A stretch of DNA of 64,000 bases, taken from an uncultured delta proteobacterium. GTDB lineage: Bacteria; Desulfobacterota; Binatia; UBA9968. This document shows positions 1 to 64,000 of the stretch, one piece after another (position 1 is the first letter of the stretch; the number at the start of each line of letters is the position of its first letter). The notes under the pieces were generated by a model that was not told the origin of the DNA, ran no database searches, and saw nothing but the letters and a program-made list of their open reading frames with translations. The stretch covers positions 800,001 to 864,000 of the forward strand of contig CAVUVW010000013.1 of NCBI GenBank assembly GCA_963745035.1. The letters are read 5' to 3'. Made by a program: the position numbers and the translations under genes.

Positions 1-688
1 ACCATTTCATCTCCACAAGGTAAATTTCGCCATCTAATGCAATTACACCATCAATTTGCTCGACAACACCTTCACCAGTATCGCTTACCCGCCGAAACGC
101 CTCGCGAACGAGAATCTCGTGCCGTTCAAACAGACGGTTCAAAATTCCTTCTAACTTTGGTCCACGGAGCTGTTGATTGGTCTCCGCAAAAAGCGAATAG
201 AGGTCTCTCTTAACTTCCGCCAATTTCGACTGCTTTTCTTTGAGCGTCGTCGCTTTGCGTCGTTCTTCCTCCTGCCGCAGATATCGTTCGGCTTCCTGTG
301 CTTGTCGCATTCGCCCAAATGAATCCTTTACATCAACCACCCGTCGAATTTCGGACACCAATCCTTTGGCCTTGAGCTGATCATCGGGCCAGCAAGTGGA
401 GAACTCCTCAAACTCAATGACTCTCTTCAAGATCTCGCGCCGCTCCCGCAAGCTCGTCTCCCCCTTGTCGTTGAGTCGAACAAGAACCTCGCGAACGATT
501 TCATATTTGTTCACGCTGCTGCGGTCACTAGCGAGCTTCTGCCTAAAATCCGAGGTCATCGCTCCCGGCACTCCCGCACCCTTGAAGAATACGAGCACGT
601 CGTTCTTGCTGCGGCACAAGAGAGGAATCAAATCGACCAGAAGATTGAGAATCTCGGGTGGGTAGTGATGGATGATCTCGATAGTCAT
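1..688 (-). CDS. Mrr-like (PD-(D/E)xK) restriction endonuclease, 3' end runs off the window
   Basis: Not in the ORF track because it has no stop in the window. Manual translation from ATG 688 (ATGA overlap with the hsdS stop) gives [28 protein letters not shown]...[13 protein letters not shown]...[20 protein letters not shown], an Mrr_cat-like E...ID...EMK nuclease motif. Confidence 0.8.
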
Positions 689-1944
689 GCGGCCGCCTCT
701 GTTCCCGACAGTTTCACCTGCCCCGACAGCAGACGCGGCAGCAGCAAGTCGCGCGTATGGCGGAGATTTTGGATTTGGCGTTGAAACGTAAGAGCCTGCT
801 CAGCCATCGGCATGGCCGCATCCTCGAAGCGACGCACGAGTATGTCGGCGGGTCGGAGGAACTCGATCGTCTTAAACACGCCGCGACTGATTTCTTTGAA
901 GGTCGCACCAGACGCCATGCGCTGAAACGTCGGTACACTTTCTGTCAGCCAGTGGAAAAGGAAATAGAGCGGGACGCCCTCATTCGGGAGGCAAATGATG
1001 AAGCCTTGGTTGGTACAGGCGTCATGCGTGTTGATGGCGATTGCGCCGATTGTCGCGCGGCTCGTGAGCATCACACTGCGCGCCGGGAACAGACGCGCGG
1101 AACTTTCGGCCAGACCACGTTCTGTGATGTGGTCGCTCGAATCATCCATGAACATTGTGCCTGCGCCGGTCAGGTCGCTGGGCGAGAACCACTGGATCAT
1201 TCCGTCGACCCAATACTCCGGTTCTTTTCGAGATGGCGTGCCACCACCGAGAATCTCAAAGGACTCGGCAACTGTTTTGACAGCCCACCGCTTCGGAATC
1301 GGCCCGAGCGGAGAATCGACGAGCGGGACTTTTTCGTGCCCGGGGAAGCGGAAGTTGACGAACCACTCGCGGTAAAGCGAGCGGGCCATCTCTTCCAAAA
1401 TCTTGATGCGCCGCTGATTGTTTTCGATCAGATCGTCGTAGGCCGACAGGATACCCGCGATCCGGCGCTGCACCGAAAGCGGGGGCAGCGAGATTTCGAC
1501 CTTCTTGAGAGACGCAATTGTGTATGCAGCTTGCGATGAGCCAATTACACACTTAGTCAGCTCGGCTTTGCCCGAAGGAGACAAGAAATAGTATTTCAGG
1601 TATTGGCTATCTAGCTGTCTAAAGTTTCTAAACCAGGTCAAATTTCCGTCGGCAAAATGAAACCGGTCAGTCTCTTTTACAAGATATGGAACACCCAGCG
1701 TTCCTCTGGATGTCAAAAGAACGTCTCCCTTTATTGGCGCACCTGTTAATCGAAGTATTTCTTGAAATCTTTCCTCTGAAATAAAGAGAGGATTTGACGG
1801 CGTTTCTTGCCCGTTCAGTTTTTCAATGATTTCCCTGCTCCTAAAAAATGGAACACCAGAGGAGCATAACTCTTGGGCATAAATTCTCTTGCTTGATGTG
1901 ACTTCGCAAAGCTCATCCATTCGCTTTATCGGCCACGCTTTCAT
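685..1944 (-). CDS. hsdS: Type I restriction-modification specificity subunit HsdS
   Basis: ATG at 1944, just after the natural hsdM stop. Two target recognition domains joined by the conserved [42 protein letters not shown] spacer; C-terminal [11 protein letters not shown]. Confidence 0.95.
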
Positions 1945-1946
1945 GG

Positions 1947-3594
1947 TCACGCTTCCAGAATCTCCGCCACGTTGCCGGCAATGGATTGTTCGAGTTCGCG
2001 CGCCTGGGCGTTGAGGGATTCGAGTTCCTCGTTCAGCGTTTCGAGTTGTTCCTTGAAGTCCTCGTCGCTGACACGCCTCGCCAGGTGCGACGCCGACGTA
2101 GCGACCGGGATTGAGCGACCAACCTTGCGCTTCAATTTCCTTGAGCGTGGCGACTTTGCAGAGACCTGGCACATCTCGGTATTTTGGATTTTGGATTGCC
2201 GATTTTGGATTGGAGGATTTCGACCCGTTGAAGACTTCGAGCAGTTTTGCTTTTGCATCTTTCCCACCGAGCGTGAAGTCGAGGTCTTCGGCACGATAAA
2301 GGCGAACGATATTGGCGAGGAACCCGATTTGTGCGTCGGTCCAATCGCGGTGGGCGCGATCGATCTGGCGGTAGATATGTCGGGCATCCACAAAAAGCAC
2401 TTTATCGGCGCGCGACGTGGTTTGTTTGCCTTTGTCCAGGAACCAGAGCGTGCACGGCAGGGTAACGGTGTAGAAAACATTCGGGCCTACGGCGACCATC
2501 ACGTCGACCGCGTGGGACTCGATGAGCTGTTTGCGGATTTCCTGCTCGGAGGCGCGGGCGTCAGAGGCGGAGTTGGCCATGACGAAGCCGGCACGACCTT
2601 TTTTGTCGAGCGCGGAATAGAAAAGTTGAATCCACAGATAGTTGCCGTTGTCCGTGCGCGGCAGGCCAAAGGGATAGCGCCGATTCTTGCCTACGGAGTC
2701 TTTGAGTCGGTCTTTATCGACGGCGTTGACGTTGAACGGCGGATTGGCGAGGACAAAGTCAAAATTCCCCGTGCTGTCATGCTCATCTTCGTAGTAAGAG
2801 TTCGCCTCGCGAATATCGCCTTCGAGTCCGTGAACGGCGAGGTTCATGCGTGAGAGAGCAACGGTAGCGCCGACTCTCTCCTGACCATGAAGCGAGAGCT
2901 CCGCAGCGGGATTCTTTCGGTGCTCGTGTACAAAGCGCGCGCTTTGCACAAACATACCGCCGGAACCGCAGGCGGGATCGAGCACGCGGCCGTGGTACGG
3001 TTCAAGAATCTGCACGATCAGACGAACGATGCTGCTCGGCGTGAAGAACTCGCCGCCCTTCTGTCCTTCCGTGCGGGCGAACTCGCCGAGGAAATATTCG
3101 TAGATCCTGCCGAAGGCGTCGTACTCAAGATTTTCGGGAATCTCGGAAACTTTCTTGAGCAGTTGCTTGAGCAATGTGCTGTTAAAAATCTGATACGTGT
3201 GAGGCAGAACGCCGGCGAGGTGCGGGTTGTGCTTTTCGATATCGGTTATCGCATCGTTGATTTCTTTGCCGACATTGGCGCCTTCCGGCAGGTTGAGCAG
3301 ATGGTCGTAGCGGGCGTTGGGCGTGAGATAGACGACGCCCTCGGCGTGATAAGCGCTTGGCTCATCGATCCGGGATGAACCCCGACGCCCAGTGGAGCCG
3401 GCTTTTTCCAACTCGCCACGCCGTTTAGCAAACCGCGCTTCGGCAAAGCGAAGAAAGATCAGCCCCAGAACAGGGTTCGAATATTGTGCTGCCGTCAGCC
3501 CGGAATTGGCGCGGAGCTGATCCGCCGCTTCCCAGAGTCGTTTTTCAAGTGTGTTGGTAGCTGTGTCTTTCTCAGACGGTGCAATCCATTGCAT
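1947..3594 (-). CDS. hsdM: Type I restriction-modification N6-adenine methyltransferase HsdM (one-base frameshift near 2075)
   Basis: [30 protein letters not shown] and NPPF motifs. The natural C-terminus ([31 protein letters not shown]) lies in the 1947..2480 frame after one extra base. Confidence 0.95.
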
Positions 3595-4117
3595 AAGTGC
3601 TAAACGAGTGGCCGCTTTTACATTCGATTTCTGCAGCGACGCAGCGCGCGAGCGAGGCGCAGGTCGTTCGACGAGAGATTCCGCGTATATTACGCGATTT
3701 ATCAGGGAAATGACAAGAAATGATGAAACGTGAACCGAGAAGGATGCGCTCGTGCCGAGAGAAAGGAGCGTGCTCGTTATCGTGGTTCCGGCAAGAAGGG
3801 TGCCCGGTAATTCGAAAGCATCGAAATTGGGCCCCGGTCAAAAATTCCCCCTCGCGGCGGGGAAGGCGGCGGGCATGCTGAATTGAGCGACGGCGATCAG
3901 CGTGCCGGCGACATGCTCGATTTAGACCGGCGCAGAGATTCTGCGTGAGAGATTCTACGTGTCAGACTGACTGAGTCTGTTAACTCAGATTGTTCTTTTG
4001 CAGCGAGCGGCTGACGATTGCACCCGTGCTGGGGCTGTCTCAACTTAACCATCAATGTCCCCTCCAGCCAGCGTCCGTCAAACCGGGGCTAACTTAACTT
4101 GTCCTACTTTTCCTCCC

Positions 4118-4145
4118 TTGACACGGTGACAGGCGTGATTAACTT
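4118..4145 (+). promoter_or_regulatory. Putative sigma-70-type promoter of hsp20
   Basis: TTGACA-16 nt-TAACTT about 40 nt upstream of the AGGAG ribosome-binding site and ATG 4184. Confidence 0.45.
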
Positions 4146-4183
4146 TACCATCTAAAGAAAAAGTTTAAAAAGGAGAGCTAATT

Positions 4184-4630
4184 ATGGAACTAGTAAGATG
4201 GGAACAGATTGAGGGTCTAAACAGAGTTCAGTCCCGGATCAACGAGCTATTCGAAGACACGTTCGGTCGGACACGGGCGCAACAGAGTGCTGCCGCTGGA
4301 GTCTGGTATCCTGCCGTGGACATTCTTGAAAGTAAGGATTCGTATCTCATTCGCGCCGAGCTGCCCGGAATGAGAAACGAGGATCTCAAAACGGAAGTGA
4401 ACGAAGGGATATTGACAGTCAGTGGCGAGAGAAAGTTTGAAGAGCCGGCCAATGGGGTCGAGTACCACCGGGTCGAGCGGGTTGCAGGTAAATTTTCTCG
4501 ATCCTTCCACCTGCCGCAAACCGTGAAACACGATGGCATCAAAGCAACCTATCGGGACGGAATACTTGAAGTACAAGTTCCCAAAGCCGATGAGGCCAAG
4601 CCAAGACAGATCGCTATAAGCCTGAACTGA
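4184..4630 (+). CDS. Small heat-shock protein, Hsp20/alpha-crystallin family
   Basis: WYPAVDILE...AELPG...LTVSGER...ERVAGKFSRSFHLP...IKATYRDGILEVQVPK; AGGAG RBS. Confidence 0.95.
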   Translation: MELVRWEQIEGLNRVQSRINELFEDTFGRTRAQQSAAAGVWYPAVDILESKDSYLIRAELPGMRNEDLKTEVNEGILTVSGERKFEEPANGVEYHRVERVAGKFSRSFHLPQTVKHDGIKATYRDGILEVQVPKADEAKPRQIAISLN

Positions 4631-4650
4631 TTCATCGCAAACCGTCAAAC

Positions 4651-4691
4651 AGAAACTAAGGGGGAAAGCCAAGCGCTTCCCCTGGGTTTCT
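4651..4691 (+). terminator. Hairpin downstream of hsp20, probable terminator between convergent genes
   Basis: AGAAAC-TA-AGGGGGAAAGC...GCTTCCCCT-GG-GTTTCT inverted repeat 20 nt after the stop codon. Confidence 0.5.
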
Positions 4692-4956
4692 CGTAACGCC
4701 ACTAAAAGGGAAAACTCAAGGTTCACGCCAGGAGGAGGGTCCTTCCAGGTTTCCGGACTTCTCAAAACGTCAAACTACAAATTCGCCTTAGATTGGGCGA
4801 TGACCCCGCTTTGATCCGAGTCTCGCGCGTAAAACGCCACACCAGCTACTTCTGGCGCGAATTTATTAGCGTAAGGAGGCTGGAAACAGATTGCATTCCA
4901 ATATTGGACGAAAAGAATCTCGTCCGGGGTCCGGAGAGTATCGTTTTCAACATGGA

Positions 4957-5241
4957 TCATGACAGGTGACGTTTGGTTTTAGCTCGCGCCTTTTTGCGAT
5001 ATTTCTCCATACTTTCCCGCACAGCGCCCGCGCCGGAAGATTTCACGATGGCCAAGTTTGTGAGATCCAAAGGTTTGCGCGTCGTTCGCTTGCTTGCATC
5101 GAGCACTTCGATAGCAACTATCCGCTTGTCTTTTGCGTAGTCGATAACGACGCCATCCATTTCCACCGAATCATCGATGGGAACGTTTGCCAGAAACTCT
5201 ATGTTTAGTAAATCATGCGCGGCATCGTATTCGATCTTCAT
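4957..5241 (-). CDS. DUF2283-family protein (putative antitoxin)
   Basis: MKIEYDAAHDLLNIEF...DGVVIDYAKDKRIVAIEVLDASK matches the DUF2283 pattern; 4-nt overlap with the upstream DUF4258 gene. Confidence 0.85.
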   Translation of the reverse strand: MKIEYDAAHDLLNIEFLANVPIDDSVEMDGVVIDYAKDKRIVAIEVLDASKRTTRKPLDLTNLAIVKSSGAGAVRESMEKYRKKARAKTKRHLS

Positions 5242-5504
5242 GGCGTTTTATCCTTCCAGTACCGCTTAATGTCCGAAGTCAGATACGCGGTGATCACCAC
5301 GTATTTATCCGCAGTGTCTTCGAAAACCACTCGAAGAAGCTTCTCACGGCGACGAATTCTGCGGCGCTGTTGCGCAACCGAACGACCGCCGTGTCCTTCG
5401 ACGACTTGATCCGCATTTTGTAGCGCTTCGCTGACCCATGCTTCAGGAATACCGCGTTTATCTATTTTCTTCTTTGCCAGCGGGATGATCTCAATTTCCT
5501 TCAT
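5238..5504 (-). CDS. DUF4258-family RelE-like putative toxin
   Basis: AKKKIDKRGI...V..AL..AD...LLRVVFE...YVVITAY; standard DUF4258-DUF2283 pairing. Confidence 0.8.
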   Translation of the reverse strand: MKEIEIIPLAKKKIDKRGIPEAWVSEALQNADQVVEGHGGRSVAQQRRRIRRREKLLRVVFEDTADKYVVITAYLTSDIKRYWKDKTP

Positions 5505-5539
5505 GGAATCCTAAGACACTTCCGCTGCGGAGCGAGGCT

Positions 5540-5684
5540 TTATTCCAAAATTTCTTTAGCTCCATGATAATAACCCGAATCAGCTGTCCACACCGGGTTT
5601 GGCATAATAGCGAACCGAACCCATTTCTTGGATCAGCCGAAAACCATTTTGCTCTAACAGTCGTACAAGCTCGTTAAATCTCAC
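5540..5684 (-). pseudogene. hicA: Truncated HicA-family toxin remnant
   Basis: GGAGG RBS then GTG 5684: MRFNELVRLLEQNGFRLIQEMGSVRYYAKPGVD. It continues across two frame changes as LIRV..YHGAKEI and then stops. No hicB nearby. Confidence 0.6.
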
Positions 5685-5794
5685 GTCGCCTCCAAAACCC
5701 GCGCGGATAGTAACAAAGGACGTAGCGAAAAGGAAAGAGGCGCAAGCGCTAGGCTTTCCAGAATCGCTTCGCTCTGCTCAAAGGCTTACGCTGA

Positions 5795-5850
5795 TTCAAG
5801 TGTTCAAGGTTCAATGGTTCGATCCTTCGAGCGGCCTCAGGACAGGCTAA
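5795..5850. repeat. Short GTTCAA-type tandem repeats followed by a CCTTCGA...CTCAGGACAGGC palindromic element
   Basis: TTCAAGTGTTCAAGGTTCAATGGTTCGA then TCCTTCGAGCGGCCTCAGGACAGGC. Related elements occur at 7365, 10617, 18351 and 25071. Confidence 0.6.
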
Positions 5851-6184
5851 GCTCACCATGAGGGATAATCCGCAAACTCAGTAGTCGGATGAGGAACTTC
5901 CCACGTTTCGGGAATTCTCGAAACGTCAAAATGAGCAACTTTGCGAAGTGCTCATTCCGGCGTTAGTTTCGAGCACGATCACGGTTTCGTTTTCATCCTT
6001 CCAATTCATCTTGTGCCCTATCCTACAACCCGCGCCGAAGTTGCAACGACGGCATCTTATCCGCTAGTCTCGCTTGCGAGAACCAAGAAAGATTCCTCGT
6101 TCCACTCGGAATGTCATCCCGTGCTCTTCGGTTCGAGCTCTCAGGGCTGCGAGCGGGATCTCGATCAAGTCAAGGAGGCGATTT

Positions 6185-7249
6185 GTGATATCTGGATGGC
6201 ACAATAAATTTCCATCACGTTCCTTCGCCTTCATTGCGATTTCACTCGGCCTGAATCTGCTGCTCGCGAATTGCCACCCAGCTCTCGCGCAAGACTTCTA
6301 CAAAGACAAAACTCTCCGCTTCATTGTCGGTCAAGCGGCCGGCGGCGGGTATGATACGTACACGCGCACGATCGCCCGTTATATGGGCAAATATATTCCC
6401 GGCGGTCCGGCGACCACAGTAGAAAACATGACCGGCGCCGGAAGTTTGGTGGCGGCCAATTATCTCTACAACAACGCCAAGCCGGACGGTTTGACGATCG
6501 CCAACTGGAACAGCGCGCTGGTGTTCAACCAGGCGATGGGCGATACCAACGTCAAATTCGACGCGCGGAAATTCGGCTGGATCGGCGCGCCAACCAAAAG
6601 CGTGCCGGTCTGCTTGATCATGGGATTCACCGGCCTCAAGACGATGGATGAGATCGTCAAGTCGGGTAAGAGCCTGCGCATGGGCGGCACCGGACCAGGT
6701 TCACACAGCATCGACATGCCCCTGATGCTGAATAAAATGGCCGGCAGCAAATTCACGGTCGTTTCCGGTTACCAGGGCACGGCGCAGATCAGAATCGCTT
6801 TGCAACGGCGCGAAGTCGACGGTCTCTGCACCAATTGGGACTCGGTGCTGGCGACACAGAAAGAATTGCTCGATGCTAAAGGCGACGAGCGCATGATTCC
6901 ATTTATCATCCATTCACGAGTCCCCGAGCCGGAGGGTAAAGACGTCACCCTGGTCAGCGAGGCGATCAAGGACGAAGTCCATATGCGCTCTTATCGGGTC
7001 TACATGGCGCAGATGGAGTATTCGCGCCCCTTGACGACCGCGCCCGGCACGCCGAGAGATAGATTGGAAATTCTTCGGCGGGCGTTCAAAGCGACCCTGG
7101 CGGACGCCGACTTTCTCGCGCAAGCGAACAGACTCAAGCTCGACATCCATGCGGTTTCCGGCGAGGAAAGCGAAAAATGGACCGACGAAGTCTTGTCGAT
7201 TTCGCCCAAAATGAAGGAAGAGCTAAAATACTTGTCACCGGTGAAATGA
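6185..7249 (+). CDS. TctC/Bug-like tripartite tricarboxylate transporter substrate-binding protein
   Basis: AAGGAGG RBS before in-frame GTG 6185; signal peptide ending ALA-QDFYKDK; GGGYDTYTR, VENMTGAGSL, KPDGLT, VSGYQG...LALQRREVDG motifs. Confidence 0.85.
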   Translation: MISGWHNKFPSRSFAFIAISLGLNLLLANCHPALAQDFYKDKTLRFIVGQAAGGGYDTYTRTIARYMGKYIPGGPATTVENMTGAGSLVAANYLYNNAKPDGLTIANWNSALVFNQAMGDTNVKFDARKFGWIGAPTKSVPVCLIMGFTGLKTMDEIVKSGKSLRMGGTGPGSHSIDMPLMLNKMAGSKFTVVSGYQGTAQIRIALQRREVDGLCTNWDSVLATQKELLDAKGDERMIPFIIHSRVPEPEGKDVTLVSEAIKDEVHMRSYRVYMAQMEYSRPLTTAPGTPRDRLEILRRAFKATLADADFLAQANRLKLDIHAVSGEESEKWTDEVLSISPKMKEELKYLSPVK

Positions 7250-7260
7250 TCTAGAAAAAA

Positions 7261-7478
7261 TGAACTACCCCGCAGCAAGCTGCGGGGTATCAGAAGAACG
7301 TGATGAGAATTATTCCAAAGGCGTCACCCCCGAATGTTTTTATCGGGGGTCCAGTTCCGGATTCGCCTGTGGTGAGCCTGAGTCGAACCACCGCTTAAAG
7401 CATGCGGGAATGACGGTCTTCGGAAAGAAAATTAGTTTGACGCAGCAAGCTGCGGGGAATCGACCCGCAACGATTGAA
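7261..7478. mobile_element. Non-autonomous IS200/IS605-like MITE with nested REP-type palindromes
   Basis: Both ends carry the CGCAGCAAGCTGCG hairpin (7261-7291, 7441-7460). Inside is a GTCACCCCCG...GGGAATGAC REP-like palindrome that itself contains GCCTGTGGTGAGCCTGAGTCGAACCA. Confidence 0.65.
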
Positions 7479-7492
7479 TAGGGAGAACGTCA

Positions 7493-8614
7493 ATGGCCAA
7501 GAACGGTTTCAAAGCGATGGATTCCGACATGCATGTTTTTGAGCCGGCGGATCTGTGGCAGCGCTACATCGACAAGAAATATCTCGAGCGCGCGCCGAAG
7601 GGGCTCAATCGTTCTTTTCGCGATCTGGGCATCGAACTGGAAGGCAAGATCATGCCGATTCCCCGGCAGCCGGAAAATCCCGCGCTGGCGAAATACCGGC
7701 AAGACTTCTTCGAAGAAAAATATGGCGAAGCCGGCAAGAGAAATTTCGACGGCGTCTCGCAAATCCAGGCGATGGACAAAGAAGGCCTCGATGTGGCGGT
7801 CCTCTTTCCGACCCGTGGGCTGACGGTCTTGGGCATGGACGGCCTCGATCCCGACTTCGCCACCGCCATCGCCCGCGCCTACAACGATTGGCTGCATGAT
7901 TTCGCCGCGACGAATCCGCAGCGCATGTACGGCGTCACCATGGTCGCGCCCCACGACATCAGCGGTGCCATCGAAGAGATTCGCCGCACGGCGAGGGAAT
8001 ACGGTTTTCGCGGTATTTTTCTGCGCCCTAATCACGTTAACAACAAAAAATGGAGCGACCCCTACTACGATCCGCTCTGGGCGGAGTGCGAAAAGCAGAA
8101 CCTGCCGGTGGGCTTTCACGAAGCCGGCAGGGTGTATCTGCCCCAGCCGGCCTTTTTCCACATCTGCTCGACGTTCTCGATGTTCAACACCTTCGGTTTT
8201 CCGTTTGCCAATATGCTCGCCTGCGGCGACATGATCTTCGGCGGCGTCATGGAGCGCTTTCCGAAATTGAAAGTGGCCTTCCTCGAAGGCAACTGCTCCT
8301 GGGCGCCGTGGCTTCTCTGGCGCATGGGCGAATACGCCGAAACCACCGGCAAAGCGGAGTATCCCTACTTGACGCTGTCACCGCTCGAGTATTTCCAACG
8401 CCAGTGCTACGGCGCGGTCGAATGCGACGAGATCACGGCGAAGCATATTCCGGAGTACGGTCTAGAGGACAACATGGTGTTCTCCACCGACTATCCGCAC
8501 CTCGACGTAAAATATCCGCACGCCATTGATACGTTTCTCGAGCTGCCCTTCCCCGAGCAGATCAAACGCAAGTACCTTTGGGACAACTGCGCTAGGCTTT
8601 ACAACTTCGAATAG
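7493..8614 (+). CDS. Amidohydrolase_2 family metal-dependent hydrolase/decarboxylase
   Basis: MDSDMHVFEP (DxDxH), AYNDWL, PVGFHE, AFLEGNCSW, FSTDYPH, DNCARLY. Confidence 0.92.
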   Translation: MAKNGFKAMDSDMHVFEPADLWQRYIDKKYLERAPKGLNRSFRDLGIELEGKIMPIPRQPENPALAKYRQDFFEEKYGEAGKRNFDGVSQIQAMDKEGLDVAVLFPTRGLTVLGMDGLDPDFATAIARAYNDWLHDFAATNPQRMYGVTMVAPHDISGAIEEIRRTAREYGFRGIFLRPNHVNNKKWSDPYYDPLWAECEKQNLPVGFHEAGRVYLPQPAFFHICSTFSMFNTFGFPFANMLACGDMIFGGVMERFPKLKVAFLEGNCSWAPWLLWRMGEYAETTGKAEYPYLTLSPLEYFQRQCYGAVECDEITAKHIPEYGLEDNMVFSTDYPHLDVKYPHAIDTFLELPFPEQIKRKYLWDNCARLYNFE

Positions 8615-8621
8615 AAAGGAA

Positions 8622-9111
8622 ATTAACCGCAAAGAACGCAAAGGTCGCAAAATAGGATTATGACGGAGCGCGAGATCAATACCCTCTGCGACCGAGTGAG
8701 GCAAACTGCTTACGAGATACACCTGTACCTCGGCAACGGACATTTAGAAAAAGTTCACGAGAACGCCCTCGCGCATCGTTTACGCAAGGCCGGTATGAGG
8801 GTGCTGCAACAATGTCCCTTAAATGTCTATGACGAAGACGGAACGCCTTGGGTGAATACTTCGCGGATCTATTAGTCGAGGGGATCTTGGTTATCGAAAC
8901 GAAAGCAGCCAAATCACTAGCTATTGAACACGAGTCTCAGATTCTTGGTTATCTTAAATCCGCAAAAATTGAGCACGGCTTGTTGATGAACTTCGGCGGG
9001 CCGAAGTTTCAGATTCGGAAGTTTGTCTGGTCACGGGTGCGAAACATCGACAGACCAATATGACCAACGTGCGCCCTCTAGTTTGCGTACTTTGCGTTCT
9101 TTGCGGTTAAT
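8622..9111. mobile_element. Candidate GxxExxY element bounded by 30-bp terminal inverted repeats built of 9-mers
   Basis: Left arm 8622-8651 ATTAACCGCAAAGAACGCAAAGGTCGCAAA; reverse complement of right arm 9082-9111 ATTAACCGCAAAGAACGCAAAGTACGCAAA (28/30 identical). The arms enclose only the GxxExxY gene. Confidence 0.7.
8660..9063 (+). CDS. GxxExxY (PDDEXK_3-like) nuclease-fold protein (frameshift near 8850)
   Basis: Joining 8660..8875 with 8848..9063 gives LGNGHLEKVHENAL...GEYFADLLVEGILVIETKAAKSL...QILGYLK...GLLMNFG. The motif here reads GxxExxH. Confidence 0.9.
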
Positions 9112-9175
9112 GTCTCAGACCTCGATCTCTATCAATACCGGAGCGTGATCGGAAGGCCGCTCATGGGCGCCGCTC

Positions 9176-10432
9176 TTACGTCAGGTGCCTACCCGGCGCG
9201 GCGTTCCAGGGTTTGACCAGCAACGCGGTGAGCAGCGCGCCGAGCAGGAGCAGGCCGCTGATTCCCCACAGGGTCGCGATGTAGCTTTGGCTCTGGTCGT
9301 ACAGAGCGCCGGCGATGACCGGTCCAATGACGCCGCCCCACGTGTAGAAAAAGGCCATGGTGCCGCGGATGGTGGCGAAGTATTTGCGTCCGAAGAAGTC
9401 GCCTATGGTCGCCCAAACGATGGGAAACGACGCGTCTATCGCGGTGAAAAGAATGGTAAACGACCAGAGCGCCCAAAGCGCATCGCTGCGAATGAGCAGA
9501 ACCACGGAAAACATGGCGGCGAGCATGCACGCCGCCAAGAGCTTGGGCCGGTTGACAGCGTCGGCGATCGGGCCGACGACGTAGTGCGCGGCCCAATTGA
9601 GAAAAGCAAAAGCGCCGAGCAAAAAGGCGGCGTGCTCCTGGCTCAAGCCCTTCCATACCATGATCGGTATGAAGTGCACGCTGATCGTGCTGTAGGCGGC
9701 GACGCGCACCGTCATGCCGATGACGAAGAGCCAGAAGACCATCGTTTTCATGGCTTCGCGCAACGTTGGATCGGTATCGGCCGATTTTTTGGGTGATCCG
9801 TTTTTTCCGCTGTCGCCATGCGCCGATGATTGTCGCGGCGCGTCACCGTCCGGCAACAGGCCCATGCTTTCCGGCGACGACCGCACGCCCAGCGCCAGTG
9901 GTATCCCCAGACAGAGGAAAAGCGTACCGGCAAGAATCGCGCCCCAACGCCATCCCCAGCTTTGCACCGCAATGGCGAGAAGCGGTGTAAGCAGCGCGCC
10001 GCCGATCGGCACGGCTGAGCTGATCACCGTCATGGCGCGAGCGCGGTAGCGGATGAACCATGTGTTTCCCACGGCCATCGAGGCGTGAACAAAGCCGGGC
10101 GTAAACGAAAGAGAGATGACGCCCAAATACACGATCAAAAAAGTCGTGTAGCTGTCGACCCAGGCGAGCAGGATATAGCCGGCGCCACACATGACCGTGG
10201 CGAGGAGCAGCATGGGCCGCGGACCGAAGCGGTCGATGAGATAGCCGACGAAGGGACCTTCGAGAGCGCCTTCGGCACGCGCCAGAGAGAAAGCCAGGGA
10301 CGTAGCCGCGCGGCTGAGACCTAGATCGTGGCTGAGCGGCAGAAAAAAAACCGTGAAGCCGTAGTTGTGCAGCCCGCCGCCGAGAACGCGCAGGGCGGTC
10401 ACCAGGCCGACCATGCGCCAGCCGTAAAACAT
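9176..10432 (-). CDS. Major facilitator superfamily transporter
   Basis: MFYGWRMV start, about 12 hydrophobic segments, GYLIDRFGPR motif A, DFFGRKYFATIRG. Confidence 0.93.
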   Translation of the reverse strand: MFYGWRMVGLVTALRVLGGGLHNYGFTVFFLPLSHDLGLSRAATSLAFSLARAEGALEGPFVGYLIDRFGPRPMLLLATVMCGAGYILLAWVDSYTTFLIVYLGVISLSFTPGFVHASMAVGNTWFIRYRARAMTVISSAVPIGGALLTPLLAIAVQSWGWRWGAILAGTLFLCLGIPLALGVRSSPESMGLLPDGDAPRQSSAHGDSGKNGSPKKSADTDPTLREAMKTMVFWLFVIGMTVRVAAYSTISVHFIPIMVWKGLSQEHAAFLLGAFAFLNWAAHYVVGPIADAVNRPKLLAACMLAAMFSVVLLIRSDALWALWSFTILFTAIDASFPIVWATIGDFFGRKYFATIRGTMAFFYTWGGVIGPVIAGALYDQSQSYIATLWGISGLLLLGALLTALLVKPWNAAPGRHLT

Positions 10433-10574
10433 TCGGGAGAATACTCGACGTGGAAATTCCAGTGATGCGCCTCGAAGCTGCTTTCTTCTCCCTCGGTTTT
10501 CCCAGAACGAGGCGGTGAAAACAACAAGTGAAGGTAAGATTGCGGTTTGGTCTCTAAGGAATCGCTGCCGGAAG

Positions 10575-10720
10575 CTGTCACCCCGGATCCTTTTATCGTG
10601 GGCTGAGTTCCGGACTCGCCTGTGGTGAGCCTGGTCGAACCACCGCTAAAGCATGCGGCAATGACGGAAAGAGAATTCATTATCGCGCAGCAAGCGGCGC
10701 GGAATCCGCAGCGATTAAAG
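10575..10720. repeat. Degenerate second copy of the 7321-7478 composite REP/MITE
   Basis: GTCACCCCGGATCCTTTTATCG...TTCCGGACTCGCCTGTGGTGAGCCTGGTCGAACCACCGCTAAAGCATGCGGCAATGACGG...CGCAGCAAGCGGCGCGGAATCCGCAGCGATT is colinear with 7321-7475. Confidence 0.75.
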
Positions 10721-10725
10721 TAGCT

Positions 10726-12147
10726 TCATTCCTTGAATGCGCCGCCCTTCAGCGCGTATTTGCGCACCAGGCGCTGCAGGGTGCGCCGGTCCTTGCCGGC
10801 GGCTTTGGCGGCTTGCGTGATGTTGCCTTGATGCCGGGCCAGCAGGTTGGCGACGTAATTGCGCTCAAACTCGCCGATCACGAAGGATTTGGCCCGGCGC
10901 AGGGTTTCATGGCGCAGCAGATCCTTCGATCTGCCGTCGGGCAGCTCAATATCGGCGGCGTGGACCACCCCGGTGCCGTTGAGCAGGATGGCTCGTTGAA
11001 TCACGCCTTCAAGCTCGCGCACGTTGCCGGGCCAGGAATAATTGATAAGCTTCCCGCGCGCCGCTTCGGACAGGCGCGGCCGTTCGCAGTTATGCCGGCT
11101 CGCGTGCAAATCCAAGAAGTGTTCCGCCAGGCTCACCACGTCGGCGCCGCGCTCGCGCAGCGCCGGCAAAGCCACGGAGAGCACGTTCAATCGATAAAAC
11201 AGGTCCTCGCGAAATTGTTTGACCTCCACCTTGGCGCGAAGGTCGGTATTGCTCGCCGCGATCACCCGCACATTGGCGAGCATCGCCCGGGCCGAGCCGA
11301 GCGGGCGGTATTCTCCGTTCTGCAGGAAACGCAGCAATTTGACCTGGGCGGGCTGGCTCAAGGCGTCGATCTCGTCGAGAAACAGTGTCCCCTCTTCGGC
11401 CTCGGCGATGAGCCCCTTTTCCGCCGAGGACGCGTCCGTAAACGCTCCCTTGACGTGGCCGAACAGCTCGTTTTCAAAGAGGTGGTCGGGCAGAGCGCCG
11501 CAATTGACGGGGATGAACGGCTTGGCGCGCCGGACGCCCTGGTAGTGGATCGCCCGCGCGATCAGCTCCTTGCCGCTGCCGGTTTCACCGGAGATCAACA
11601 CCGGAGCGTCCGCCCGCGCAACGCTGGCGGCCTTGCGCGCTACTTCGAGAAATGCCGGGCTCCGCCCGACCATCGGCAGCGCCGTTAAAAATTCTTCCGT
11701 TTGCCGGTTTTCATCCACATTTCTCAACCGCGCCCGATCGTGAAGTCGCCGGCTGCGCAGCGCAAGCTCCGGCTCGCTCGCCGGGCAATACAGAAAATCA
11801 TCCGCCGATTCTACGAGCGCTCGCAAGCCGGGAGAAGCGTGGGTGGGCGCGAGGCACAGCACCAGCAAGATTGGCGTGTCATTCCAGCGCGCCTTGCAGC
11901 GGGCAATGATTTGCTCACCGTCTGCCTCGCCGGATGCTCGGATCAAAATGATATCGGGCGCGAGACCGACGGCGGCACCAGCGCGGCCGGCCGGTTCCGA
12001 AAGACACCGGAATAGACCGTCCCGCGCCAGCAATGCCGCGGGCGAGAGACAATGCCGCTCACCGCACGGCGCCGCGCTTCGATCTAAGATCAACGCGGTG
12101 GCCATCACCATCCAAGCTCCGCGCGCGACGACGTTCGCGCGCGCCAT
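10726..12147 (-). CDS. Sigma-54-dependent enhancer-binding protein with a degenerate receiver-like N-terminus
   Basis: [61 protein letters not shown] and a Fis HTH (GNITQAAKAAG). Exact start uncertain. Confidence 0.92.
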   Translation of the reverse strand: MARANVVARGAWMVMATALILDRSAAPCGERHCLSPAALLARDGLFRCLSEPAGRAGAAVGLAPDIILIRASGEADGEQIIARCKARWNDTPILLVLCLAPTHASPGLRALVESADDFLYCPASEPELALRSRRLHDRARLRNVDENRQTEEFLTALPMVGRSPAFLEVARKAASVARADAPVLISGETGSGKELIARAIHYQGVRRAKPFIPVNCGALPDHLFENELFGHVKGAFTDASSAEKGLIAEAEEGTLFLDEIDALSQPAQVKLLRFLQNGEYRPLGSARAMLANVRVIAASNTDLRAKVEVKQFREDLFYRLNVLSVALPALRERGADVVSLAEHFLDLHASRHNCERPRLSEAARGKLINYSWPGNVRELEGVIQRAILLNGTGVVHAADIELPDGRSKDLLRHETLRRAKSFVIGEFERNYVANLLARHQGNITQAAKAAGKDRRTLQRLVRKYALKGGAFKE

Positions 12148-12289
12148 AAAACCACAACAAGCGTTTTAAATTTTCCGATGATCATCGTAAAACGTCACGG
12201 CTGCATTTGGAATGGTTGGCGCGCCTCGACGAGTATTTTTTCTTTCCGGCTTCCCGGTTTGTCCGGTCCGATCGTCGAGCGGATTAAAA

Positions 12290-12306
12290 AGCAACCGATA
12301 TGCCAG
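12290..12306 (-). promoter_or_regulatory. Sigma-54 (-24/-12) promoter facing the 10726..12147 activator
   Basis: Minus strand reads CTGGCATATCGGTTGCT, with GG-N10-GC spacing matching the TGGCAC-N5-TTGC consensus. Confidence 0.75.
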
Positions 12307-12805
12307 CTCGCGCGCGTGGTCGTCGTGAAATTTCGTTGCGATAAGTCCGCCAAACTGCTGCCAGTTATTGCGGCTCACACCGGCTCGTCGGAAAGCGCCC
12401 GTGAAGAAGATAACGGAACTGAAAAGAGCCAACTGCAACGAATACAAAATTGTCGGCGCGCGGTACGCGCCCGTTTCCGTCCGCGCCGAGTCAACGGCCG
12501 TCAAGACGCCCGCGGCGCGACCTTAAAATTTTATAACGGCGATAAATTTTTGCGGGAGCGGCAATTATTTTCGCGCCGTGAGACTATTTCCGCGAGCCAG
12601 AGGAACGCGCAAAAGATCTTTCGTGCCCGGATCAATCCCGGCCGTGCTTTGATCTCATTCGGGGCAGAGTCTGGAGGCCGCGACCGAGCGGCCGTTGTCC
12701 GTGTAACCCACCCGTTGGAAATCTTGCTGCGTTTCGCCGTCAACGCGGTTAACACCGCGCAACTTTCGTTGACAGATTTTCGCTGATTGTGTTAGGCAAT
12801 AACGC

Positions 12806-14368
12806 GTGACTTTGGATTCTGATCAAGCCGCCGCATCGGACAACGGCGCCGCCAACCAGCATGTCGAACGACTCCGAGCCGTTTTGAACATTTGCCGGCG
12901 TATGAGCTCGATGGCGGACCTGGCTTCGATCCACGCGCTGATCACCCGTGAAGCTAAAGAATTGCTGCGGGCAGACCGGGTAAGCATCTTTCTTTTCGAC
13001 CGCGAGAACTGCGAGCTTTGGTCGGCGATCTCCCAGGAAGGTCGGACCATGCGCTTCGACGCGCGTCTGGGAATCGCCGGGGCGGTGGCGATGAGCGGCC
13101 AGACCATCAACGTCGCCGACGCTTACGAGCACCCGCTGTTCTATAAAGAGGTCGATGCCGAAACCGCCCACCGCACCGAGACCCTGCTCGCCGTGCCGCT
13201 CCACAATCTCGAAGGCGCCGTGATCGGCGTCGGCGAAGCCACCAATAAACTCGACGGCGGTTTTACCGACCATGACGCTGAAATCCTCGCAACCCTGGCC
13301 GCTCACCTTGCGGATCTCTTGGAAAATTCGCCGCTCGGCACGGAAATCAAGAACCGGGCGCTCGATCGGGCGCGGCCTGATGATGGCGCAGCCGACGCAA
13401 GCCAGGGCTTCTCCACGCAAAACATCGTCGGCATGAGCGATCGCACGCGCTCCATCATTCGGCTCATCGATCAAATCCGGCCCACCTCGGTCGACGTGCT
13501 TATTCAAGGAGAAAGCGGCACGGGCAAGGAATTGATCGCCAAAGCGCTCCATTTCAACAGCCCCCGAGCGCGGCAGCCGTTTATCGCGGTCAATTGCGCG
13601 GCGCTGCCGGACAATCTGCTCGAGAGCGAGCTGTTCGGCATTGAAAAGGGCGTCGCCACCGGCGTGGACCGGCGCATCGGCAAATTCGAAGCCGCCCAGG
13701 GCGGCACCTTGTTTCTCGACGAGATCGGCGATCTCAGCCTTGCCGCCCAGGCAAAAATTCTCCGTGTAGTTCAGGAGCGCGCGGTCGATCGCGTCGGCGC
13801 GCGAACCTCGGTGCCGATCGACGTGCGCATCATCGCCGCGACCAATCGCAACCTCGAGACCTGCATCGAGGAGAAACAGTTCCGCAGTGACTTATACTTC
13901 CGGTTGAGCGTGGTTCGCGTACAGACTCCGTCCCTGCGCGACAATCCCGCGGATATTCCCGCCCTCGCCCACCATTTTTTACAGAAGCACTGCGCGGCAA
14001 TGGGACTGGAAGCCAAACACCTTACCCCGGGCGCCGTCGAGCGGATGTCAGCCTATGACTGGCCCGGCAACGCGCGGCAGTTGGAAAACGAAATCAAACG
14101 GCTGGTGGCATCGGTGCGCGGCAAGACGATTGCCGAAGACCATCTGGGGATTCCGCGGCATCGGCCCACCCCGGCGCCGCAGCCGCCGGAAGAACAACCG
14201 CGGCCCGCAAAGTCGCTCGCCGAAGCCGTCGAAGCGCTTGAACGGCGGATGATTCAAGATGCGCTCACCGCCTCCGCCGGCAACCGTCTTAAGGCCGCGC
14301 GAGCGCTCGGGCTCAGCCGTCAAGGACTGTTCAAAAAGCTAAAAAAATTAAGCCTGCCAGGGCTCTGA
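12806..14368 (+). CDS. GAF-domain sigma-54-dependent enhancer-binding protein
   Basis: N-terminal GAF (GIAGAVAMSGQTINVADAYEHPLF...NKLDGGFTDHD); AAA domain [41 protein letters not shown]; C-terminal HTH. Confidence 0.93.
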   Translation: MTLDSDQAAASDNGAANQHVERLRAVLNICRRMSSMADLASIHALITREAKELLRADRVSIFLFDRENCELWSAISQEGRTMRFDARLGIAGAVAMSGQTINVADAYEHPLFYKEVDAETAHRTETLLAVPLHNLEGAVIGVGEATNKLDGGFTDHDAEILATLAAHLADLLENSPLGTEIKNRALDRARPDDGAADASQGFSTQNIVGMSDRTRSIIRLIDQIRPTSVDVLIQGESGTGKELIAKALHFNSPRARQPFIAVNCAALPDNLLESELFGIEKGVATGVDRRIGKFEAAQGGTLFLDEIGDLSLAAQAKILRVVQERAVDRVGARTSVPIDVRIIAATNRNLETCIEEKQFRSDLYFRLSVVRVQTPSLRDNPADIPALAHHFLQKHCAAMGLEAKHLTPGAVERMSAYDWPGNARQLENEIKRLVASVRGKTIAEDHLGIPRHRPTPAPQPPEEQPRPAKSLAEAVEALERRMIQDALTASAGNRLKAARALGLSRQGLFKKLKKLSLPGL

Positions 14369-14437
14369 TCTCAAGAGCCTCGTCAAAGCAACGACGCGCT
14401 GGTTTTTAATCTAGGGATAGCATGCCGGCTCACGCCG

Positions 14438-14668
14438 TCACTTCATTTTATTGAAGATGTCTTTTACCGCCCGCTGCAGCAGCGGATTGCGAATGATCAC
14501 TTTGGAGACCGCGGTGCGCACCTTGGCCTCGTTGCCCTTGGCCTTGGAAACCTTCTTTTGCGCATTCAAAGCCGCCTGCAAGTCCTTGTTCTCCTTGATC
14601 AGCGCGCGAATCGCCTTGCGGATTTTCGCCGCCTTCGCTTCGGATAGTTTTGGTCCGCTCTTTCCCAT
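14438..14668 (-). CDS. 76-aa Lys-rich small protein with an internal two-fold repeat
   Basis: GGGAGG RBS 8 nt before the ATG, 51 nt after the hydrolase stop, same strand as the NRPS genes; 16 Lys; repeat AK[IV]RxA[IV]xx[LV]IxxNxxLQxA occurs twice. Confidence 0.75.
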   Translation of the reverse strand: MGKSGPKLSEAKAAKIRKAIRALIKENKDLQAALNAQKKVSKAKGNEAKVRTAVSKVIIRNPLLQRAVKDIFNKMK

Positions 14669-14719
14669 ACGTCCTTCCTCCCTTTTTGGTTGAGTTTTCT
14701 GAAGTGGGCCGATTTTTCC

Positions 14720-16492
14720 TCAAGAAGATTTTTTGCAATGCGCGCGCAGGTTGGGGTCGCGGCTGCGGTCGGCGGCTTTGAGCTTTTTGAGCTTGGCCCG
14801 GACCTGCGGATCGCCGCGAAAGCGCGCCGGGTCCGTTGCCAGCCTCGCGAAATCCTCCAGCAGGCTTGCAAAGCTCTTGCTCCAAATCGAGGGATCCGAG
14901 CCTTCGTAGAGGTTGCCGACGCTGAGATCATGTCCCAAGCCGCGGAATTCGAGGAACACGCGGCGGCCGTCTTTGGTGCCGTCGGCGAAAAAATCCTCGG
15001 CCTGGCAGCCTGCGATGATCGCGTCGCGGCTTCCCTTCACGAAAAGCGTTGGCACCTCGTGCCGATGATCCGCGGGATTCCACGGGCAGATCACTTCGCC
15101 GACGGCGACGCCGATCTTTTTCGCCTGCTCCCGCCCAAAGCGCTTGTCATCGCTCGAAGCCGCGGCGAATTTCTCCATAGCTTCGGCGGCAAAGCAGCCT
15201 TTTTCGCCCATCATAACGGTAATCCAGCGAGCCACGCCGTCGTAAACTCCGTAGACGTAGTTGCCGCGCTGCGATTCGCCGCCGCCGATGCGCGCGGCCA
15301 TCTCCTCCCGGGCCGCCTTGAGCCTCTCGCAGTGCTCGCAATCGGCCGCGGCGCCGCTAAAAAGCTCGTCTTTCGCGCTGCACCGTTTCGGATCTTCGGC
15401 GGTCAAGGCATGGGCGACCAGCAGCGCGGCGTTGATCCGGTTGCGGCTATCGGCAACGAATACCAGCCCGTCTTTCTCCGGCGCGCCGGACATCTGAAGA
15501 AAGCGCAGCGCCATGAAGAATTCCACCGGAAACTTGCCGAAACGGTTTTGAAAGCCCGCGTCTTTCTTTAAGGCGGTGAAATGATCGATCACGAAATCGG
15601 CCGAGCCGTAGTTCTCGTCGATCTCGGGGATGATCTGCTCGAGCTTCTTGACGATGGTATCGGCCGTCGCGCTTTGCAGAAAACAGAAGTTGTCGCTCGC
15701 GCCGAGTCGATTATCAAAAATCGTGATTTGCGGATCGCTGAAATCCGTGACCAGCGGCTTCAAGAAATCCGCCGAAGCGCATTGGCAGTTGGCGGCGCCT
15801 TGGGAGCGGTAATATTGAAATATCGCCTTCAGATTATCGAGAGTTGCGCGCGTGCGCGCGAGGTGGGTATCGGCCCGGCGCCGGTCCACCGGCGCGGAAA
15901 GAACCAGGCTCTTCACCTTTGGAGCGGCGTCGTTCGGCGCGCCGTACTTCGCCGCGTAGCGCTGCGCGATCACGGTGCCCCAACTGTGCGCGTAGATCAT
16001 ATCCCAAGGCCGCGACTGGAGCACCGTCTGGCGCAATTTCTCGAGGTCCTCCACGACGTAGCCGGCGCGCAGAAATCGGTCGTATTCCCTGGCGCCGTCG
16101 ATCGCGCTTTGCGCCATGCCGCGCGGATGAAAGTAGACGACGTTGTGCTTCTTTTCCAGCAGCCGCAGCGTCGCCGATCGGCGCGCCGGGTCGACGATCG
16201 CTCCCGGTCCGCCGGGAATATAAAGGACGTTGCGCCGCTGCTTTTTGCTCGGATCGAAGCCGTTGCCGAGGAAGTACGCGAGCCGAAACTCGCAAGCCGC
16301 CGGCTTCTCGTCGCAGGGAAAATCGCCGGGAAAGACCTGGCCCTCCGGCAGCAGCCGCAGCGAAAGCCGCTCTCCTTCCGCGTCGCCCGGCTCGCCCATT
16401 TCTTTTGGCGACCATCCGTCGCTCGCGCTCCAAACGGCCGGCGCCGCCGCAAAAAACAATACGAATAAAAAAATCATCCAAGCGTGCGGCAT
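14720..16492 (-). CDS. Secreted alpha/beta-hydrolase, peptidase S33/TAP-like
   Basis: Signal peptide (WMIFLFVLFFAAAPAVWSA); YIPGGPG oxyanion motif, PRGMAQS, AHSWGT nucleophile elbow, GSRD acid, GLGHD histidine; several Cys pairs. Confidence 0.8.
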   Translation of the reverse strand: MPHAWMIFLFVLFFAAAPAVWSASDGWSPKEMGEPGDAEGERLSLRLLPEGQVFPGDFPCDEKPAACEFRLAYFLGNGFDPSKKQRRNVLYIPGGPGAIVDPARRSATLRLLEKKHNVVYFHPRGMAQSAIDGAREYDRFLRAGYVVEDLEKLRQTVLQSRPWDMIYAHSWGTVIAQRYAAKYGAPNDAAPKVKSLVLSAPVDRRRADTHLARTRATLDNLKAIFQYYRSQGAANCQCASADFLKPLVTDFSDPQITIFDNRLGASDNFCFLQSATADTIVKKLEQIIPEIDENYGSADFVIDHFTALKKDAGFQNRFGKFPVEFFMALRFLQMSGAPEKDGLVFVADSRNRINAALLVAHALTAEDPKRCSAKDELFSGAAADCEHCERLKAAREEMAARIGGGESQRGNYVYGVYDGVARWITVMMGEKGCFAAEAMEKFAAASSDDKRFGREQAKKIGVAVGEVICPWNPADHRHEVPTLFVKGSRDAIIAGCQAEDFFADGTKDGRRVFLEFRGLGHDLSVGNLYEGSDPSIWSKSFASLLEDFARLATDPARFRGDPQVRAKLKKLKAADRSRDPNLRAHCKKSS

Positions 16493-16508
16493 ATTCTTGC
16501 GCCGAGGC

Positions 16509-21301
<4,793 letters not shown>

Positions 21302-21305
<4 letters not shown>

Positions 21306-24300
21306 AGCTCGATCTCCTCGCGCGCGGCGGGTTGCGCTTGCAAACCGCCCGCGCCGTTGCTCGCTTCCATCCGCAGGCAAATCTCAGCTACCGTCGGGGC
21401 TTCGAGAAACGCGCGCAAATCCAGTTTCACCCCGAAGGTTTCGCGCAGCCGCGCCGCCGCCTTGGCGGCAAGCAGCGAGTGTCCGCCGAGGGCAAAAAAA
21501 TTGTCCGCTCTGCCGACGCGTTCGAGCCGCAGCACTTCGGCGAACACTCGCTCCACCGCGCGCTCCTTGGCGCTTTTCGCCGCCTCGAAGGAGAGCGCGC
21601 TCGGCGGCGGAATGCGCTCGGCTCGCCGCAAAGCGGCGTAGTCGATCTTGCCGCTCGGATTGAGCGGCATGCGCTCGATGAAGTGAATGGCGGAGGGAAT
21701 CATATAGCCGGGCAAACGGGCGTTTAAATAGTCGCGCAGCACGCCGGCGTCCGGCGCGCCGCCCGGTGCGCTTTCTACGTAGGCGATCAGGCGCGTCTCG
21801 CCGCCCCATTGCTCGTCCGCGACTGCGCCGACCGCCGCCGCCGAGCGCACGCCTGGGCATCGACCGAGCGCGCGCTCGACCTCGGCGAGCTCGACGCGAA
21901 AACCGCGGATGCTGGCGCGCCGCTCGTTTCGCCCGAGCCATTCGACCTTGCCGTCGGGCAAATAGCGGCCGAGCTCGCCCGTGCGATAGAGCCGGTCGCG
22001 CCGAGCGCCGGTGAACGGATTGACGATAAAATTGTTTTCGCTGAGCGCGCTGTCGCCGACGTAGCCGGCCGCGAGATGCGGGCTGCGCACGTAGAGCTCG
22101 CCCATTTCACCGATGCCGGCCAAGTGTCGTTCGGCATTCAAGATCAAGAGCTGGACGCCCGGCGCGCCTTTGCCGATCGGAAAGACTTCGCGCGCCGGAG
22201 CGCCGGGTCCGCGGCGCGGATCGTCGATCATCGAAAAGCCCACCGCCCGCTGCGTCTCGGTGGCGCCGTAAAAACTCGCGATCTTCGCGTTGGGCGCCTG
22301 CTCCAGCAACTCAGTCACATCGCCGCGCAGCAAACGATCACCGCCGAAGAACACGCGGCGCAGCGCGGGAAGATGGATGTCACGCGCGGTTTGTAAAAAT
22401 CGCCCGAGCGCCGGCGTGAGATGGAGAATGGAAATTTTATTGCGCGCGAGCCAGCGCGCCAGACGCCGGGCGTCCTGTAAATCTTGCGCCGCCGGCACGT
22501 GCAGCGTGGCGCCCAGCGCGAGCGCGGTAAAGAGATCGCGATGCAGGTGATTGTAACCGAGCCCCGACAAAAGCGCGTAGCGATCGCCGCTGCCGAGGTC
22601 AAAGGTCTCGCGCTGCCAGGGCAAAAAATGAGTGATCGGCCCATGCCGGCCGAGCACGCCTTTCGGCTCACCGGTCGAACCCGACGTGAACGCGATGTAG
22701 GCGGGATCGCCTGCGGCTAACGTCGCCGTCCGCGCGCGTGCACGCGCGGCGCCGAGCAGCCGCGCGATGGCGCGGCGCGCGCGCGGCAAAGTCATCCGCA
22801 ACTTGACCTGCTCCCCGTGCAAATACGCTTCGATCTCCGCCGGCGGCGCCCCGGCGTCTTGCATCTGCAAGAAGCCCGCCGGCCGCGCCAGTCGAAGATA
22901 TTCCACCAACCGGGCCGGCGGATAGGATGGATCGAGAATGACAAAGACTGCGCCGGCTCTGAGCGCGCCGAGCAGCGCCGGCGCCAACGAAGCGTCTCGA
23001 TGCGCGTAGATCGCCACCACGTCTTTCGCCCGGATGCCGGCCGCACGAAACCGATTCGCGAGTTGCGCACCGGCCCGCTCAAGCTCCCGGTACGACCAGC
23101 TTTCGCGCTCGTCGACGACCGCCGGTTTTCGCGGCTGCTCTCTTGCGCGGCGCGCGAGCCACACATGGACCGGTCCGCGCCAGCGGTCATCGAGCGGCGC
23201 GGCGGGATCGGGCAGCACGGCGGCGGCGGATTCTGAAACAAGCGAGAATTGATCGAGTCGCTGCCCGGGATCATCGGCAACCTGTGTGAGCAAATGATCC
23301 CATTGCGCCAGCATCGACTGAGCCCTAGTTTCGGCAAAGAGATCGGCATTGTAAGTCAACGTAAGCTCGATCGCGCCGTCGATCTCGCCGGCGCCCGCCA
23401 CCAGATCGAACTTCGCGCCGAAGACGTCGCGGTTGAGCCTGGTGGTCGCGCAGCCGGACAAGCGCAGCTCGCGGTCGGCGATCGCCGCCATGTTGAAAAG
23501 CACTTGAAAGACCGGATGGCGGCGCGGATCTCGCTCGGGCCCAAGCTCCTCGACGACGAGCTCGAAGGGCGCGTCTTGGTGCGTGTACGCTTCCAGGCAG
23601 ACTTCGCGCACGCGGCGCAGCAGCTCGACGAAGCGCGGATTGCCCGACAAGTCAGTGCGGAGCGCCAGCGCGTTGATGAAGAAGCCGACCAAGCCGTCGA
23701 GCTCGGAACGATCGCGTCCGGCGACCGTCGAACCGACGACAATATCGTTTTCGCCGGACAGGCGCGCCAACAGGAGCTTGAGCGCCGCGAGGAGAATCAT
23801 GAACAGCGTCGCCTGCTCACTGCGCGCCAGCCGTTTCAACTTCTCGCTCAGAGTGCCGGACAACCGCCGGCTCACCCTGCCGCCGTGATCGGTCTGGACC
23901 GCGGAACGCTCGCCGTCCATCGGCAAATCCATCGGCGCGAGCCTGCCGCCCAGTTGCCTCCGCCAGTAGGCGAGCTGCGGCGCCAACCGCCCTTCATGCA
24001 AAGCGCGCTGCTGCCAAAGGGCATAATCCGCATATCGAACCGAAGGGCGCCGGCAGCAGCGGCTCTTGCCCGCGCAAATACCCTTCGTAGAGCGCGGCCA
24101 ATTCGCCGTAGAACACCGCCAACGAGGATCCGTCGCAGATCATGTGGTGGAAATTCATCAGCAAGACGTGATCGTCATCGGCCAGGCGGAGAATCTGGGC
24201 GCGCATGAGCGGGGCGGCGCCGAGATCATAGGGCAGTTCCGCATCTTCGTTCCCCAGGCGCGCGATCTCGCGCTCCGCCTGCGCCGCCGGCATGCCGGTC

Positions 24301-27300
24301 AGATCGATCTTCGTCAGCGCCAACTGCGCCTCGGCAAGAATTTGCTGCATAGGCTCGCCGTCGCTCTCGACGATGGCCGTGCGCAGGGTTTCATGGCGTT
24401 GAACGAGTTGATTAAGCGCCCACTCAAGGGATGCGATGCTCAGCGGCCCGCGCAGCCGATATGCCGCCGGCATGTTGTAGGCGGTGAGCCCGGGGTCGAG
24501 CTTGTGCAGAAACCAGAGGCGCCGCTGCGCGAAGGAAAGCGGCGCGCGATCCGCCGGCGCGGCGCGCGTGATTTTCGGCAGCGCAATCCCGCGCCGGTCG
24601 CCCCGGCGCTTTTCGATTGCCCGCGCCAGAGCGGCAATGGTGCGCGCCTCGAAAAGCGTGCGCAGCGGCAACTCGGCGTCGAGCGCAGCGCGCAAACGCG
24701 CCGCCACGCGGGTGGCGAGCAGCGAGTGGCCGCCCAGATCAAAAAAGTCGTCAAATACGTCAATCCGCTCGATCTTGAGCACCGCGCGCCACGCCTGCGC
24801 GATCAGCTCTTCGAGTTCGCTCCGCGGCGCGACAAAATCCCTTGCTCGAGGATCGATCGGGTCGCCGGCGCGTGCGGCGAGCGCCCGCCGATCCACCTTG
24901 CCGTTGGCCGTGAGCGGCAGCGCTGCGAGCGCGACAAACGTCGGCGGCACCATGAACTCGGGCAGCTTGCCGCTAAGAAAATTCCGCAGCTCGGCGGCGG
25001 AAAGCGTTCCGTCCTTGGCCACGACGTAGGCGGCCAACTGCGCTTCTGAATTTGGATTTTCGATTTTGGATCCTTCGACAGGGCTCAGGATAGGCTTTCG
25101 CTCGCCGAATGCGGATGTCGGATCGGCGGATCGTCTCACGACGACGGCACACTCGCGGACCGCCGGATGGCGTGCGAGGACCGCTTCGATCTCGCCGAGC
25201 TCGATCCGGTAGCCGCGCATTTTGACTTGATCGTCGGCGCGCCCGAGATATTCGATCGTGCCGTCCGGATGGAAGCGAGCGCGATCGCCGGTGCGGTACA
25301 TGCGCGCGCCGCCGCGGCCGGCGAACGGATCGCGGAGAAATTTTTCCGCCGTCAGGCGCGGCTGCCGCAGGTAGCCCCGCGCCACGCCCGCGCCACCGAT
25401 GAAGATTTCTCCCGGCATGCCGATCGGCACCGGCTGCAGCGCGGCGTCGAGCACATACACTCGCGTGTTGGCGATCGGCCGGCCGATGGTTGCCGGCGCA
25501 TCCGCGCGCCGCAAGGCGCAGGTCGAATAGGTGGTTGTTTCCGTCGGTCCGTAAAGATCGTAAACCTTCTCGACGGTTCCGAGCGCATAAATTTGCCGGA
25601 CCAGCTCAGCCTTGAGCGGCTCCCCGGCCAGGTTGATGGTCCGGACCGAGCGCGGCAGGCCGCCGGCGGCCAGCAATGCGCTCATCGCCGACGGCACCGT
25701 GTTGATGAGCGTGATGTCGCTTCGTCCGGCGAGATCCGCGAGAGCGAGCGCGCTTTCGATTAAGATAACTTTGCCGCCGGCGCTCCACGGCGCGAACAAC
25801 TCGAAGATCGACAGGTCGAAGCAAATCGACGTCGAAGCCGCGACGCCGGCCAGCTCCACCGGCGAAAAGAAACTCTTTGTCCAATGCAAAAACGCAGCGG
25901 CGTTGCGATGTTCGATCGCCACGCCTTTGGGCTCGCCGGTCGAACCGGAAGTATAGATTACGTAGGCCAGGTTGCCGGAGCGCGCTTTGTTCGAAAGATT
26001 GTTGGAGCTTTCCTTGGCGATCCGCTTGCGCTCGGCGTCCAGACAGACGATCGCGCCGCGGCGATTGGAAAACTGAGAGCTAACGACTGACGACTCCTCC
26101 GCGCCGAGAAATTTCTCCCGCGTCAGCAGCACGCTCGCCTTCGAGTCTCCGAGCATGAAGGCGATGCGCTCGGGCGGATAGTTGGGATCGAGCGGCAGGT
26201 AGGCGCCGCCGGATTTGAGCACCGCGAGCAGCGCCACCGCCATCTCCAAAGAACGATCCAGGCAGACGGCGGCGATCTTTTCCGGTCCCAGGCCGCGCTT
26301 GCGCAGGAAGCGCGCGAGCCGATTGGCGCGGCGATTGAGCTCGCCATAGGTCAATCGCTTGCCGCCGCACTCCAGTGCCACGGCGCGCGGCGCGCGCGCG
26401 GCCTGCGCTTCGAACAGTTGATGCATGCAGCGGCGTGCCGGACCGCTCGCGCCGGCGCGATTCCATTCAATGAGTACCCGGCGCCGCTCGCCCTTCGCCA
26501 GCAGCGGAATTTTTGCCAGCGGCCGATCGGGCCGCGCCACGGCGCCGCGTAAAAAAACGATGAAATGACGCGCCATGCGCGCGATCGTCGGCCGCTCGAA
26601 AAGATCGGCGGCGTATTCGAAAAATCCGTCCACCCGCGAGCCATGCTCGCTGAGCGCGAGCGTGAGATCGAACTTCGCGGTGGCGCCGCCCGGATCAAGC
26701 GGTGTCACCCGCAGGCCCGGCGCGGCAAATTGTGCCGGCGCATAGTTCCGGTAGGCGAACATCACTTGAAACAGCGGATTGCGGCTCAGGTCGCGCTGGC
26801 GCTCGATCTCGTCGACCAGCCTGTCGAACGGCAAATCGCGATGGGCCAGCGCGCCCCGGCACTGCTCGCGAACCCGTCGGAGCAATGCGCGGAAAGTCGG
26901 ATCGCCCGACAGATCCGTCCGCAGCACCAGCGTATTGACGAACAGTCCGATGGCGCCGCCGGTGTCGCTGTCCCGGTTGGCCGCGGGAAAGCCGACGGAA
27001 ATATCTTCCTGCTCCGAATAGCGCCACAAAAGCGCGTTGAAAGCCGCCATGAAAACCATGAACGGCGTGGTGCCCTCTCTCCGTCCGAGCGCCTTCAGGC
27101 GCTCCACCAACGGCTTCGGGATGGACAACGGCAGGCGCCCGCCGCTAAAGCTTTGCAGCGCGGGCCGCGCACGATCGGTCTGTAGCGCGATGCCCGAGGC
27201 GCTGCCTTGCAGGCGCGCCCGCCAGTACGCGAGCTGTTCCTTCAGATCAGCTTTGCGTGAATCCTGCCGCTGCCGGCGCGCATAGTCGCGATATTGCATC

Positions 27301-27932
27301 GCCGGCGCAGGCAGCGGCGTTGCCTTGCCGAGGAGCGCGGCGCCATAGAGCGCCGCCAACTCACGCAGCAAGAGACTCATCGACCAGCCGTCGCAGATGA
27401 TCTGGTGCAGCACCAGGAGCAGCACGTGGTCGCGCGCGCCGAGCTGGAGCAAATGCGCCCGGATCAGCGGGCCGCGCCGGAGATCGAAGCGTTCTGCGCT
27501 GAGCTCGGCTAGCGCGCGGAGCATCTCGGCGCGCCGCTGCGCGCGCGCCGTGCCGCGCAGATCGATGATTGCCGGCTGCGTCGCGAGCCGCGACGCGACG
27601 CGCTGAACCGGCCGGTCCTCGATGCAGGGAAAAGTTGTGCGAAGAATTTCATGGCGCCGGGTGATTTCATCCAGGGCGCGCTCGAGCGCGGCGCGCTCGA
27701 GCTTGCCTCTCAGGCGCAGCGCCCGGGCGATGTGGTACACCGGATTGCCGGGGTCAAATTGGTCGAGAAACCACAGTCGCTCCTGCGCGAAAGAGAGCGG
27801 CGCATCGCGGGTGGACCTGCGCGCGGCGCGCAGCGGTGCCGCGGGCAGCTCGACGCCTTCATCACAGAGCAGGCGCGCCAGCAGCGCGCGCCGCGCCGGG
27901 TCCGGCGTGATTGCGGCGCTCGTTTCAGCCAT
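21302..27932 (-). CDS. NRPS 2: C-A-T-C-A-T (frameshift near 24040)
   Basis: Starts MAETSAAITPDP at 27932. C HQIICDG; A YTSGSTGEPKG, FDLSIFE, YGPTETTTYS; T GGHSL; C HHMICDG; A FTSGSTGEPKG, YGATETQRAV; T GGHSL; C-terminal REEIEL docking tail. Confidence 0.93.
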
Positions 27933-29854
27933 CGCTTGCCGGAGCTGTCGGTTGACGCAGCGCGGCTTGGACTTCGGCATTCGACAAACTTTCCACCCGC
28001 AGGAAAGCCGCGGCGATCTTCTCGGCTTGCCCGGGCTTGGCTTCGCCGGCGGCGATGAGCGCCGCCGTCCGCTCAATCGTCGGCGCCAGGCTCGGCAGCG
28101 GCCGGCGGAGCGGAAAGATCTCGTGGACGTGCGCGATAATTTGCGCGGCTTGCAGCGAATCACCGCCGAGCCCGGCGAAATCTTCGCGCACGCCGGGCGC
28201 TTGGATCTCGAGCGCTGCGGCCCAAAAGCGTACCAGAACTTTCTCGAGCGCGCTCCGCGGCCGAACCGTACGCCGCGATTTCGCGCGTTGTGCTTGTTGC
28301 GCTTCAAGCAGAGCACGCCGATCGATCTTTCCGCCGGCGCCGACCGGCAAACGGTCAAGGACGACGAACTCCGCCGGCACCATGTAGCCGGGCACGCGCG
28401 CGCGCAAATGCGCACGCCAGCGCGCTGGACTCGGCTGGCGATTTTTGCGCGGCGCCACGTACGCAACCAATCTGCCGTTGCCCGATCGGTCCACCCGGCT
28501 TACGACCGCGGCTTGTCCGATGCCGGGAATCGCATGCAGCGCCCGCTCCACCGCGGTCATCTCGATCCGGTGCCCGCGGATTTTGGTTTGAAAATCCTTA
28601 CGACCCACGTGAACCAGGCAGCCGTCGTCCAAAAAGTATCCGAGATCGCCGGTCAAATAGGTGCGCGCGCCGCGCGCCGGGATCGGATAAAAACTTGGCG
28701 CGCGTCAATTTTGGATCGCGCCAGTATCCCGCCGCGAGATGGGCGCTCCGCACCGCGATTTCGCCGGTCGCGCCCCGTTTGACGGGACGGCCGTCATCAT
28801 CGAGGATCGTTACCTCACTGCCCTCGAGCGGATAGCCTGCCGGAACCCGATCGCCACGAATCTCGGTGCGCTTGTCCATGAAATAGTAGGACACCGCCTG
28901 GGTTTCGCTGATGCTGTAGCGCGCGACGAACCGGCAGTGGTCGGGAAAATAGCGGCGGTAGAGCTCGACGTCGGTCTTGAAGATCGGCTCGCCGCCGATA
29001 TGGATCAGGCGCACTGAGGAGAAATTTTTTTTGGCGCTCATGCCCTGCACGGCGTGGCGAAAGATCGTCGCCACGCAGGTAAAAACACTGATCTCTTCGG
29101 CGCCAAGCCATCGCGCCAGCGATGAAAGTCCGGCACCGTCGCGATCGACGGCGATCAGCGCCGCGCCGTTGAGCAGCGCCAGAAACATGTCGCGGGCGGC
29201 GCCGACACTGTGGGCGCGGAGCAAGCTCACCCGGTCGCTCGCCGCGATCTTAAGGGCGTTGGTCTTGGCGCGAATGCCGAACAACTCGCTGCGATGGTTC
29301 CACATCACGCCCTTCGGCGCGCTGGTCGAGCCCGAGGTGAAATTGACGTACGCGAGCGCGTCCGGCGCAACCGGCAAGCGCGGATCGCCGGATGCCACGC
29401 CGACCTTTGCGGCATCGACGTCGATGGTCCGCGCCGATTTCCCGGTCAAGCGGCGCGCCAGGCCGGAATATTTCCGATCGGCCAGCATCACCGACGGTGC
29501 GATGCTGGCGAGAATTTCTTTTATCCGGGCAATCGGCGCTTGCCCGTCGAGCGGCGCAAAAGCTTTCCCGGCTTTGAGCGCTCCCAGGCTGGCGGCGATC
29601 GTCGCCGGCGCGGAGCTGCAAAGGATCACGACCGGCGCCGACGTCGCGGCGTTTTCCAGAATCGCATGGGCGACATGATTGGCCGCGCCGTTCAGCTCCC
29701 GGTACGTCAGCTCGATCTGGTTGTGTTTCACGGCGAGCCGGTCGGGGTGGATGCGCGCCTGCTGTTCGAAGCGCCCGGGGATCGTTTGGTTAGTGTCTTC
29801 GAGGCGAAACTCGGCGAATGAATTTTCAGCGGCGTGCGCCCGGTGATATTTCAT
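27925..29854 (-). CDS. NRPS 1: starter A-T didomain with C-terminal docking helix (frameshift near 28660)
   Basis: FTSGSTSAPKG, GGEP, GEIAVRS, TGDLG, GRKDFQTKIRGHRIE, GKIDR; T domain GGDSL; joined from ORFs 28598-29854 and 27925-28656. Confidence 0.9.
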
Positions 29855-29905
29855 TGGCCTCTAACTGCTCCGCTGCGCCGTTCCCGTGAATGCATCGCGC
29901 TCGGT

Positions 29906-32900
29906 TCACGCCGGCAGTTCCGCCAGCGCCGCCGCGGCGCGGCTTTGCCAGTGCGTCATTTCCATGGCGCGATAGCGCTCGATGGCCGCGGCGATCTCCG
30001 CGCGCGCCTGCGCCGTCGCGCCGCGCGCCGCTGCCACCGACGCCAGACCCATCCGGCAGTGCGCCGCCAGCGGCCCCATGTGGAGCTCGCTGCAACGCTC
30101 GAACGCTTCGCGATAGAGCGTCTCCGCCTGGTCGGCATTGGGCCGGCTTTGCTGCATCGAAATATCTCCCAGGACTTTCACCGCCCACGCCTCGTGGCCG
30201 CGCTCCTTGTGCTGTTGGGCAAGAGCGAGCGCCCGATTCGCGGCGTCGGCGGCTTCACTAAGCCGTCCGGCAAACAAGTAGCCTTCGGCCAGCGAAGCGG
30301 CGCTCAGCGCCACGAACGCCGCGCGGCCGGAGTTGAGCGATTCGCCGACGCCCTGCTCCAAATACGGCAGAGCTTCGGCGCTCCGGCCGGCATGGGAGTA
30401 GGCGCAACCCAACCGCGACGCGGTGAACGGCACGTAGACGCGGATATTGGCGGAGTGGCAAAGGGCGAGGCTGCGCTCCAGATGTGCGATCGCGGCATCG
30501 AACTCGCCCTGCAACAGGTACAGCATGCCGGCGCTGCACGTCATGTGAATCATGCTGGCGGCGTGGTCGGCTTCTGCGCCGATTTGCATGCCCTCGGCGG
30601 CGAGATCTTTTCCCTCGAAAAAGCGGCCCATCGCGGCCAGGCATTGGACCAGATGGCTGCGGCAAATCACCGACAGCACCGCGGCGGTGCCGAACCGTTC
30701 GTGGCGATGACCGGCGCCGAGCTGCCGCACGCCGCGCATCAACGCTTCGACCGCCAGCGCGTACTGGCCCGTCTTGTTGTAAGCCGCGCCCAGATAGTAG
30801 TTGGTCACGGTGCTCGAAGCGAGATCCGCCTGCACCGCGCCGAGCCGGAGCGCGCGCTGGCCGATCTGGATGGCGCGCTCCGGGTCGCCGGCCAGTCCGT
30901 AATAGCTGTTCAAAAAATTCAGCACCCGGGCGGTGCGCTGCTCGTCGCCGAGTTTTTCCGCCAGCGCCTCGGCGGCGAGCAAGTGCTCGGCCACCCGCGC
31001 CGAGTCGCCGAGCAAGAAAAGCACGTTACGCGCCTCTAGGTGAAGATCGATCTGGCACGCCAGCTTGGCCGGCGAGTCGGCCAGGTGCGAGGCCGCGGCC
31101 AATCCCCGCTCGTAGTCCGATAATGCTTCGAAGAACGCGGATCGCGACATGGCCTTGGCGCCCGCCAGCCGCGAATAGCGCACCGCCTGGTCCCAAAGCT
31201 CACCGCGGGAGGCGTGGTACGCCAGCGCCTCGCTGTGCTCGGCAGGAGGGTCGCTCGCGGTCTCCTCGAGGGCTCGGACGACGCTTGCGTGAATGGCGGT
31301 TCGGCGCTCGTGCAGCAGCGCGTTATAGACCACCTCGTTGGTAAGCGCGTGCTTGAACGTGTACTCCAGCTCGGGAAATAGATTGCTCTCGTACAGGAAC
31401 TCCGCCGCCTGCAGCTCGGCCAGGCACTCCGACAATTCCTCGTCTGCGACGCCGCTCACCGCTCGGAGCAGACCTAACGGTACGATCACGCCGATCACTG
31501 CGGCGGTTTGCAGGAGCTGTTTTTGCAGCGGCGGCAAACGATCGACGCGATCGGCCAAAACCGTGCGCACCGTGCCGGGGATGCGAATGTTGTCGATGGC
31601 GATCCCCGGCCGGTAGGCCCCCTTCGAGCCGGCGAGCGCGCCGGTCTCGGCCAAGGAGCGAACGATCTCCTCGATGAAGAACGGATTGCCGTCGGTGCGT
31701 TTGATCAGGAGTTCCCGCAGCGGCGCGATCTCTTCATGGCTTCCGAGCAGCGATTCGATGAGCTCATGGGCGCCGTCGGCGCTCAGCGGATTCACCTGAA
31801 GCCGGGTGTAGTACTCCTTGCTCTCCCAAGTATGCGTGTAGCCCGGCCGGTAATTCACCAGCAGCAGGATGCGCGAGGACGGCAGACTTTCGACGAGAAG
31901 ATCCAAGAATGTCTGCGTCTCGTCGTCGATCCAATGCAAGTCTTCGAAGATCGCCAGCAGCGGTTGGCGCCGGCTCTCGCACGCAAGCAGTTGGCGCAGC
32001 GCCGCGAACGTGCGTGTGCGCTTTTCCTGGGGCTCCAGATTGTGAAACCGGGCAATCGCGCGGCCGGTCTCCGCCTCGTCATTGTCCTCGCCCGTCGGCA
32101 GCGCATCGAGCAGCGTGAGCACCGGCGGGATTGCATCGCGCAAGGCTTCGTCCAGCGCCGATATCTGTTCGACGACCTTGTGCCGAATAACGGCGCCGTC
32201 TTCCGCCGCGGCGATGCCGAAATAGTTGCGCAGCAATTCGATCACGGGCAAAAAGGCCGTCGCCTTGCCGTAGGACACCGAATTGGCTTCGAGCACTCGG
32301 CACGTCGGCGGCCGATGCCGCTCGAGAAACTCGCGCACCAACCGCGACTTGCCCATGCCCGCCTCGCCGACCAATGCCAGGATACTGCCGCTTCCGGAAT
32401 CCGCTTGGGCGGCGAAACGTCGAAACACATCGATCTCGGCTTGTCTGCCGACGAACGTGGAAAGCCCGCGCGCCGCCGCCGCCTGCAAGCGGTTGCGCAC
32501 TCCCGTGGCGCCGAGCAGCTCGAAGGCCTCCACCTGGTTGGAAAATCCTTTGACCTGCACCGCGCCAAGCGGGCGGACCTCGACAAAGCCCTCCACCTCG
32601 CGCAAAGTGTCGGCGGTCAGCAGAATCGATCCCGCGCCCGCCAACGACTCCATGCGCGCCGCCATATGGGTGGTCTGGCCGAGCGCCGAGTAGTCGATAT
32701 TGAGATCGTTGGTGATCGAGCGCACGACCACTTCGCCGGAGTTGATGCCCACGCCGATCTTCAACGAGTCGTGTCCCGCTCCCGACTCTTCGGCGTAGCG
32801 CCGCATGTTTTCCTGCATCTTGAGAGCGGCATAGCAGGCGCGCACCGCATGATCTTCGTGCGTGAGGGGCGCGCCGAACAGCGCCATGATACCGTCGCCT

Positions 32901-33316
32901 AGTACCTGATTGACGGTGCCTTCGTAGTGATTCACCGCAGCCATCATGTTGTGAAGGATCGGATCGAAGTAACGGCGCACTTCCTCGGGATCGAGCTTTT
33001 CGATCACGCCGGTTGAGCCGCGGATATCCGCGAACAAGACCGTGACCTGTTTCCGCTCGCCTTCGATGAATCGCCGCGAAGCGAGAATTTTTTCCGCCAA
33101 ATATCGCGGCACCACCGCGCTCGCCGGACCGGCGTCGGCGGGCGCGCTCGGCGTCGCCGGCGCGTCGGCGAGCCGCTGGCCGCATTTCTTGCAAAATTTT
33201 GCATCCGCGCGGTTCGCGCTGTCGCAGCGCGGGCAGCGCGCCTCCAGCCGCGCGCCGCACTCGTCGCAAAAAGCCGAGTCGCCGGAATTCTCAGCTTGGC
33301 AGTGGGAACAGATCAT
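29906..33316 (-). CDS. Double zinc ribbon-class III nucleotidyl cyclase-AAA(STAND-like)-TPR protein
   Basis: CxxC ribbons; ERKQVTVLFADIRGST and GDGIMALFG cyclase motifs; FVGRQAE, GEAGMGKSRL Walker A, FEDLHWID Walker B, GNPFFIEE; TPR-like C-terminus. Confidence 0.93.
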   Translation of the reverse strand: MICSHCQAENSGDSAFCDECGARLEARCPRCDSANRADAKFCKKCGQRLADAPATPSAPADAGPASAVVPRYLAEKILASRRFIEGERKQVTVLFADIRGSTGVIEKLDPEEVRRYFDPILHNMMAAVNHYEGTVNQVLGDGIMALFGAPLTHEDHAVRACYAALKMQENMRRYAEESGAGHDSLKIGVGINSGEVVVRSITNDLNIDYSALGQTTHMAARMESLAGAGSILLTADTLREVEGFVEVRPLGAVQVKGFSNQVEAFELLGATGVRNRLQAAAARGLSTFVGRQAEIDVFRRFAAQADSGSGSILALVGEAGMGKSRLVREFLERHRPPTCRVLEANSVSYGKATAFLPVIELLRNYFGIAAAEDGAVIRHKVVEQISALDEALRDAIPPVLTLLDALPTGEDNDEAETGRAIARFHNLEPQEKRTRTFAALRQLLACESRRQPLLAIFEDLHWIDDETQTFLDLLVESLPSSRILLLVNYRPGYTHTWESKEYYTRLQVNPLSADGAHELIESLLGSHEEIAPLRELLIKRTDGNPFFIEEIVRSLAETGALAGSKGAYRPGIAIDNIRIPGTVRTVLADRVDRLPPLQKQLLQTAAVIGVIVPLGLLRAVSGVADEELSECLAELQAAEFLYESNLFPELEYTFKHALTNEVVYNALLHERRTAIHASVVRALEETASDPPAEHSEALAYHASRGELWDQAVRYSRLAGAKAMSRSAFFEALSDYERGLAAASHLADSPAKLACQIDLHLEARNVLFLLGDSARVAEHLLAAEALAEKLGDEQRTARVLNFLNSYYGLAGDPERAIQIGQRALRLGAVQADLASSTVTNYYLGAAYNKTGQYALAVEALMRGVRQLGAGHRHERFGTAAVLSVICRSHLVQCLAAMGRFFEGKDLAAEGMQIGAEADHAASMIHMTCSAGMLYLLQGEFDAAIAHLERSLALCHSANIRVYVPFTASRLGCAYSHAGRSAEALPYLEQGVGESLNSGRAAFVALSAASLAEGYLFAGRLSEAADAANRALALAQQHKERGHEAWAVKVLGDISMQQSRPNADQAETLYREAFERCSELHMGPLAAHCRMGLASVAAARGATAQARAEIAAAIERYRAMEMTHWQSRAAAALAELPA

Positions 33317-33510
33317 TGAAGCTTATTTGAAATATAAAACGATGCGCACCGGTTTCGACCGCAGGATACATTACGAAAGAACGTTAAGACAAGTAACCGC
33401 AAGCCGATGTCGGGAAAAGTTTATCAGGAGAAAGAAGATCGAACGAGGACCGCGAGCAGAGTCATGCCGGAGTACCCCTTCAATCCTCCATTACTCCAAA
33501 AGCTGACTCA

Positions 33511-35727
33511 CTACATCGTCAACTTCCGATACAACTGCGGCAACCGGCGCGGTAACAAACTTACGTCGGCCAAGACTTCGTAGCTGAAGTCGTCCATCAT
33601 CTTGCGCAAATAGTCGTTGCCTTCCTTGTCGACGGTCAGACAAAACGGATGAATGCCCTCGCGCCGCGCTTCGATGAGCGCCATCCGGGTGTCCTGCACG
33701 GCGTAGTCTTTTTCGGAGCTTTCCTGGGAATAGCCACGATCCTGCGGGCGACCGTCGCTGATCAGGAACAGAAACTTCGCGCGCGACTGTTCCTGGCGGA
33801 GCTTCGTCGTCGTGTGCCGGATCGCCGGTCCCATGCGGGTGGCATGCAGCGGACCGATGCGGCCGAAGCGTTGAGCGACCTCCGCCCCGAAATCTTCATT
33901 CAGGTCCTTGATGACGTAGAATTCCACGTTGTCGCGTCCGTGACCCGAGAAACCGTAAACGCCGTAGCGGTCGCCGATGGCCTCCAACGCGTCCGACATC
34001 AAAACGATCGCCTCTTTTTCGACGTCGATGATCCGCCGCAGGGTTCGCTCGAACGCGGTTCCGTCTGGCGTGCCGAACGATTCCGGCGGCTGGGCGATCG
34101 CTTCGCCGGTGGACCCGCTCATGTCGAGGAGAAACGCCACCGCGACGTCGCGGTCGATCTTGTGCTGCCGCCAGAAAATTTTCTCCGACGGCGTCTTACC
34201 GACGCGTAGGTCGGTGAGCGCTTCGATCGCCGCATCGAGATCGTGCTCCGCGCCGTCCGGCAAGCGCTTTTCTTTTCGATAAAGCTCCGGCATCACCTGC
34301 TCGAACTCGCCGCGAATTTGCTTGAGCAGGCCGCGCCGGTTAAGCAACGTGTCCTTATAAAAATCCAGATCGCCCGGCAGCATGACCCTTTCGTAGACTT
34401 TGCACCACGACCGGCGAAATTTGTTTTCGAACGCGCTCCACTCGTCGTAGACGAACGTATTGGGCTGGCTCGCCGAGAGCGGGCCGCTGTCGTCTTCCGC
34501 CTGCCCCGACGGCCGCCGCGCTACGCTTTGCATCCGCGGATCGCGCCGGTCGAGCTCGCGCAAGAGATTTTGCGCCATCTGGCTGGTTTGCGGATCCTGC
34601 TCTTCGCCTTCTTCGTCCGAATCCCGGCGCTTGGGAGTCCTTTGACTGCGCAGCAAATCGGCCAACTCCTCGGCGGTCAGAGATTTGCGCTGCTCTCGGG
34701 AATTTGCCTCGGGCCGCGACAACAACTGCGCCAGCTCCGGCCTGAAGTCGCCGCGATAGTCTATCCCCTGCGGCGAAAGATACTCCCGCTCCCGCCCCGC
34801 AAGGGATGGCAGCGCGCCATCCTCGCTCAGCGATTCAGCGTTACCGATGGAGCGCTTGGAATCCCTCTCCCGACTTGAACGTTTTGAACGGTTTGAACGA
34901 TCTAAATTGCCATAGAATTTCTCAAAGCCGGTTTCGTCAAGATGATCGTTTTGGACCTTCGCCAAGCGGCTGTAAAGCCGCAAGGTGGCTTCCGCCGCGT
35001 CCTCCACCGTGGCATCCGGCTCGGCGAGCAACCGCATGATCGCGCCGATTGCCCCGGCCACGGTCCGGTGCGCCGATGGAATCTTCATTCCGCGTCCTTG
35101 CCCCAGGCTTAGCCGCACGGCGAATTCGAGCAGCGCTTCGCGCGCCGGCAACAAAGTCATCTCCGGGCGGAGCTGCAGCGCGCGACGGCGCATTTCCTCA
35201 TAAGCCTTCGCGATCCCGCGGTACTCGTGCATGACGCGCGCTTCGACTCGGCTGCTTTCCACAATGGAGAAAATGTCCAATGCGAGGCGTTTGTTCGGAA
35301 ACAGCCTGAAAAAACGCGTCAGCTCCGTCACGCTCGGACGCTCTTGATGACCCTCATGGCCGTGATCGTGGTCGTGGTAATCCGGCGGCTCCTTGACCTC
35401 TGGCCGAAGGTCGTCGAGCTTCGCCGCCGGACGGCCGAACTCGAACGCGAAGCTGCCGAATTCGATATGGCCGGCCTGCTGCGTGAGCATAACCTTGAGA
35501 AAATCAAAGTTGTCAGCCTGCGCGTTGAAGCGCTCGATCACTGGCGGCAGAAATATCGCCGCGCCGTCACTGGTCGCGACGTCGTTCTTCGACCAGCCGA
35601 TGTTTTTATCGACGAGCTGCTTCAGATCTTGAAGATCGACGTTTCGCTCCGTCAGCGCATGGCAATAAAAGCGCAGCATGTCGCGGATCGGCGCAAGCTC
35701 AATGGCAGGAGATTCAGTGGATGGCAT
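33511..35727 (-). CDS. CbbO/NorD-like von Willebrand factor A protein
   Basis: FVYDEW, C-terminal vWA with LLDMSGS MIDAS motif, DVEKEA, YGFSG, TRMGPAIRH, LISDGRPQD, YAVQDT. Confidence 0.9.
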   Translation of the reverse strand: MPSTESPAIELAPIRDMLRFYCHALTERNVDLQDLKQLVDKNIGWSKNDVATSDGAAIFLPPVIERFNAQADNFDFLKVMLTQQAGHIEFGSFAFEFGRPAAKLDDLRPEVKEPPDYHDHDHGHEGHQERPSVTELTRFFRLFPNKRLALDIFSIVESSRVEARVMHEYRGIAKAYEEMRRRALQLRPEMTLLPAREALLEFAVRLSLGQGRGMKIPSAHRTVAGAIGAIMRLLAEPDATVEDAAEATLRLYSRLAKVQNDHLDETGFEKFYGNLDRSNRSKRSSRERDSKRSIGNAESLSEDGALPSLAGREREYLSPQGIDYRGDFRPELAQLLSRPEANSREQRKSLTAEELADLLRSQRTPKRRDSDEEGEEQDPQTSQMAQNLLRELDRRDPRMQSVARRPSGQAEDDSGPLSASQPNTFVYDEWSAFENKFRRSWCKVYERVMLPGDLDFYKDTLLNRRGLLKQIRGEFEQVMPELYRKEKRLPDGAEHDLDAAIEALTDLRVGKTPSEKIFWRQHKIDRDVAVAFLLDMSGSTGEAIAQPPESFGTPDGTAFERTLRRIIDVEKEAIVLMSDALEAIGDRYGVYGFSGHGRDNVEFYVIKDLNEDFGAEVAQRFGRIGPLHATRMGPAIRHTTTKLRQEQSRAKFLFLISDGRPQDRGYSQESSEKDYAVQDTRMALIEARREGIHPFCLTVDKEGNDYLRKMMDDFSYEVLADVSLLPRRLPQLYRKLTM

Positions 35728-35754
35728 CGCCTGAATGAAACAGAGAATTCGATT

Positions 35755-35824
35755 TCACCACGAAGGTCACGAAGTTAAAAATTTACTATTGATCCTTTCG
35801 TGACCTTTGTGTGCTTCGTGGTGA
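35755..35824. repeat. Gene-less 9-mer-periodic inverted repeat (CACGAAG units)
   Basis: TCACCACGAAGGTCACGAAG...TTCGTGACCTTTGTGTGCTTCGTGGTGA in the cbbQ-cbbO spacer. Confidence 0.75.
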
Positions 35825-35833
35825 GTCCTGAAT

Positions 35834-36721
35834 TCACGGAAAGATCGCCGCGACGACTTCGTCCAGACTGCGCTGCACCTGCGGATCGTCGGTGATACCC
35901 CACGTCACCGCCACGTGGCACGCGCGGCGCGGCGAGACACCCTCCTTGATCAACCGGCCGGCGTAAATCAGCACGCGCGTGCTGGCGCCCTCCTTAAGGC
36001 CGTGTTCGCGCAGGTTGCGCACTTTGTGACCGAGCTTGGCAAGCTGGCGCGCGCTCGTTTCGTTCACGCCGGACTCGTGCGCGATGATCATCGCCTCGCG
36101 CTCCGGCTCGGGAAATTGGAACTCCAAGGCAACGAAGCGCTGGCGCGTGCTGTGTTTCAAGTCTTTCAAGGCATTCTGGTAGCCGGGATTGTAGGACACC
36201 ACAAGCAGAAAACTATCGGCGGCCTCGACGACTTCGCCGAGCTTGTCGATGGTCAGCAGACGCCGGTGGTCGGTCAGCGGATGAATAATCACCGTGGTGT
36301 CTTTGCGCGCTTCGACGATCTCATCGAGATAGCAGATGCCGCCGGTTTTCACCGCGCGGGTCAGTGGCCCGTCGATCCACTGCGTGCCGTTGGCGTCGAG
36401 CAGGTAGCGGCCCACCAAGTCACTGGCGGTCAAGTCTTCGTGACAGGCGACCGTGACCAGCGGCACTGCGCCGTTCGCATTGGAATTACTTGATCCCGTT
36501 TTTGCCTGATCTTTGACGACGGTCAGCGGCTGGCCGAGCTTCCACGCCATGTACTCGACGAAGCGGGTCTTGCCCGTGCCCGTGGGCCCCTTCAACAAAA
36601 CCGGAACCCGCTGCCGGTAGGCAGCCTCAAAAATCTGAATCTCGTCGAAGCTTGGAACGTAGAACGGCTCGTCGTCAATGACGTAATCTTCGATGCGATA
36701 TTGTTTGATCGGTGTATCCAT
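35834..36721 (-). CDS. CbbQ/NirQ/NorQ-family AAA+ ATPase
   Basis: EPFY, LLKGPTGTGKTRFVEYMAW, VACHEDLTASDLVGRYL, WIDGPLTRAV, CYLDEIVEARKDT, SYNPGYQ, KDLKHSTRQRF, EGASTR. Confidence 0.95.
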   Translation of the reverse strand: MDTPIKQYRIEDYVIDDEPFYVPSFDEIQIFEAAYRQRVPVLLKGPTGTGKTRFVEYMAWKLGQPLTVVKDQAKTGSSNSNANGAVPLVTVACHEDLTASDLVGRYLLDANGTQWIDGPLTRAVKTGGICYLDEIVEARKDTTVIIHPLTDHRRLLTIDKLGEVVEAADSFLLVVSYNPGYQNALKDLKHSTRQRFVALEFQFPEPEREAMIIAHESGVNETSARQLAKLGHKVRNLREHGLKEGASTRVLIYAGRLIKEGVSPRRACHVAVTWGITDDPQVQRSLDEVVAAIFP

Positions 36722-36736
36722 TGCTAATGAAGAAAT

Positions 36737-36828
36737 TTACCGCGAAGACCGCGAAGAAGACTCTCTCTATGTAGGGGCGGGTTTGAAACCCGCCCCTACG
36801 CCGTGTTCTTCGTGCGCTTTCGTGGTGA
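36737..36828. repeat. 9-mer-periodic inverted repeat with a nested GTAG-type REP
   Basis: TTACCGCGAAGACCGCGAAG...CTTCGTGCGCTTTCGTGGTGA arms enclose the palindrome GTAGGGGCGGGTTTGAAACCCGCCCCTAC (36771-36799). Confidence 0.75.
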
Positions 36829-36850
36829 GTAGGTCTTGCTTGAATTTGGT

Positions 36851-38527
36851 TTACGCCGGGCTCGTGCTGCGCGCCACTTTGCCGGGATACGCGCCGGTGT
36901 GCTCGCCTTTTTCGATCAACACTTGGCCGTTCACCACGGTCATATCGATTCCCTTAGCGAGTTGCTTGCGCCGGCGCGAGCCGCCGGGCAGGTCATAAGC
37001 TTCTCCGGGCTCCAGCGGCGCGATGGTCGCCGGATCGAACACCATCAGGTCCGCAGCCATGCCCTGCCGCACCAGGCCACGGTCGTACAAACCGAAGAGC
37101 GCTGCGGGAATGAACGTGAGCTTACGGATCGCGTCCTCCAGGGACATGATCTGTTTTTGCCGCACCCAATGCGACAAAAGATACGTCGAATAGCTATAGT
37201 CCGTGCGAAAAACCACGTGGGCGCCGCCGTCCGACTGGCCGATGATCGTGTACGGGCTCGTGAGCAATGCTTTCATCGCGGCTTCATCGCTGTTCACCTC
37301 GCGCCGCTCGAATTCCGTTTCGAGGTTTTCCTCCAGCACGAGGTCGAGCAATGTATCCAGGACATCCTTGTTTTGCTCCCGGGCGATCTCGGCGATGCTC
37401 TTTCCTTGTAAGCGTTCGTTCTGCGCCAGTGCCGGCTTGAATACGAACTGCAGATCCCAGCGCCGCGTAAAGTCGCCGGCGAGGTTGGGATTCATCGGCG
37501 TCTCGACGGCTTCTTTGCGCAGCTTGGCGCGCGTCGCCGGATCACGAAAAGCTTCCTTGCGCATTTCCAACGGCAGCAGCATGACGTTTTTCCACGTCGG
37601 CATGGCGTCGAAGTGCTGCGCGGTCTTGAGCGTGTAGCGCAGGTCGCCGGGCCGCGGCATGACGAACTGATAGGCGCGATGCCCCTGGCGCATCAGGCTC
37701 TCGGTTTCCTCGAGCTGCTTGCGCCACCGGTCGGGAGCCACCGCCGCCTGCGTGATATTGCCATAGAAAACGGGACACCGAGTTTTCTTCGCGACCTCCG
37801 TGCCGAGCTTGCGATCGCCGCCGAACTGAATCACCCCGCGTCCCACTTCATCGATCACGCCCGCCACGGCGAAAATCTCCGAATCTGCGGCGAGATTGGT
37901 CGGCGCCAGCCGTCCGTCCCAATCGAAATGGCGCGGGTTGCGCTCGAAGGACACGCCCACGGCGCCGGCTTCGACGCCTTCGCGCACGATCGCTTTCATC
38001 GCCGCTATCTCTTCCTCGGTCGCATGCCGTTCCTGCGATGCTTCGCCCATGACATAGCGCCGCACTGCGGAATGGCCGATCAGCGATGCGACGTTCAAGC
38101 CAAGCCGCTGATCCAGCGTGTCGAGATACTGCGGAATCGTTTCCCACGACCACTTGACCCCGGCTTGGATGGCTTCGAGTGGAATCGCTTCGACGTGCGA
38201 CAAAACTCCGGCGAGGTTGTCGCGGTCTTCCTTGTGCGCCGGCGCCAGCGCCAGCGAACAGTTGCCGATGACGACCGTGGTGACGCCGTGATAGCAGGAA
38301 TAGGTACAGAGCGGGTCCCAGGTCACCTGGGCATCGTAATGCGTGTGGTTGTCGATGATGCCCGGAGCGACCACCAACCCATCCGCATCGACGACCCGCC
38401 GCGCCTCCCCGCTCACCCGCCCGATTTCGACGATCTTACCGCCGCTCACAGCCACGTCGCCGTGAAATCCCGGCAACCCGGAACCGTCGATAACTTTTCC
38501 GTTTTTGATAATCAGATCATACGCCAT
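36851..38527 (-). CDS. N-acyl-D-amino-acid deacylase family amidohydrolase
   Basis: YDLIIKNGKVIDGSG, APGIIDNHTHYDAQ, HGVTTVVIGNC, SDGGAH, DRGLVRQGMAADLMVFDP, VVNGQV...TGAYPG. Confidence 0.9.
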   Translation of the reverse strand: MAYDLIIKNGKVIDGSGLPGFHGDVAVSGGKIVEIGRVSGEARRVVDADGLVVAPGIIDNHTHYDAQVTWDPLCTYSCYHGVTTVVIGNCSLALAPAHKEDRDNLAGVLSHVEAIPLEAIQAGVKWSWETIPQYLDTLDQRLGLNVASLIGHSAVRRYVMGEASQERHATEEEIAAMKAIVREGVEAGAVGVSFERNPRHFDWDGRLAPTNLAADSEIFAVAGVIDEVGRGVIQFGGDRKLGTEVAKKTRCPVFYGNITQAAVAPDRWRKQLEETESLMRQGHRAYQFVMPRPGDLRYTLKTAQHFDAMPTWKNVMLLPLEMRKEAFRDPATRAKLRKEAVETPMNPNLAGDFTRRWDLQFVFKPALAQNERLQGKSIAEIAREQNKDVLDTLLDLVLEENLETEFERREVNSDEAAMKALLTSPYTIIGQSDGGAHVVFRTDYSYSTYLLSHWVRQKQIMSLEDAIRKLTFIPAALFGLYDRGLVRQGMAADLMVFDPATIAPLEPGEAYDLPGGSRRRKQLAKGIDMTVVNGQVLIEKGEHTGAYPGKVARSTSPA

Positions 38528-38674
38528 CGCTCCTCCTGTATAGCCAGCAAGTTGCCGCCGATGTCATTATCTATCGATAACTATTTGTTGCGACGCTCGC
38601 TGTCAACATGAACTGTCCCTTCATGTTTTGCTCCGCTCATCGAAGTTTTGTTTTCGGTAGAGCGTCCCCAAACG

Positions 38675-39085
38675 CTAACTGCTCCGTTGCTTAGGGAACT
38701 GTTTTATAGAATGCAGATCCATCACCCAGTCGCGCGCCGATCGGCACCAGCCTTGTGACTTTGGCCGGAGCTCGGCTCGCTGCCGCGCCGTGCCGACGCG
38801 GATATTGAATATATGAGGGTCGGTGACGGCTGCCGAATAAATCGAAGTGCCGCACTCGGGGCAGAACGCTTGGGCGCGCTTGGTGCCGCTTTCTGCGGTC
38901 TTTATGTAAATCTTTGGTTGACCGCCGCTTAAAGTGAACGCTTCTTTGGCAGCGGGAACGCTCATACGAAAGGCGGACCCGGAAAGAGTTTGACAATCCG
39001 TGCAATGGCATATCCCGGCTTTGTCGGGATCGATTTCCGCCTCGTAGGTAATATTCCCGCAATGGCATGCCCCGTCGATTTTCAT
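38675..39085 (-). CDS. GFA (Mss4-like zinc) family protein
   Basis: GACHCG...CHCTDCQ...FCPECGT. Confidence 0.9.
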   Translation of the reverse strand: MKIDGACHCGNITYEAEIDPDKAGICHCTDCQTLSGSAFRMSVPAAKEAFTLSGGQPKIYIKTAESGTKRAQAFCPECGTSIYSAAVTDPHIFNIRVGTARQRAELRPKSQGWCRSARDWVMDLHSIKQFPKQRSS

Positions 39086-39136
39086 AAACAGCCTCCGTTC
39101 ACGTTTTCAGTCGAAGTGATCTCCGCTTTTTTCGTC

Positions 39137-39808
39137 TCAATGGCCGTGCGGGTGGATGCCGGTGAGGTGTAGGACGGCAAACAGCAGGACCAAGCCGATG
39201 GCGTGAAGTCCCACCACGTACAACCAGCGGGGCGCAATGGTGGCGGATCCAAGGATGGGCCGCACGCCGCTGTCCGGATACACCAGGTCAGTTTGCGCCA
39301 CTGTACGCCGTTCGTTCTGCTTACGCCGCCCGTACGGCGTCATTCCCCACGGCTTGTAAATCGACAAGATCGTAATAGCGAGCAACACCAGCAGGCCACC
39401 CACGGCGTGGACGACGAGTTGAATCTGGAGCGCGCGGAAATCGCCGCTGGACAATGCCGTCTCTGCCGCTATTTCTGCCATGCGGCTCACTGCCGGCATG
39501 TGGCGCAGCAACACGACGGTGGCAACGGCGGTCAGCAGGAACTTCGCCAGGATCCAATAGTATCGGAGCAAACCCCACGCTGTGCCCAGCGACTGGACAA
39601 GGCCTGTCATCAGCGCGGCGAGGCTAAGTGGGACGATGACGAGCCAGCCGATCAATTCCAGCGAGAGATAGACGGCGCGTGCCAGCGAAACATCGCGTGT
39701 CATCAGGCCAACGATCGCGAGAGCCAGATAGGCAACGACCGCGCCGAGCCAACCGACCGAGAAAGTGACATGCGCGGTAAGCGCGAACTTGCGAAAAGGG
39801 GGTGTCAT
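39137..39808 (-). CDS. DUF2269-like integral membrane protein
   Basis: RKFALTAHVTFSVGWLG, TGLVQSLGTAWGLLRYYWILAK, LSIYKPWGMT; five hydrophobic helices. Confidence 0.75.
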   Translation of the reverse strand: MTPPFRKFALTAHVTFSVGWLGAVVAYLALAIVGLMTRDVSLARAVYLSLELIGWLVIVPLSLAALMTGLVQSLGTAWGLLRYYWILAKFLLTAVATVVLLRHMPAVSRMAEIAAETALSSGDFRALQIQLVVHAVGGLLVLLAITILSIYKPWGMTPYGRRKQNERRTVAQTDLVYPDSGVRPILGSATIAPRWLYVVGLHAIGLVLLFAVLHLTGIHPHGH

Positions 39809-39974
39809 AAGTTGGCTCTCCTGCGGATCTTACAATCATCGCATCGAAAAATGAAAATTCATAGCATTCGGCGCCCTCGAGATCCTGTCGTGGCTCTCAA
39901 CGATAACGGTCCGATGAACTTCTCTCTGAACTTCCTCTGCCACGCCAAGCCGCCCGCTTTCTTTCTATTGCCTG

Positions 39975-40619
39975 CTAAGTATCTCGCGCAAACGCTCGCC
40001 GCAGCACCCAATGGGTCGCTATGTAAAACCCGACGATGTTGATCGCCATCACCGACAGCAGCCAGAGCCAAGGCGCCATCATCGTTTGCGGATGCGTGTC
40101 CGTGAAGCCGTAGACGTAATTAATATTCACCGCGCGGTTCGGATCGATGGGGGAAGGCGGCGGCGCCGGAGCAAAGAGATAGGACACGAGCAAGACGGCG
40201 ATCGCAACCACGGACTGGAGCGCGAGCGCCCGCCGGTCATATCCCAGGCGCGACAGCAGCCAGAGCAGGAAGAACGGCAACCAGCCGTGAAACAGCGAAA
40301 GGCTCCGTAGGTAGAGCGGAATGCTTGGCTCGAGCATATACGCAGTCACGCCGGTAATTTCGACACCGGCGACAACCCGCGCCAACAGATCGAGCACCCA
40401 AAGCATTTGCGGCGCCACGATCGCCACTGCCTGCATGCTGATGAGCAACGGACTTTCGATCCAGAGCGCCGCGGCCGTCACGAGCAGGGCAATATCGCAG
40501 AAGTAGAGGAAGTTCCACGGCCCATAGGTCATCCAATAGAACGGCACGAGCACGGCGACGAAGGCAGTGTAGAGGAGCTTGGTCCAGAGGGGAACCCGCG
40601 CGTGAGTCGAAGTGGTCAT
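39975..40619 (-). CDS. Conserved integral membrane protein of unknown function
   Basis: YWMTYGPWNFLYFCD, LSLFHGWLP, NINYVYG; several TM helices. Confidence 0.75.
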   Translation of the reverse strand: MTTSTHARVPLWTKLLYTAFVAVLVPFYWMTYGPWNFLYFCDIALLVTAAALWIESPLLISMQAVAIVAPQMLWVLDLLARVVAGVEITGVTAYMLEPSIPLYLRSLSLFHGWLPFFLLWLLSRLGYDRRALALQSVVAIAVLLVSYLFAPAPPPSPIDPNRAVNINYVYGFTDTHPQTMMAPWLWLLSVMAINIVGFYIATHWVLRRAFARDT

Positions 40620-40967
40620 GATTGCATCGATCCAGGCTATTCAACCGTCATCCACAACGGCTATTTCCCTTCGCTCCGATGAAGATCTCGATCCCCCGAG
40701 CCATCCCGACCAAAGTCGAGACGCGCCGGCAGCGGCATTCGCGAAAAGCCGGGGGGCGTAGCGGCGCCGGCGTAAAAGTTTTAGCATGATTACAGAGCAA
40801 CAAGAGCGACCCGGCTGGAAAGATTCCAGCGCCGCTAAAAAATATATCTTGTGCATGTCCCGCAAACCATCAGACTCCGCACCTCGCCACTTCCGCTCCC
40901 CGCATGTCGAGAACGGCAATGGCTCGTACCGGCGATTTTCAACCAGGCATTCAACAGGAGTTTTTCC

Positions 40968-42225
40968 ATGGGCGTTCGTTTCGTTGTGTCGATGCTAGCC
41001 GCACTGAGTCTCTGGAGCTGGCTCGATGCAAGCGGCGGAGTATCAATATCCCTATCGCGATCCCTACCTGGCGACCGCGACCACCGCGATCTTGAGCGCC
41101 GACTACGCCGCGCCGCGCGCGGACTCGATGATCGTCCACGTGCCGGGGCTTCCCGGCAGAGATAATTTGTCTACTCTCGAAGGACGCGGCAACGTGAGCC
41201 TCGCGCTTTATCGCCAAAGCCGCGCGGCGCCGTTGCTGTTCATCCTCGCCGGTCTCGGCTCCACTCCCCACTTCGGCGTCGGCACATACTTGGCGAGCCT
41301 GTTCTACCGAGAAGGTTTTCATGTGGTCATTTTGCCGTCGCCGATGAGTTGGAATTTTGCGTTGGCCGCGAGCCGCAGCGGCGTGCCCGGCTTCCCGCCC
41401 GAAGACGCCCGTGATTTATATGCGGTCATGCAGACAACTTTGACGGAGTTGCGCTCACGCCACGGCCTCCAAACGACTTCGATCCATTTTATGGGCGTAA
41501 GTCTGGGCGCCCTCGAGGGCGCCTACCTCAGCGTCATCGATGCCGACGAGCGCAAGCTCGGCATCGAAAAGTTTCTTCTCGTCAACCCGCCCCTCGATCT
41601 CGCTTACGCGGTGAGAAGAATCGACGAGTGGGGCGCGTTGGGAAAAAAATTCGGTTTGGAAAAATCCCAGCAGATCGTCGCGAAAGCGCTCGGCATCGTC
41701 GAGTCCTTCGCCGATGTGAGCGACGATCCGGCGGTCTTTCATCGATTGGCCAAAAAGTTTGCCGGATTCACGACCGAGGAAATTCAATTTCTGATCGCCG
41801 TGAATCTGCAAAGCCAACTTCCCGAGCTCGTCTACATCACCCAGGTCATTCACGATCAGAACCTTTTTACCGCCCCTAAAGACGAACTGCGCAAACGTCT
41901 GGAGGAAGCCAAGCGCTTCACGTTCACGGATTATGATCGGAAGATCGCCCTATCCCGGTGGCGCAAGCACCTCGGCGATCCCCAAGCCGATCCGGATACT
42001 TTCATTCGGCGCGGTTCCCTCTCCAACATAGTCGACCGACTGCGCGACAACCCCAAGGTGCACGTCCTGCACAACGCCGATGATTTCCTCGCCGAGCGCA
42101 AAGCCATCGAAGCGCTCAAAGACAACTTGGGCAATCGAATGACTCTCTACCCTCACGGCGGCCACCTCGGCAACCTCTGGTATCCGGAGAATAAAAACTA
42201 CATCCTGAAATTCTTTCGCCGTTGA
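40968..42225 (+). CDS. Secreted alpha/beta-hydrolase-fold protein (frameshift near 41030)
   Basis: AGGAG RBS, ATG 40968 and signal peptide MGVRFVVSMLAALSLWSW, continuing one frame over as AEYQYPYRDPYLAT; GVSLG nucleophile, HNADD, GGHLGN. Confidence 0.8.
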
Positions 42226-42290
42226 GTTAAGGGCAACGTTTTGAACGGAACGTGGCGAGTGAATTATTTGAACGCTTGGGATGTTTTTTG

Positions 42291-43514
42291 CTATTGCCTG
42301 TATTCGATCACATCCAGCCCGCGCTCCTTGTCGGTCACCCACAACAAACCGCGGTCGTCTTTGAAAACGTCGTTGGTCAGCGGCGCCGCCACCCCGTCGC
42401 CCGGTTTTGGAATGAAGTAGCCGCACTCTTTGGGCTGCGCCGGATCGCTGATGTCGATAATGCGCAGTCCGCCGGCGAACCACGTAACGTAAAGTAGATT
42501 GTCCTCGTCGATTTTCTCGCGCAGTTGGTGCGTGCCGAAACGGACCTTGTTCGCGGGATAAGGCGTCGCGCTCTCCGGCAGGAAATAGGAATGGAGCAGC
42601 TGCGGCTTTTTCGGATCGGTCACGTCCCAGGTGCGCAGCGGCGCGTGCGGCTTGCCGGTGTCGGCGCCGCGCTGCGAGCGCTCTTCCTCGGTCGATACCG
42701 CGATCTGCCTGCCGCCGATCGGATGCGGCGCCTTAAGAAAGGTGTGGGTGGGCTCGGGACAGGGCGGGTCGTACTCGTAGCGCGACAAGGTGCGCGGTGC
42801 GCGGATGTCGCTCACGTCGATGATCGAGATACCCGACATCCAGCAGCCGGCGTACATTTCGGCGCCGCAGCGCATCGCGTGGTGCAGGCGATGCTCGGCG
42901 CGCTTGGGATGCGGCGCGGCGCCGCCCGCCACGTTCTGCTGCTCCATCGACCAGCGCGAAACCTCCACGGGTTTCGCTGGATTGCGGATATCGTAGATAA
43001 CCAGAATGTTGCCGACGAAGCCCTCCGCCTCGGTCGAGATATAGGCGTAGTTCTCGTCGACGTCAAAGCGATGGACGCCCTTGCCGTGGGTCTTTACGAA
43101 AGTCATGAGCTTGGGCCTGGTCCGGTCTTTGACGTCGTAGATGCGGAAGCCGCCGTCGGGATATTCCTCGCGCCGGCCGTGGCCGCGCTCGAACTCCGAA
43201 TTGACGAACAAAAGATCGCCAACGATCCGCGCCTTGTGCGAATGCGACGACGGGTGGCCGGGCTCGATCGTGCTGATCACCTTCGGCTTGCGCGGATCGG
43301 CAACGTCGAGGATCGTTGTTCCCTGCGGCCGGTGTTGATGTCCGATGTAGGCGTAGTTGCCGTCGATGACGATCTGCCCTCCTCCGGCAAGCTCCATCCT
43401 GCAGAGATGGCGAATGTTCGACGAACCGCGCGGTGCCGTGCCGCTAACGCTCTCAATGCCAGGCAAAACTCCACTCATATCGCCCTCCCGATTTGTTCTT
43501 TCGTTGAAATCCAA
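42291..43514 (-). CDS. LVIVD-repeat beta-propeller protein
   Basis: Repeated ILDVADP, IYDVKD, IYDIRNP, IIDVSD, TWDVTDP, IIDISDP segments; His-rich loops. Start may be the downstream ATG (MSGVLP). Confidence 0.85.
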   Translation of the reverse strand: MDFNERTNREGDMSGVLPGIESVSGTAPRGSSNIRHLCRMELAGGGQIVIDGNYAYIGHQHRPQGTTILDVADPRKPKVISTIEPGHPSSHSHKARIVGDLLFVNSEFERGHGRREEYPDGGFRIYDVKDRTRPKLMTFVKTHGKGVHRFDVDENYAYISTEAEGFVGNILVIYDIRNPAKPVEVSRWSMEQQNVAGGAAPHPKRAEHRLHHAMRCGAEMYAGCWMSGISIIDVSDIRAPRTLSRYEYDPPCPEPTHTFLKAPHPIGGRQIAVSTEEERSQRGADTGKPHAPLRTWDVTDPKKPQLLHSYFLPESATPYPANKVRFGTHQLREKIDEDNLLYVTWFAGGLRIIDISDPAQPKECGYFIPKPGDGVAAPLTNDVFKDDRGLLWVTDKERGLDVIEYRQ

Positions 43515-43536
43515 AGCTCTTCGATCTAAGGCCGGC

Positions 43537-43935
43537 TTAGTTTCTCTCGCGCGGATACTGCGGGAGCCGGTCGTTCAAAGCAATCCAGGAAAGGCGGTTT
43601 TCCGTCCAGGTATGATCCTCCGGCTTGAGCACTTCCGGATCATCCATACTGCCCAAGGTCACGTCGATCGACCCGGGCACATCAGCGCGCTGGTAGGTCA
43701 GCGCAGTCCCACACGTCGCGCAGAAAGCGCGGAGAACGTCGGGCGATGACGCGTGGGATGCCGGCTGACCCTGGGTGAATGCGAATTTGTCGCGGTCGAA
43801 TCCCGCCCAGGTGACGAAGGGCGCGCCGCTCGCGCGCCGGCACGTCCGGCAGTGGCAATGGGTGATCCCGTACGCCGAGCCTGACGCGCGGTAACGGATC
43901 GCGCCGCAAAGACAGCCTCCTTCGATCGCGTCCAT
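43537..43935 (-). CDS. GFA family protein
   Basis: GGCLCG...HCHCRTCR...FCATCGT; AGGAG RBS. Confidence 0.9.
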   Translation of the reverse strand: MDAIEGGCLCGAIRYRASGSAYGITHCHCRTCRRASGAPFVTWAGFDRDKFAFTQGQPASHASSPDVLRAFCATCGTALTYQRADVPGSIDVTLGSMDDPEVLKPEDHTWTENRLSWIALNDRLPQYPRERN

Positions 43936-44014
43936 GGACTTCTCCTTTAGTTGAAATCCCGTCGGGCGTCCTGAGTCGAAGGACTCCGAGAACGTCTTTC
44001 AGCACCCTAAGCGT

Positions 44015-46102
44015 CTAGTTGGTGCGAGCAATGCCGAGCTTTTTCATTTTCGACTGCAGCGTGGTGCGCTTCATGCCGAGCTTGATGGCGGCGCCGTCCG
44101 GACCGCCGATAATCCAATTGGTCTCGCTGAGGGCGCGCATGATGTGCTCGCGCTCCGCGTATTCGAGAGTGCCGACGCCGTCTCCGCCGATGATCGCGGC
44201 AGGCTTGCTGCGCGCCTTGAGCTCGACCAAAGGAAGCTGCAGCTCGGCGCCGCGCGACAGGATCACCGCGCGCTCGATGAAATTTTCCAGTTCGCGCACG
44301 TTGCCCGGCCACGAGTAGTCCGTTAGCGCGGCCATTGCCTTGGCCGGAATCCGGTCGATCGGCCGCTTCATGCGGCGCGCGTACTTCTGCGTGAAATAGC
44401 GAACCAGCAACGGAATATCCTCCCGCCGCTGGCGCAAAGGCGGAATCACGATGGGAAACACGTTGAGCCGGTAATACAGGTCCGTGCGGAATTGGTTGTC
44501 CGCCACCTTCTGGACGAGATCCGAGTTGGTAGCGGCCACCAGGCGCACGTCGACGCGAATCGTGCGCGCGCTGCCGAGACGCTCGAACTCCTGTTCCTGA
44601 AGGACGCGCAGCAGCTTGGGCTGGAGCTCGAGCGGAATGTCGCCGACCTCGTCGAGAAACAGTGTGCCGCGATGCGCCAGCTCGAACCGGCCGACCCGTT
44701 GCCCGATAGCGCCGGTGAATGCGCCCTTCTCATGGCCGAAGAGCTCGCTTTCCAGCAGTCCGGTGGGAATCGCCGCGCAGTTGACTTTGACCAGCGTCCG
44801 CTCGCGCCGGCCGCTCAGGTTGTGAATGGCGCGCGCGATGAGCTCCTTGCCCGTGCCGGTCTCGCCCAGAATGAGAATCGTCGAGTCCGTCGGCGCCACG
44901 GTTTCGAGCTGCCGCAGGATTTCCCTGAGCACCGCGCTTTCGCCGATGATCTCCTCGAAGTTGTATTCAGTGCGAATCTCGTCCTGGAGATAGAGCTTTT
45001 CCTCGCTCAGTTTGTTGGCGCGGTCGACCACCTTGCGGAAAGCGAGCGAGTTCTCCACGGCGATGGCGATCTGGTTGGCGATATGCTGCAGCAGCTCGGC
45101 GTCTTTCTCCGGGAAGTTCTCATCGGTCTTGCTCGCGACGACCAGCGTGCCCAGCGGCCGGCCATGAGAAATCAAAGGCAGGCAATAAGCGGACTTGAGC
45201 CCCTCGGCTAAAATGCGCCGGGCGATATCGGAACCGAACTGCTCGACATCGGCGGCAGTGATGAGAACCGGCTGGCGCGTTTCGATGGCTCGGCCGGTGG
45301 GCGACCCTGCAACCGGAATCACCAGCCCTTCTTGGAGCAATCCCTTGCTCACCGGGAAATCGAGAGCGTGAATCTGCAAGGTGCGGGTTTCCGCGTCGTA
45401 GAGCGAAAGACTCGCATACTCGTGGGCGACCAGGCGGCGCAACGATCGCGACACCGCGTTCAGCAGCTCGTGCAAGTCGAGCACCGAGACCACGGCGTTG
45501 TTGACCTCGAGTAAAATACTCAAGCGGTCGCGCTCCGCCTTGAGCTGCTCCTGCACCGACTGCGCCTGCTCGAAGTGGAGCGCGTTGTCCACTGCCACGG
45601 CGACCAGGCGCGCCACCTGTTGCAGGAAGGTCACGTCCGTTTCCGAGTAGGCGTCGCGGTTCCTGCTGCCAAAGGCCATGGCGCCGAGATTTCTGAGCGC
45701 CGTCGAAGCAGGGATGACGCAGAGCGACTCGACCCCGCGATCGCAGAGCCAACGGGAGAGATCCGGGAATTGGGTATCGGCGGCGAGATGGGACACGACC
45801 CAAGGCTGCTGCGTCTCATAAACCCAACCGCCGGGAGTCTCCATCGGACATTCGCCGGCGGGGCAAGCATAGGACGGATCGGGCGTCTCCAGGACATGAG
45901 ACTTCATCACATTACGAGAGGGATCGTAAAGAATCAGATTAGCAAAATCGAACTGCACGACGCTGTGCAACCGGCGCGCCAGCTCGGCGAACAGCCGGTC
46001 GAGCTCGCGGTGCGACGCAATCGCCTCGGAAATCGCCAGCAGCGCCTCGTAGCGGCCGTGCAGAGGAGCGAGTGCTTGCAAATTCATGTCGTTGTCCTTC
46101 AA
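44015..46102 (-). CDS. FhlA-like GAF-GAF sigma-54 enhancer-binding protein
   Basis: Two GAF domains; [57 protein letters not shown]; [24 protein letters not shown]. Confidence 0.93.
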
Positions 46103-46371
46103 GCACCCAAAATATCCGGCAGGTCGCGGCGGATCAAGTGGGAAAATTCATCGGATCGTAACCGGCGGATGAAAAAAAATCTGGATCTTGTAACGCCCTA
46201 GTTGTACCATCCGAACTGCGACTTTGCTAATCCGTTTTCGCATCTCGATCTAACAACATTTGGTTCGGTATGGGGCCCTTGTTAATTATTCGCCCGGTGG
46301 ACGGACAGATTTAACGATCTTTCTTTCCCGCAGCCCGCCTCCATTTTTCGCAAGCGTCGCAGGCCGGTATT

Positions 46372-47506
46372 GTGATCCGAATTTGGCGAATGCTGATTCT
46401 CGCCTTCTGTCTCTGCCCCCTCTCGGCGTGGGCCGAAGAGGAGCCTGAGATCGAGGCGCCGACCGACGTGCCGGCCAGCGTCGATCTCTATCCGTTTTCG
46501 TTTTCACGCGTCGACGGCGTGATGCGCGATTTCAATCGGCCGTCGAAAACAACTTTTGCCTTGCAGTTCGGCCCCAAACTGCTGGAGTTGCGCGCCAGCT
46601 ACTGGGAAAAGCGCCAGGATGGGAGCCTTTCGGTCGGGAACTCAGACGATCCCAACGCAAGCAGATGGGGCAGATACTTCGATCTCTTCGCCGTGATCCT
46701 CTCAATTCGACGGCAAGTTGGTCGGCGAGAGCGAGATCGCTTACAGCACTTTGGGATTTTCGCCGCTCGCCGAGCAGCAGCCGCTGATGGCACGGCTCGG
46801 CGTCAATGGAAAGTGGGGGAAAGCTGGCTATGGGCTGTCGTACCGGTCGTTCGGCCAGGGATTTGTTCCGTTGGCCGGCGCGCGAGTCGAGCATGATCGC
46901 GACGAGAGCCAGTTTTGGGGTGAATACGATTTTGGCCTTTTCCGCTTGCGCGGCGCCGCCGGCGAAACCTTTGAGAAGGATTCGTTTACACAACAACTGA
47001 CCCTCACCAGAACCGCCGCCACCTCATTCCAGGTCAACAAACCTTCCTGGAGTGTGCTGCTCTCCTCCAGCTATTCGTCGATCGGGCGCACCCAGCCAGT
47101 GAGCGCGAAGAGCCTTGCGGTCGCCAACGGCCTAGCGCTGATTTACCGCCCCGTACATTTGCTGACCTTCGAGCCCAACGTAAATTTCAAACACGAATGG
47201 GAGCCCGGCGCGGGACTGAAAACCGACACGCCATCGGCCGGCTTTGTCTTAGCCTACACGCCGCTGCGCGAATTCCAACTGGTCGGGCGCGCATCTTTCA
47301 GCAAGAACGTGAGCGAAGACCCGCTGCGCGACGCGTCCATCGTTAGCACCACTGCCGGGCTGAACTGGAAGCTCGGCAAATCTTTTTTCGGCGAACAGTC
47401 GTTGTCGCTGCAAGTGGAATACAAAAACGAATCCAGACCGACCCTGCCGGAAAACCAGCAGACCCATCTCACCGGAACGGTGCAGTTCAAAATCGCCGGT
47501 TTCTAG
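46372..47506 (+). CDS. Putative outer-membrane beta-barrel protein (frameshift near 46700)
   Basis: Signal peptide ending LSAWA; alternating amphipathic beta-strands; C-terminal aromatic residue (VQFKIAGF). Joined from ORFs 46372-46896 and 46718-47506. Confidence 0.6.
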
Positions 47507-47627
47507 AAAGACCCCCGCCCGCTACGCCTTGCGTGAAGCACGTGCCTCGCGGGAGCTCATCCGCGTGCGATCAACTAAGTTCGTTCACCGCGATTGTGCC
47601 CGAGTTTAAACGGGTGGAACTGAATGA

Positions 47628-47654
47628 ACCCCTTTTCGGGTTTTTCGAAGGGGC
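47628..47654. terminator. Hairpin between convergent genes
   Basis: CCCCTTTTCG-GGTTTTT-CGAAGGGG imperfect stem. Confidence 0.35.
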
Positions 47655-47686
47655 GAAAGATTTCAACTCTATGAAACGGAAATGAA

Positions 47687-48083
47687 TCAAACCAAAAGAT
47701 CCATTCCATACTGCCGGAAGTGAGGATCGAAGCCGAACGCCGATCGAATCGCAAGACGCTCCATGACTGCGAAACTCGTGGCGTCTGTGTAAGAAAAAGT
47801 CTTGTCAGTGTACTTGCGGATGATTTCTTTTGCCTTCTCCTCGTCTCTCGGGTTGACCGGCTCTATCGGCCAAACGTGAGCCATAAGCCAACGCCAAGCG
47901 ATATCCGCGCCCAAGCGGGACAACAACAACGCGTGCGACTCAGCGACGATAAAATTGGTTAGCAAGGGCGTCAGGCTCCGCCGATGAAGCGCGCGGTAGT
48001 ATCGCGACAGCTTTGCGATGGTAAGCATCGTCCGCATCCAAAAGCGCGTATATGGCGCTCGTGTCCACTAAGACTTGCGCCAT
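47687..48083 (-). CDS. vapC: PIN-domain (VapC-like) toxin (frameshift near 48000)
   Basis: ATG 48083 gives MAQVLVDTSAIYALLDADDAYH, continuing in the 47687 frame as TNFIVAESHALL...SYTDATSFAVM...AFGFDPHF. Confidence 0.88.
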
Positions 48084-48337
48084 CTCTTCCGCTCCCCCTC
48101 CGCCAAGTAGCGGTCATGATGCGCAGACACGTCTTTTTTCCCGCCAGAACCTCCGCCCACTAGGTCCCAAATCGGATCTTGTGGTCCCAACGCTTTCGCG
48201 TGGACGACCTTACTCAATTTCAGATATTCTCCTTCGCTGTCCACCACCAGGTAATCGTCCTTGCCGATACCCAGCTGCTGACGCAAGCTTACCGGGAGAG
48301 TGATCTGACCCTTTTCAGTAACCTTGACGATTGGCAT
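48068..48337 (-). CDS. AbrB/MazE-family antitoxin
   Basis: VKVTEKGQITLPVSLRQQLGI; C-terminal DVSAHHDRYL; overlaps the PIN gene. Confidence 0.9.
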   Translation of the reverse strand: MPIVKVTEKGQITLPVSLRQQLGIGKDDYLVVDSEGEYLKLSKVVHAKALGPQDPIWDLVGGGSGGKKDVSAHHDRYLAEGERKRWRKS

Positions 48338-48441
48338 ATCTGGCTCCTTGTAAGAAATTCCTACCTAAGGTGTACCTTACGTCCATTCAGGTCAAGGCAT
48401 TTCGAAGAGCAGCCACGATTAACCGCGTTCCGAACCTAGAG

Positions 48442-48960
48442 TCAGAGACTCAACTTCTTGAGCGCCTCTTCCAACTGCGCGAGCGCTTCTTTCTCCAGAG
48501 CCGCAGCGGCCTTGGCGTCTTTCAGGCTGGCTTTCGCCGTCTCGCCGATCTTGTCCAACTGTTCTTTCAGCTCGGGCGTTTGAGCGGCGAAATCTCGTAG
48601 CTCGCGATTTTTGAGCGCTTCGAGGGTGGCGTTCACTACCGACTCGCTCGTGTCCACGGAGCGGCCGATGACGTCGGCGGATTCTTTGACGGCGATCTTC
48701 AGATGATCGTCCAGTTCGGCGCCGACTCCTGCGGTCTGCGGCGCGCGCACGGCAGGATTGTCGGGCAAGTCGGGGATGACGATGATCGTTCCGGGCGGAA
48801 CTTTAGAGAGATCCTTGAGGTGGGGATTGGCCGCAAGCAGGGCCGCGGTAGTGCGCTTGGTGGTTTCAGCCGTGCCCTGCCCTTTGATTTCGAAAATGCG
48901 AGTGGTCAAATCCGCCGCGCTGGTTTCGCCTTTGGATACTGCGAATCTCATAACCTCCAA
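48442..48960 (-). CDS. eCIS-associated protein: LysM/Tail-X-like N-terminus plus coiled coil
   Basis: ALLAANPHL...VPPGTIIVIP resembles the LysM/gpX motif; helical charged C-terminus; directly downstream of the DUF6519 gene. Confidence 0.6.
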   Translation of the reverse strand: MEVMRFAVSKGETSAADLTTRIFEIKGQGTAETTKRTTAALLAANPHLKDLSKVPPGTIIVIPDLPDNPAVRAPQTAGVGAELDDHLKIAVKESADVIGRSVDTSESVVNATLEALKNRELRDFAAQTPELKEQLDKIGETAKASLKDAKAAAALEKEALAQLEEALKKLSL

Positions 48961-49016
48961 CCTTTCTTCAGCCGGCCGACGACTGCTCGAACCGTGCCTC
49001 CGAGTTCTCTCATTTA

Positions 49017-49089
49017 GTCATTCCGGCGCACGCCGGAATCCAGGCGATTCTTCGACCCGAGCCTGGATGCCGGTCTTCACCGGCATGAC
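49017..49089. repeat. REP-like double palindrome
   Basis: GTCATTCCGGCGCACGCCGGAATCCAGG...CCTGGATGCCGGTCTTCACCGGCATGAC. Confidence 0.75.
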
Positions 49090-49151
49090 GAATTCTCGCC
49101 CCGAAAATCTTTCGATGCAACCGTGCTTGTTTCAACTCCCGGCCGAAAAAC

Positions 49152-52100
49152 TCACGCCCCCTGCACGTTCAAAGGCGCCCACGGCGCGGCCAGCACCGCT
49201 CCGTTGATCTCGATCGCGTTGGTCGTGATGTTGCCGAGCACAGTAAACGGTCCGCGGTCCGGCAGCTTGAGCGCCACGGTGGTTCTCCCCTGCGTGCCTT
49301 GCACCTGGTTCGAGCTCACGATCGCGCTCGCCGCCGCGCTTTGAATCGTCGGCTGCTCTCGGCCGCGCAGCAAGCAGCGATTGTCGCTGATCGCGCAGGC
49401 GCCGGTCACCGCGATCATCACGGCTTCGGCGACGCCGTAGGCTTCGAACCGATTGTTGCGCAGGGTAACCGACTCGCGCCCCGCCGCGCGCGCCACCAGA
49501 CGCCCAGGAGAAAGTAAGAAGGCCATGTTGCTCCGCGCCGCGAAAAAGGTCGTGATCCCGCGCAGGCGCGGCGGCGCCGCCTGGGCGCCGGAAATCAACA
49601 CGGCGTACCATTCGGCGCTGTCGATCGTCTGGCTGACCGCCGCGCTCCGGCGCACGGTGTTGCCGCTCACGTCCAGCTCTTCGAATACGCCGATGCTTTC
49701 AACGCCAGCGGAGGTCTGGGCGCTGCCTTCGGCCGGGCCGATATCGACGATTTCGTTGCCGGCGACCCGCACCTCGCTGGAAGCGGCGAGTTGCACACCG
49801 ACGCAGCGATGGGTCGGCGCCTGCAAGCCGACACCGGAAATCGTGTTGTTCACCACTTCGCCGCGCGCGGCGTCGAACAGGCGCACACCGACTACCGGGA
49901 CGATCTCGTTGTCCGGCCGCGGCCGGATGTTAGCGATCCGGTTGTTTTCGACGGTGATCACCTGCGCCGAACTCTTATCGCCCATCACGATTCCGCCGCC
50001 CACAGCGCCGTCGATGAAGTTGTTCTTGATCATCGCCGACTTGACGATGGTTTCCATGACGATGCCGATACCCGCGGCATTGGTGACGCGATTGGCGATC
50101 ACGTGGCACTGATCGATGCCGGTCGTGTCCATTCCTGTAGTGAGCACGATGGCGTCGTTGCCGGTTCCTTGATCGCTGAAGCTGATGCTGTTTGCGCTAA
50201 CACGCGTGCCGCTGGTGCCAATCACGATGCCCCGACCGCCGGCGCGGAGCTCATTGCCGTGCACATCGAGACTCGATCCGGCGAGCACAAATCCGGTGGC
50301 AACGATGCCGCCTTGGGCGCTGTCGTTGATGAAATTTCCCGCGATGCGGGTTTCAAGGGCATGCAAACTCACGCCGACGAAACTGACGCCGCGCCGGCTG
50401 CAGAGCAGCATGTTGTCTTCGATCGTGAGCGCGAGAGTTCCTAACGGCGCCTGCTGCGCGGCGAGCACTGCGCCAGTGGCGGCCCTCACGGCGACGTTAC
50501 CGATGCCGACCGGCCCGAGCAGCGAATTTTCTCGGATCGTCGTGCCGACGAGAATGCCGCCGAGGCCGACGACTGCGCTGCTCGATCCGCTGACCCCGAT
50601 CCGCAGGCCGGCGCAGCGCTGCAACGTGACGCTGTTGCTGTTGGTGAAGAAAATTGCTGGCAGCGGATCACTCTCGACCGCCGCCGTGACCAGCATCAAT
50701 TTCTCAATCGTGACGCCGGTGGAATCGCCGACGACGATCGCCGGGCCACGTCCCGCGTAGACGAGGTTGGTCTGCGCGCCTTGACCGCGCAGGGTCAGCG
50801 AGCGAGCGCCGCTTATGTTGATCGGCACCGGCGCCTCACCCAAGTTGTAAGTTCCGACGCCGAGACAGATCGTGCCGCCGCCGGCGGCCTTCACCTGCTC
50901 CACCGCCATTTGAATCGTCAGTGTGCCTTGATTGTGCGACTCGGCGCTGACGCACACCGTGCATTCGCAGCCCTCGCCGGCAACTTCCGGCGGCCAGAGG
51001 GTGCGGCAATCGGTCACCGAGTTGGGAAACGAAACCAAGCCGAGACGGCAAAAATGATGATGCACGCCGAGCGGCGGTGCTTCTTTCAGCTCTTCCACCG
51101 ACGCATCCGCGGTGCGCGCCGCAAAGTTCCAGTAGTCGCCAATTTTGTATTTGCCGCCCGCCGGCGTATTGAAAGTGATCTGCACGCCGTCTTCGAGCAC
51201 GATCGACATGCCCGCCGCCGGCACGGGAATCACCCCTTTGCTTCCCGGCGCATTGAGATCGACCAGCAAGTTGCCGTTGGTGTCGCGCACTTGGCCGCTC
51301 TGGTCCCAACGCCGCACCCGCGTGTGGCGGGCCGGATCGGTGTTGCCCTGCGCATCCGTGGCGAAAACGTTGGCGGGAATCGACGTCATCAAAGTCAAAA
51401 TGCGGTTGGCGTCATCCACGCTTTTGATCTGCGCCAGCACGCCTTGCGGCTGGGGGCTCACGCCCGGTTGGCGCGCGAACTCCAGCCAATCGTCGGTGAT
51501 CTCGATCCAGTCGCCGATTTTGAAATGCATGACCGAATCGCGTCCGACGCTTGCGACGGTGAGTTTGTCCAAGGCAGTGATCGCGGTGACACTCGTTGCC
51601 ACGGAAGCATTGTCGCGCGACCATTTGAATGTCGCGAGACCGTTGGTCCCGCCGTCATGGATCTCCACCCGATACAAACGGTTCTCCAAACCGCGATAGC
51701 CGCCGCTCGGCGGCAGCAGGCAGGGATCGGTGTTGGTCGGCACGCCGACGGCCTTGCTGCTGAGCCTGCCGTCCGAAGGCGCGATGAGACTGTTCCATGC
51801 TTCGAGAGGCGACCCGCAGGTCGCGCCCGAGCCGACGTTGGGGAGAATTTTTACCTGCCAGACGGTTTGCCAGCGTGCCGTCGTATCGACGCCCACCGCT
51901 TTTTCGACGAGGTCCGGATCTTCGAGAAACGTCACCTCGCGCTGCCAGACGTCGACGTAGACGAGATGCGGCCCGCCGGTCGTCGGCGCAGGCGCAACTA
52001 CACTCACATTGGGAAAATACGGCTGTTCGTTGTAAGGCACGGCCAGGGTACCGCGCTGCTCGGCGAGCACCGCATCGAACTCCACCGGCGCTCTGCCGTG

Positions 52101-52367
52101 ATTCTCCGCGAGCAAGCCGTCGACGTAAATCCGGCCGCGTCCGATGGTGAGGCCGCCGGCGGCGATTTGAATACGGAAACCATCGGGAGTTTCTTTCGGC
52201 ACGGTGCCTTTGCCGATGATGTCAACGGTCTCGGCGCGCCAGCGGCGATCGAGCAGCGCCGCGAGTTCGTTCCAATCGGAATCGAGCTGCACCCGCCCCT
52301 GCTGCATCAGCACCGCAGCAAAATCGTTCTTCGGATCGAACCGTACCCGGCTATAATCACCGCTCAT
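49152..52367 (-). CDS. eCIS DUF6519 protein with right-handed beta-helix (tail spike/fibre-like)
   Basis: MSGDYSR...QQGRVQLDSDWNE, GRIYVDGLLAEN, GYRGLENRLYRVEIH, FKWSRDNAS, GDYWNFAAR; C-terminal parallel beta-helix repeats (xIxxNxI). Confidence 0.9.
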   Translation of the reverse strand: MSGDYSRVRFDPKNDFAAVLMQQGRVQLDSDWNELAALLDRRWRAETVDIIGKGTVPKETPDGFRIQIAAGGLTIGRGRIYVDGLLAENHGRAPVEFDAVLAEQRGTLAVPYNEQPYFPNVSVVAPAPTTGGPHLVYVDVWQREVTFLEDPDLVEKAVGVDTTARWQTVWQVKILPNVGSGATCGSPLEAWNSLIAPSDGRLSSKAVGVPTNTDPCLLPPSGGYRGLENRLYRVEIHDGGTNGLATFKWSRDNASVATSVTAITALDKLTVASVGRDSVMHFKIGDWIEITDDWLEFARQPGVSPQPQGVLAQIKSVDDANRILTLMTSIPANVFATDAQGNTDPARHTRVRRWDQSGQVRDTNGNLLVDLNAPGSKGVIPVPAAGMSIVLEDGVQITFNTPAGGKYKIGDYWNFAARTADASVEELKEAPPLGVHHHFCRLGLVSFPNSVTDCRTLWPPEVAGEGCECTVCVSAESHNQGTLTIQMAVEQVKAAGGGTICLGVGTYNLGEAPVPINISGARSLTLRGQGAQTNLVYAGRGPAIVVGDSTGVTIEKLMLVTAAVESDPLPAIFFTNSNSVTLQRCAGLRIGVSGSSSAVVGLGGILVGTTIRENSLLGPVGIGNVAVRAATGAVLAAQQAPLGTLALTIEDNMLLCSRRGVSFVGVSLHALETRIAGNFINDSAQGGIVATGFVLAGSSLDVHGNELRAGGRGIVIGTSGTRVSANSISFSDQGTGNDAIVLTTGMDTTGIDQCHVIANRVTNAAGIGIVMETIVKSAMIKNNFIDGAVGGGIVMGDKSSAQVITVENNRIANIRPRPDNEIVPVVGVRLFDAARGEVVNNTISGVGLQAPTHRCVGVQLAASSEVRVAGNEIVDIGPAEGSAQTSAGVESIGVFEELDVSGNTVRRSAAVSQTIDSAEWYAVLISGAQAAPPRLRGITTFFAARSNMAFLLSPGRLVARAAGRESVTLRNNRFEAYGVAEAVMIAVTGACAISDNRCLLRGREQPTIQSAAASAIVSSNQVQGTQGRTTVALKLPDRGPFTVLGNITTNAIEINGAVLAAPWAPLNVQGA

Positions 52368-52406
52368 GAGTGTCTCCCTGCTTGCTCGTTTAATGCAGGA
52401 ATCATC

Positions 52407-52478
52407 TCACCGCTGAGACGCTGAGGACACGGAGACAATAGTCTAAAACACTCTGCGACCTCTGTGCCTCTGCGGTGA
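52407..52478. repeat. Gene-less 9-mer-periodic inverted repeat (CGCAGAG/CACAGAG units)
   Basis: TCACCGCTGAGACGCTGAGGACACGGAG...CTCTGCGACCTCTGTGCCTCTGCGGTGA between the tail gene and DUF6519. Confidence 0.75.
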
Positions 52479-52487
52479 CATCTTCTC

Positions 52488-54549
52488 TTATGTCTCGTAA
52501 AAATCCCCGCCTCCAACCCGAAGCGCAGATATTCTTCCAACCGCACTTTCAAATTGGTTTCCCGCTGGGGCTGAAAAAGATCGTGGAACGCGCCCATCTC
52601 GGACTCGTCGCCCGCGCCGGCGCGGATCTGCGCCGGGCAGGAGCCGCGCAGTTGCGCATAGTCCGGCGCGCCGTAGCGCAGCGAGGAAAAACTCGGCGCG
52701 AGCCAGCTCAACACTTCGGCGCGGATCGCGTTGACCTGCGCCTGCGGAATCGGTCCGTTGGCGGCTTTTTCCGCCGCGTCGATGCGCTGAGCGATCTCGA
52801 GGTCCGGCTGGCAGCGGTAACGGCGCGGCGTCAGCGATCCCGGCGGCACGTAGCTGAAGCGCACGCAGCCGCTCTGCTTTTTCTCCGAGCGCACCGGCGC
52901 GGTCCAGGTGTCGCCTGTCGCGAGCGCGGCGAAGAATATGGAGTTCGAGACCAGCTCGAGCTCCACCGTGCGAACTTTGCCGACGACAGTCGAGTTTTCG
53001 ATCGACACCGTCCCGCCCGCGGTTTCGCGCGCGGCATCAATGCCAGAATAGGCCACCGCCGTCTCGCTCGTCGCATCGACGATCGAGTTACGAATTTTCA
53101 CCTGCGATCCCTCGGCGATCTGCAGCCCGCCGAGGATGCAATGATCGATCTCCACCTCGACGTCGGGTATCGCCACGATCAGGCTCGCCTGCGCCGACGG
53201 CGCCAGAGTGCAGTGGCGCAGATGCAGGCGGCGCAGCTCATTTCCCGGCGCGCTGGCGACGCGCAGCGTGCCGCCAGCAAGCAGCAAACCATTCAACGTG
53301 ACTTCGGCTTGCGCGCCGCCGCTGATGTCGAGCTCGGCTGAAAGGATGACCGTCGGGCGATGCTCGTTGGCGGCGCGGAGCTCGATGCGCTTGCCCGGCA
53401 TCGACGGCGATCGCCGGCGTTTCCTCGTAGCGTCCGCTGTCGGCGATCTCGACCACGCCGCCGGCTTGCACCGCGTCGAGCGCGTCTTGAATCGTCGCGT
53501 GCGGCGCCGGAACAAACTCGATCGGCGTCGCTTGCGCGTCCAAGGTCGCCGCGCGATCGTACTCGCCGCCGCCCATGTCGGCGCTGAAGCCATAGTGAAA
53601 AGTCGCCAGCGGCGGCGCCGCTTGCGGATCGCCGCAGAAAATCCGCCCGAGCACCGGATCGATGGCGACCCGCCCTGCCGGCGGCGTGTGCGCCCAAGCG
53701 CCGCCGCCGGCATCGCTCAAATCGCAAATATTGATCGCCGCGATATCCACGCCGTCGAGCGCCAGGCTTTTCCCTGCGCCGTAATAGCGCGGCAGAGTAC
53801 TGCGCCAGCACCCGCCGGCTGATCGGATCGGGCACGTTGATCGGCTCGGCCAGATGCGTGATCTCGTTTTCCCGCTCCGGCCGGGTGAAAAGCTGCGTGT
53901 CCCGCCCGAGCGGATCGAAGAGAAACCGCTGGGTATCGCCCGGCGCCGCCGGCACGGTGGGTGATCCGCGCAGGCGATAGGCGCCGAGCCGCCAGAGATA
54001 GATCGCGATATTGGGAATATTGTACTTGCCGGCGCCTTGGGCGATCCGCCGCACGTCGATCGTGTGCAGGTTGCGATCGAAGGGCCGGTTCAGACGCGCG
54101 ATCTTTTCCCAATCGCGCAGATTGGGCGCGTAATGGGCTTCCGGGCGAATGTGATTCATGTTTTGCGTCCAGCCCAAAATCTGAAAGCACTCGACCACCC
54201 GCGCCGGCCAACCGGTCACGTCGCGCGCCAGTTGTTCGAGCATGGTCGCGGTGCCCTTGCGCCGGCGAAAGGCGATGGTGTGCGCGACTTCGGCGCGCGG
54301 GCTCGCGACTTTCGGCACCACGCCGTGCAGGCTCCGGTAGCCGATCAGGTCGCCGATGTACGGCACGACCCAATCGCCGCAGGTTTCGATGAATTGATCG
54401 TCGTAAAGCTGATCGAGGTTCTCTTCGAGCACGCCCGCCTGCTCGGCGATCACCGCAAGCAGCTCGCGCAGCGGCCCGCCCTGCTCGGCGTCGCGCGCCC
54501 GATAGATCGCCGGCAAAAGCTCGTACAGTTTCTCCGCGTCGAAGCTCAT
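52488..54549 (-). CDS. eCIS baseplate wedge/phage tail protein I-like (frameshifts near 53790, 53400, 52500)
   Basis: LYELLPAIYRARD, DQLYDDQFIETC, VVPYIGDLIG, RRRKGT, AIDPVLGRI, QSGCVRFSYVP, ESEMGAFH, LEEYLRFGLEAGIF. Confidence 0.88.
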
Positions 54550-57020
54550 GCCATCACTCCCAATTGATCGAGCGGCGCCGGATCCAACGTCAGCAGCTCG
54601 GCGGCCGGCAGTTGGCCGTTGGCCGTGAGCACCGGCAGCTCGGCGAGGAGACGCTGCTGTAAACTCGGCGTCGCGCCGCTGCGGTAGAGTTTGTCGACGT
54701 CCACCGCAATCACGCCGGCAACCGCTTGCACCGCGGCGATCACTTCGCTCAGCATGACCGGCTGGCCGAAGGCGCGCGCAGCGAAGGAAAATTGCTCGCG
54801 CAGCGCCTGTTCCACCGCGGCCAGCACCTTGTCGATCTCGAATTCAGCGGCGATCTTGATATGGCCGGCGAAACGAAAATACGCCGGACGAAACGTCTTG
54901 ACCCGCAGCTCGACGAACGGATCGCCGGCGGCGCGCATCGCTGCGAGCAGATTGTCGAACGTCGCGCTGCCTGGAATCACCGCGGCGCCGTTCGGACCGG
55001 CCACAGTGACCAGCACGCCGCGGCTTCGCCCGTCCCAAGTCCAGGTCGCCAAGGCCTTGGCGATGCCGCCGAAGGCGCGCGCGAAATTTTCATAGTCGCT
55101 GAGCGAAACGATCCGCTCAAGGGTCAATACTTTGAGCGGCGCGTTGGCGCGCGCGTCATCGAGCTGCTCGGGGTCCTGCGCGCCGCCCGCGTCCAGCGGA
55201 TTGGTCACGCCTTTGACACCGAGCGGCCGGCTGAGAAGCATGCTCAATTGGCCGGACTTGACCAAGCCTTCGACGCCGATGCCTTTGCGATACTTGGCGC
55301 GGATATTATTTTGACCGCTCGGCAGCCGCGCGCCGGTAAGGCCGTCGCCGAACTGCACGGTGGTACTGCCGTCATCGGCGCGCCGCGCGATGTACACGTG
55401 GTCTTTGCTTTTCTGTCCGTACAACGTCGGCGCTTCCTGCCAGAGCAGATCGTTGACCCGCACTTCGAGAGTCGATGCCGCGCCGCTGGCGTTGGCTGCG
55501 CTCGTGTAAGTCAACGGCGGCTGGCGCAGCTTGAAGCGTTGAAACTTTTCACTGGCATCGCCGCCGCCGAGAAGTTCCTGGACCGTTTCGCCGTGGGTTC
55601 CCGCGGCGACGTTGGCGTTGAGGGCGAAGCTCGCCCGCGCATAGCTCTTGGCGAGCGCCGGGGTCACCGTGACCGCCGCGCCTTTGACCGAGCTCACTTT
55701 CACCACTTCGTTGATCGCTTCTCCCGTGGCGCTGTCCTTGCCCGACGCCGCGAGCTGTTGTCCGGGAACGAGGCTCCCGGCATCATTCCCAAGCTCAATC
55801 ACCGCGCCACTGATCGGATCGTCGATCGGTTCTTCGGCCATCTCGAGAAACTCACTCTGCGCAAACACCATCGTGTCGCGGTAGTCCGCGCTATCGAATA
55901 AGGTCAAATTCTCATTGGTGTCGAGCTGAATGCGCGTGGTTTTCCCGGTGACCGTGAACTTGGCGCCGGAAGCTTCGGTGACTTTGGACGCCCGGTAGAG
56001 CTCTTGATAGCTCGGCTTGGACAACACCAACCAGCTTCGCTCGACGATCGCCGGATAGGTGGTGTCGAGATCGATGGTCTGACCGGAGATCGTAAAATTC
56101 CAGTCGCTGCCCGGCTGCTGGTTGTAATGGCCGAGAGTCTCGTTAGAGAGCGTCGCCGGATGCGGCGCATTGGCACCGAACAGCGCGGCCCGCTGGCGCA
56201 GCGCGAAAATTTTCGGCTCCACTGCCGGCAGTACCTTATGCGGCGAGGTGGTCCCCAAGCCTTCAGACCATTCGATGCGCGTGCGATTGGCTTCCGCGTA
56301 GGCGCTCACTTCGGTGAGCCGGCGAAAATCCCAACGCTCGCTGCCGGGATCGTTTTCCCGTTCCTTGCCGACGAGCAGAATCGCATCGCCGGGTTTGAGA
56401 TTGGTGGCGATGCCCTTAAGGTAAGCCACCCGGTTGCCGAACTTGGGCACATTGATCCGCGTCATCTTCGGTCTGAGCGCGTTCCACTCGACCCGCGCGG
56501 TGATCTTCTCGATGGTCTCGAAGGTCTGCGGCTTTTCGCCGGGACCGGGAATGCTTTGCACGCGGGTGCCGACGTCGATCACCGTTTCGCGCGGCGCTCC
56601 CGGGGCTTCTTCGAGAGTGAACGCCAGCGCCGCGCTCGCCGCAACGCCGGGATGGAGCTCGTAGCCGATCAGGCGCGCGAGCTCCAATACCGAACGCCGC
56701 TCGGTGGCGGTGCGCAAAAACGATTCGTTGACCAGCCGCTCTTGATAGAAAGTCAGAACGTCGGCGACAACGGCGGCGGCATCGAGCAACGCGATCGTGA
56801 AGTCGTCGTCCGCGCGGGTACGGAGCTCTTTGAGCGCGGGAAACTCGGCGCTCGACAGCGCCGCGAGCATCGACGCTTTGAAAGAGGAATGTGTGCCGGC
56901 GCGATAGGAGACCGCCGACAGGCCAGGACGATTGACCACGACCGCCGGCGTTTCCGCCGCCAGTCCGGCGCAGCAGCCGCAATCGTTGGGATGGCTCGGA
57001 GAAATCGATCCGGCGCTCAC
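54546..57020 (-). CDS. eCIS baseplate J-like protein 2
   Basis: NRPGLSAVSYRAGTH, DVLTFYQER, FLRTATERRSVLELARLIGY, NVAAGTHGET, FGDGLTGARLP, RIVSLSDYENFA. Confidence 0.92.
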   Translation of the reverse strand: MSAGSISPSHPNDCGCCAGLAAETPAVVVNRPGLSAVSYRAGTHSSFKASMLAALSSAEFPALKELRTRADDDFTIALLDAAAVVADVLTFYQERLVNESFLRTATERRSVLELARLIGYELHPGVAASAALAFTLEEAPGAPRETVIDVGTRVQSIPGPGEKPQTFETIEKITARVEWNALRPKMTRINVPKFGNRVAYLKGIATNLKPGDAILLVGKERENDPGSERWDFRRLTEVSAYAEANRTRIEWSEGLGTTSPHKVLPAVEPKIFALRQRAALFGANAPHPATLSNETLGHYNQQPGSDWNFTISGQTIDLDTTYPAIVERSWLVLSKPSYQELYRASKVTEASGAKFTVTGKTTRIQLDTNENLTLFDSADYRDTMVFAQSEFLEMAEEPIDDPISGAVIELGNDAGSLVPGQQLAASGKDSATGEAINEVVKVSSVKGAAVTVTPALAKSYARASFALNANVAAGTHGETVQELLGGGDASEKFQRFKLRQPPLTYTSAANASGAASTLEVRVNDLLWQEAPTLYGQKSKDHVYIARRADDGSTTVQFGDGLTGARLPSGQNNIRAKYRKGIGVEGLVKSGQLSMLLSRPLGVKGVTNPLDAGGAQDPEQLDDARANAPLKVLTLERIVSLSDYENFARAFGGIAKALATWTWDGRSRGVLVTVAGPNGAAVIPGSATFDNLLAAMRAAGDPFVELRVKTFRPAYFRFAGHIKIAAEFEIDKVLAAVEQALREQFSFAARAFGQPVMLSEVIAAVQAVAGVIAVDVDKLYRSGATPSLQQRLLAELPVLTANGQLPAAELLTLDPAPLDQLGVMA

Positions 57021-59716
57021 TTGCCACCTCCGACCGACAGATGAAACACGCCATGCTCGGCAAAGTTGGGGTCGTTGTCACAGCGCGCGATCTCCAGCCG
57101 CCCGAGCTCGAGCTTGCCCGCCGCGAGCGCTTTGTTATCCGGTGTGCCCTGGCGCTGAAATTGATTCACCTGCACCGACATCACGCCCGGCACCGCCTGC
57201 GCCGCGGCGATCAGCGGGCTCGAGATAGACAGTCTGACCGAAGGTGAATCGGTCGGGGTGAAACACGCCGAACCTGCCGTCGGAAAGCGCGCGATTGCTG
57301 AAGAGCTTGAGCAGCTCTTCTTTCACGTGGGCGCGAAAATAGTCGGGCTCGGCGCAGACGTGCATGTCGATCTCCAGCGACACATAGCGCGGCCCGTCGA
57401 CTTCGAGATCGTGTCCGGCCATGCGATAGCGCTCGACATGGCGGCGAATCGAATCCTCGAAGTCGTCGTCCATCGGCGCGCCGCCCAGCCGATCCACGGT
57501 GATGAACACCGTGTGCCAGCTGCCGGTCCAGCGAAACGTCGCGATCGCGCGCTGCACGCCCGCATGCCGCTCGGTTACCGCCGCGTAATCCGCCTCGGTG
57601 ACGGCGCGCTCCTGGGTGCGAAATGCCGCCGGCGCATAGGCGCGCACTTCGGCAGTCGTCTCCGGTTCGATGCCGCCAGCGGCGGGCAGAGGGTTTCGCA
57701 CCAGGCGGGTCTCGGCGCGGAGCGCCGCGTCTTTCGTGAACAGATGCGCGATCGCTTCGGCGCCGACGTTGCCGGCCGCGCCGTTGCCGATGCGATACTT
57801 CGCTGTGAAAGCGCTCAACTCTTGCGGCCGCGCGCCGAGCCGGCCATCGCCGAAACGCAGCCGCGCGGTGCCGTTGTCTTCGATCTCCGCGACGAAATGC
57901 GGATCGATGGCGCTGCTGTCGAGCAGATCGCGCACCGGCGTCCATTCGATCTCGTCGAGATTCAGTTTGCTTGCCAGCCGCGCCGCGGGGAGCGCTCGGC
58001 GCGGTTCCTGCGCTGCGGCGCCGCGCTGCCGGAGCCGGCAGCGGATAGACGTTCAACTTTCCCTGTTCTTCCTTGATGCTGAAGCCGCGCCGGCTATCGC
58101 TGATCGACCAGAACGGTTGCGTTCCTTGGATCGAAGCGCCGCCGGGGAAGCCGATGCCGACGGCTTCGAATTGCTCTTGCAAAGCAGTTGGCAAAATCTT
58201 GTTATCGAGATCGGCGGCGTCCTGCGCGCCGGGTGTAAAGCCGAAGAGCAGCGAGCTTTCCGTCAACGTAGCGAACGTCAAGGGCCGCGCCACGAATTTG
58301 GGACGGAAGCGCACCGGCAGCGCGATCGGATCCTTGGGCTCGCAGCGATCGCAAGTCGAGGCGGTTGTTTTTGCCAGCGGCGCCTTCGGCACTTCGCCCA
58401 GCGTTTGCTCCACCGTCCTGCCGTGATCGGCGAGGACGATGTTGCCGCGCGCCACGCTCACGTCTTTGATGAATGTCCCGCCGTGGGTGCTGTCGGTCTG
58501 GGCCGAAATGCACAGCGGAAACGGCAGTGCGTCCGCTTCGCCCCAGAAAATTTCGCTGATCGCCTCGCCGGTCAGCAAATCAGTCAGCGGCTGTCCGTCC
58601 AGCATCCAAAGTCTCCACGTGGGTAAGTCGTACGGCGCAGCGGTGCGCCGGGTCGGCATCCTCCGCTCGCCCGGTGCGCGGGCCGATGACCTCTTCGAAG
58701 ATAAGCACGTCGCCGGCCTTGAGGTTGAGCAACGCGCCGCGCAAGGTCGCGTGGGTCGCGCCTTTGGGCAAGCAACAGCGCTCGTCGCCCCAAGTATAAA
58801 AATGAATCTTGTTGTGCGCCTCGAAGAGCGGAATCGCCTCCATGGTTTCGAACACTTCCAGCGCCTGCGGCGCGCACGGTGGCGTCGTCGGCCAAAGCCG
58901 GCGGCTCGCCGGGGATGCGCGTAAAGAGCTGGGTCCCCGCCTCGATCACAGCCACGTCGGAGTGGACCTGCACCTGCACCCAGGCGCGCGCGTTGCAGCC
59001 GTCGTGCATCGGGTAATCGACCAGCCGCGCGTGGCGGCGCACCGAAACGCGCCGGCGCGCGGTGCCGAGATAAGCCTCCGTCGCAACGGCGTCCTGCTGA
59101 TAGCTTAAATGGTCGCCGACGTAGGCGAGCGTCTCGACCAGGGCGACGCCGAGATCCGCCGCATTGCGCTCACGCCAGTTCGGCATCAGCACCGTCATGC
59201 GGTCGAGCATCAGGCGGCGAAAGCTCGCATAGTCCTTGGCGAGATAATCGATCTCCGGTTCCGCGCGCGCGGCCGGCGGGCAATCGCATTTCGGCTGGCA
59301 ATCGAAGTCTGCCGGGCAATCGACCTTGAAAGAAAAATCCACCGCCGCGAACAATGGATCGATGCCGTCGGGCGGCGCCGCATTTTGCGCGTTCTGCACC
59401 AGCCGCAGAGTATAGATCGAAAAATCGCCGTACTTGTCGAGATCGACGCGCAGCGCCCGCGCATTGATCGTGTCCACCGCCGCGTTCGACCGCGACGATG
59501 CCGCGAATGCGCTCGCCGCCTTCGATCTGGATATTCGCCGCAGCCGAGCGCATTGGGCGCAAGATCGTTGATGAAATGCACGACGAGCTTCTTTTGCCGA
59601 TTGGCCGGATCGCTGAGCTCGATCTCGTGGTCGAGCACTTCCAGATAATCGATGCCGTTGAGCGCGCTGCCGACGAGTTGGTTGCGCCGCAGTGGGTCGC
59701 AGCAAAAATAGATCAT
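57017..59716 (-). CDS. eCIS baseplate J-like protein 1 (several frameshifts)
   Basis: MIYFCCDPLRR...NGIDYLEV, IDYLAKDYASFRRLMLDR, LSYQQDAVATEAYLGTARRRVSVRRHARLVDY, GNIVLADHG, QERAVTEADY, FHPDRFTFGQ. Confidence 0.9.
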
Positions 59717-60081
59717 GCGCCCAAGCCTCCGCGGCTGAACTCGGCGGTCTGGCGCGTCTGGGTGCGCCGGACGATGTACTGGATCGTCACCCGCAACGTC
59801 GCGTCGTCGTTTTCCACCTGCACCGACTCGACGGCGATCAGATCGCCGAGCCACTGCTGCAGCGCGCCTTGAATCAGGAACTGCGAAGTCGCCGCCAAGG
59901 CGTCGCTGTTGGGCGCAAAGACGAGCTGCATCAAGCCGCAGCCGAAGGTCGGCCGGTTCACCCGCTCGCCCGGCGCGGTGAACAGCACCTGCTCGATCAG
60001 GTCGCGGATGTGCGCGTCTTCGGCCGCTTCCGCCGTGCGCCCGCGCGTGTCGAAATGAAATGGATAATCGAGCTGGCTCAT
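59713..60081 (-). CDS. GPW/gp25 baseplate protein
   Basis: MSQLDYPFHFDTRGRTA...HIRDLIEQVLFTAPGERVNRPTFGCGL; fused to the upstream ORF in the track only because of a frameshift. Confidence 0.92.
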   Translation of the reverse strand: MSQLDYPFHFDTRGRTAEAAEDAHIRDLIEQVLFTAPGERVNRPTFGCGLMQLVFAPNSDALAATSQFLIQGALQQWLGDLIAVESVQVENDDATLRVTIQYIVRRTQTRQTAEFSRGGLGA

Positions 60082-60399
60082 AGTCCGGTCACCCTGGTTT
60101 GCGTAAGAACGATATTCAGCGGCGTCGCCGTGGGCGACGCACGTCGCGACGCTCGATTGCAGCAGCACCGGCATGCCGCCGGCCATGATCCGCGTGGCGC
60201 CGATCAGCCACTGCGCCGTGACGCAGGGCCCGTTGCCGCCCGGCGGCGCGAACGGGCAGCCGGTGATCACGTGCGGGCTCGCCATCGTCGCGATCGCCAT
60301 ACCGTTCACCGTCACGCGCGGAAACGGCACCGCCGGCTGCGCCTGCCCGCCGTGCGCGCACATCACAGTCGCGTTTGTGTGGAGCAAAAATCCCGGCAT
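60078..60399 (-). CDS. PAAR-like spike-tip protein (DUF4280-like; frameshift near 60130)
   Basis: LLHTNATVMCAHGG...GCPF...PCVTAQW...RIMAGGMPVLLQ; corrected end PTATPLNIVLTQTRVTGL* overlaps the gp25 ATG. Confidence 0.8.
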
Positions 60400-60461
60400 G
60401 TTGTTTTCTTCTCTTAACGTCTGTCTGCGAGAGTCAGTTGGAAAGTCGATTTTTCAGTTCC

Positions 60462-60548
60462 GTCATTGCCGCGAAAGCGGCAATCCAGGTTTATTGAGTT
60501 TCCTGGATTCCGGGTCGCGCCAGCTATCGCCGGCTTGCCCGGAATGAC
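60462..60548. repeat. REP-like double palindrome
   Basis: GTCATTGCCGCGAAAGCGGCAATCCAGG...CCTGGATTCCGGG...CCCGGAATGAC, same family as 49017. Confidence 0.75.
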
Positions 60549-60578
60549 GCTCTTTTCTGAATCCTTCCGTCCACGGCA

Positions 60579-61145
60579 TCACGTCACCACCAGAGCGACT
60601 TTGTTGATCATCACGCTCGGCCCCATCATATCGATCGATGCGCCCTTGCCATTGTTGATGTAGATGCCCGTGTCGTTGACCACGATCATCGCGCCCGTCG
60701 GGCTCCGCAGCACGATGCCGCCCGTGCCAGGCGGCGCGGGCGCGGGGACCGGCGCCTGCATCGGCACCGGCGTGGCATCGCTGATGATGATCGCGTTCTG
60801 CAGCGTCGATTGAATGACGATGGTTTGTCCCGGCGGGATCGGCGGCGGCGCCAAGGCCGCAGGCGGCACTTCCGCGAACGCGCCCCAGAAACCGCCCACC
60901 CAGATCGGATATTCGGGATCGCCCTGCTCGAATTCCATCCACACCGCGGCGCCGACCTGCGGCACCATGTAGACGCCTTCCTGCTTGCCGGCGATCGGCA
61001 TGCACGGCAGCGCCCAGGTCGTCGGCACCAGCCCCTGCACGTCCGGCACGATCGCTTGGATGCGCCCGCGCTGCTCGGGATCGACGTTGTTGATCACCGT
61101 GCCGCGGTATTTGCCGTAGTAGCGGGTGGTTTTCTCTTCGCTCAT
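60579..61145 (-). CDS. Gp5/VgrG OB-fold spike protein (phage baseplate assembly V)
   Basis: YYGKYRGTVINNVDPEQRGRI, WALPC, PQVGAAVWMEFEQGDPEYPIWVGGFW. Confidence 0.92.
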   Translation of the reverse strand: MSEEKTTRYYGKYRGTVINNVDPEQRGRIQAIVPDVQGLVPTTWALPCMPIAGKQEGVYMVPQVGAAVWMEFEQGDPEYPIWVGGFWGAFAEVPPAALAPPPIPPGQTIVIQSTLQNAIIISDATPVPMQAPVPAPAPPGTGGIVLRSPTGAMIVVNDTGIYINNGKGASIDMMGPSVMINKVALVVT

Positions 61146-62272
61146 GCGGCCACCTGCGGCACCGTCGAGATCAGCCCGTTGCGGCTGAGCTCGAAGCTTT
61201 GCTTGTATTCGCCGGCTTTGATTTTGTGGGTCACGCTTTTCACGTAATAAAGTCCGTCGTAGGCCGTCCCGGCGCCGCGCACGCCCACCAGCCGGCGCGG
61301 CTTCAGCACGCTGCCGTAGCGCAGCACGTCGAGCTCGCCTTTGCCGGTGACCGCTTCGGCCATCTGCGCCGCTTTGGCCAAGCCGATCATGATCGACTGC
61401 GGCACCGGTCGCTTGGACAGATCGTCGCTCACCGGTTTCAAGTGCGTCGGTATGGGCGGAATCAAACCCAGCGGCGGGTTGAGCGGCGTGATCGGCGGCA
61501 GCGGAATCGCGATCACCGCTTTGGATAATTCTTCGTAGTAAAAGACCGTGGGAATGCCGTTCAAATTGTTGTTGAAGCTGAACGACAGCGACTCGACGTT
61601 GGTGTGCGCGTCCATGTTGATGTTGAGCGCGCGCTGCGGCTGGCCGACTTTGATCTGCGGTCCCCAGTAAGCGACGTTGGCGCCCGGCGCCGGACCGGGA
61701 TCGAGATAAAACACGTAGCCGACCTTGGAAGCGAGATCGTTGATGTACTCGAGGTCGGTGCCCTTCTGCGCCGGAATGCGCGTGGTCGGAATCGGCACGT
61801 CGATGAGCACGCTCGGAATGATCAGCGGAATGAGACCCAGGAAAGCGTACTTCAAAAGCAGCAGCGCCACCCGTCCCTCGGCCGGCGTCGCCGGAAAAGG
61901 AAAGCCGCTGAAATCGATTTTGTCCATCAACACCGTCAAGTCTTCGCCGGTGATCGACAAGGTCGATTGCCCGGGCGCGCTTCCCGGCGTGATCTCGTGA
62001 TTGGTCACGACCCCGTCCATGATCACGTGCGGCGTGCCGCTGACGATGACGACGATGACGACGCGGAGAATATTGATCGGCGCGCCGCCGGTCAGAAGAA
62101 ACAGGGTGTGCAGCGGCGACTGATTGCTCACGGTGAACGAGAGTTGAAAACCGCTGCGGCCGACGTCGTTGACCGTAACCGAAAGCTCGGTGAGCGCGTC
62201 CATTACCGCCTTGGGCGCCGGGATCGGCACCAGCGGCCCGATGAAAAGCTGCAGGGTCACCCCTTTAAGCAT
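61142..62272 (-). CDS. Baseplate hub/late control D-like protein
   Basis: LSITGEDLTVLMD, QKGTDLEYI..LA..VGYVFY, GELDVLRYGSVL, VRGAG..YDGLYYVKSVTH. Confidence 0.85.
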   Translation of the reverse strand: MLKGVTLQLFIGPLVPIPAPKAVMDALTELSVTVNDVGRSGFQLSFTVSNQSPLHTLFLLTGGAPINILRVVIVVIVSGTPHVIMDGVVTNHEITPGSAPGQSTLSITGEDLTVLMDKIDFSGFPFPATPAEGRVALLLLKYAFLGLIPLIIPSVLIDVPIPTTRIPAQKGTDLEYINDLASKVGYVFYLDPGPAPGANVAYWGPQIKVGQPQRALNINMDAHTNVESLSFSFNNNLNGIPTVFYYEELSKAVIAIPLPPITPLNPPLGLIPPIPTHLKPVSDDLSKRPVPQSIMIGLAKAAQMAEAVTGKGELDVLRYGSVLKPRRLVGVRGAGTAYDGLYYVKSVTHKIKAGEYKQSFELSRNGLISTVPQVAA

Positions 62273-62636
62273 TCTTCGGCCCCGGAATGCCCTGCGGCAA
62301 GGTGATGCGCACGGTGGCGCCGATGGTTTCGGTCAATTCGTCCGGACGGATCGCGCCGTTGGCATCGCACAATCGCCAGAACTGCTCCGGATCGCCGAGA
62401 TACTTCGCCGCGAGATTGTCGAGCCGGTCGCCCTGCACGACGGAATGCTCCTGAATCAACACGAACTCTTCCGGCGACGGCACGAAGCGCCGCTTGAGAA
62501 ACACGACGGTTCCCCCGTCCACCGTCGCAAGCTTCGCGGTGCCGGCGCCGTGATAGCGGCTGTTCGGCGGAAACTCCGCCGCGTCCGCACCGCCGGCCTG
62601 CAACATCGCCTGTAATGCCTGCATGGGATCGTTCAT
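62265..62636 (-). CDS. LysM-domain baseplate protein
   Basis: PNSRY, FLKRRFVP, HSVVQGDRLDNLAAKYLGDPEQFWRLCDAN. Confidence 0.9.
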   Translation of the reverse strand: MNDPMQALQAMLQAGGADAAEFPPNSRYHGAGTAKLATVDGGTVVFLKRRFVPSPEEFVLIQEHSVVQGDRLDNLAAKYLGDPEQFWRLCDANGAIRPDELTETIGATVRITLPQGIPGPKNA

Positions 62637-63289
62637 GGGATGCCTCGTATTCCCAGAAGGCTGAGCGCGCCGCCGAGACTCCTGCCGGCGAGTTGCTCCT
62701 TCTGCTGCTGGTAGGCCATGAATAGACTGCCGCCTTTGTTGTCGAAGCCGAGATCGGTCACGCTCAACACGCGCATGCCCAGACTCACCTTGGCGCGGAT
62801 CGGGTTGAGCGCCGGGTCGAAGGCCTCTTCGGTGATGCTGAAATCGGTGATGCGCACCGGCACGATGCGGCTTTTGCTCCAGATGAATAGCGGCAGCGCC
62901 GCCATCATCGGCAAAATTTCCAGCATGCCGGCCTGCGCAAGAGAATTGTTCGACAGCAGCTGGCTGCTCGCCGGATAGACGATCGTCTCCAACGCCGCCA
63001 GTTGCGGCTGGATGCCGAACTCCACAATGGCGCTGTTCTGATCGGGAAACTCCAACTGATCGGTGGCGTCGATCTCGGCGTCGAGCTTGATCGTCTCCAC
63101 CGGCGGCCCGGTGAGCCGCATCGCCTCGGCCCGGTCGCCGCTTTCTTTGACGGTCTGCGGCTGCAACGTGCGGCTCAAGGTATCGGGATTGTATTGCAGC
63201 ACGATGATGCGCCGCACCGCGGCGGTTTCCGCATCGATCAGCACGATGCCGCCCTTGAGCACGCGCGGCGAGTTGGGAAACGTGGTCAT
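62633..63289 (-). CDS. eCIS tube-initiator (Afp7-like) protein
   Basis: LQYNPDTLSRTL, ETIKLDAEIDATD, LFIWSKSRIVPVRITDFSITEEAFDPALNPIRAKVSLGM. Confidence 0.85.
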   Translation of the reverse strand: MTTFPNSPRVLKGGIVLIDAETAAVRRIIVLQYNPDTLSRTLQPQTVKESGDRAEAMRLTGPPVETIKLDAEIDATDQLEFPDQNSAIVEFGIQPQLAALETIVYPASSQLLSNNSLAQAGMLEILPMMAALPLFIWSKSRIVPVRITDFSITEEAFDPALNPIRAKVSLGMRVLSVTDLGFDNKGGSLFMAYQQQKEQLAGRSLGGALSLLGIRGIP

Positions 63290-63304
63290 GATAGTTTCAC
63301 TCGG

Positions 63305-64000
63305 CTAAAATCGCCGCACGAACCCAAACTTTACGTCGGCCTTGCGCACGTCCGTCGGATCCTGCGGATTCACGCCCAGTCCGATGTTGGTTTCGAATTT
63401 TACGCCGCGGCCGATATCTACCTGGAAATCCAAGACGAATTCACCTTTGCGCACGAAGGTTAGTCCTTTAAACAGAACGCCGGTGCCGACAGCTAATTTA
63501 TCAGCCGTATCGCCTTTGAAACCGGCATAGCGGAAACTCGTCTTCAACACGTTTAATCCGAGAGCGTAGCGGGACAGCGCGTCTTGCAGAACTTCAGGCT
63601 CATCCGAATGCAGAATCGCCGCTTGATACAAATGATGCCCGTAGTCCTGAAGATTTTTTCCAACGTCGAGTTCGAGCTTGTCTAGAAATAGCGGAAGATC
63701 ACGAAGCTTCGGCTCCGGCTCGGGCTGGCGCTGAATTAGACCGGAGCGCATGGGATGAACAGGCTGAGAAGTATTCCCAATTGCCGCTGCGTCGCCACCA
63801 CGAGGTTCTGGCGTTGCTTCTGAAGCTTCCGGCGCGCCGACGCCTTGTTGGACAACGTGGGTCAATTCGTGGGCGAGAAGCCGCTGACCGGCGCGGCTGC
63901 GTGGCGCATATTGACCGGCGCCGAAGACGATGTCCTCACCCACCGTGTAAGCGAGCGCGTTGACCGCGTGCGCCGATTGCGCCGCGGCAGCGTCCGCATG
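63305..64000 (-). CDS. DUF4157 (eCIS core) domain protein with an unknown C-terminal domain; 5' end outside the window
   Basis: AAQSAHAVNALAYTVGEDIVFGAGQYAP...GQRLLAHELTHVVQQ (HExxH), then an IQR motif and a distinct C-terminal domain. Confidence 0.9.
   Translation of the reverse strand, partial: HADAAAAQSAHAVNALAYTVGEDIVFGAGQYAPRSRAGQRLLAHELTHVVQQGVGAPEASEATPEPRGGDAAAIGNTSQPVHPMRSGLIQRQPEPEPKLRDLPLFLDKLELDVGKNLQDYGHHLYQAAILHSDEPEVLQDALSRYALGLNVLKTSFRYAGFKGDTADKLAVGTGVLFKGLTFVRKGEFVLDFQVDIGRGVKFETNIGLGVNPQDPTDVRKADVKFGFVRRF

Follow-up and report, generated by a model that had tools for sequence, protein, structure and literature searches.

GxxExxY nuclease genes bracketed by periodic heptamer arms: a widespread candidate genetic cassette

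A minimal PD-(D/E)xK nuclease gene bracketed by two arms of about 31 nt, with solo hairpins and tandem arrays of the same repeats, forms a widespread cassette. One copy lies in the window, i.e. the whole 64-kb stretch of DNA that was analysed, and the same arms stand beside the gene in 79 of 80 related loci, which are labelled as at least 10 phyla, some of these labels being derived from metagenome bins and possibly wrong. Gene and arms together seem to make up a self-contained genetic cassette of a kind not described before. The literature that we searched held no description of a GxxExxY gene with periodic arms, four arm sequences searched as text were not found there, and the titles and abstract openings of work on PDDEXK proteins and mobile inverted repeats yielded nothing relevant. 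The GxxExxY/PDDEXK_3 family is large (8,274 clusters at 50% identity, E up to 1e-3), and its function is given as unknown (PMC3424549). A conserved cis element that travels with such a gene across phyla turns unknown function into a concrete hypothesis, and tests can start from a protein, a putative DNA or RNA target and cultured carriers that are already available.

The window copy and its nuclease

The two arms of the window copy are identical at 28 of 30 positions, differing only at the second spacer (GT vs TA), and a repeat search extends the inverted repeat to 37 nt that are 89% complementary and 422 nt apart (8619-8655 and 9078-9114; Table 1). The first-pass annotation, made from the sequence alone, had described each arm as ATTAAC followed by three CGCAAAGnn units and had placed the unit 7 nt after the amidohydrolase stop at 8614, with 8 nt between the left arm and the ATG at 8660 and 18 nt between the stop codon (9061-9063) and the right arm; all of this holds, as does the lower GC content of the enclosed gene (0.47-0.48 inside the cassette vs 0.57-0.62 outside). 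Low GC as a mark of recent arrival was considered and dropped, the trait being family-wide: gene GC is below flank GC in 80/80 loci, vertically inherited ones included.

Table 1. Features of the cassette, its neighbours and the solo hairpins in the window
Feature	Position	Strand	Remarks
Amidohydro_2 family gene, upstream neighbour	7493..8614	+	PF04909, E 1.2e-35; stop 7 nt before left arm
Left arm, F orientation	8619..8655	+	Core 8622-8651 = ATTAAC + three 9-nt units CGCAAAGAA, CGCAAAGGT, CGCAAA(ATA)
N-terminal piece, GxxExxY/PDDEXK_3 gene	8660..8875	+	Residues 1-63 of intact form, then out-of-frame read-through to stop
Codon 33	8756..8758	+	CAC (His) in place of family Tyr of GxxExxY; window = GHLEKVH
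Frameshift site	8846..8850	+	One base lost where intact relative has Pro-Leu; two-frame translations vs P0001
C-terminal piece, GxxExxY/PDDEXK_3 gene	8848..9063	+	Residues 64-134; contains D...ExK catalytic motif (ADLLVEGILVIETKA)
Right arm, R orientation	9078..9114	+	Core 9082-9111 = reverse complement of left arm, 28/30
Right flank	9115..9175	.	Homologous to DNA beyond arm in L001, L003, L006 (alignment A2, columns 600-660)
MFS transporter gene, downstream neighbour	9176..10432	-	PF07690, E 1.8e-37; convergent with amidohydrolase
Solo 9-periodic hairpin	35755..35824	.	Variant unit CACGAAG (TCACC-ACGAAGGTC-ACGAAG ... CTTCGTGGTGA); spacer between two minus-strand ORFs; DNA fold z -5.65
Solo 9-periodic hairpin	36739..36826	.	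Unit CGCGAAG; next spacer of same gene row as 35755..35824; DNA fold z -5.79
Solo 9-periodic hairpin, mixed units	52407..52478	.	CGCTGAG, CACGGAG / CTCTGCG, CTCTGTG; DNA fold z -3.80

The assignment of the enclosed gene to the GxxExxY family, with its PD-(D/E)xK-like fold, also stands, with the qualification that the gene is in two pieces. Both score above the cut-offs, at 38.5 and 53.6 bits for PF13366 (cut-off 22) and at 40.4 and 60.4 bits for TIGR04256 (cut-off 35); the N-terminal piece covers profile positions 2-53 and 2-52 of the two models, respectively, and the C-terminal piece positions 58-115 and 58-116. The pieces are 98% and 100% identical to residues 1-63 and 64-134 of P0001, an intact relative. 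What has broken the window gene is a 1-nt deletion near 8848, where T8848 belongs both to CCT in frame 1 and to TTG in frame 3, together with the substitution Y33H at a position where P0001, 99% identical, has Tyr and where Tyr is nearly invariant (at least 90% of alignment A1). Reading G-H-L-E-K-V-H, the window copy departs from the motif that names the family, and it has lost the intact frame of about 125-155 codons; the ORFs of 78 of 80 relatives are intact.

D70, E80 and K82 are invariant in alignment A1 and E30 is nearly so, and the catalytic residues are still present in the C-terminal piece of the window copy. An AF2 model (pLDDT 88) has RecB-type, Cas4, AdnA, MGME1, Hjc and splicing nucleases as its Foldseek neighbours, at TM values of only 0.27-0.55; the core fold and the D...(D/E)xK residues place the protein in the PD-(D/E)xK superfamily. 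Since the four residues are conserved and the model has PD-(D/E)xK neighbours, the nuclease is plausibly active in intact copies. A search of PDB sequences with P0001 gave no match, nor did tblastn against phage records.

The arm code and its tie to the gene

Each arm consists of an outer TTAAC followed by three CRCARAG heptamers at a 9-nt period, the consensus of 227 arms being TTAAC-CRCARAGAA-CRCARAGAR-CRCARAGA. Such arm runs number 331 in 1.19 Mb, vs 15 in a mononucleotide shuffle; 228 of the 331 hold exactly three units, and in 290 the gene is no more than 700 nt away. In a four-genome alignment of the window with L001, L003 and L006 (A2), the cores of the two arms hardly vary, compared with 80-83% identity in the adjoining amidohydrolase DNA.

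Diverged subfamilies use the same heptamer in four copies at an 8-nt period. For example, in both loci that carry a 35-39% identical paralogue (L013 and L062), the paralogue has four-unit arms of 8-nt period and the main copy there has arms of 9-nt period. Arm type tracks the nuclease subfamily, not the host genome, and is cognate to the nuclease. The first-pass annotation had proposed a survey of GxxExxY flanks for 9-periodic inverted repeats; the outcome is positive in the close subfamily and, at the shorter period, in these distant paralogues. Farther afield, among eight distant members that cultured bacteria carry on plasmids or chromids, four have inverted periodic arms and one has direct periodic units. 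Periodic arms flank members in Bacteroides, Gemmatirosa, Sphingomonas and Bernardetia, the units of the Prevotella member are in direct orientation, and periodic arms are absent from the remaining three, with a 22-nt direct repeat in Fusobacteria, an 11-nt inverted repeat in Treponema and neither in Persicobacter.

Are the arms read as sequence, or do they pair as a stem? Around the gene, the nearest arms take all four orientations (F/R in 38 of 80 loci, R/R in 11, R/F in 8 and F/F in 7); in the commonest layout, F arm-gene-R arm, a gap of 7-21 nt usually separates the F arm from the start codon, and the end of the ORF runs into the R arm. Complementarity between the two arms is 75.3% in 59 hairpins and 74.7% (sd 0.6) once partners are shuffled, G:T mismatches are about as frequent as A:C ones (120 vs 122), and a test for arm-arm covariation on short hairpins was negative, with no compensatory changes. 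Because the arms of a hairpin are no more complementary to each other than to shuffled partners, mismatches are balanced and all four orientations occur, sequence recognition appears to fit the arms better than pairing does.

Contexts, vertical descent and signs of movement

The 81 loci fall into 62 context groups, with about 60 unrelated intergenic contexts. Among 599 neighbouring ORFs within 5 kb of these loci, no partner gene, recombinase or transposase recurs beyond the synteny groups; the cassette is self-contained and has no partner gene. Cassettes occupy very short intergenic spacers, often 2-30 nt after the upstream stop codon, and are found inside operons between co-oriented genes (fabD-fabG-acpP-fabF, radA-FAD protein and ade-guanylyltransferase). 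Presence/absence variation, which the first-pass annotation had proposed as a check in relatives, exists: the fabD-fabG spacer is filled in Sphingomonas parapaucimobilis and empty, at 32 nt, in S. paeninsulae, and fabD and fabG are likewise adjacent in Rhizobium. The filled and empty species, at ~74% nucleotide identity, are too diverged to define the insertion junctions. The empty site of S. paeninsulae has no hairpin, so a model in which a pre-existing hairpin serves as a landing pad is unsupported at fabD-fabG. In a second case, the cassette of L058 lies between genes X and Y, and L027 has a different spacer at X-Y; the junction is undefinable there because the spacer has been replaced. Two loci, L025 and L054, have an upstream hairpin that five syntenic loci lack.

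The first-pass annotation had also seen neither a transposase nor a clear target-site duplication, and both points are upheld. ORF and profile searches found no transposase in the window unit, and 32 simple elements examined at offsets 0-9 and lengths 3-6 show no target-site duplication: the largest count, 7 vs a shuffled-partner expectation of 4.9, falls inside the palindromic TTAA, and all other counts lie at 0-3 vs 0.04-4.7. The absence of a duplication fits repair-mediated copying, not staggered-cut transposition.

Rather than a recent insertion, the window copy is a long-standing resident that has been inherited vertically. Its orthologues are the copies of L001, L003 and L006, with which its protein forms one clade (SH-aLRT 97), and in all three the cassette adjoins an amidohydrolase orthologue at 89-90% amino acid identity. 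The MFS transporter is not the neighbour at these loci, and the right flank of the window cassette probably derives from a neighbour gene that the window lineage has since lost. Relative to the three orthologues, the interior of the window cassette is inverted, with both flanks and both arms collinear; this is the one clear inversion among the syntenic groups, and ordinary recombination between the 30-bp inverted repeats could explain it. A second candidate inversion, L026 vs L059, was set aside as doubtful, being a single 251-nt match at 72% identity that lies about 400-700 nt from the genes.

Across the family there are 38 collinear locus pairs, and syntenic orthologues are under strong purifying selection (dN/dS 0.00-0.11 in 15 of 17 estimable pairs, dS up to 2.6), a pattern more in keeping with a resident that is long-lived or domesticated than with one that jumps often. 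An element that needs movement to survive would not usually persist by vertical descent for so long. The autonomous RAYT/REP-like element that the first-pass annotation had proposed stands in part: the lack of a partner gene, the many contexts, the presence/absence variation and the solo hairpins speak for it, and the absence of a recent insertion here, the inverted and broken state of the window copy, the purifying selection, the lack of a target-site duplication and the sparseness of solo hairpins speak against it.

Solo hairpins away from the gene number about 10 in 0.93 Mb of related loci (~1 per 90 kb). The window holds three vs 0.03 expected, all built of variant units, and no second GxxExxY gene cognate to them was found in its 64 kb. 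The loop of the hairpin at 36739..36826 has a second, unrelated G+C-rich palindrome nested inside. Other derivatives include a deletion form at L058 that consists of the arms and 162 nt, a tandem gene duplicate at L040, an array of roughly ten tandem hairpin units at L017, and hairpin-gene-hairpin-gene-hairpin arrays at L040 and L013; several paralogues can share one locus or one genome.

Explanations and known systems

Our best overall explanation, which we offer tentatively as something close to an even call, is that of a widespread cassette whose heptamers are putative sites for the cognate nuclease and whose movement, inversion and amplification proceed by nuclease breaks and host repair. 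The heptamers would act as sequence-specific recognition sites in cis rather than as a selected stem, and the nuclease would nick or cut at or between the arms. Host repair or recombination might then use the arms as short homologies and copy the cassette into new sites, and the same route could also turn the cassette around, reduce it to solo hairpins or multiply the hairpins. Such a route would be homing-like or RAYT/REP-like rather than cut-and-paste transposition, and the resident gene would afterwards be retained by selection, through continued activity or domestication. If it is true that the nuclease reads a periodic heptamer code, the cassette would represent a second, independently evolved REP/RAYT-like system and a possible source of new sequence-specific nucleases, and it would account for the short periodic palindromes found between genes in many environmental and gut genomes.

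A bolder form of this explanation, possible in our judgement but on the doubtful side, makes GxxExxY cassettes a new class of prokaryotic selfish element. The nuclease would read its own modular arms (three units at 9 nt or four at 8 nt, the unit sequence co-varying with the subfamily), break-and-repair would copy the cassette into post-stop spacers, including those of essential operons, flip it and shed solo hairpins, and a RAYT/REP-like lifestyle would have arisen independently on a different nuclease fold. Such a class would be found in at least 10 phyla, with human gut Bacteroides and oral Prevotella among its carriers, and a family that numbers over 8,000 protein clusters at 50% identity would gain a function.

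Somewhat unlikely, to our minds, is that the cassette works at the level of RNA, like the intervening sequences (IVS) of 23S rRNA. A promoterless gene would be transcribed by read-through, its arms would pair over about 22-30 bp with the ORF in the loop, and a host double-strand RNase such as RNase III would cut the stem, which would free and stabilise the nuclease mRNA and limit damage to the host operon; by whatever means the DNA had moved, the arms would act as signals for processing or insulating the RNA. Were this so, it would show how a selfish gene can lodge in an essential operon and leave it working. Consistent with this, the arms of the window RNA 8610-9125 pair with each other in the MFE and centroid structures alike (z -3.5), the F arm-gene-R arm layout is the commonest, no sigma-70-like promoter was found in 8300-9400, and cassettes sit within operons whose downstream members are presumably still expressed. 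Gene-flanking arm pairs are also slightly more complementary than shuffled ones (79.3% vs 74.4%, sd 1.1, n=19), an excess that may, however, reflect arm subfamilies rather than selection for pairing. The short hairpins, on the other hand, have neither compensatory changes nor a G:U strand bias, the second spacer is mismatched in the window and the three orthologues (GT/TA, TA/GG, TA/TT), the nearest arms are unable to close a stem in 26 of 80 loci, and the Prevotella units are direct. A count of upstream neighbour strands likewise showed no preference for co-orientation (39 plus vs 30 minus); it is crude and ORF-based, and we do not rely on it because in high-GC DNA the longest ORF is a poor guide.

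The IVS parallel is close in some respects: the IVS with an ORF in Leptospira and Coxiella also have an ORF of about 120-135 codons within long-stem inverted repeats, in a unit of about 430-490 nt. IVS are regarded as selfish and horizontally transferred, and that of Coxiella is described as a selfish element of 428 nt, ORF included, that lies in helix 45 of 23S rRNA (PMC4990558). Our cassettes, in contrast, lie between protein-coding genes and not in a 23S rRNA helix, encode a PD-(D/E)xK protein where the Coxiella IVS ORF encodes an S23p protein, and have arms of periodic heptamers whose pairs lack compensatory changes. Rfam found no rRNA or other family in 8400-9300: no covariance model reached the gathering score there, in the L017 hairpin array or in the L040 cassette array, and permissive thresholds brought up nothing beyond sub-threshold matches of the CRISPR-repeat, miRNA-hairpin and cis-regulatory (leader) kinds.

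We also consider it unlikely that the cassette is a domesticated host module, in which the nuclease would serve repair, recombination or defence, the arms would be operator or loading sites, the solo hairpins would be by-products or regulatory, and mobility would now be negligible. Orthologous positions held across diverged genomes, the low dN/dS values, the intact ORFs of nearly all relatives and arms more strongly conserved than neighbouring coding DNA are what such a module would predict, and RAYT genes share the single-copy, vertical pattern. Against it stand the unrelated contexts of relatives that are 64-74% identical to the P0001 query across so many labelled phyla, the GC of the gene, lower than that of its flanks throughout, the several paralogues possible per locus or genome, the presence/absence variation in an essential operon, the decay of the window copy and the lack of a conserved functional neighbourhood.

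Far less probable are attC-like hairpins, i.e. integron-type cassettes without an integrase that are moved by a tyrosine recombinase encoded elsewhere. The hairpin-gene-hairpin-gene-hairpin arrays, hairpins of about 70-100 nt, ORFs without a recognisable promoter and outer arm ends (A-T-T-T-A-A-C ... G-T-T-A-A-A-T) that resemble the attC core sites RYYYAAC / GTTRRRY all recall such cassettes. The dominant layout, however, places the gene between the two halves of one hairpin, which integron cassettes do not; no integrase or other recombinase recurs within 5 kb; and the arms align without gaps and hence lack the extrahelical bases that define folded attC sites. Moreover, conservation in attC sites is structural and their cargo can be anything, whereas the arms are conserved in primary sequence across phyla and tied to one gene family.

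Pattern counts in the window alone are weak (at 2 mismatches, 5 matches where 1.8 are expected, a number that 1 of 100 shuffles also reaches), so recurrence across related loci is the decisive control, and a chance inverted repeat around an ordinary small gene, which that modest count might suggest, is refuted to the point of negligible probability by the arms at nearly every related locus, by the excess of arm runs over the shuffle and by their conservation in the four-genome alignment.

Returning to the nuclease-and-repair explanation, several known mobile systems resemble the cassette in part. MITEs and foldback-type transposons likewise have terminal inverted repeats of short tandem units and gene-less derivatives, here the solo hairpins and the deletion form at L058; unlike them, the cassette has no DDE transposase, leaves no target-site duplication and has a low copy number, so that neither of the two marks of TIR transposons and MITEs (target-site duplication and an encoded transposase) was found. 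Free-standing homing endonuclease genes, some of them PD-(D/E)xK, are also nuclease-only selfish genes that occupy short spacers flanked by conserved genes and are present at the site in some related genomes and missing from it in others (as at fabD-fabG); both kinds lack a target-site duplication, and the cassette would likewise rely on host repair to spread. The cassette differs in having its own periodic inverted arms and solo hairpins; to our knowledge, homing endonuclease genes neither carry periodic inverted arms of their own nor leave solo hairpins behind.

In architecture the cassette also resembles REP/RAYT, where one small nuclease-type gene is flanked by inverted, palindrome-forming repeats that also occur as solo and clustered copies in spacers; inverted copies flank the cassette gene in the F/R loci. 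RAYT genes are single-copy, vertically inherited and held at fixed loci under purifying selection, and the cassette gene is also held at fixed loci under purifying selection. The enzymes differ, PDDEXK_3 being the only domain found in the cassette protein and RAYT being an HUH/Y1 enzyme, as do the repeats, with three or four periodic heptamers per arm in the cassette and one imperfect palindrome in REP. Off-gene copies in the sampled DNA are sparse where REPs number hundreds per genome, and the cassette, unlike REP/RAYT, is spread over many phyla and contexts.

Periodic arms around the nuclease gene

The first-pass annotation described a GxxExxY nuclease gene, of lower GC than its neighbours, packaged between inverted arms, and the window sequence bears out this description throughout. 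The left arm reads ATTAAC, then CGCAAAGAA, CGCAAAGGT and CGCAAA; the reverse complement of the right arm matches it at 28/30 positions, the second two-base spacer being the sole difference, and on extension a repeat search gives a 37-nt inverted repeat with 89% complementarity. The amidohydrolase stop precedes the left arm by 7 nt, the left arm ends 8 nt before the ATG, the nuclease stop precedes the right arm by 18 nt, and GC is 0.47–0.48 inside the cassette versus 0.57–0.62 outside. The enclosed gene appears as two ORFs, both above the cut-offs of PF13366 (PDDEXK_3) and TIGR04256 (GxxExxY). Compared with P0001, an intact 134-aa database protein 99% identical to the window's C-terminal piece (the query), the gene lacks one base at the codon 63/64 junction; codon 33 encodes His where the GxxExxY motif has Tyr. 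The frame break is probably real, since long unbroken ORFs cover 96% of the window, though a single assembly error is possible.

Features of the window and of related loci from other genomes (L handles). F, left-arm orientation; R, its reverse complement; solo hairpin, F and R arms with no GxxExxY gene between them
Feature	Locus	Position (nt)	Detail
Extended inverted repeat	window	8619–8655 / 9078–9114
Left arm	window	8622–8651
ATG	window	8660
Missing base	window	near 8848
Stop codon	window	9061–9063
Right arm	window	9082–9111
Homologous stretch	window	9115–9175	~60 nt
Solo hairpin, 9-periodic	window	35755–35824	unit CACGAAG
Solo hairpin, 9-periodic	window	36739–36826	unit CGCGAAG
Nested palindrome	window	36770–36798	G+C-rich, GTAGGGGCGGG...CCCGCCCCTAC
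Solo hairpin, 9-periodic	window	52407–52478	units CACGGAG/CGCTGAG
Lone F and R arms	L003	7804–7828, 13817–13841	2.1 kb upstream and 3.4 kb downstream of cassette
Hairpin array	L017	9106–9895	~10 tandem copies of 82-nt unit, upstream of gene
Tandem cassettes	L040	9369–10500	whole-cassette duplicate, hairpins between copies
Deletion derivative	L058	8593–8811	162 nt of interior between the two arms, still coding 45 nuclease residues
ORF through R arm	L082	1842–1923
Flanking blocks	L091	236–355, 782–880	small palindrome and three 9-periodic ACAAATnnn units, direct orientation both sides

The arms around the GxxExxY gene are neither a product of chance nor peculiar to the window locus. One scan of species-representative genomes, with an alignment of close relatives as query, returned 80 loci (64–74% identity) labelled Binatia, Verrucomicrobiota, Acidobacteriota, Nitrospirota, Actinomycetota, Planctomycetota, Chloroflexota, Hydrogenedentes, Lentisphaerota, Kiritimatiellota and others, some of these phylum labels deriving from metagenome bins and possibly being wrong. 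Arms stand beside the gene in 79/80 loci, the exception being L063. A search of 1.19 Mb for the unit CRCADAG repeating every 9 nt found 331 runs, versus 15 in shuffled sequence; 228 have exactly three units, and 290 lie within 700 nt of a GxxExxY gene. A set of 227 three-unit arms gives the consensus (A)(T)TTAAC-CRCARAGAA-CRCARAGAR-CRCARAGA; conservation ends just outside TTAAC, and variation is almost solely between A and G, at the second and fifth unit positions, a pattern partly imposed by the search.

Classed by the arms closest to the gene on its two sides, 38 of the 80 loci are F/R, as in the window, 11 R/R, 8 R/F (the gene between two complete hairpins) and 7 F/F; a further 15 have just one arm-bearing side or meet a contig end, and one has no arm on either side. 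Every observed layout reduces to an F...R pair on the outside, with or without further arms inside it. The F arm of F/R elements usually ends 7–21 nt 5' of the start codon, and the called ORF usually extends into the R arm, often stopping at the TAA of a terminal GGTTAA. Such an ORF runs through the R arm in L018, L026, L027, L045, L053, L059, other Verrucomicrobiota loci and L082, giving predicted ORFs of 148–153 aa with an arm-encoded C-terminal tail of ~20 residues; the Sphingomonas annotation takes in this predicted tail. The array in L017 is a local amplification rather than a CRISPR-like array because its loops and spacers are conserved. GC is lower in the gene than in its flanks at 80/80 loci (mean 0.51 vs 0.60), long vertically inherited copies included, and low GC is thus a family trait.

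Diverged members carry related structures. At L013 and L062, paralogues 35–39% identical share the locus with a main-subfamily copy and are bracketed by CGCAAAG or CGCGAAG heptamers in arms of four units at an 8-nt period, so that arm type tracks the nuclease subfamily, not the host. Among eight distant members (31–55% identity) on plasmids or chromids of cultured bacteria, those of Bacteroides finegoldii, Gemmatirosa kalamazoonensis, Sphingomonas parapaucimobilis and Bernardetia sp. have inverted periodic arms, that of a Fusobacteria bacterium has a 22-nt direct repeat and that of Treponema saccharophilum an 11-nt inverted repeat; no arms or repeats were found in the Persicobacter sp. flanks. 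The blocks in Prevotella nigrescens (L091) correspond to the arms but are AT-rich and differ in geometry. Periodic arms thus flank the majority of sampled members, contrary to the prospect, raised at first pass, that most GxxExxY genes would lack them.

Inheritance and mobility

The first-pass annotation read the window unit as an autonomous element mobilised by its nuclease. At L001, L003 and L006, an orthologous amidohydrolase (89–90% aa identity) directly adjoins the cassette, and in a four-way alignment with the window the amidohydrolase end, both arms and ~60 nt past the far arm are collinear, with the cassette interior inverted in the window. P0001 and its close relatives, which represent the window-type protein, fall in one clade with L001, L003, L006 and the database protein P0027 (SH-aLRT 97 in a quick LG+G4 analysis of 85 rows that omits L038 and L073). 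The window copy was thus inherited vertically and has flipped between the arms; it did not insert recently. Over the four genomes the arm cores hardly vary, versus 80–83% identity in adjacent coding DNA. Inversion among 42 syntenic locus pairs is confined to the window event and one doubtful case. The homology to the right of the cassette runs further in the three relatives and ends in the window at an MFS gene, which suggests loss or replacement of a neighbouring gene in the window lineage.

Intact ORFs are found at 78/80 loci. Nineteen syntenic pairs were chosen for dN/dS, two having saturated dS; 15 of the 17 usable pairs give 0.00–0.11, and the remaining two, both of low dS, give 0.27 and 0.38.

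Elsewhere in the family, presence/absence variation of the kind anticipated at first pass is seen. In S. parapaucimobilis fabD and fabG flank the cassette, which extends, arms included, from 7 nt after the fabD stop to 22 nt before the fabG start, whereas S. paeninsulae has a 32-nt fabD–fabG spacer without a cassette; the two genes are likewise adjacent in Rhizobium and other records. L058 has two genes separated by a cassette, and in L027 another spacer, of 135 nt, takes its place. Additionally, L025 and L054 have an upstream hairpin and five syntenic loci do not. Sorted by genomic context, the 81 loci make 62 groups; the linking rule was strict and overlooks a few genuine links. In the protein tree, labels group by phylum, but with many changes. 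The lack of a clear target-site duplication and of a transposase at the window extends to the family: no duplication was found in 32 simple elements, and of the 599 ORFs lying up to 5 kb from the gene none is a recurrent integrase, transposase or other partner, nor does any gene family recur beyond syntenic-locus groups.

Possible roles of the arms and the nuclease

What might the arms do? In short hairpins, arm pairing is 75.3% observed vs 74.7% (sd 0.6) with shuffled partners, and G:T and A:C mismatches are balanced (120 vs 122). Because paired arms are no more complementary than arms of different hairpins, and orientations around the gene are mixed, we suggest that each heptamer is constrained by itself, like a protein recognition site, rather than as half of a selected stem. 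These same features count against the arms being RNA processing or insulation signals of the IVS type; however, that explanation, which is compatible with a DNA-level role, stays a serious rival because the arms pair in the predicted fold of the window transcript (z −3.5), solo hairpins are likewise predicted to fold (z −3.8 to −12.9), and the cassette unit holds no promoter-like site.

For a protein recognition site, the nuclease is the candidate partner. Its E...D...ExK set is conserved, and its predicted model is a confident, minimal PD-(D/E)xK fold. Since PD-(D/E)xK enzymes hydrolyse phosphodiester bonds and are not known to join strands, we infer that the cassette would move by a break and host repair rather than by transposition.

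The closest known layouts each differ from the cassette: REP/RAYT has another enzyme fold and far higher REP copy numbers, free-standing homing endonuclease genes are without arms, ORF-bearing 23S rRNA intervening sequences differ in location and ORF family, and foldback elements and MITEs carry transposases or show target-site duplications. A reading as attC sites of an integron is unlikely, given the gapless arms, the dominant layout with the gene within one hairpin and the lack of a recurrent recombinase among the 599 neighbour ORFs. No matching Rfam family was found for the window region, L017 or L040, and no description of the arms or of the family's function was found in literature available without subscription.

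Solo hairpins and scattered arms

Ordinary intergenic spacers of related loci hold solo hairpins or single arms. The window has three further solo hairpins versus 0.03 expected, all with the 9-periodic design but variant heptamers, and two of them occupy adjacent spacers in a single row of minus-strand genes; no second or cognate GxxExxY gene for them was found in the 64-kb window. The palindrome within the loop of the 36.8-kb hairpin seems to be of a separate family of palindromic repeats, unrelated to the periodic hairpin and inserted into it. In L003, the lone arms bracket ~6 kb including the amidohydrolase and transporter genes, and may represent a larger composite structure or merely scattered single arms.
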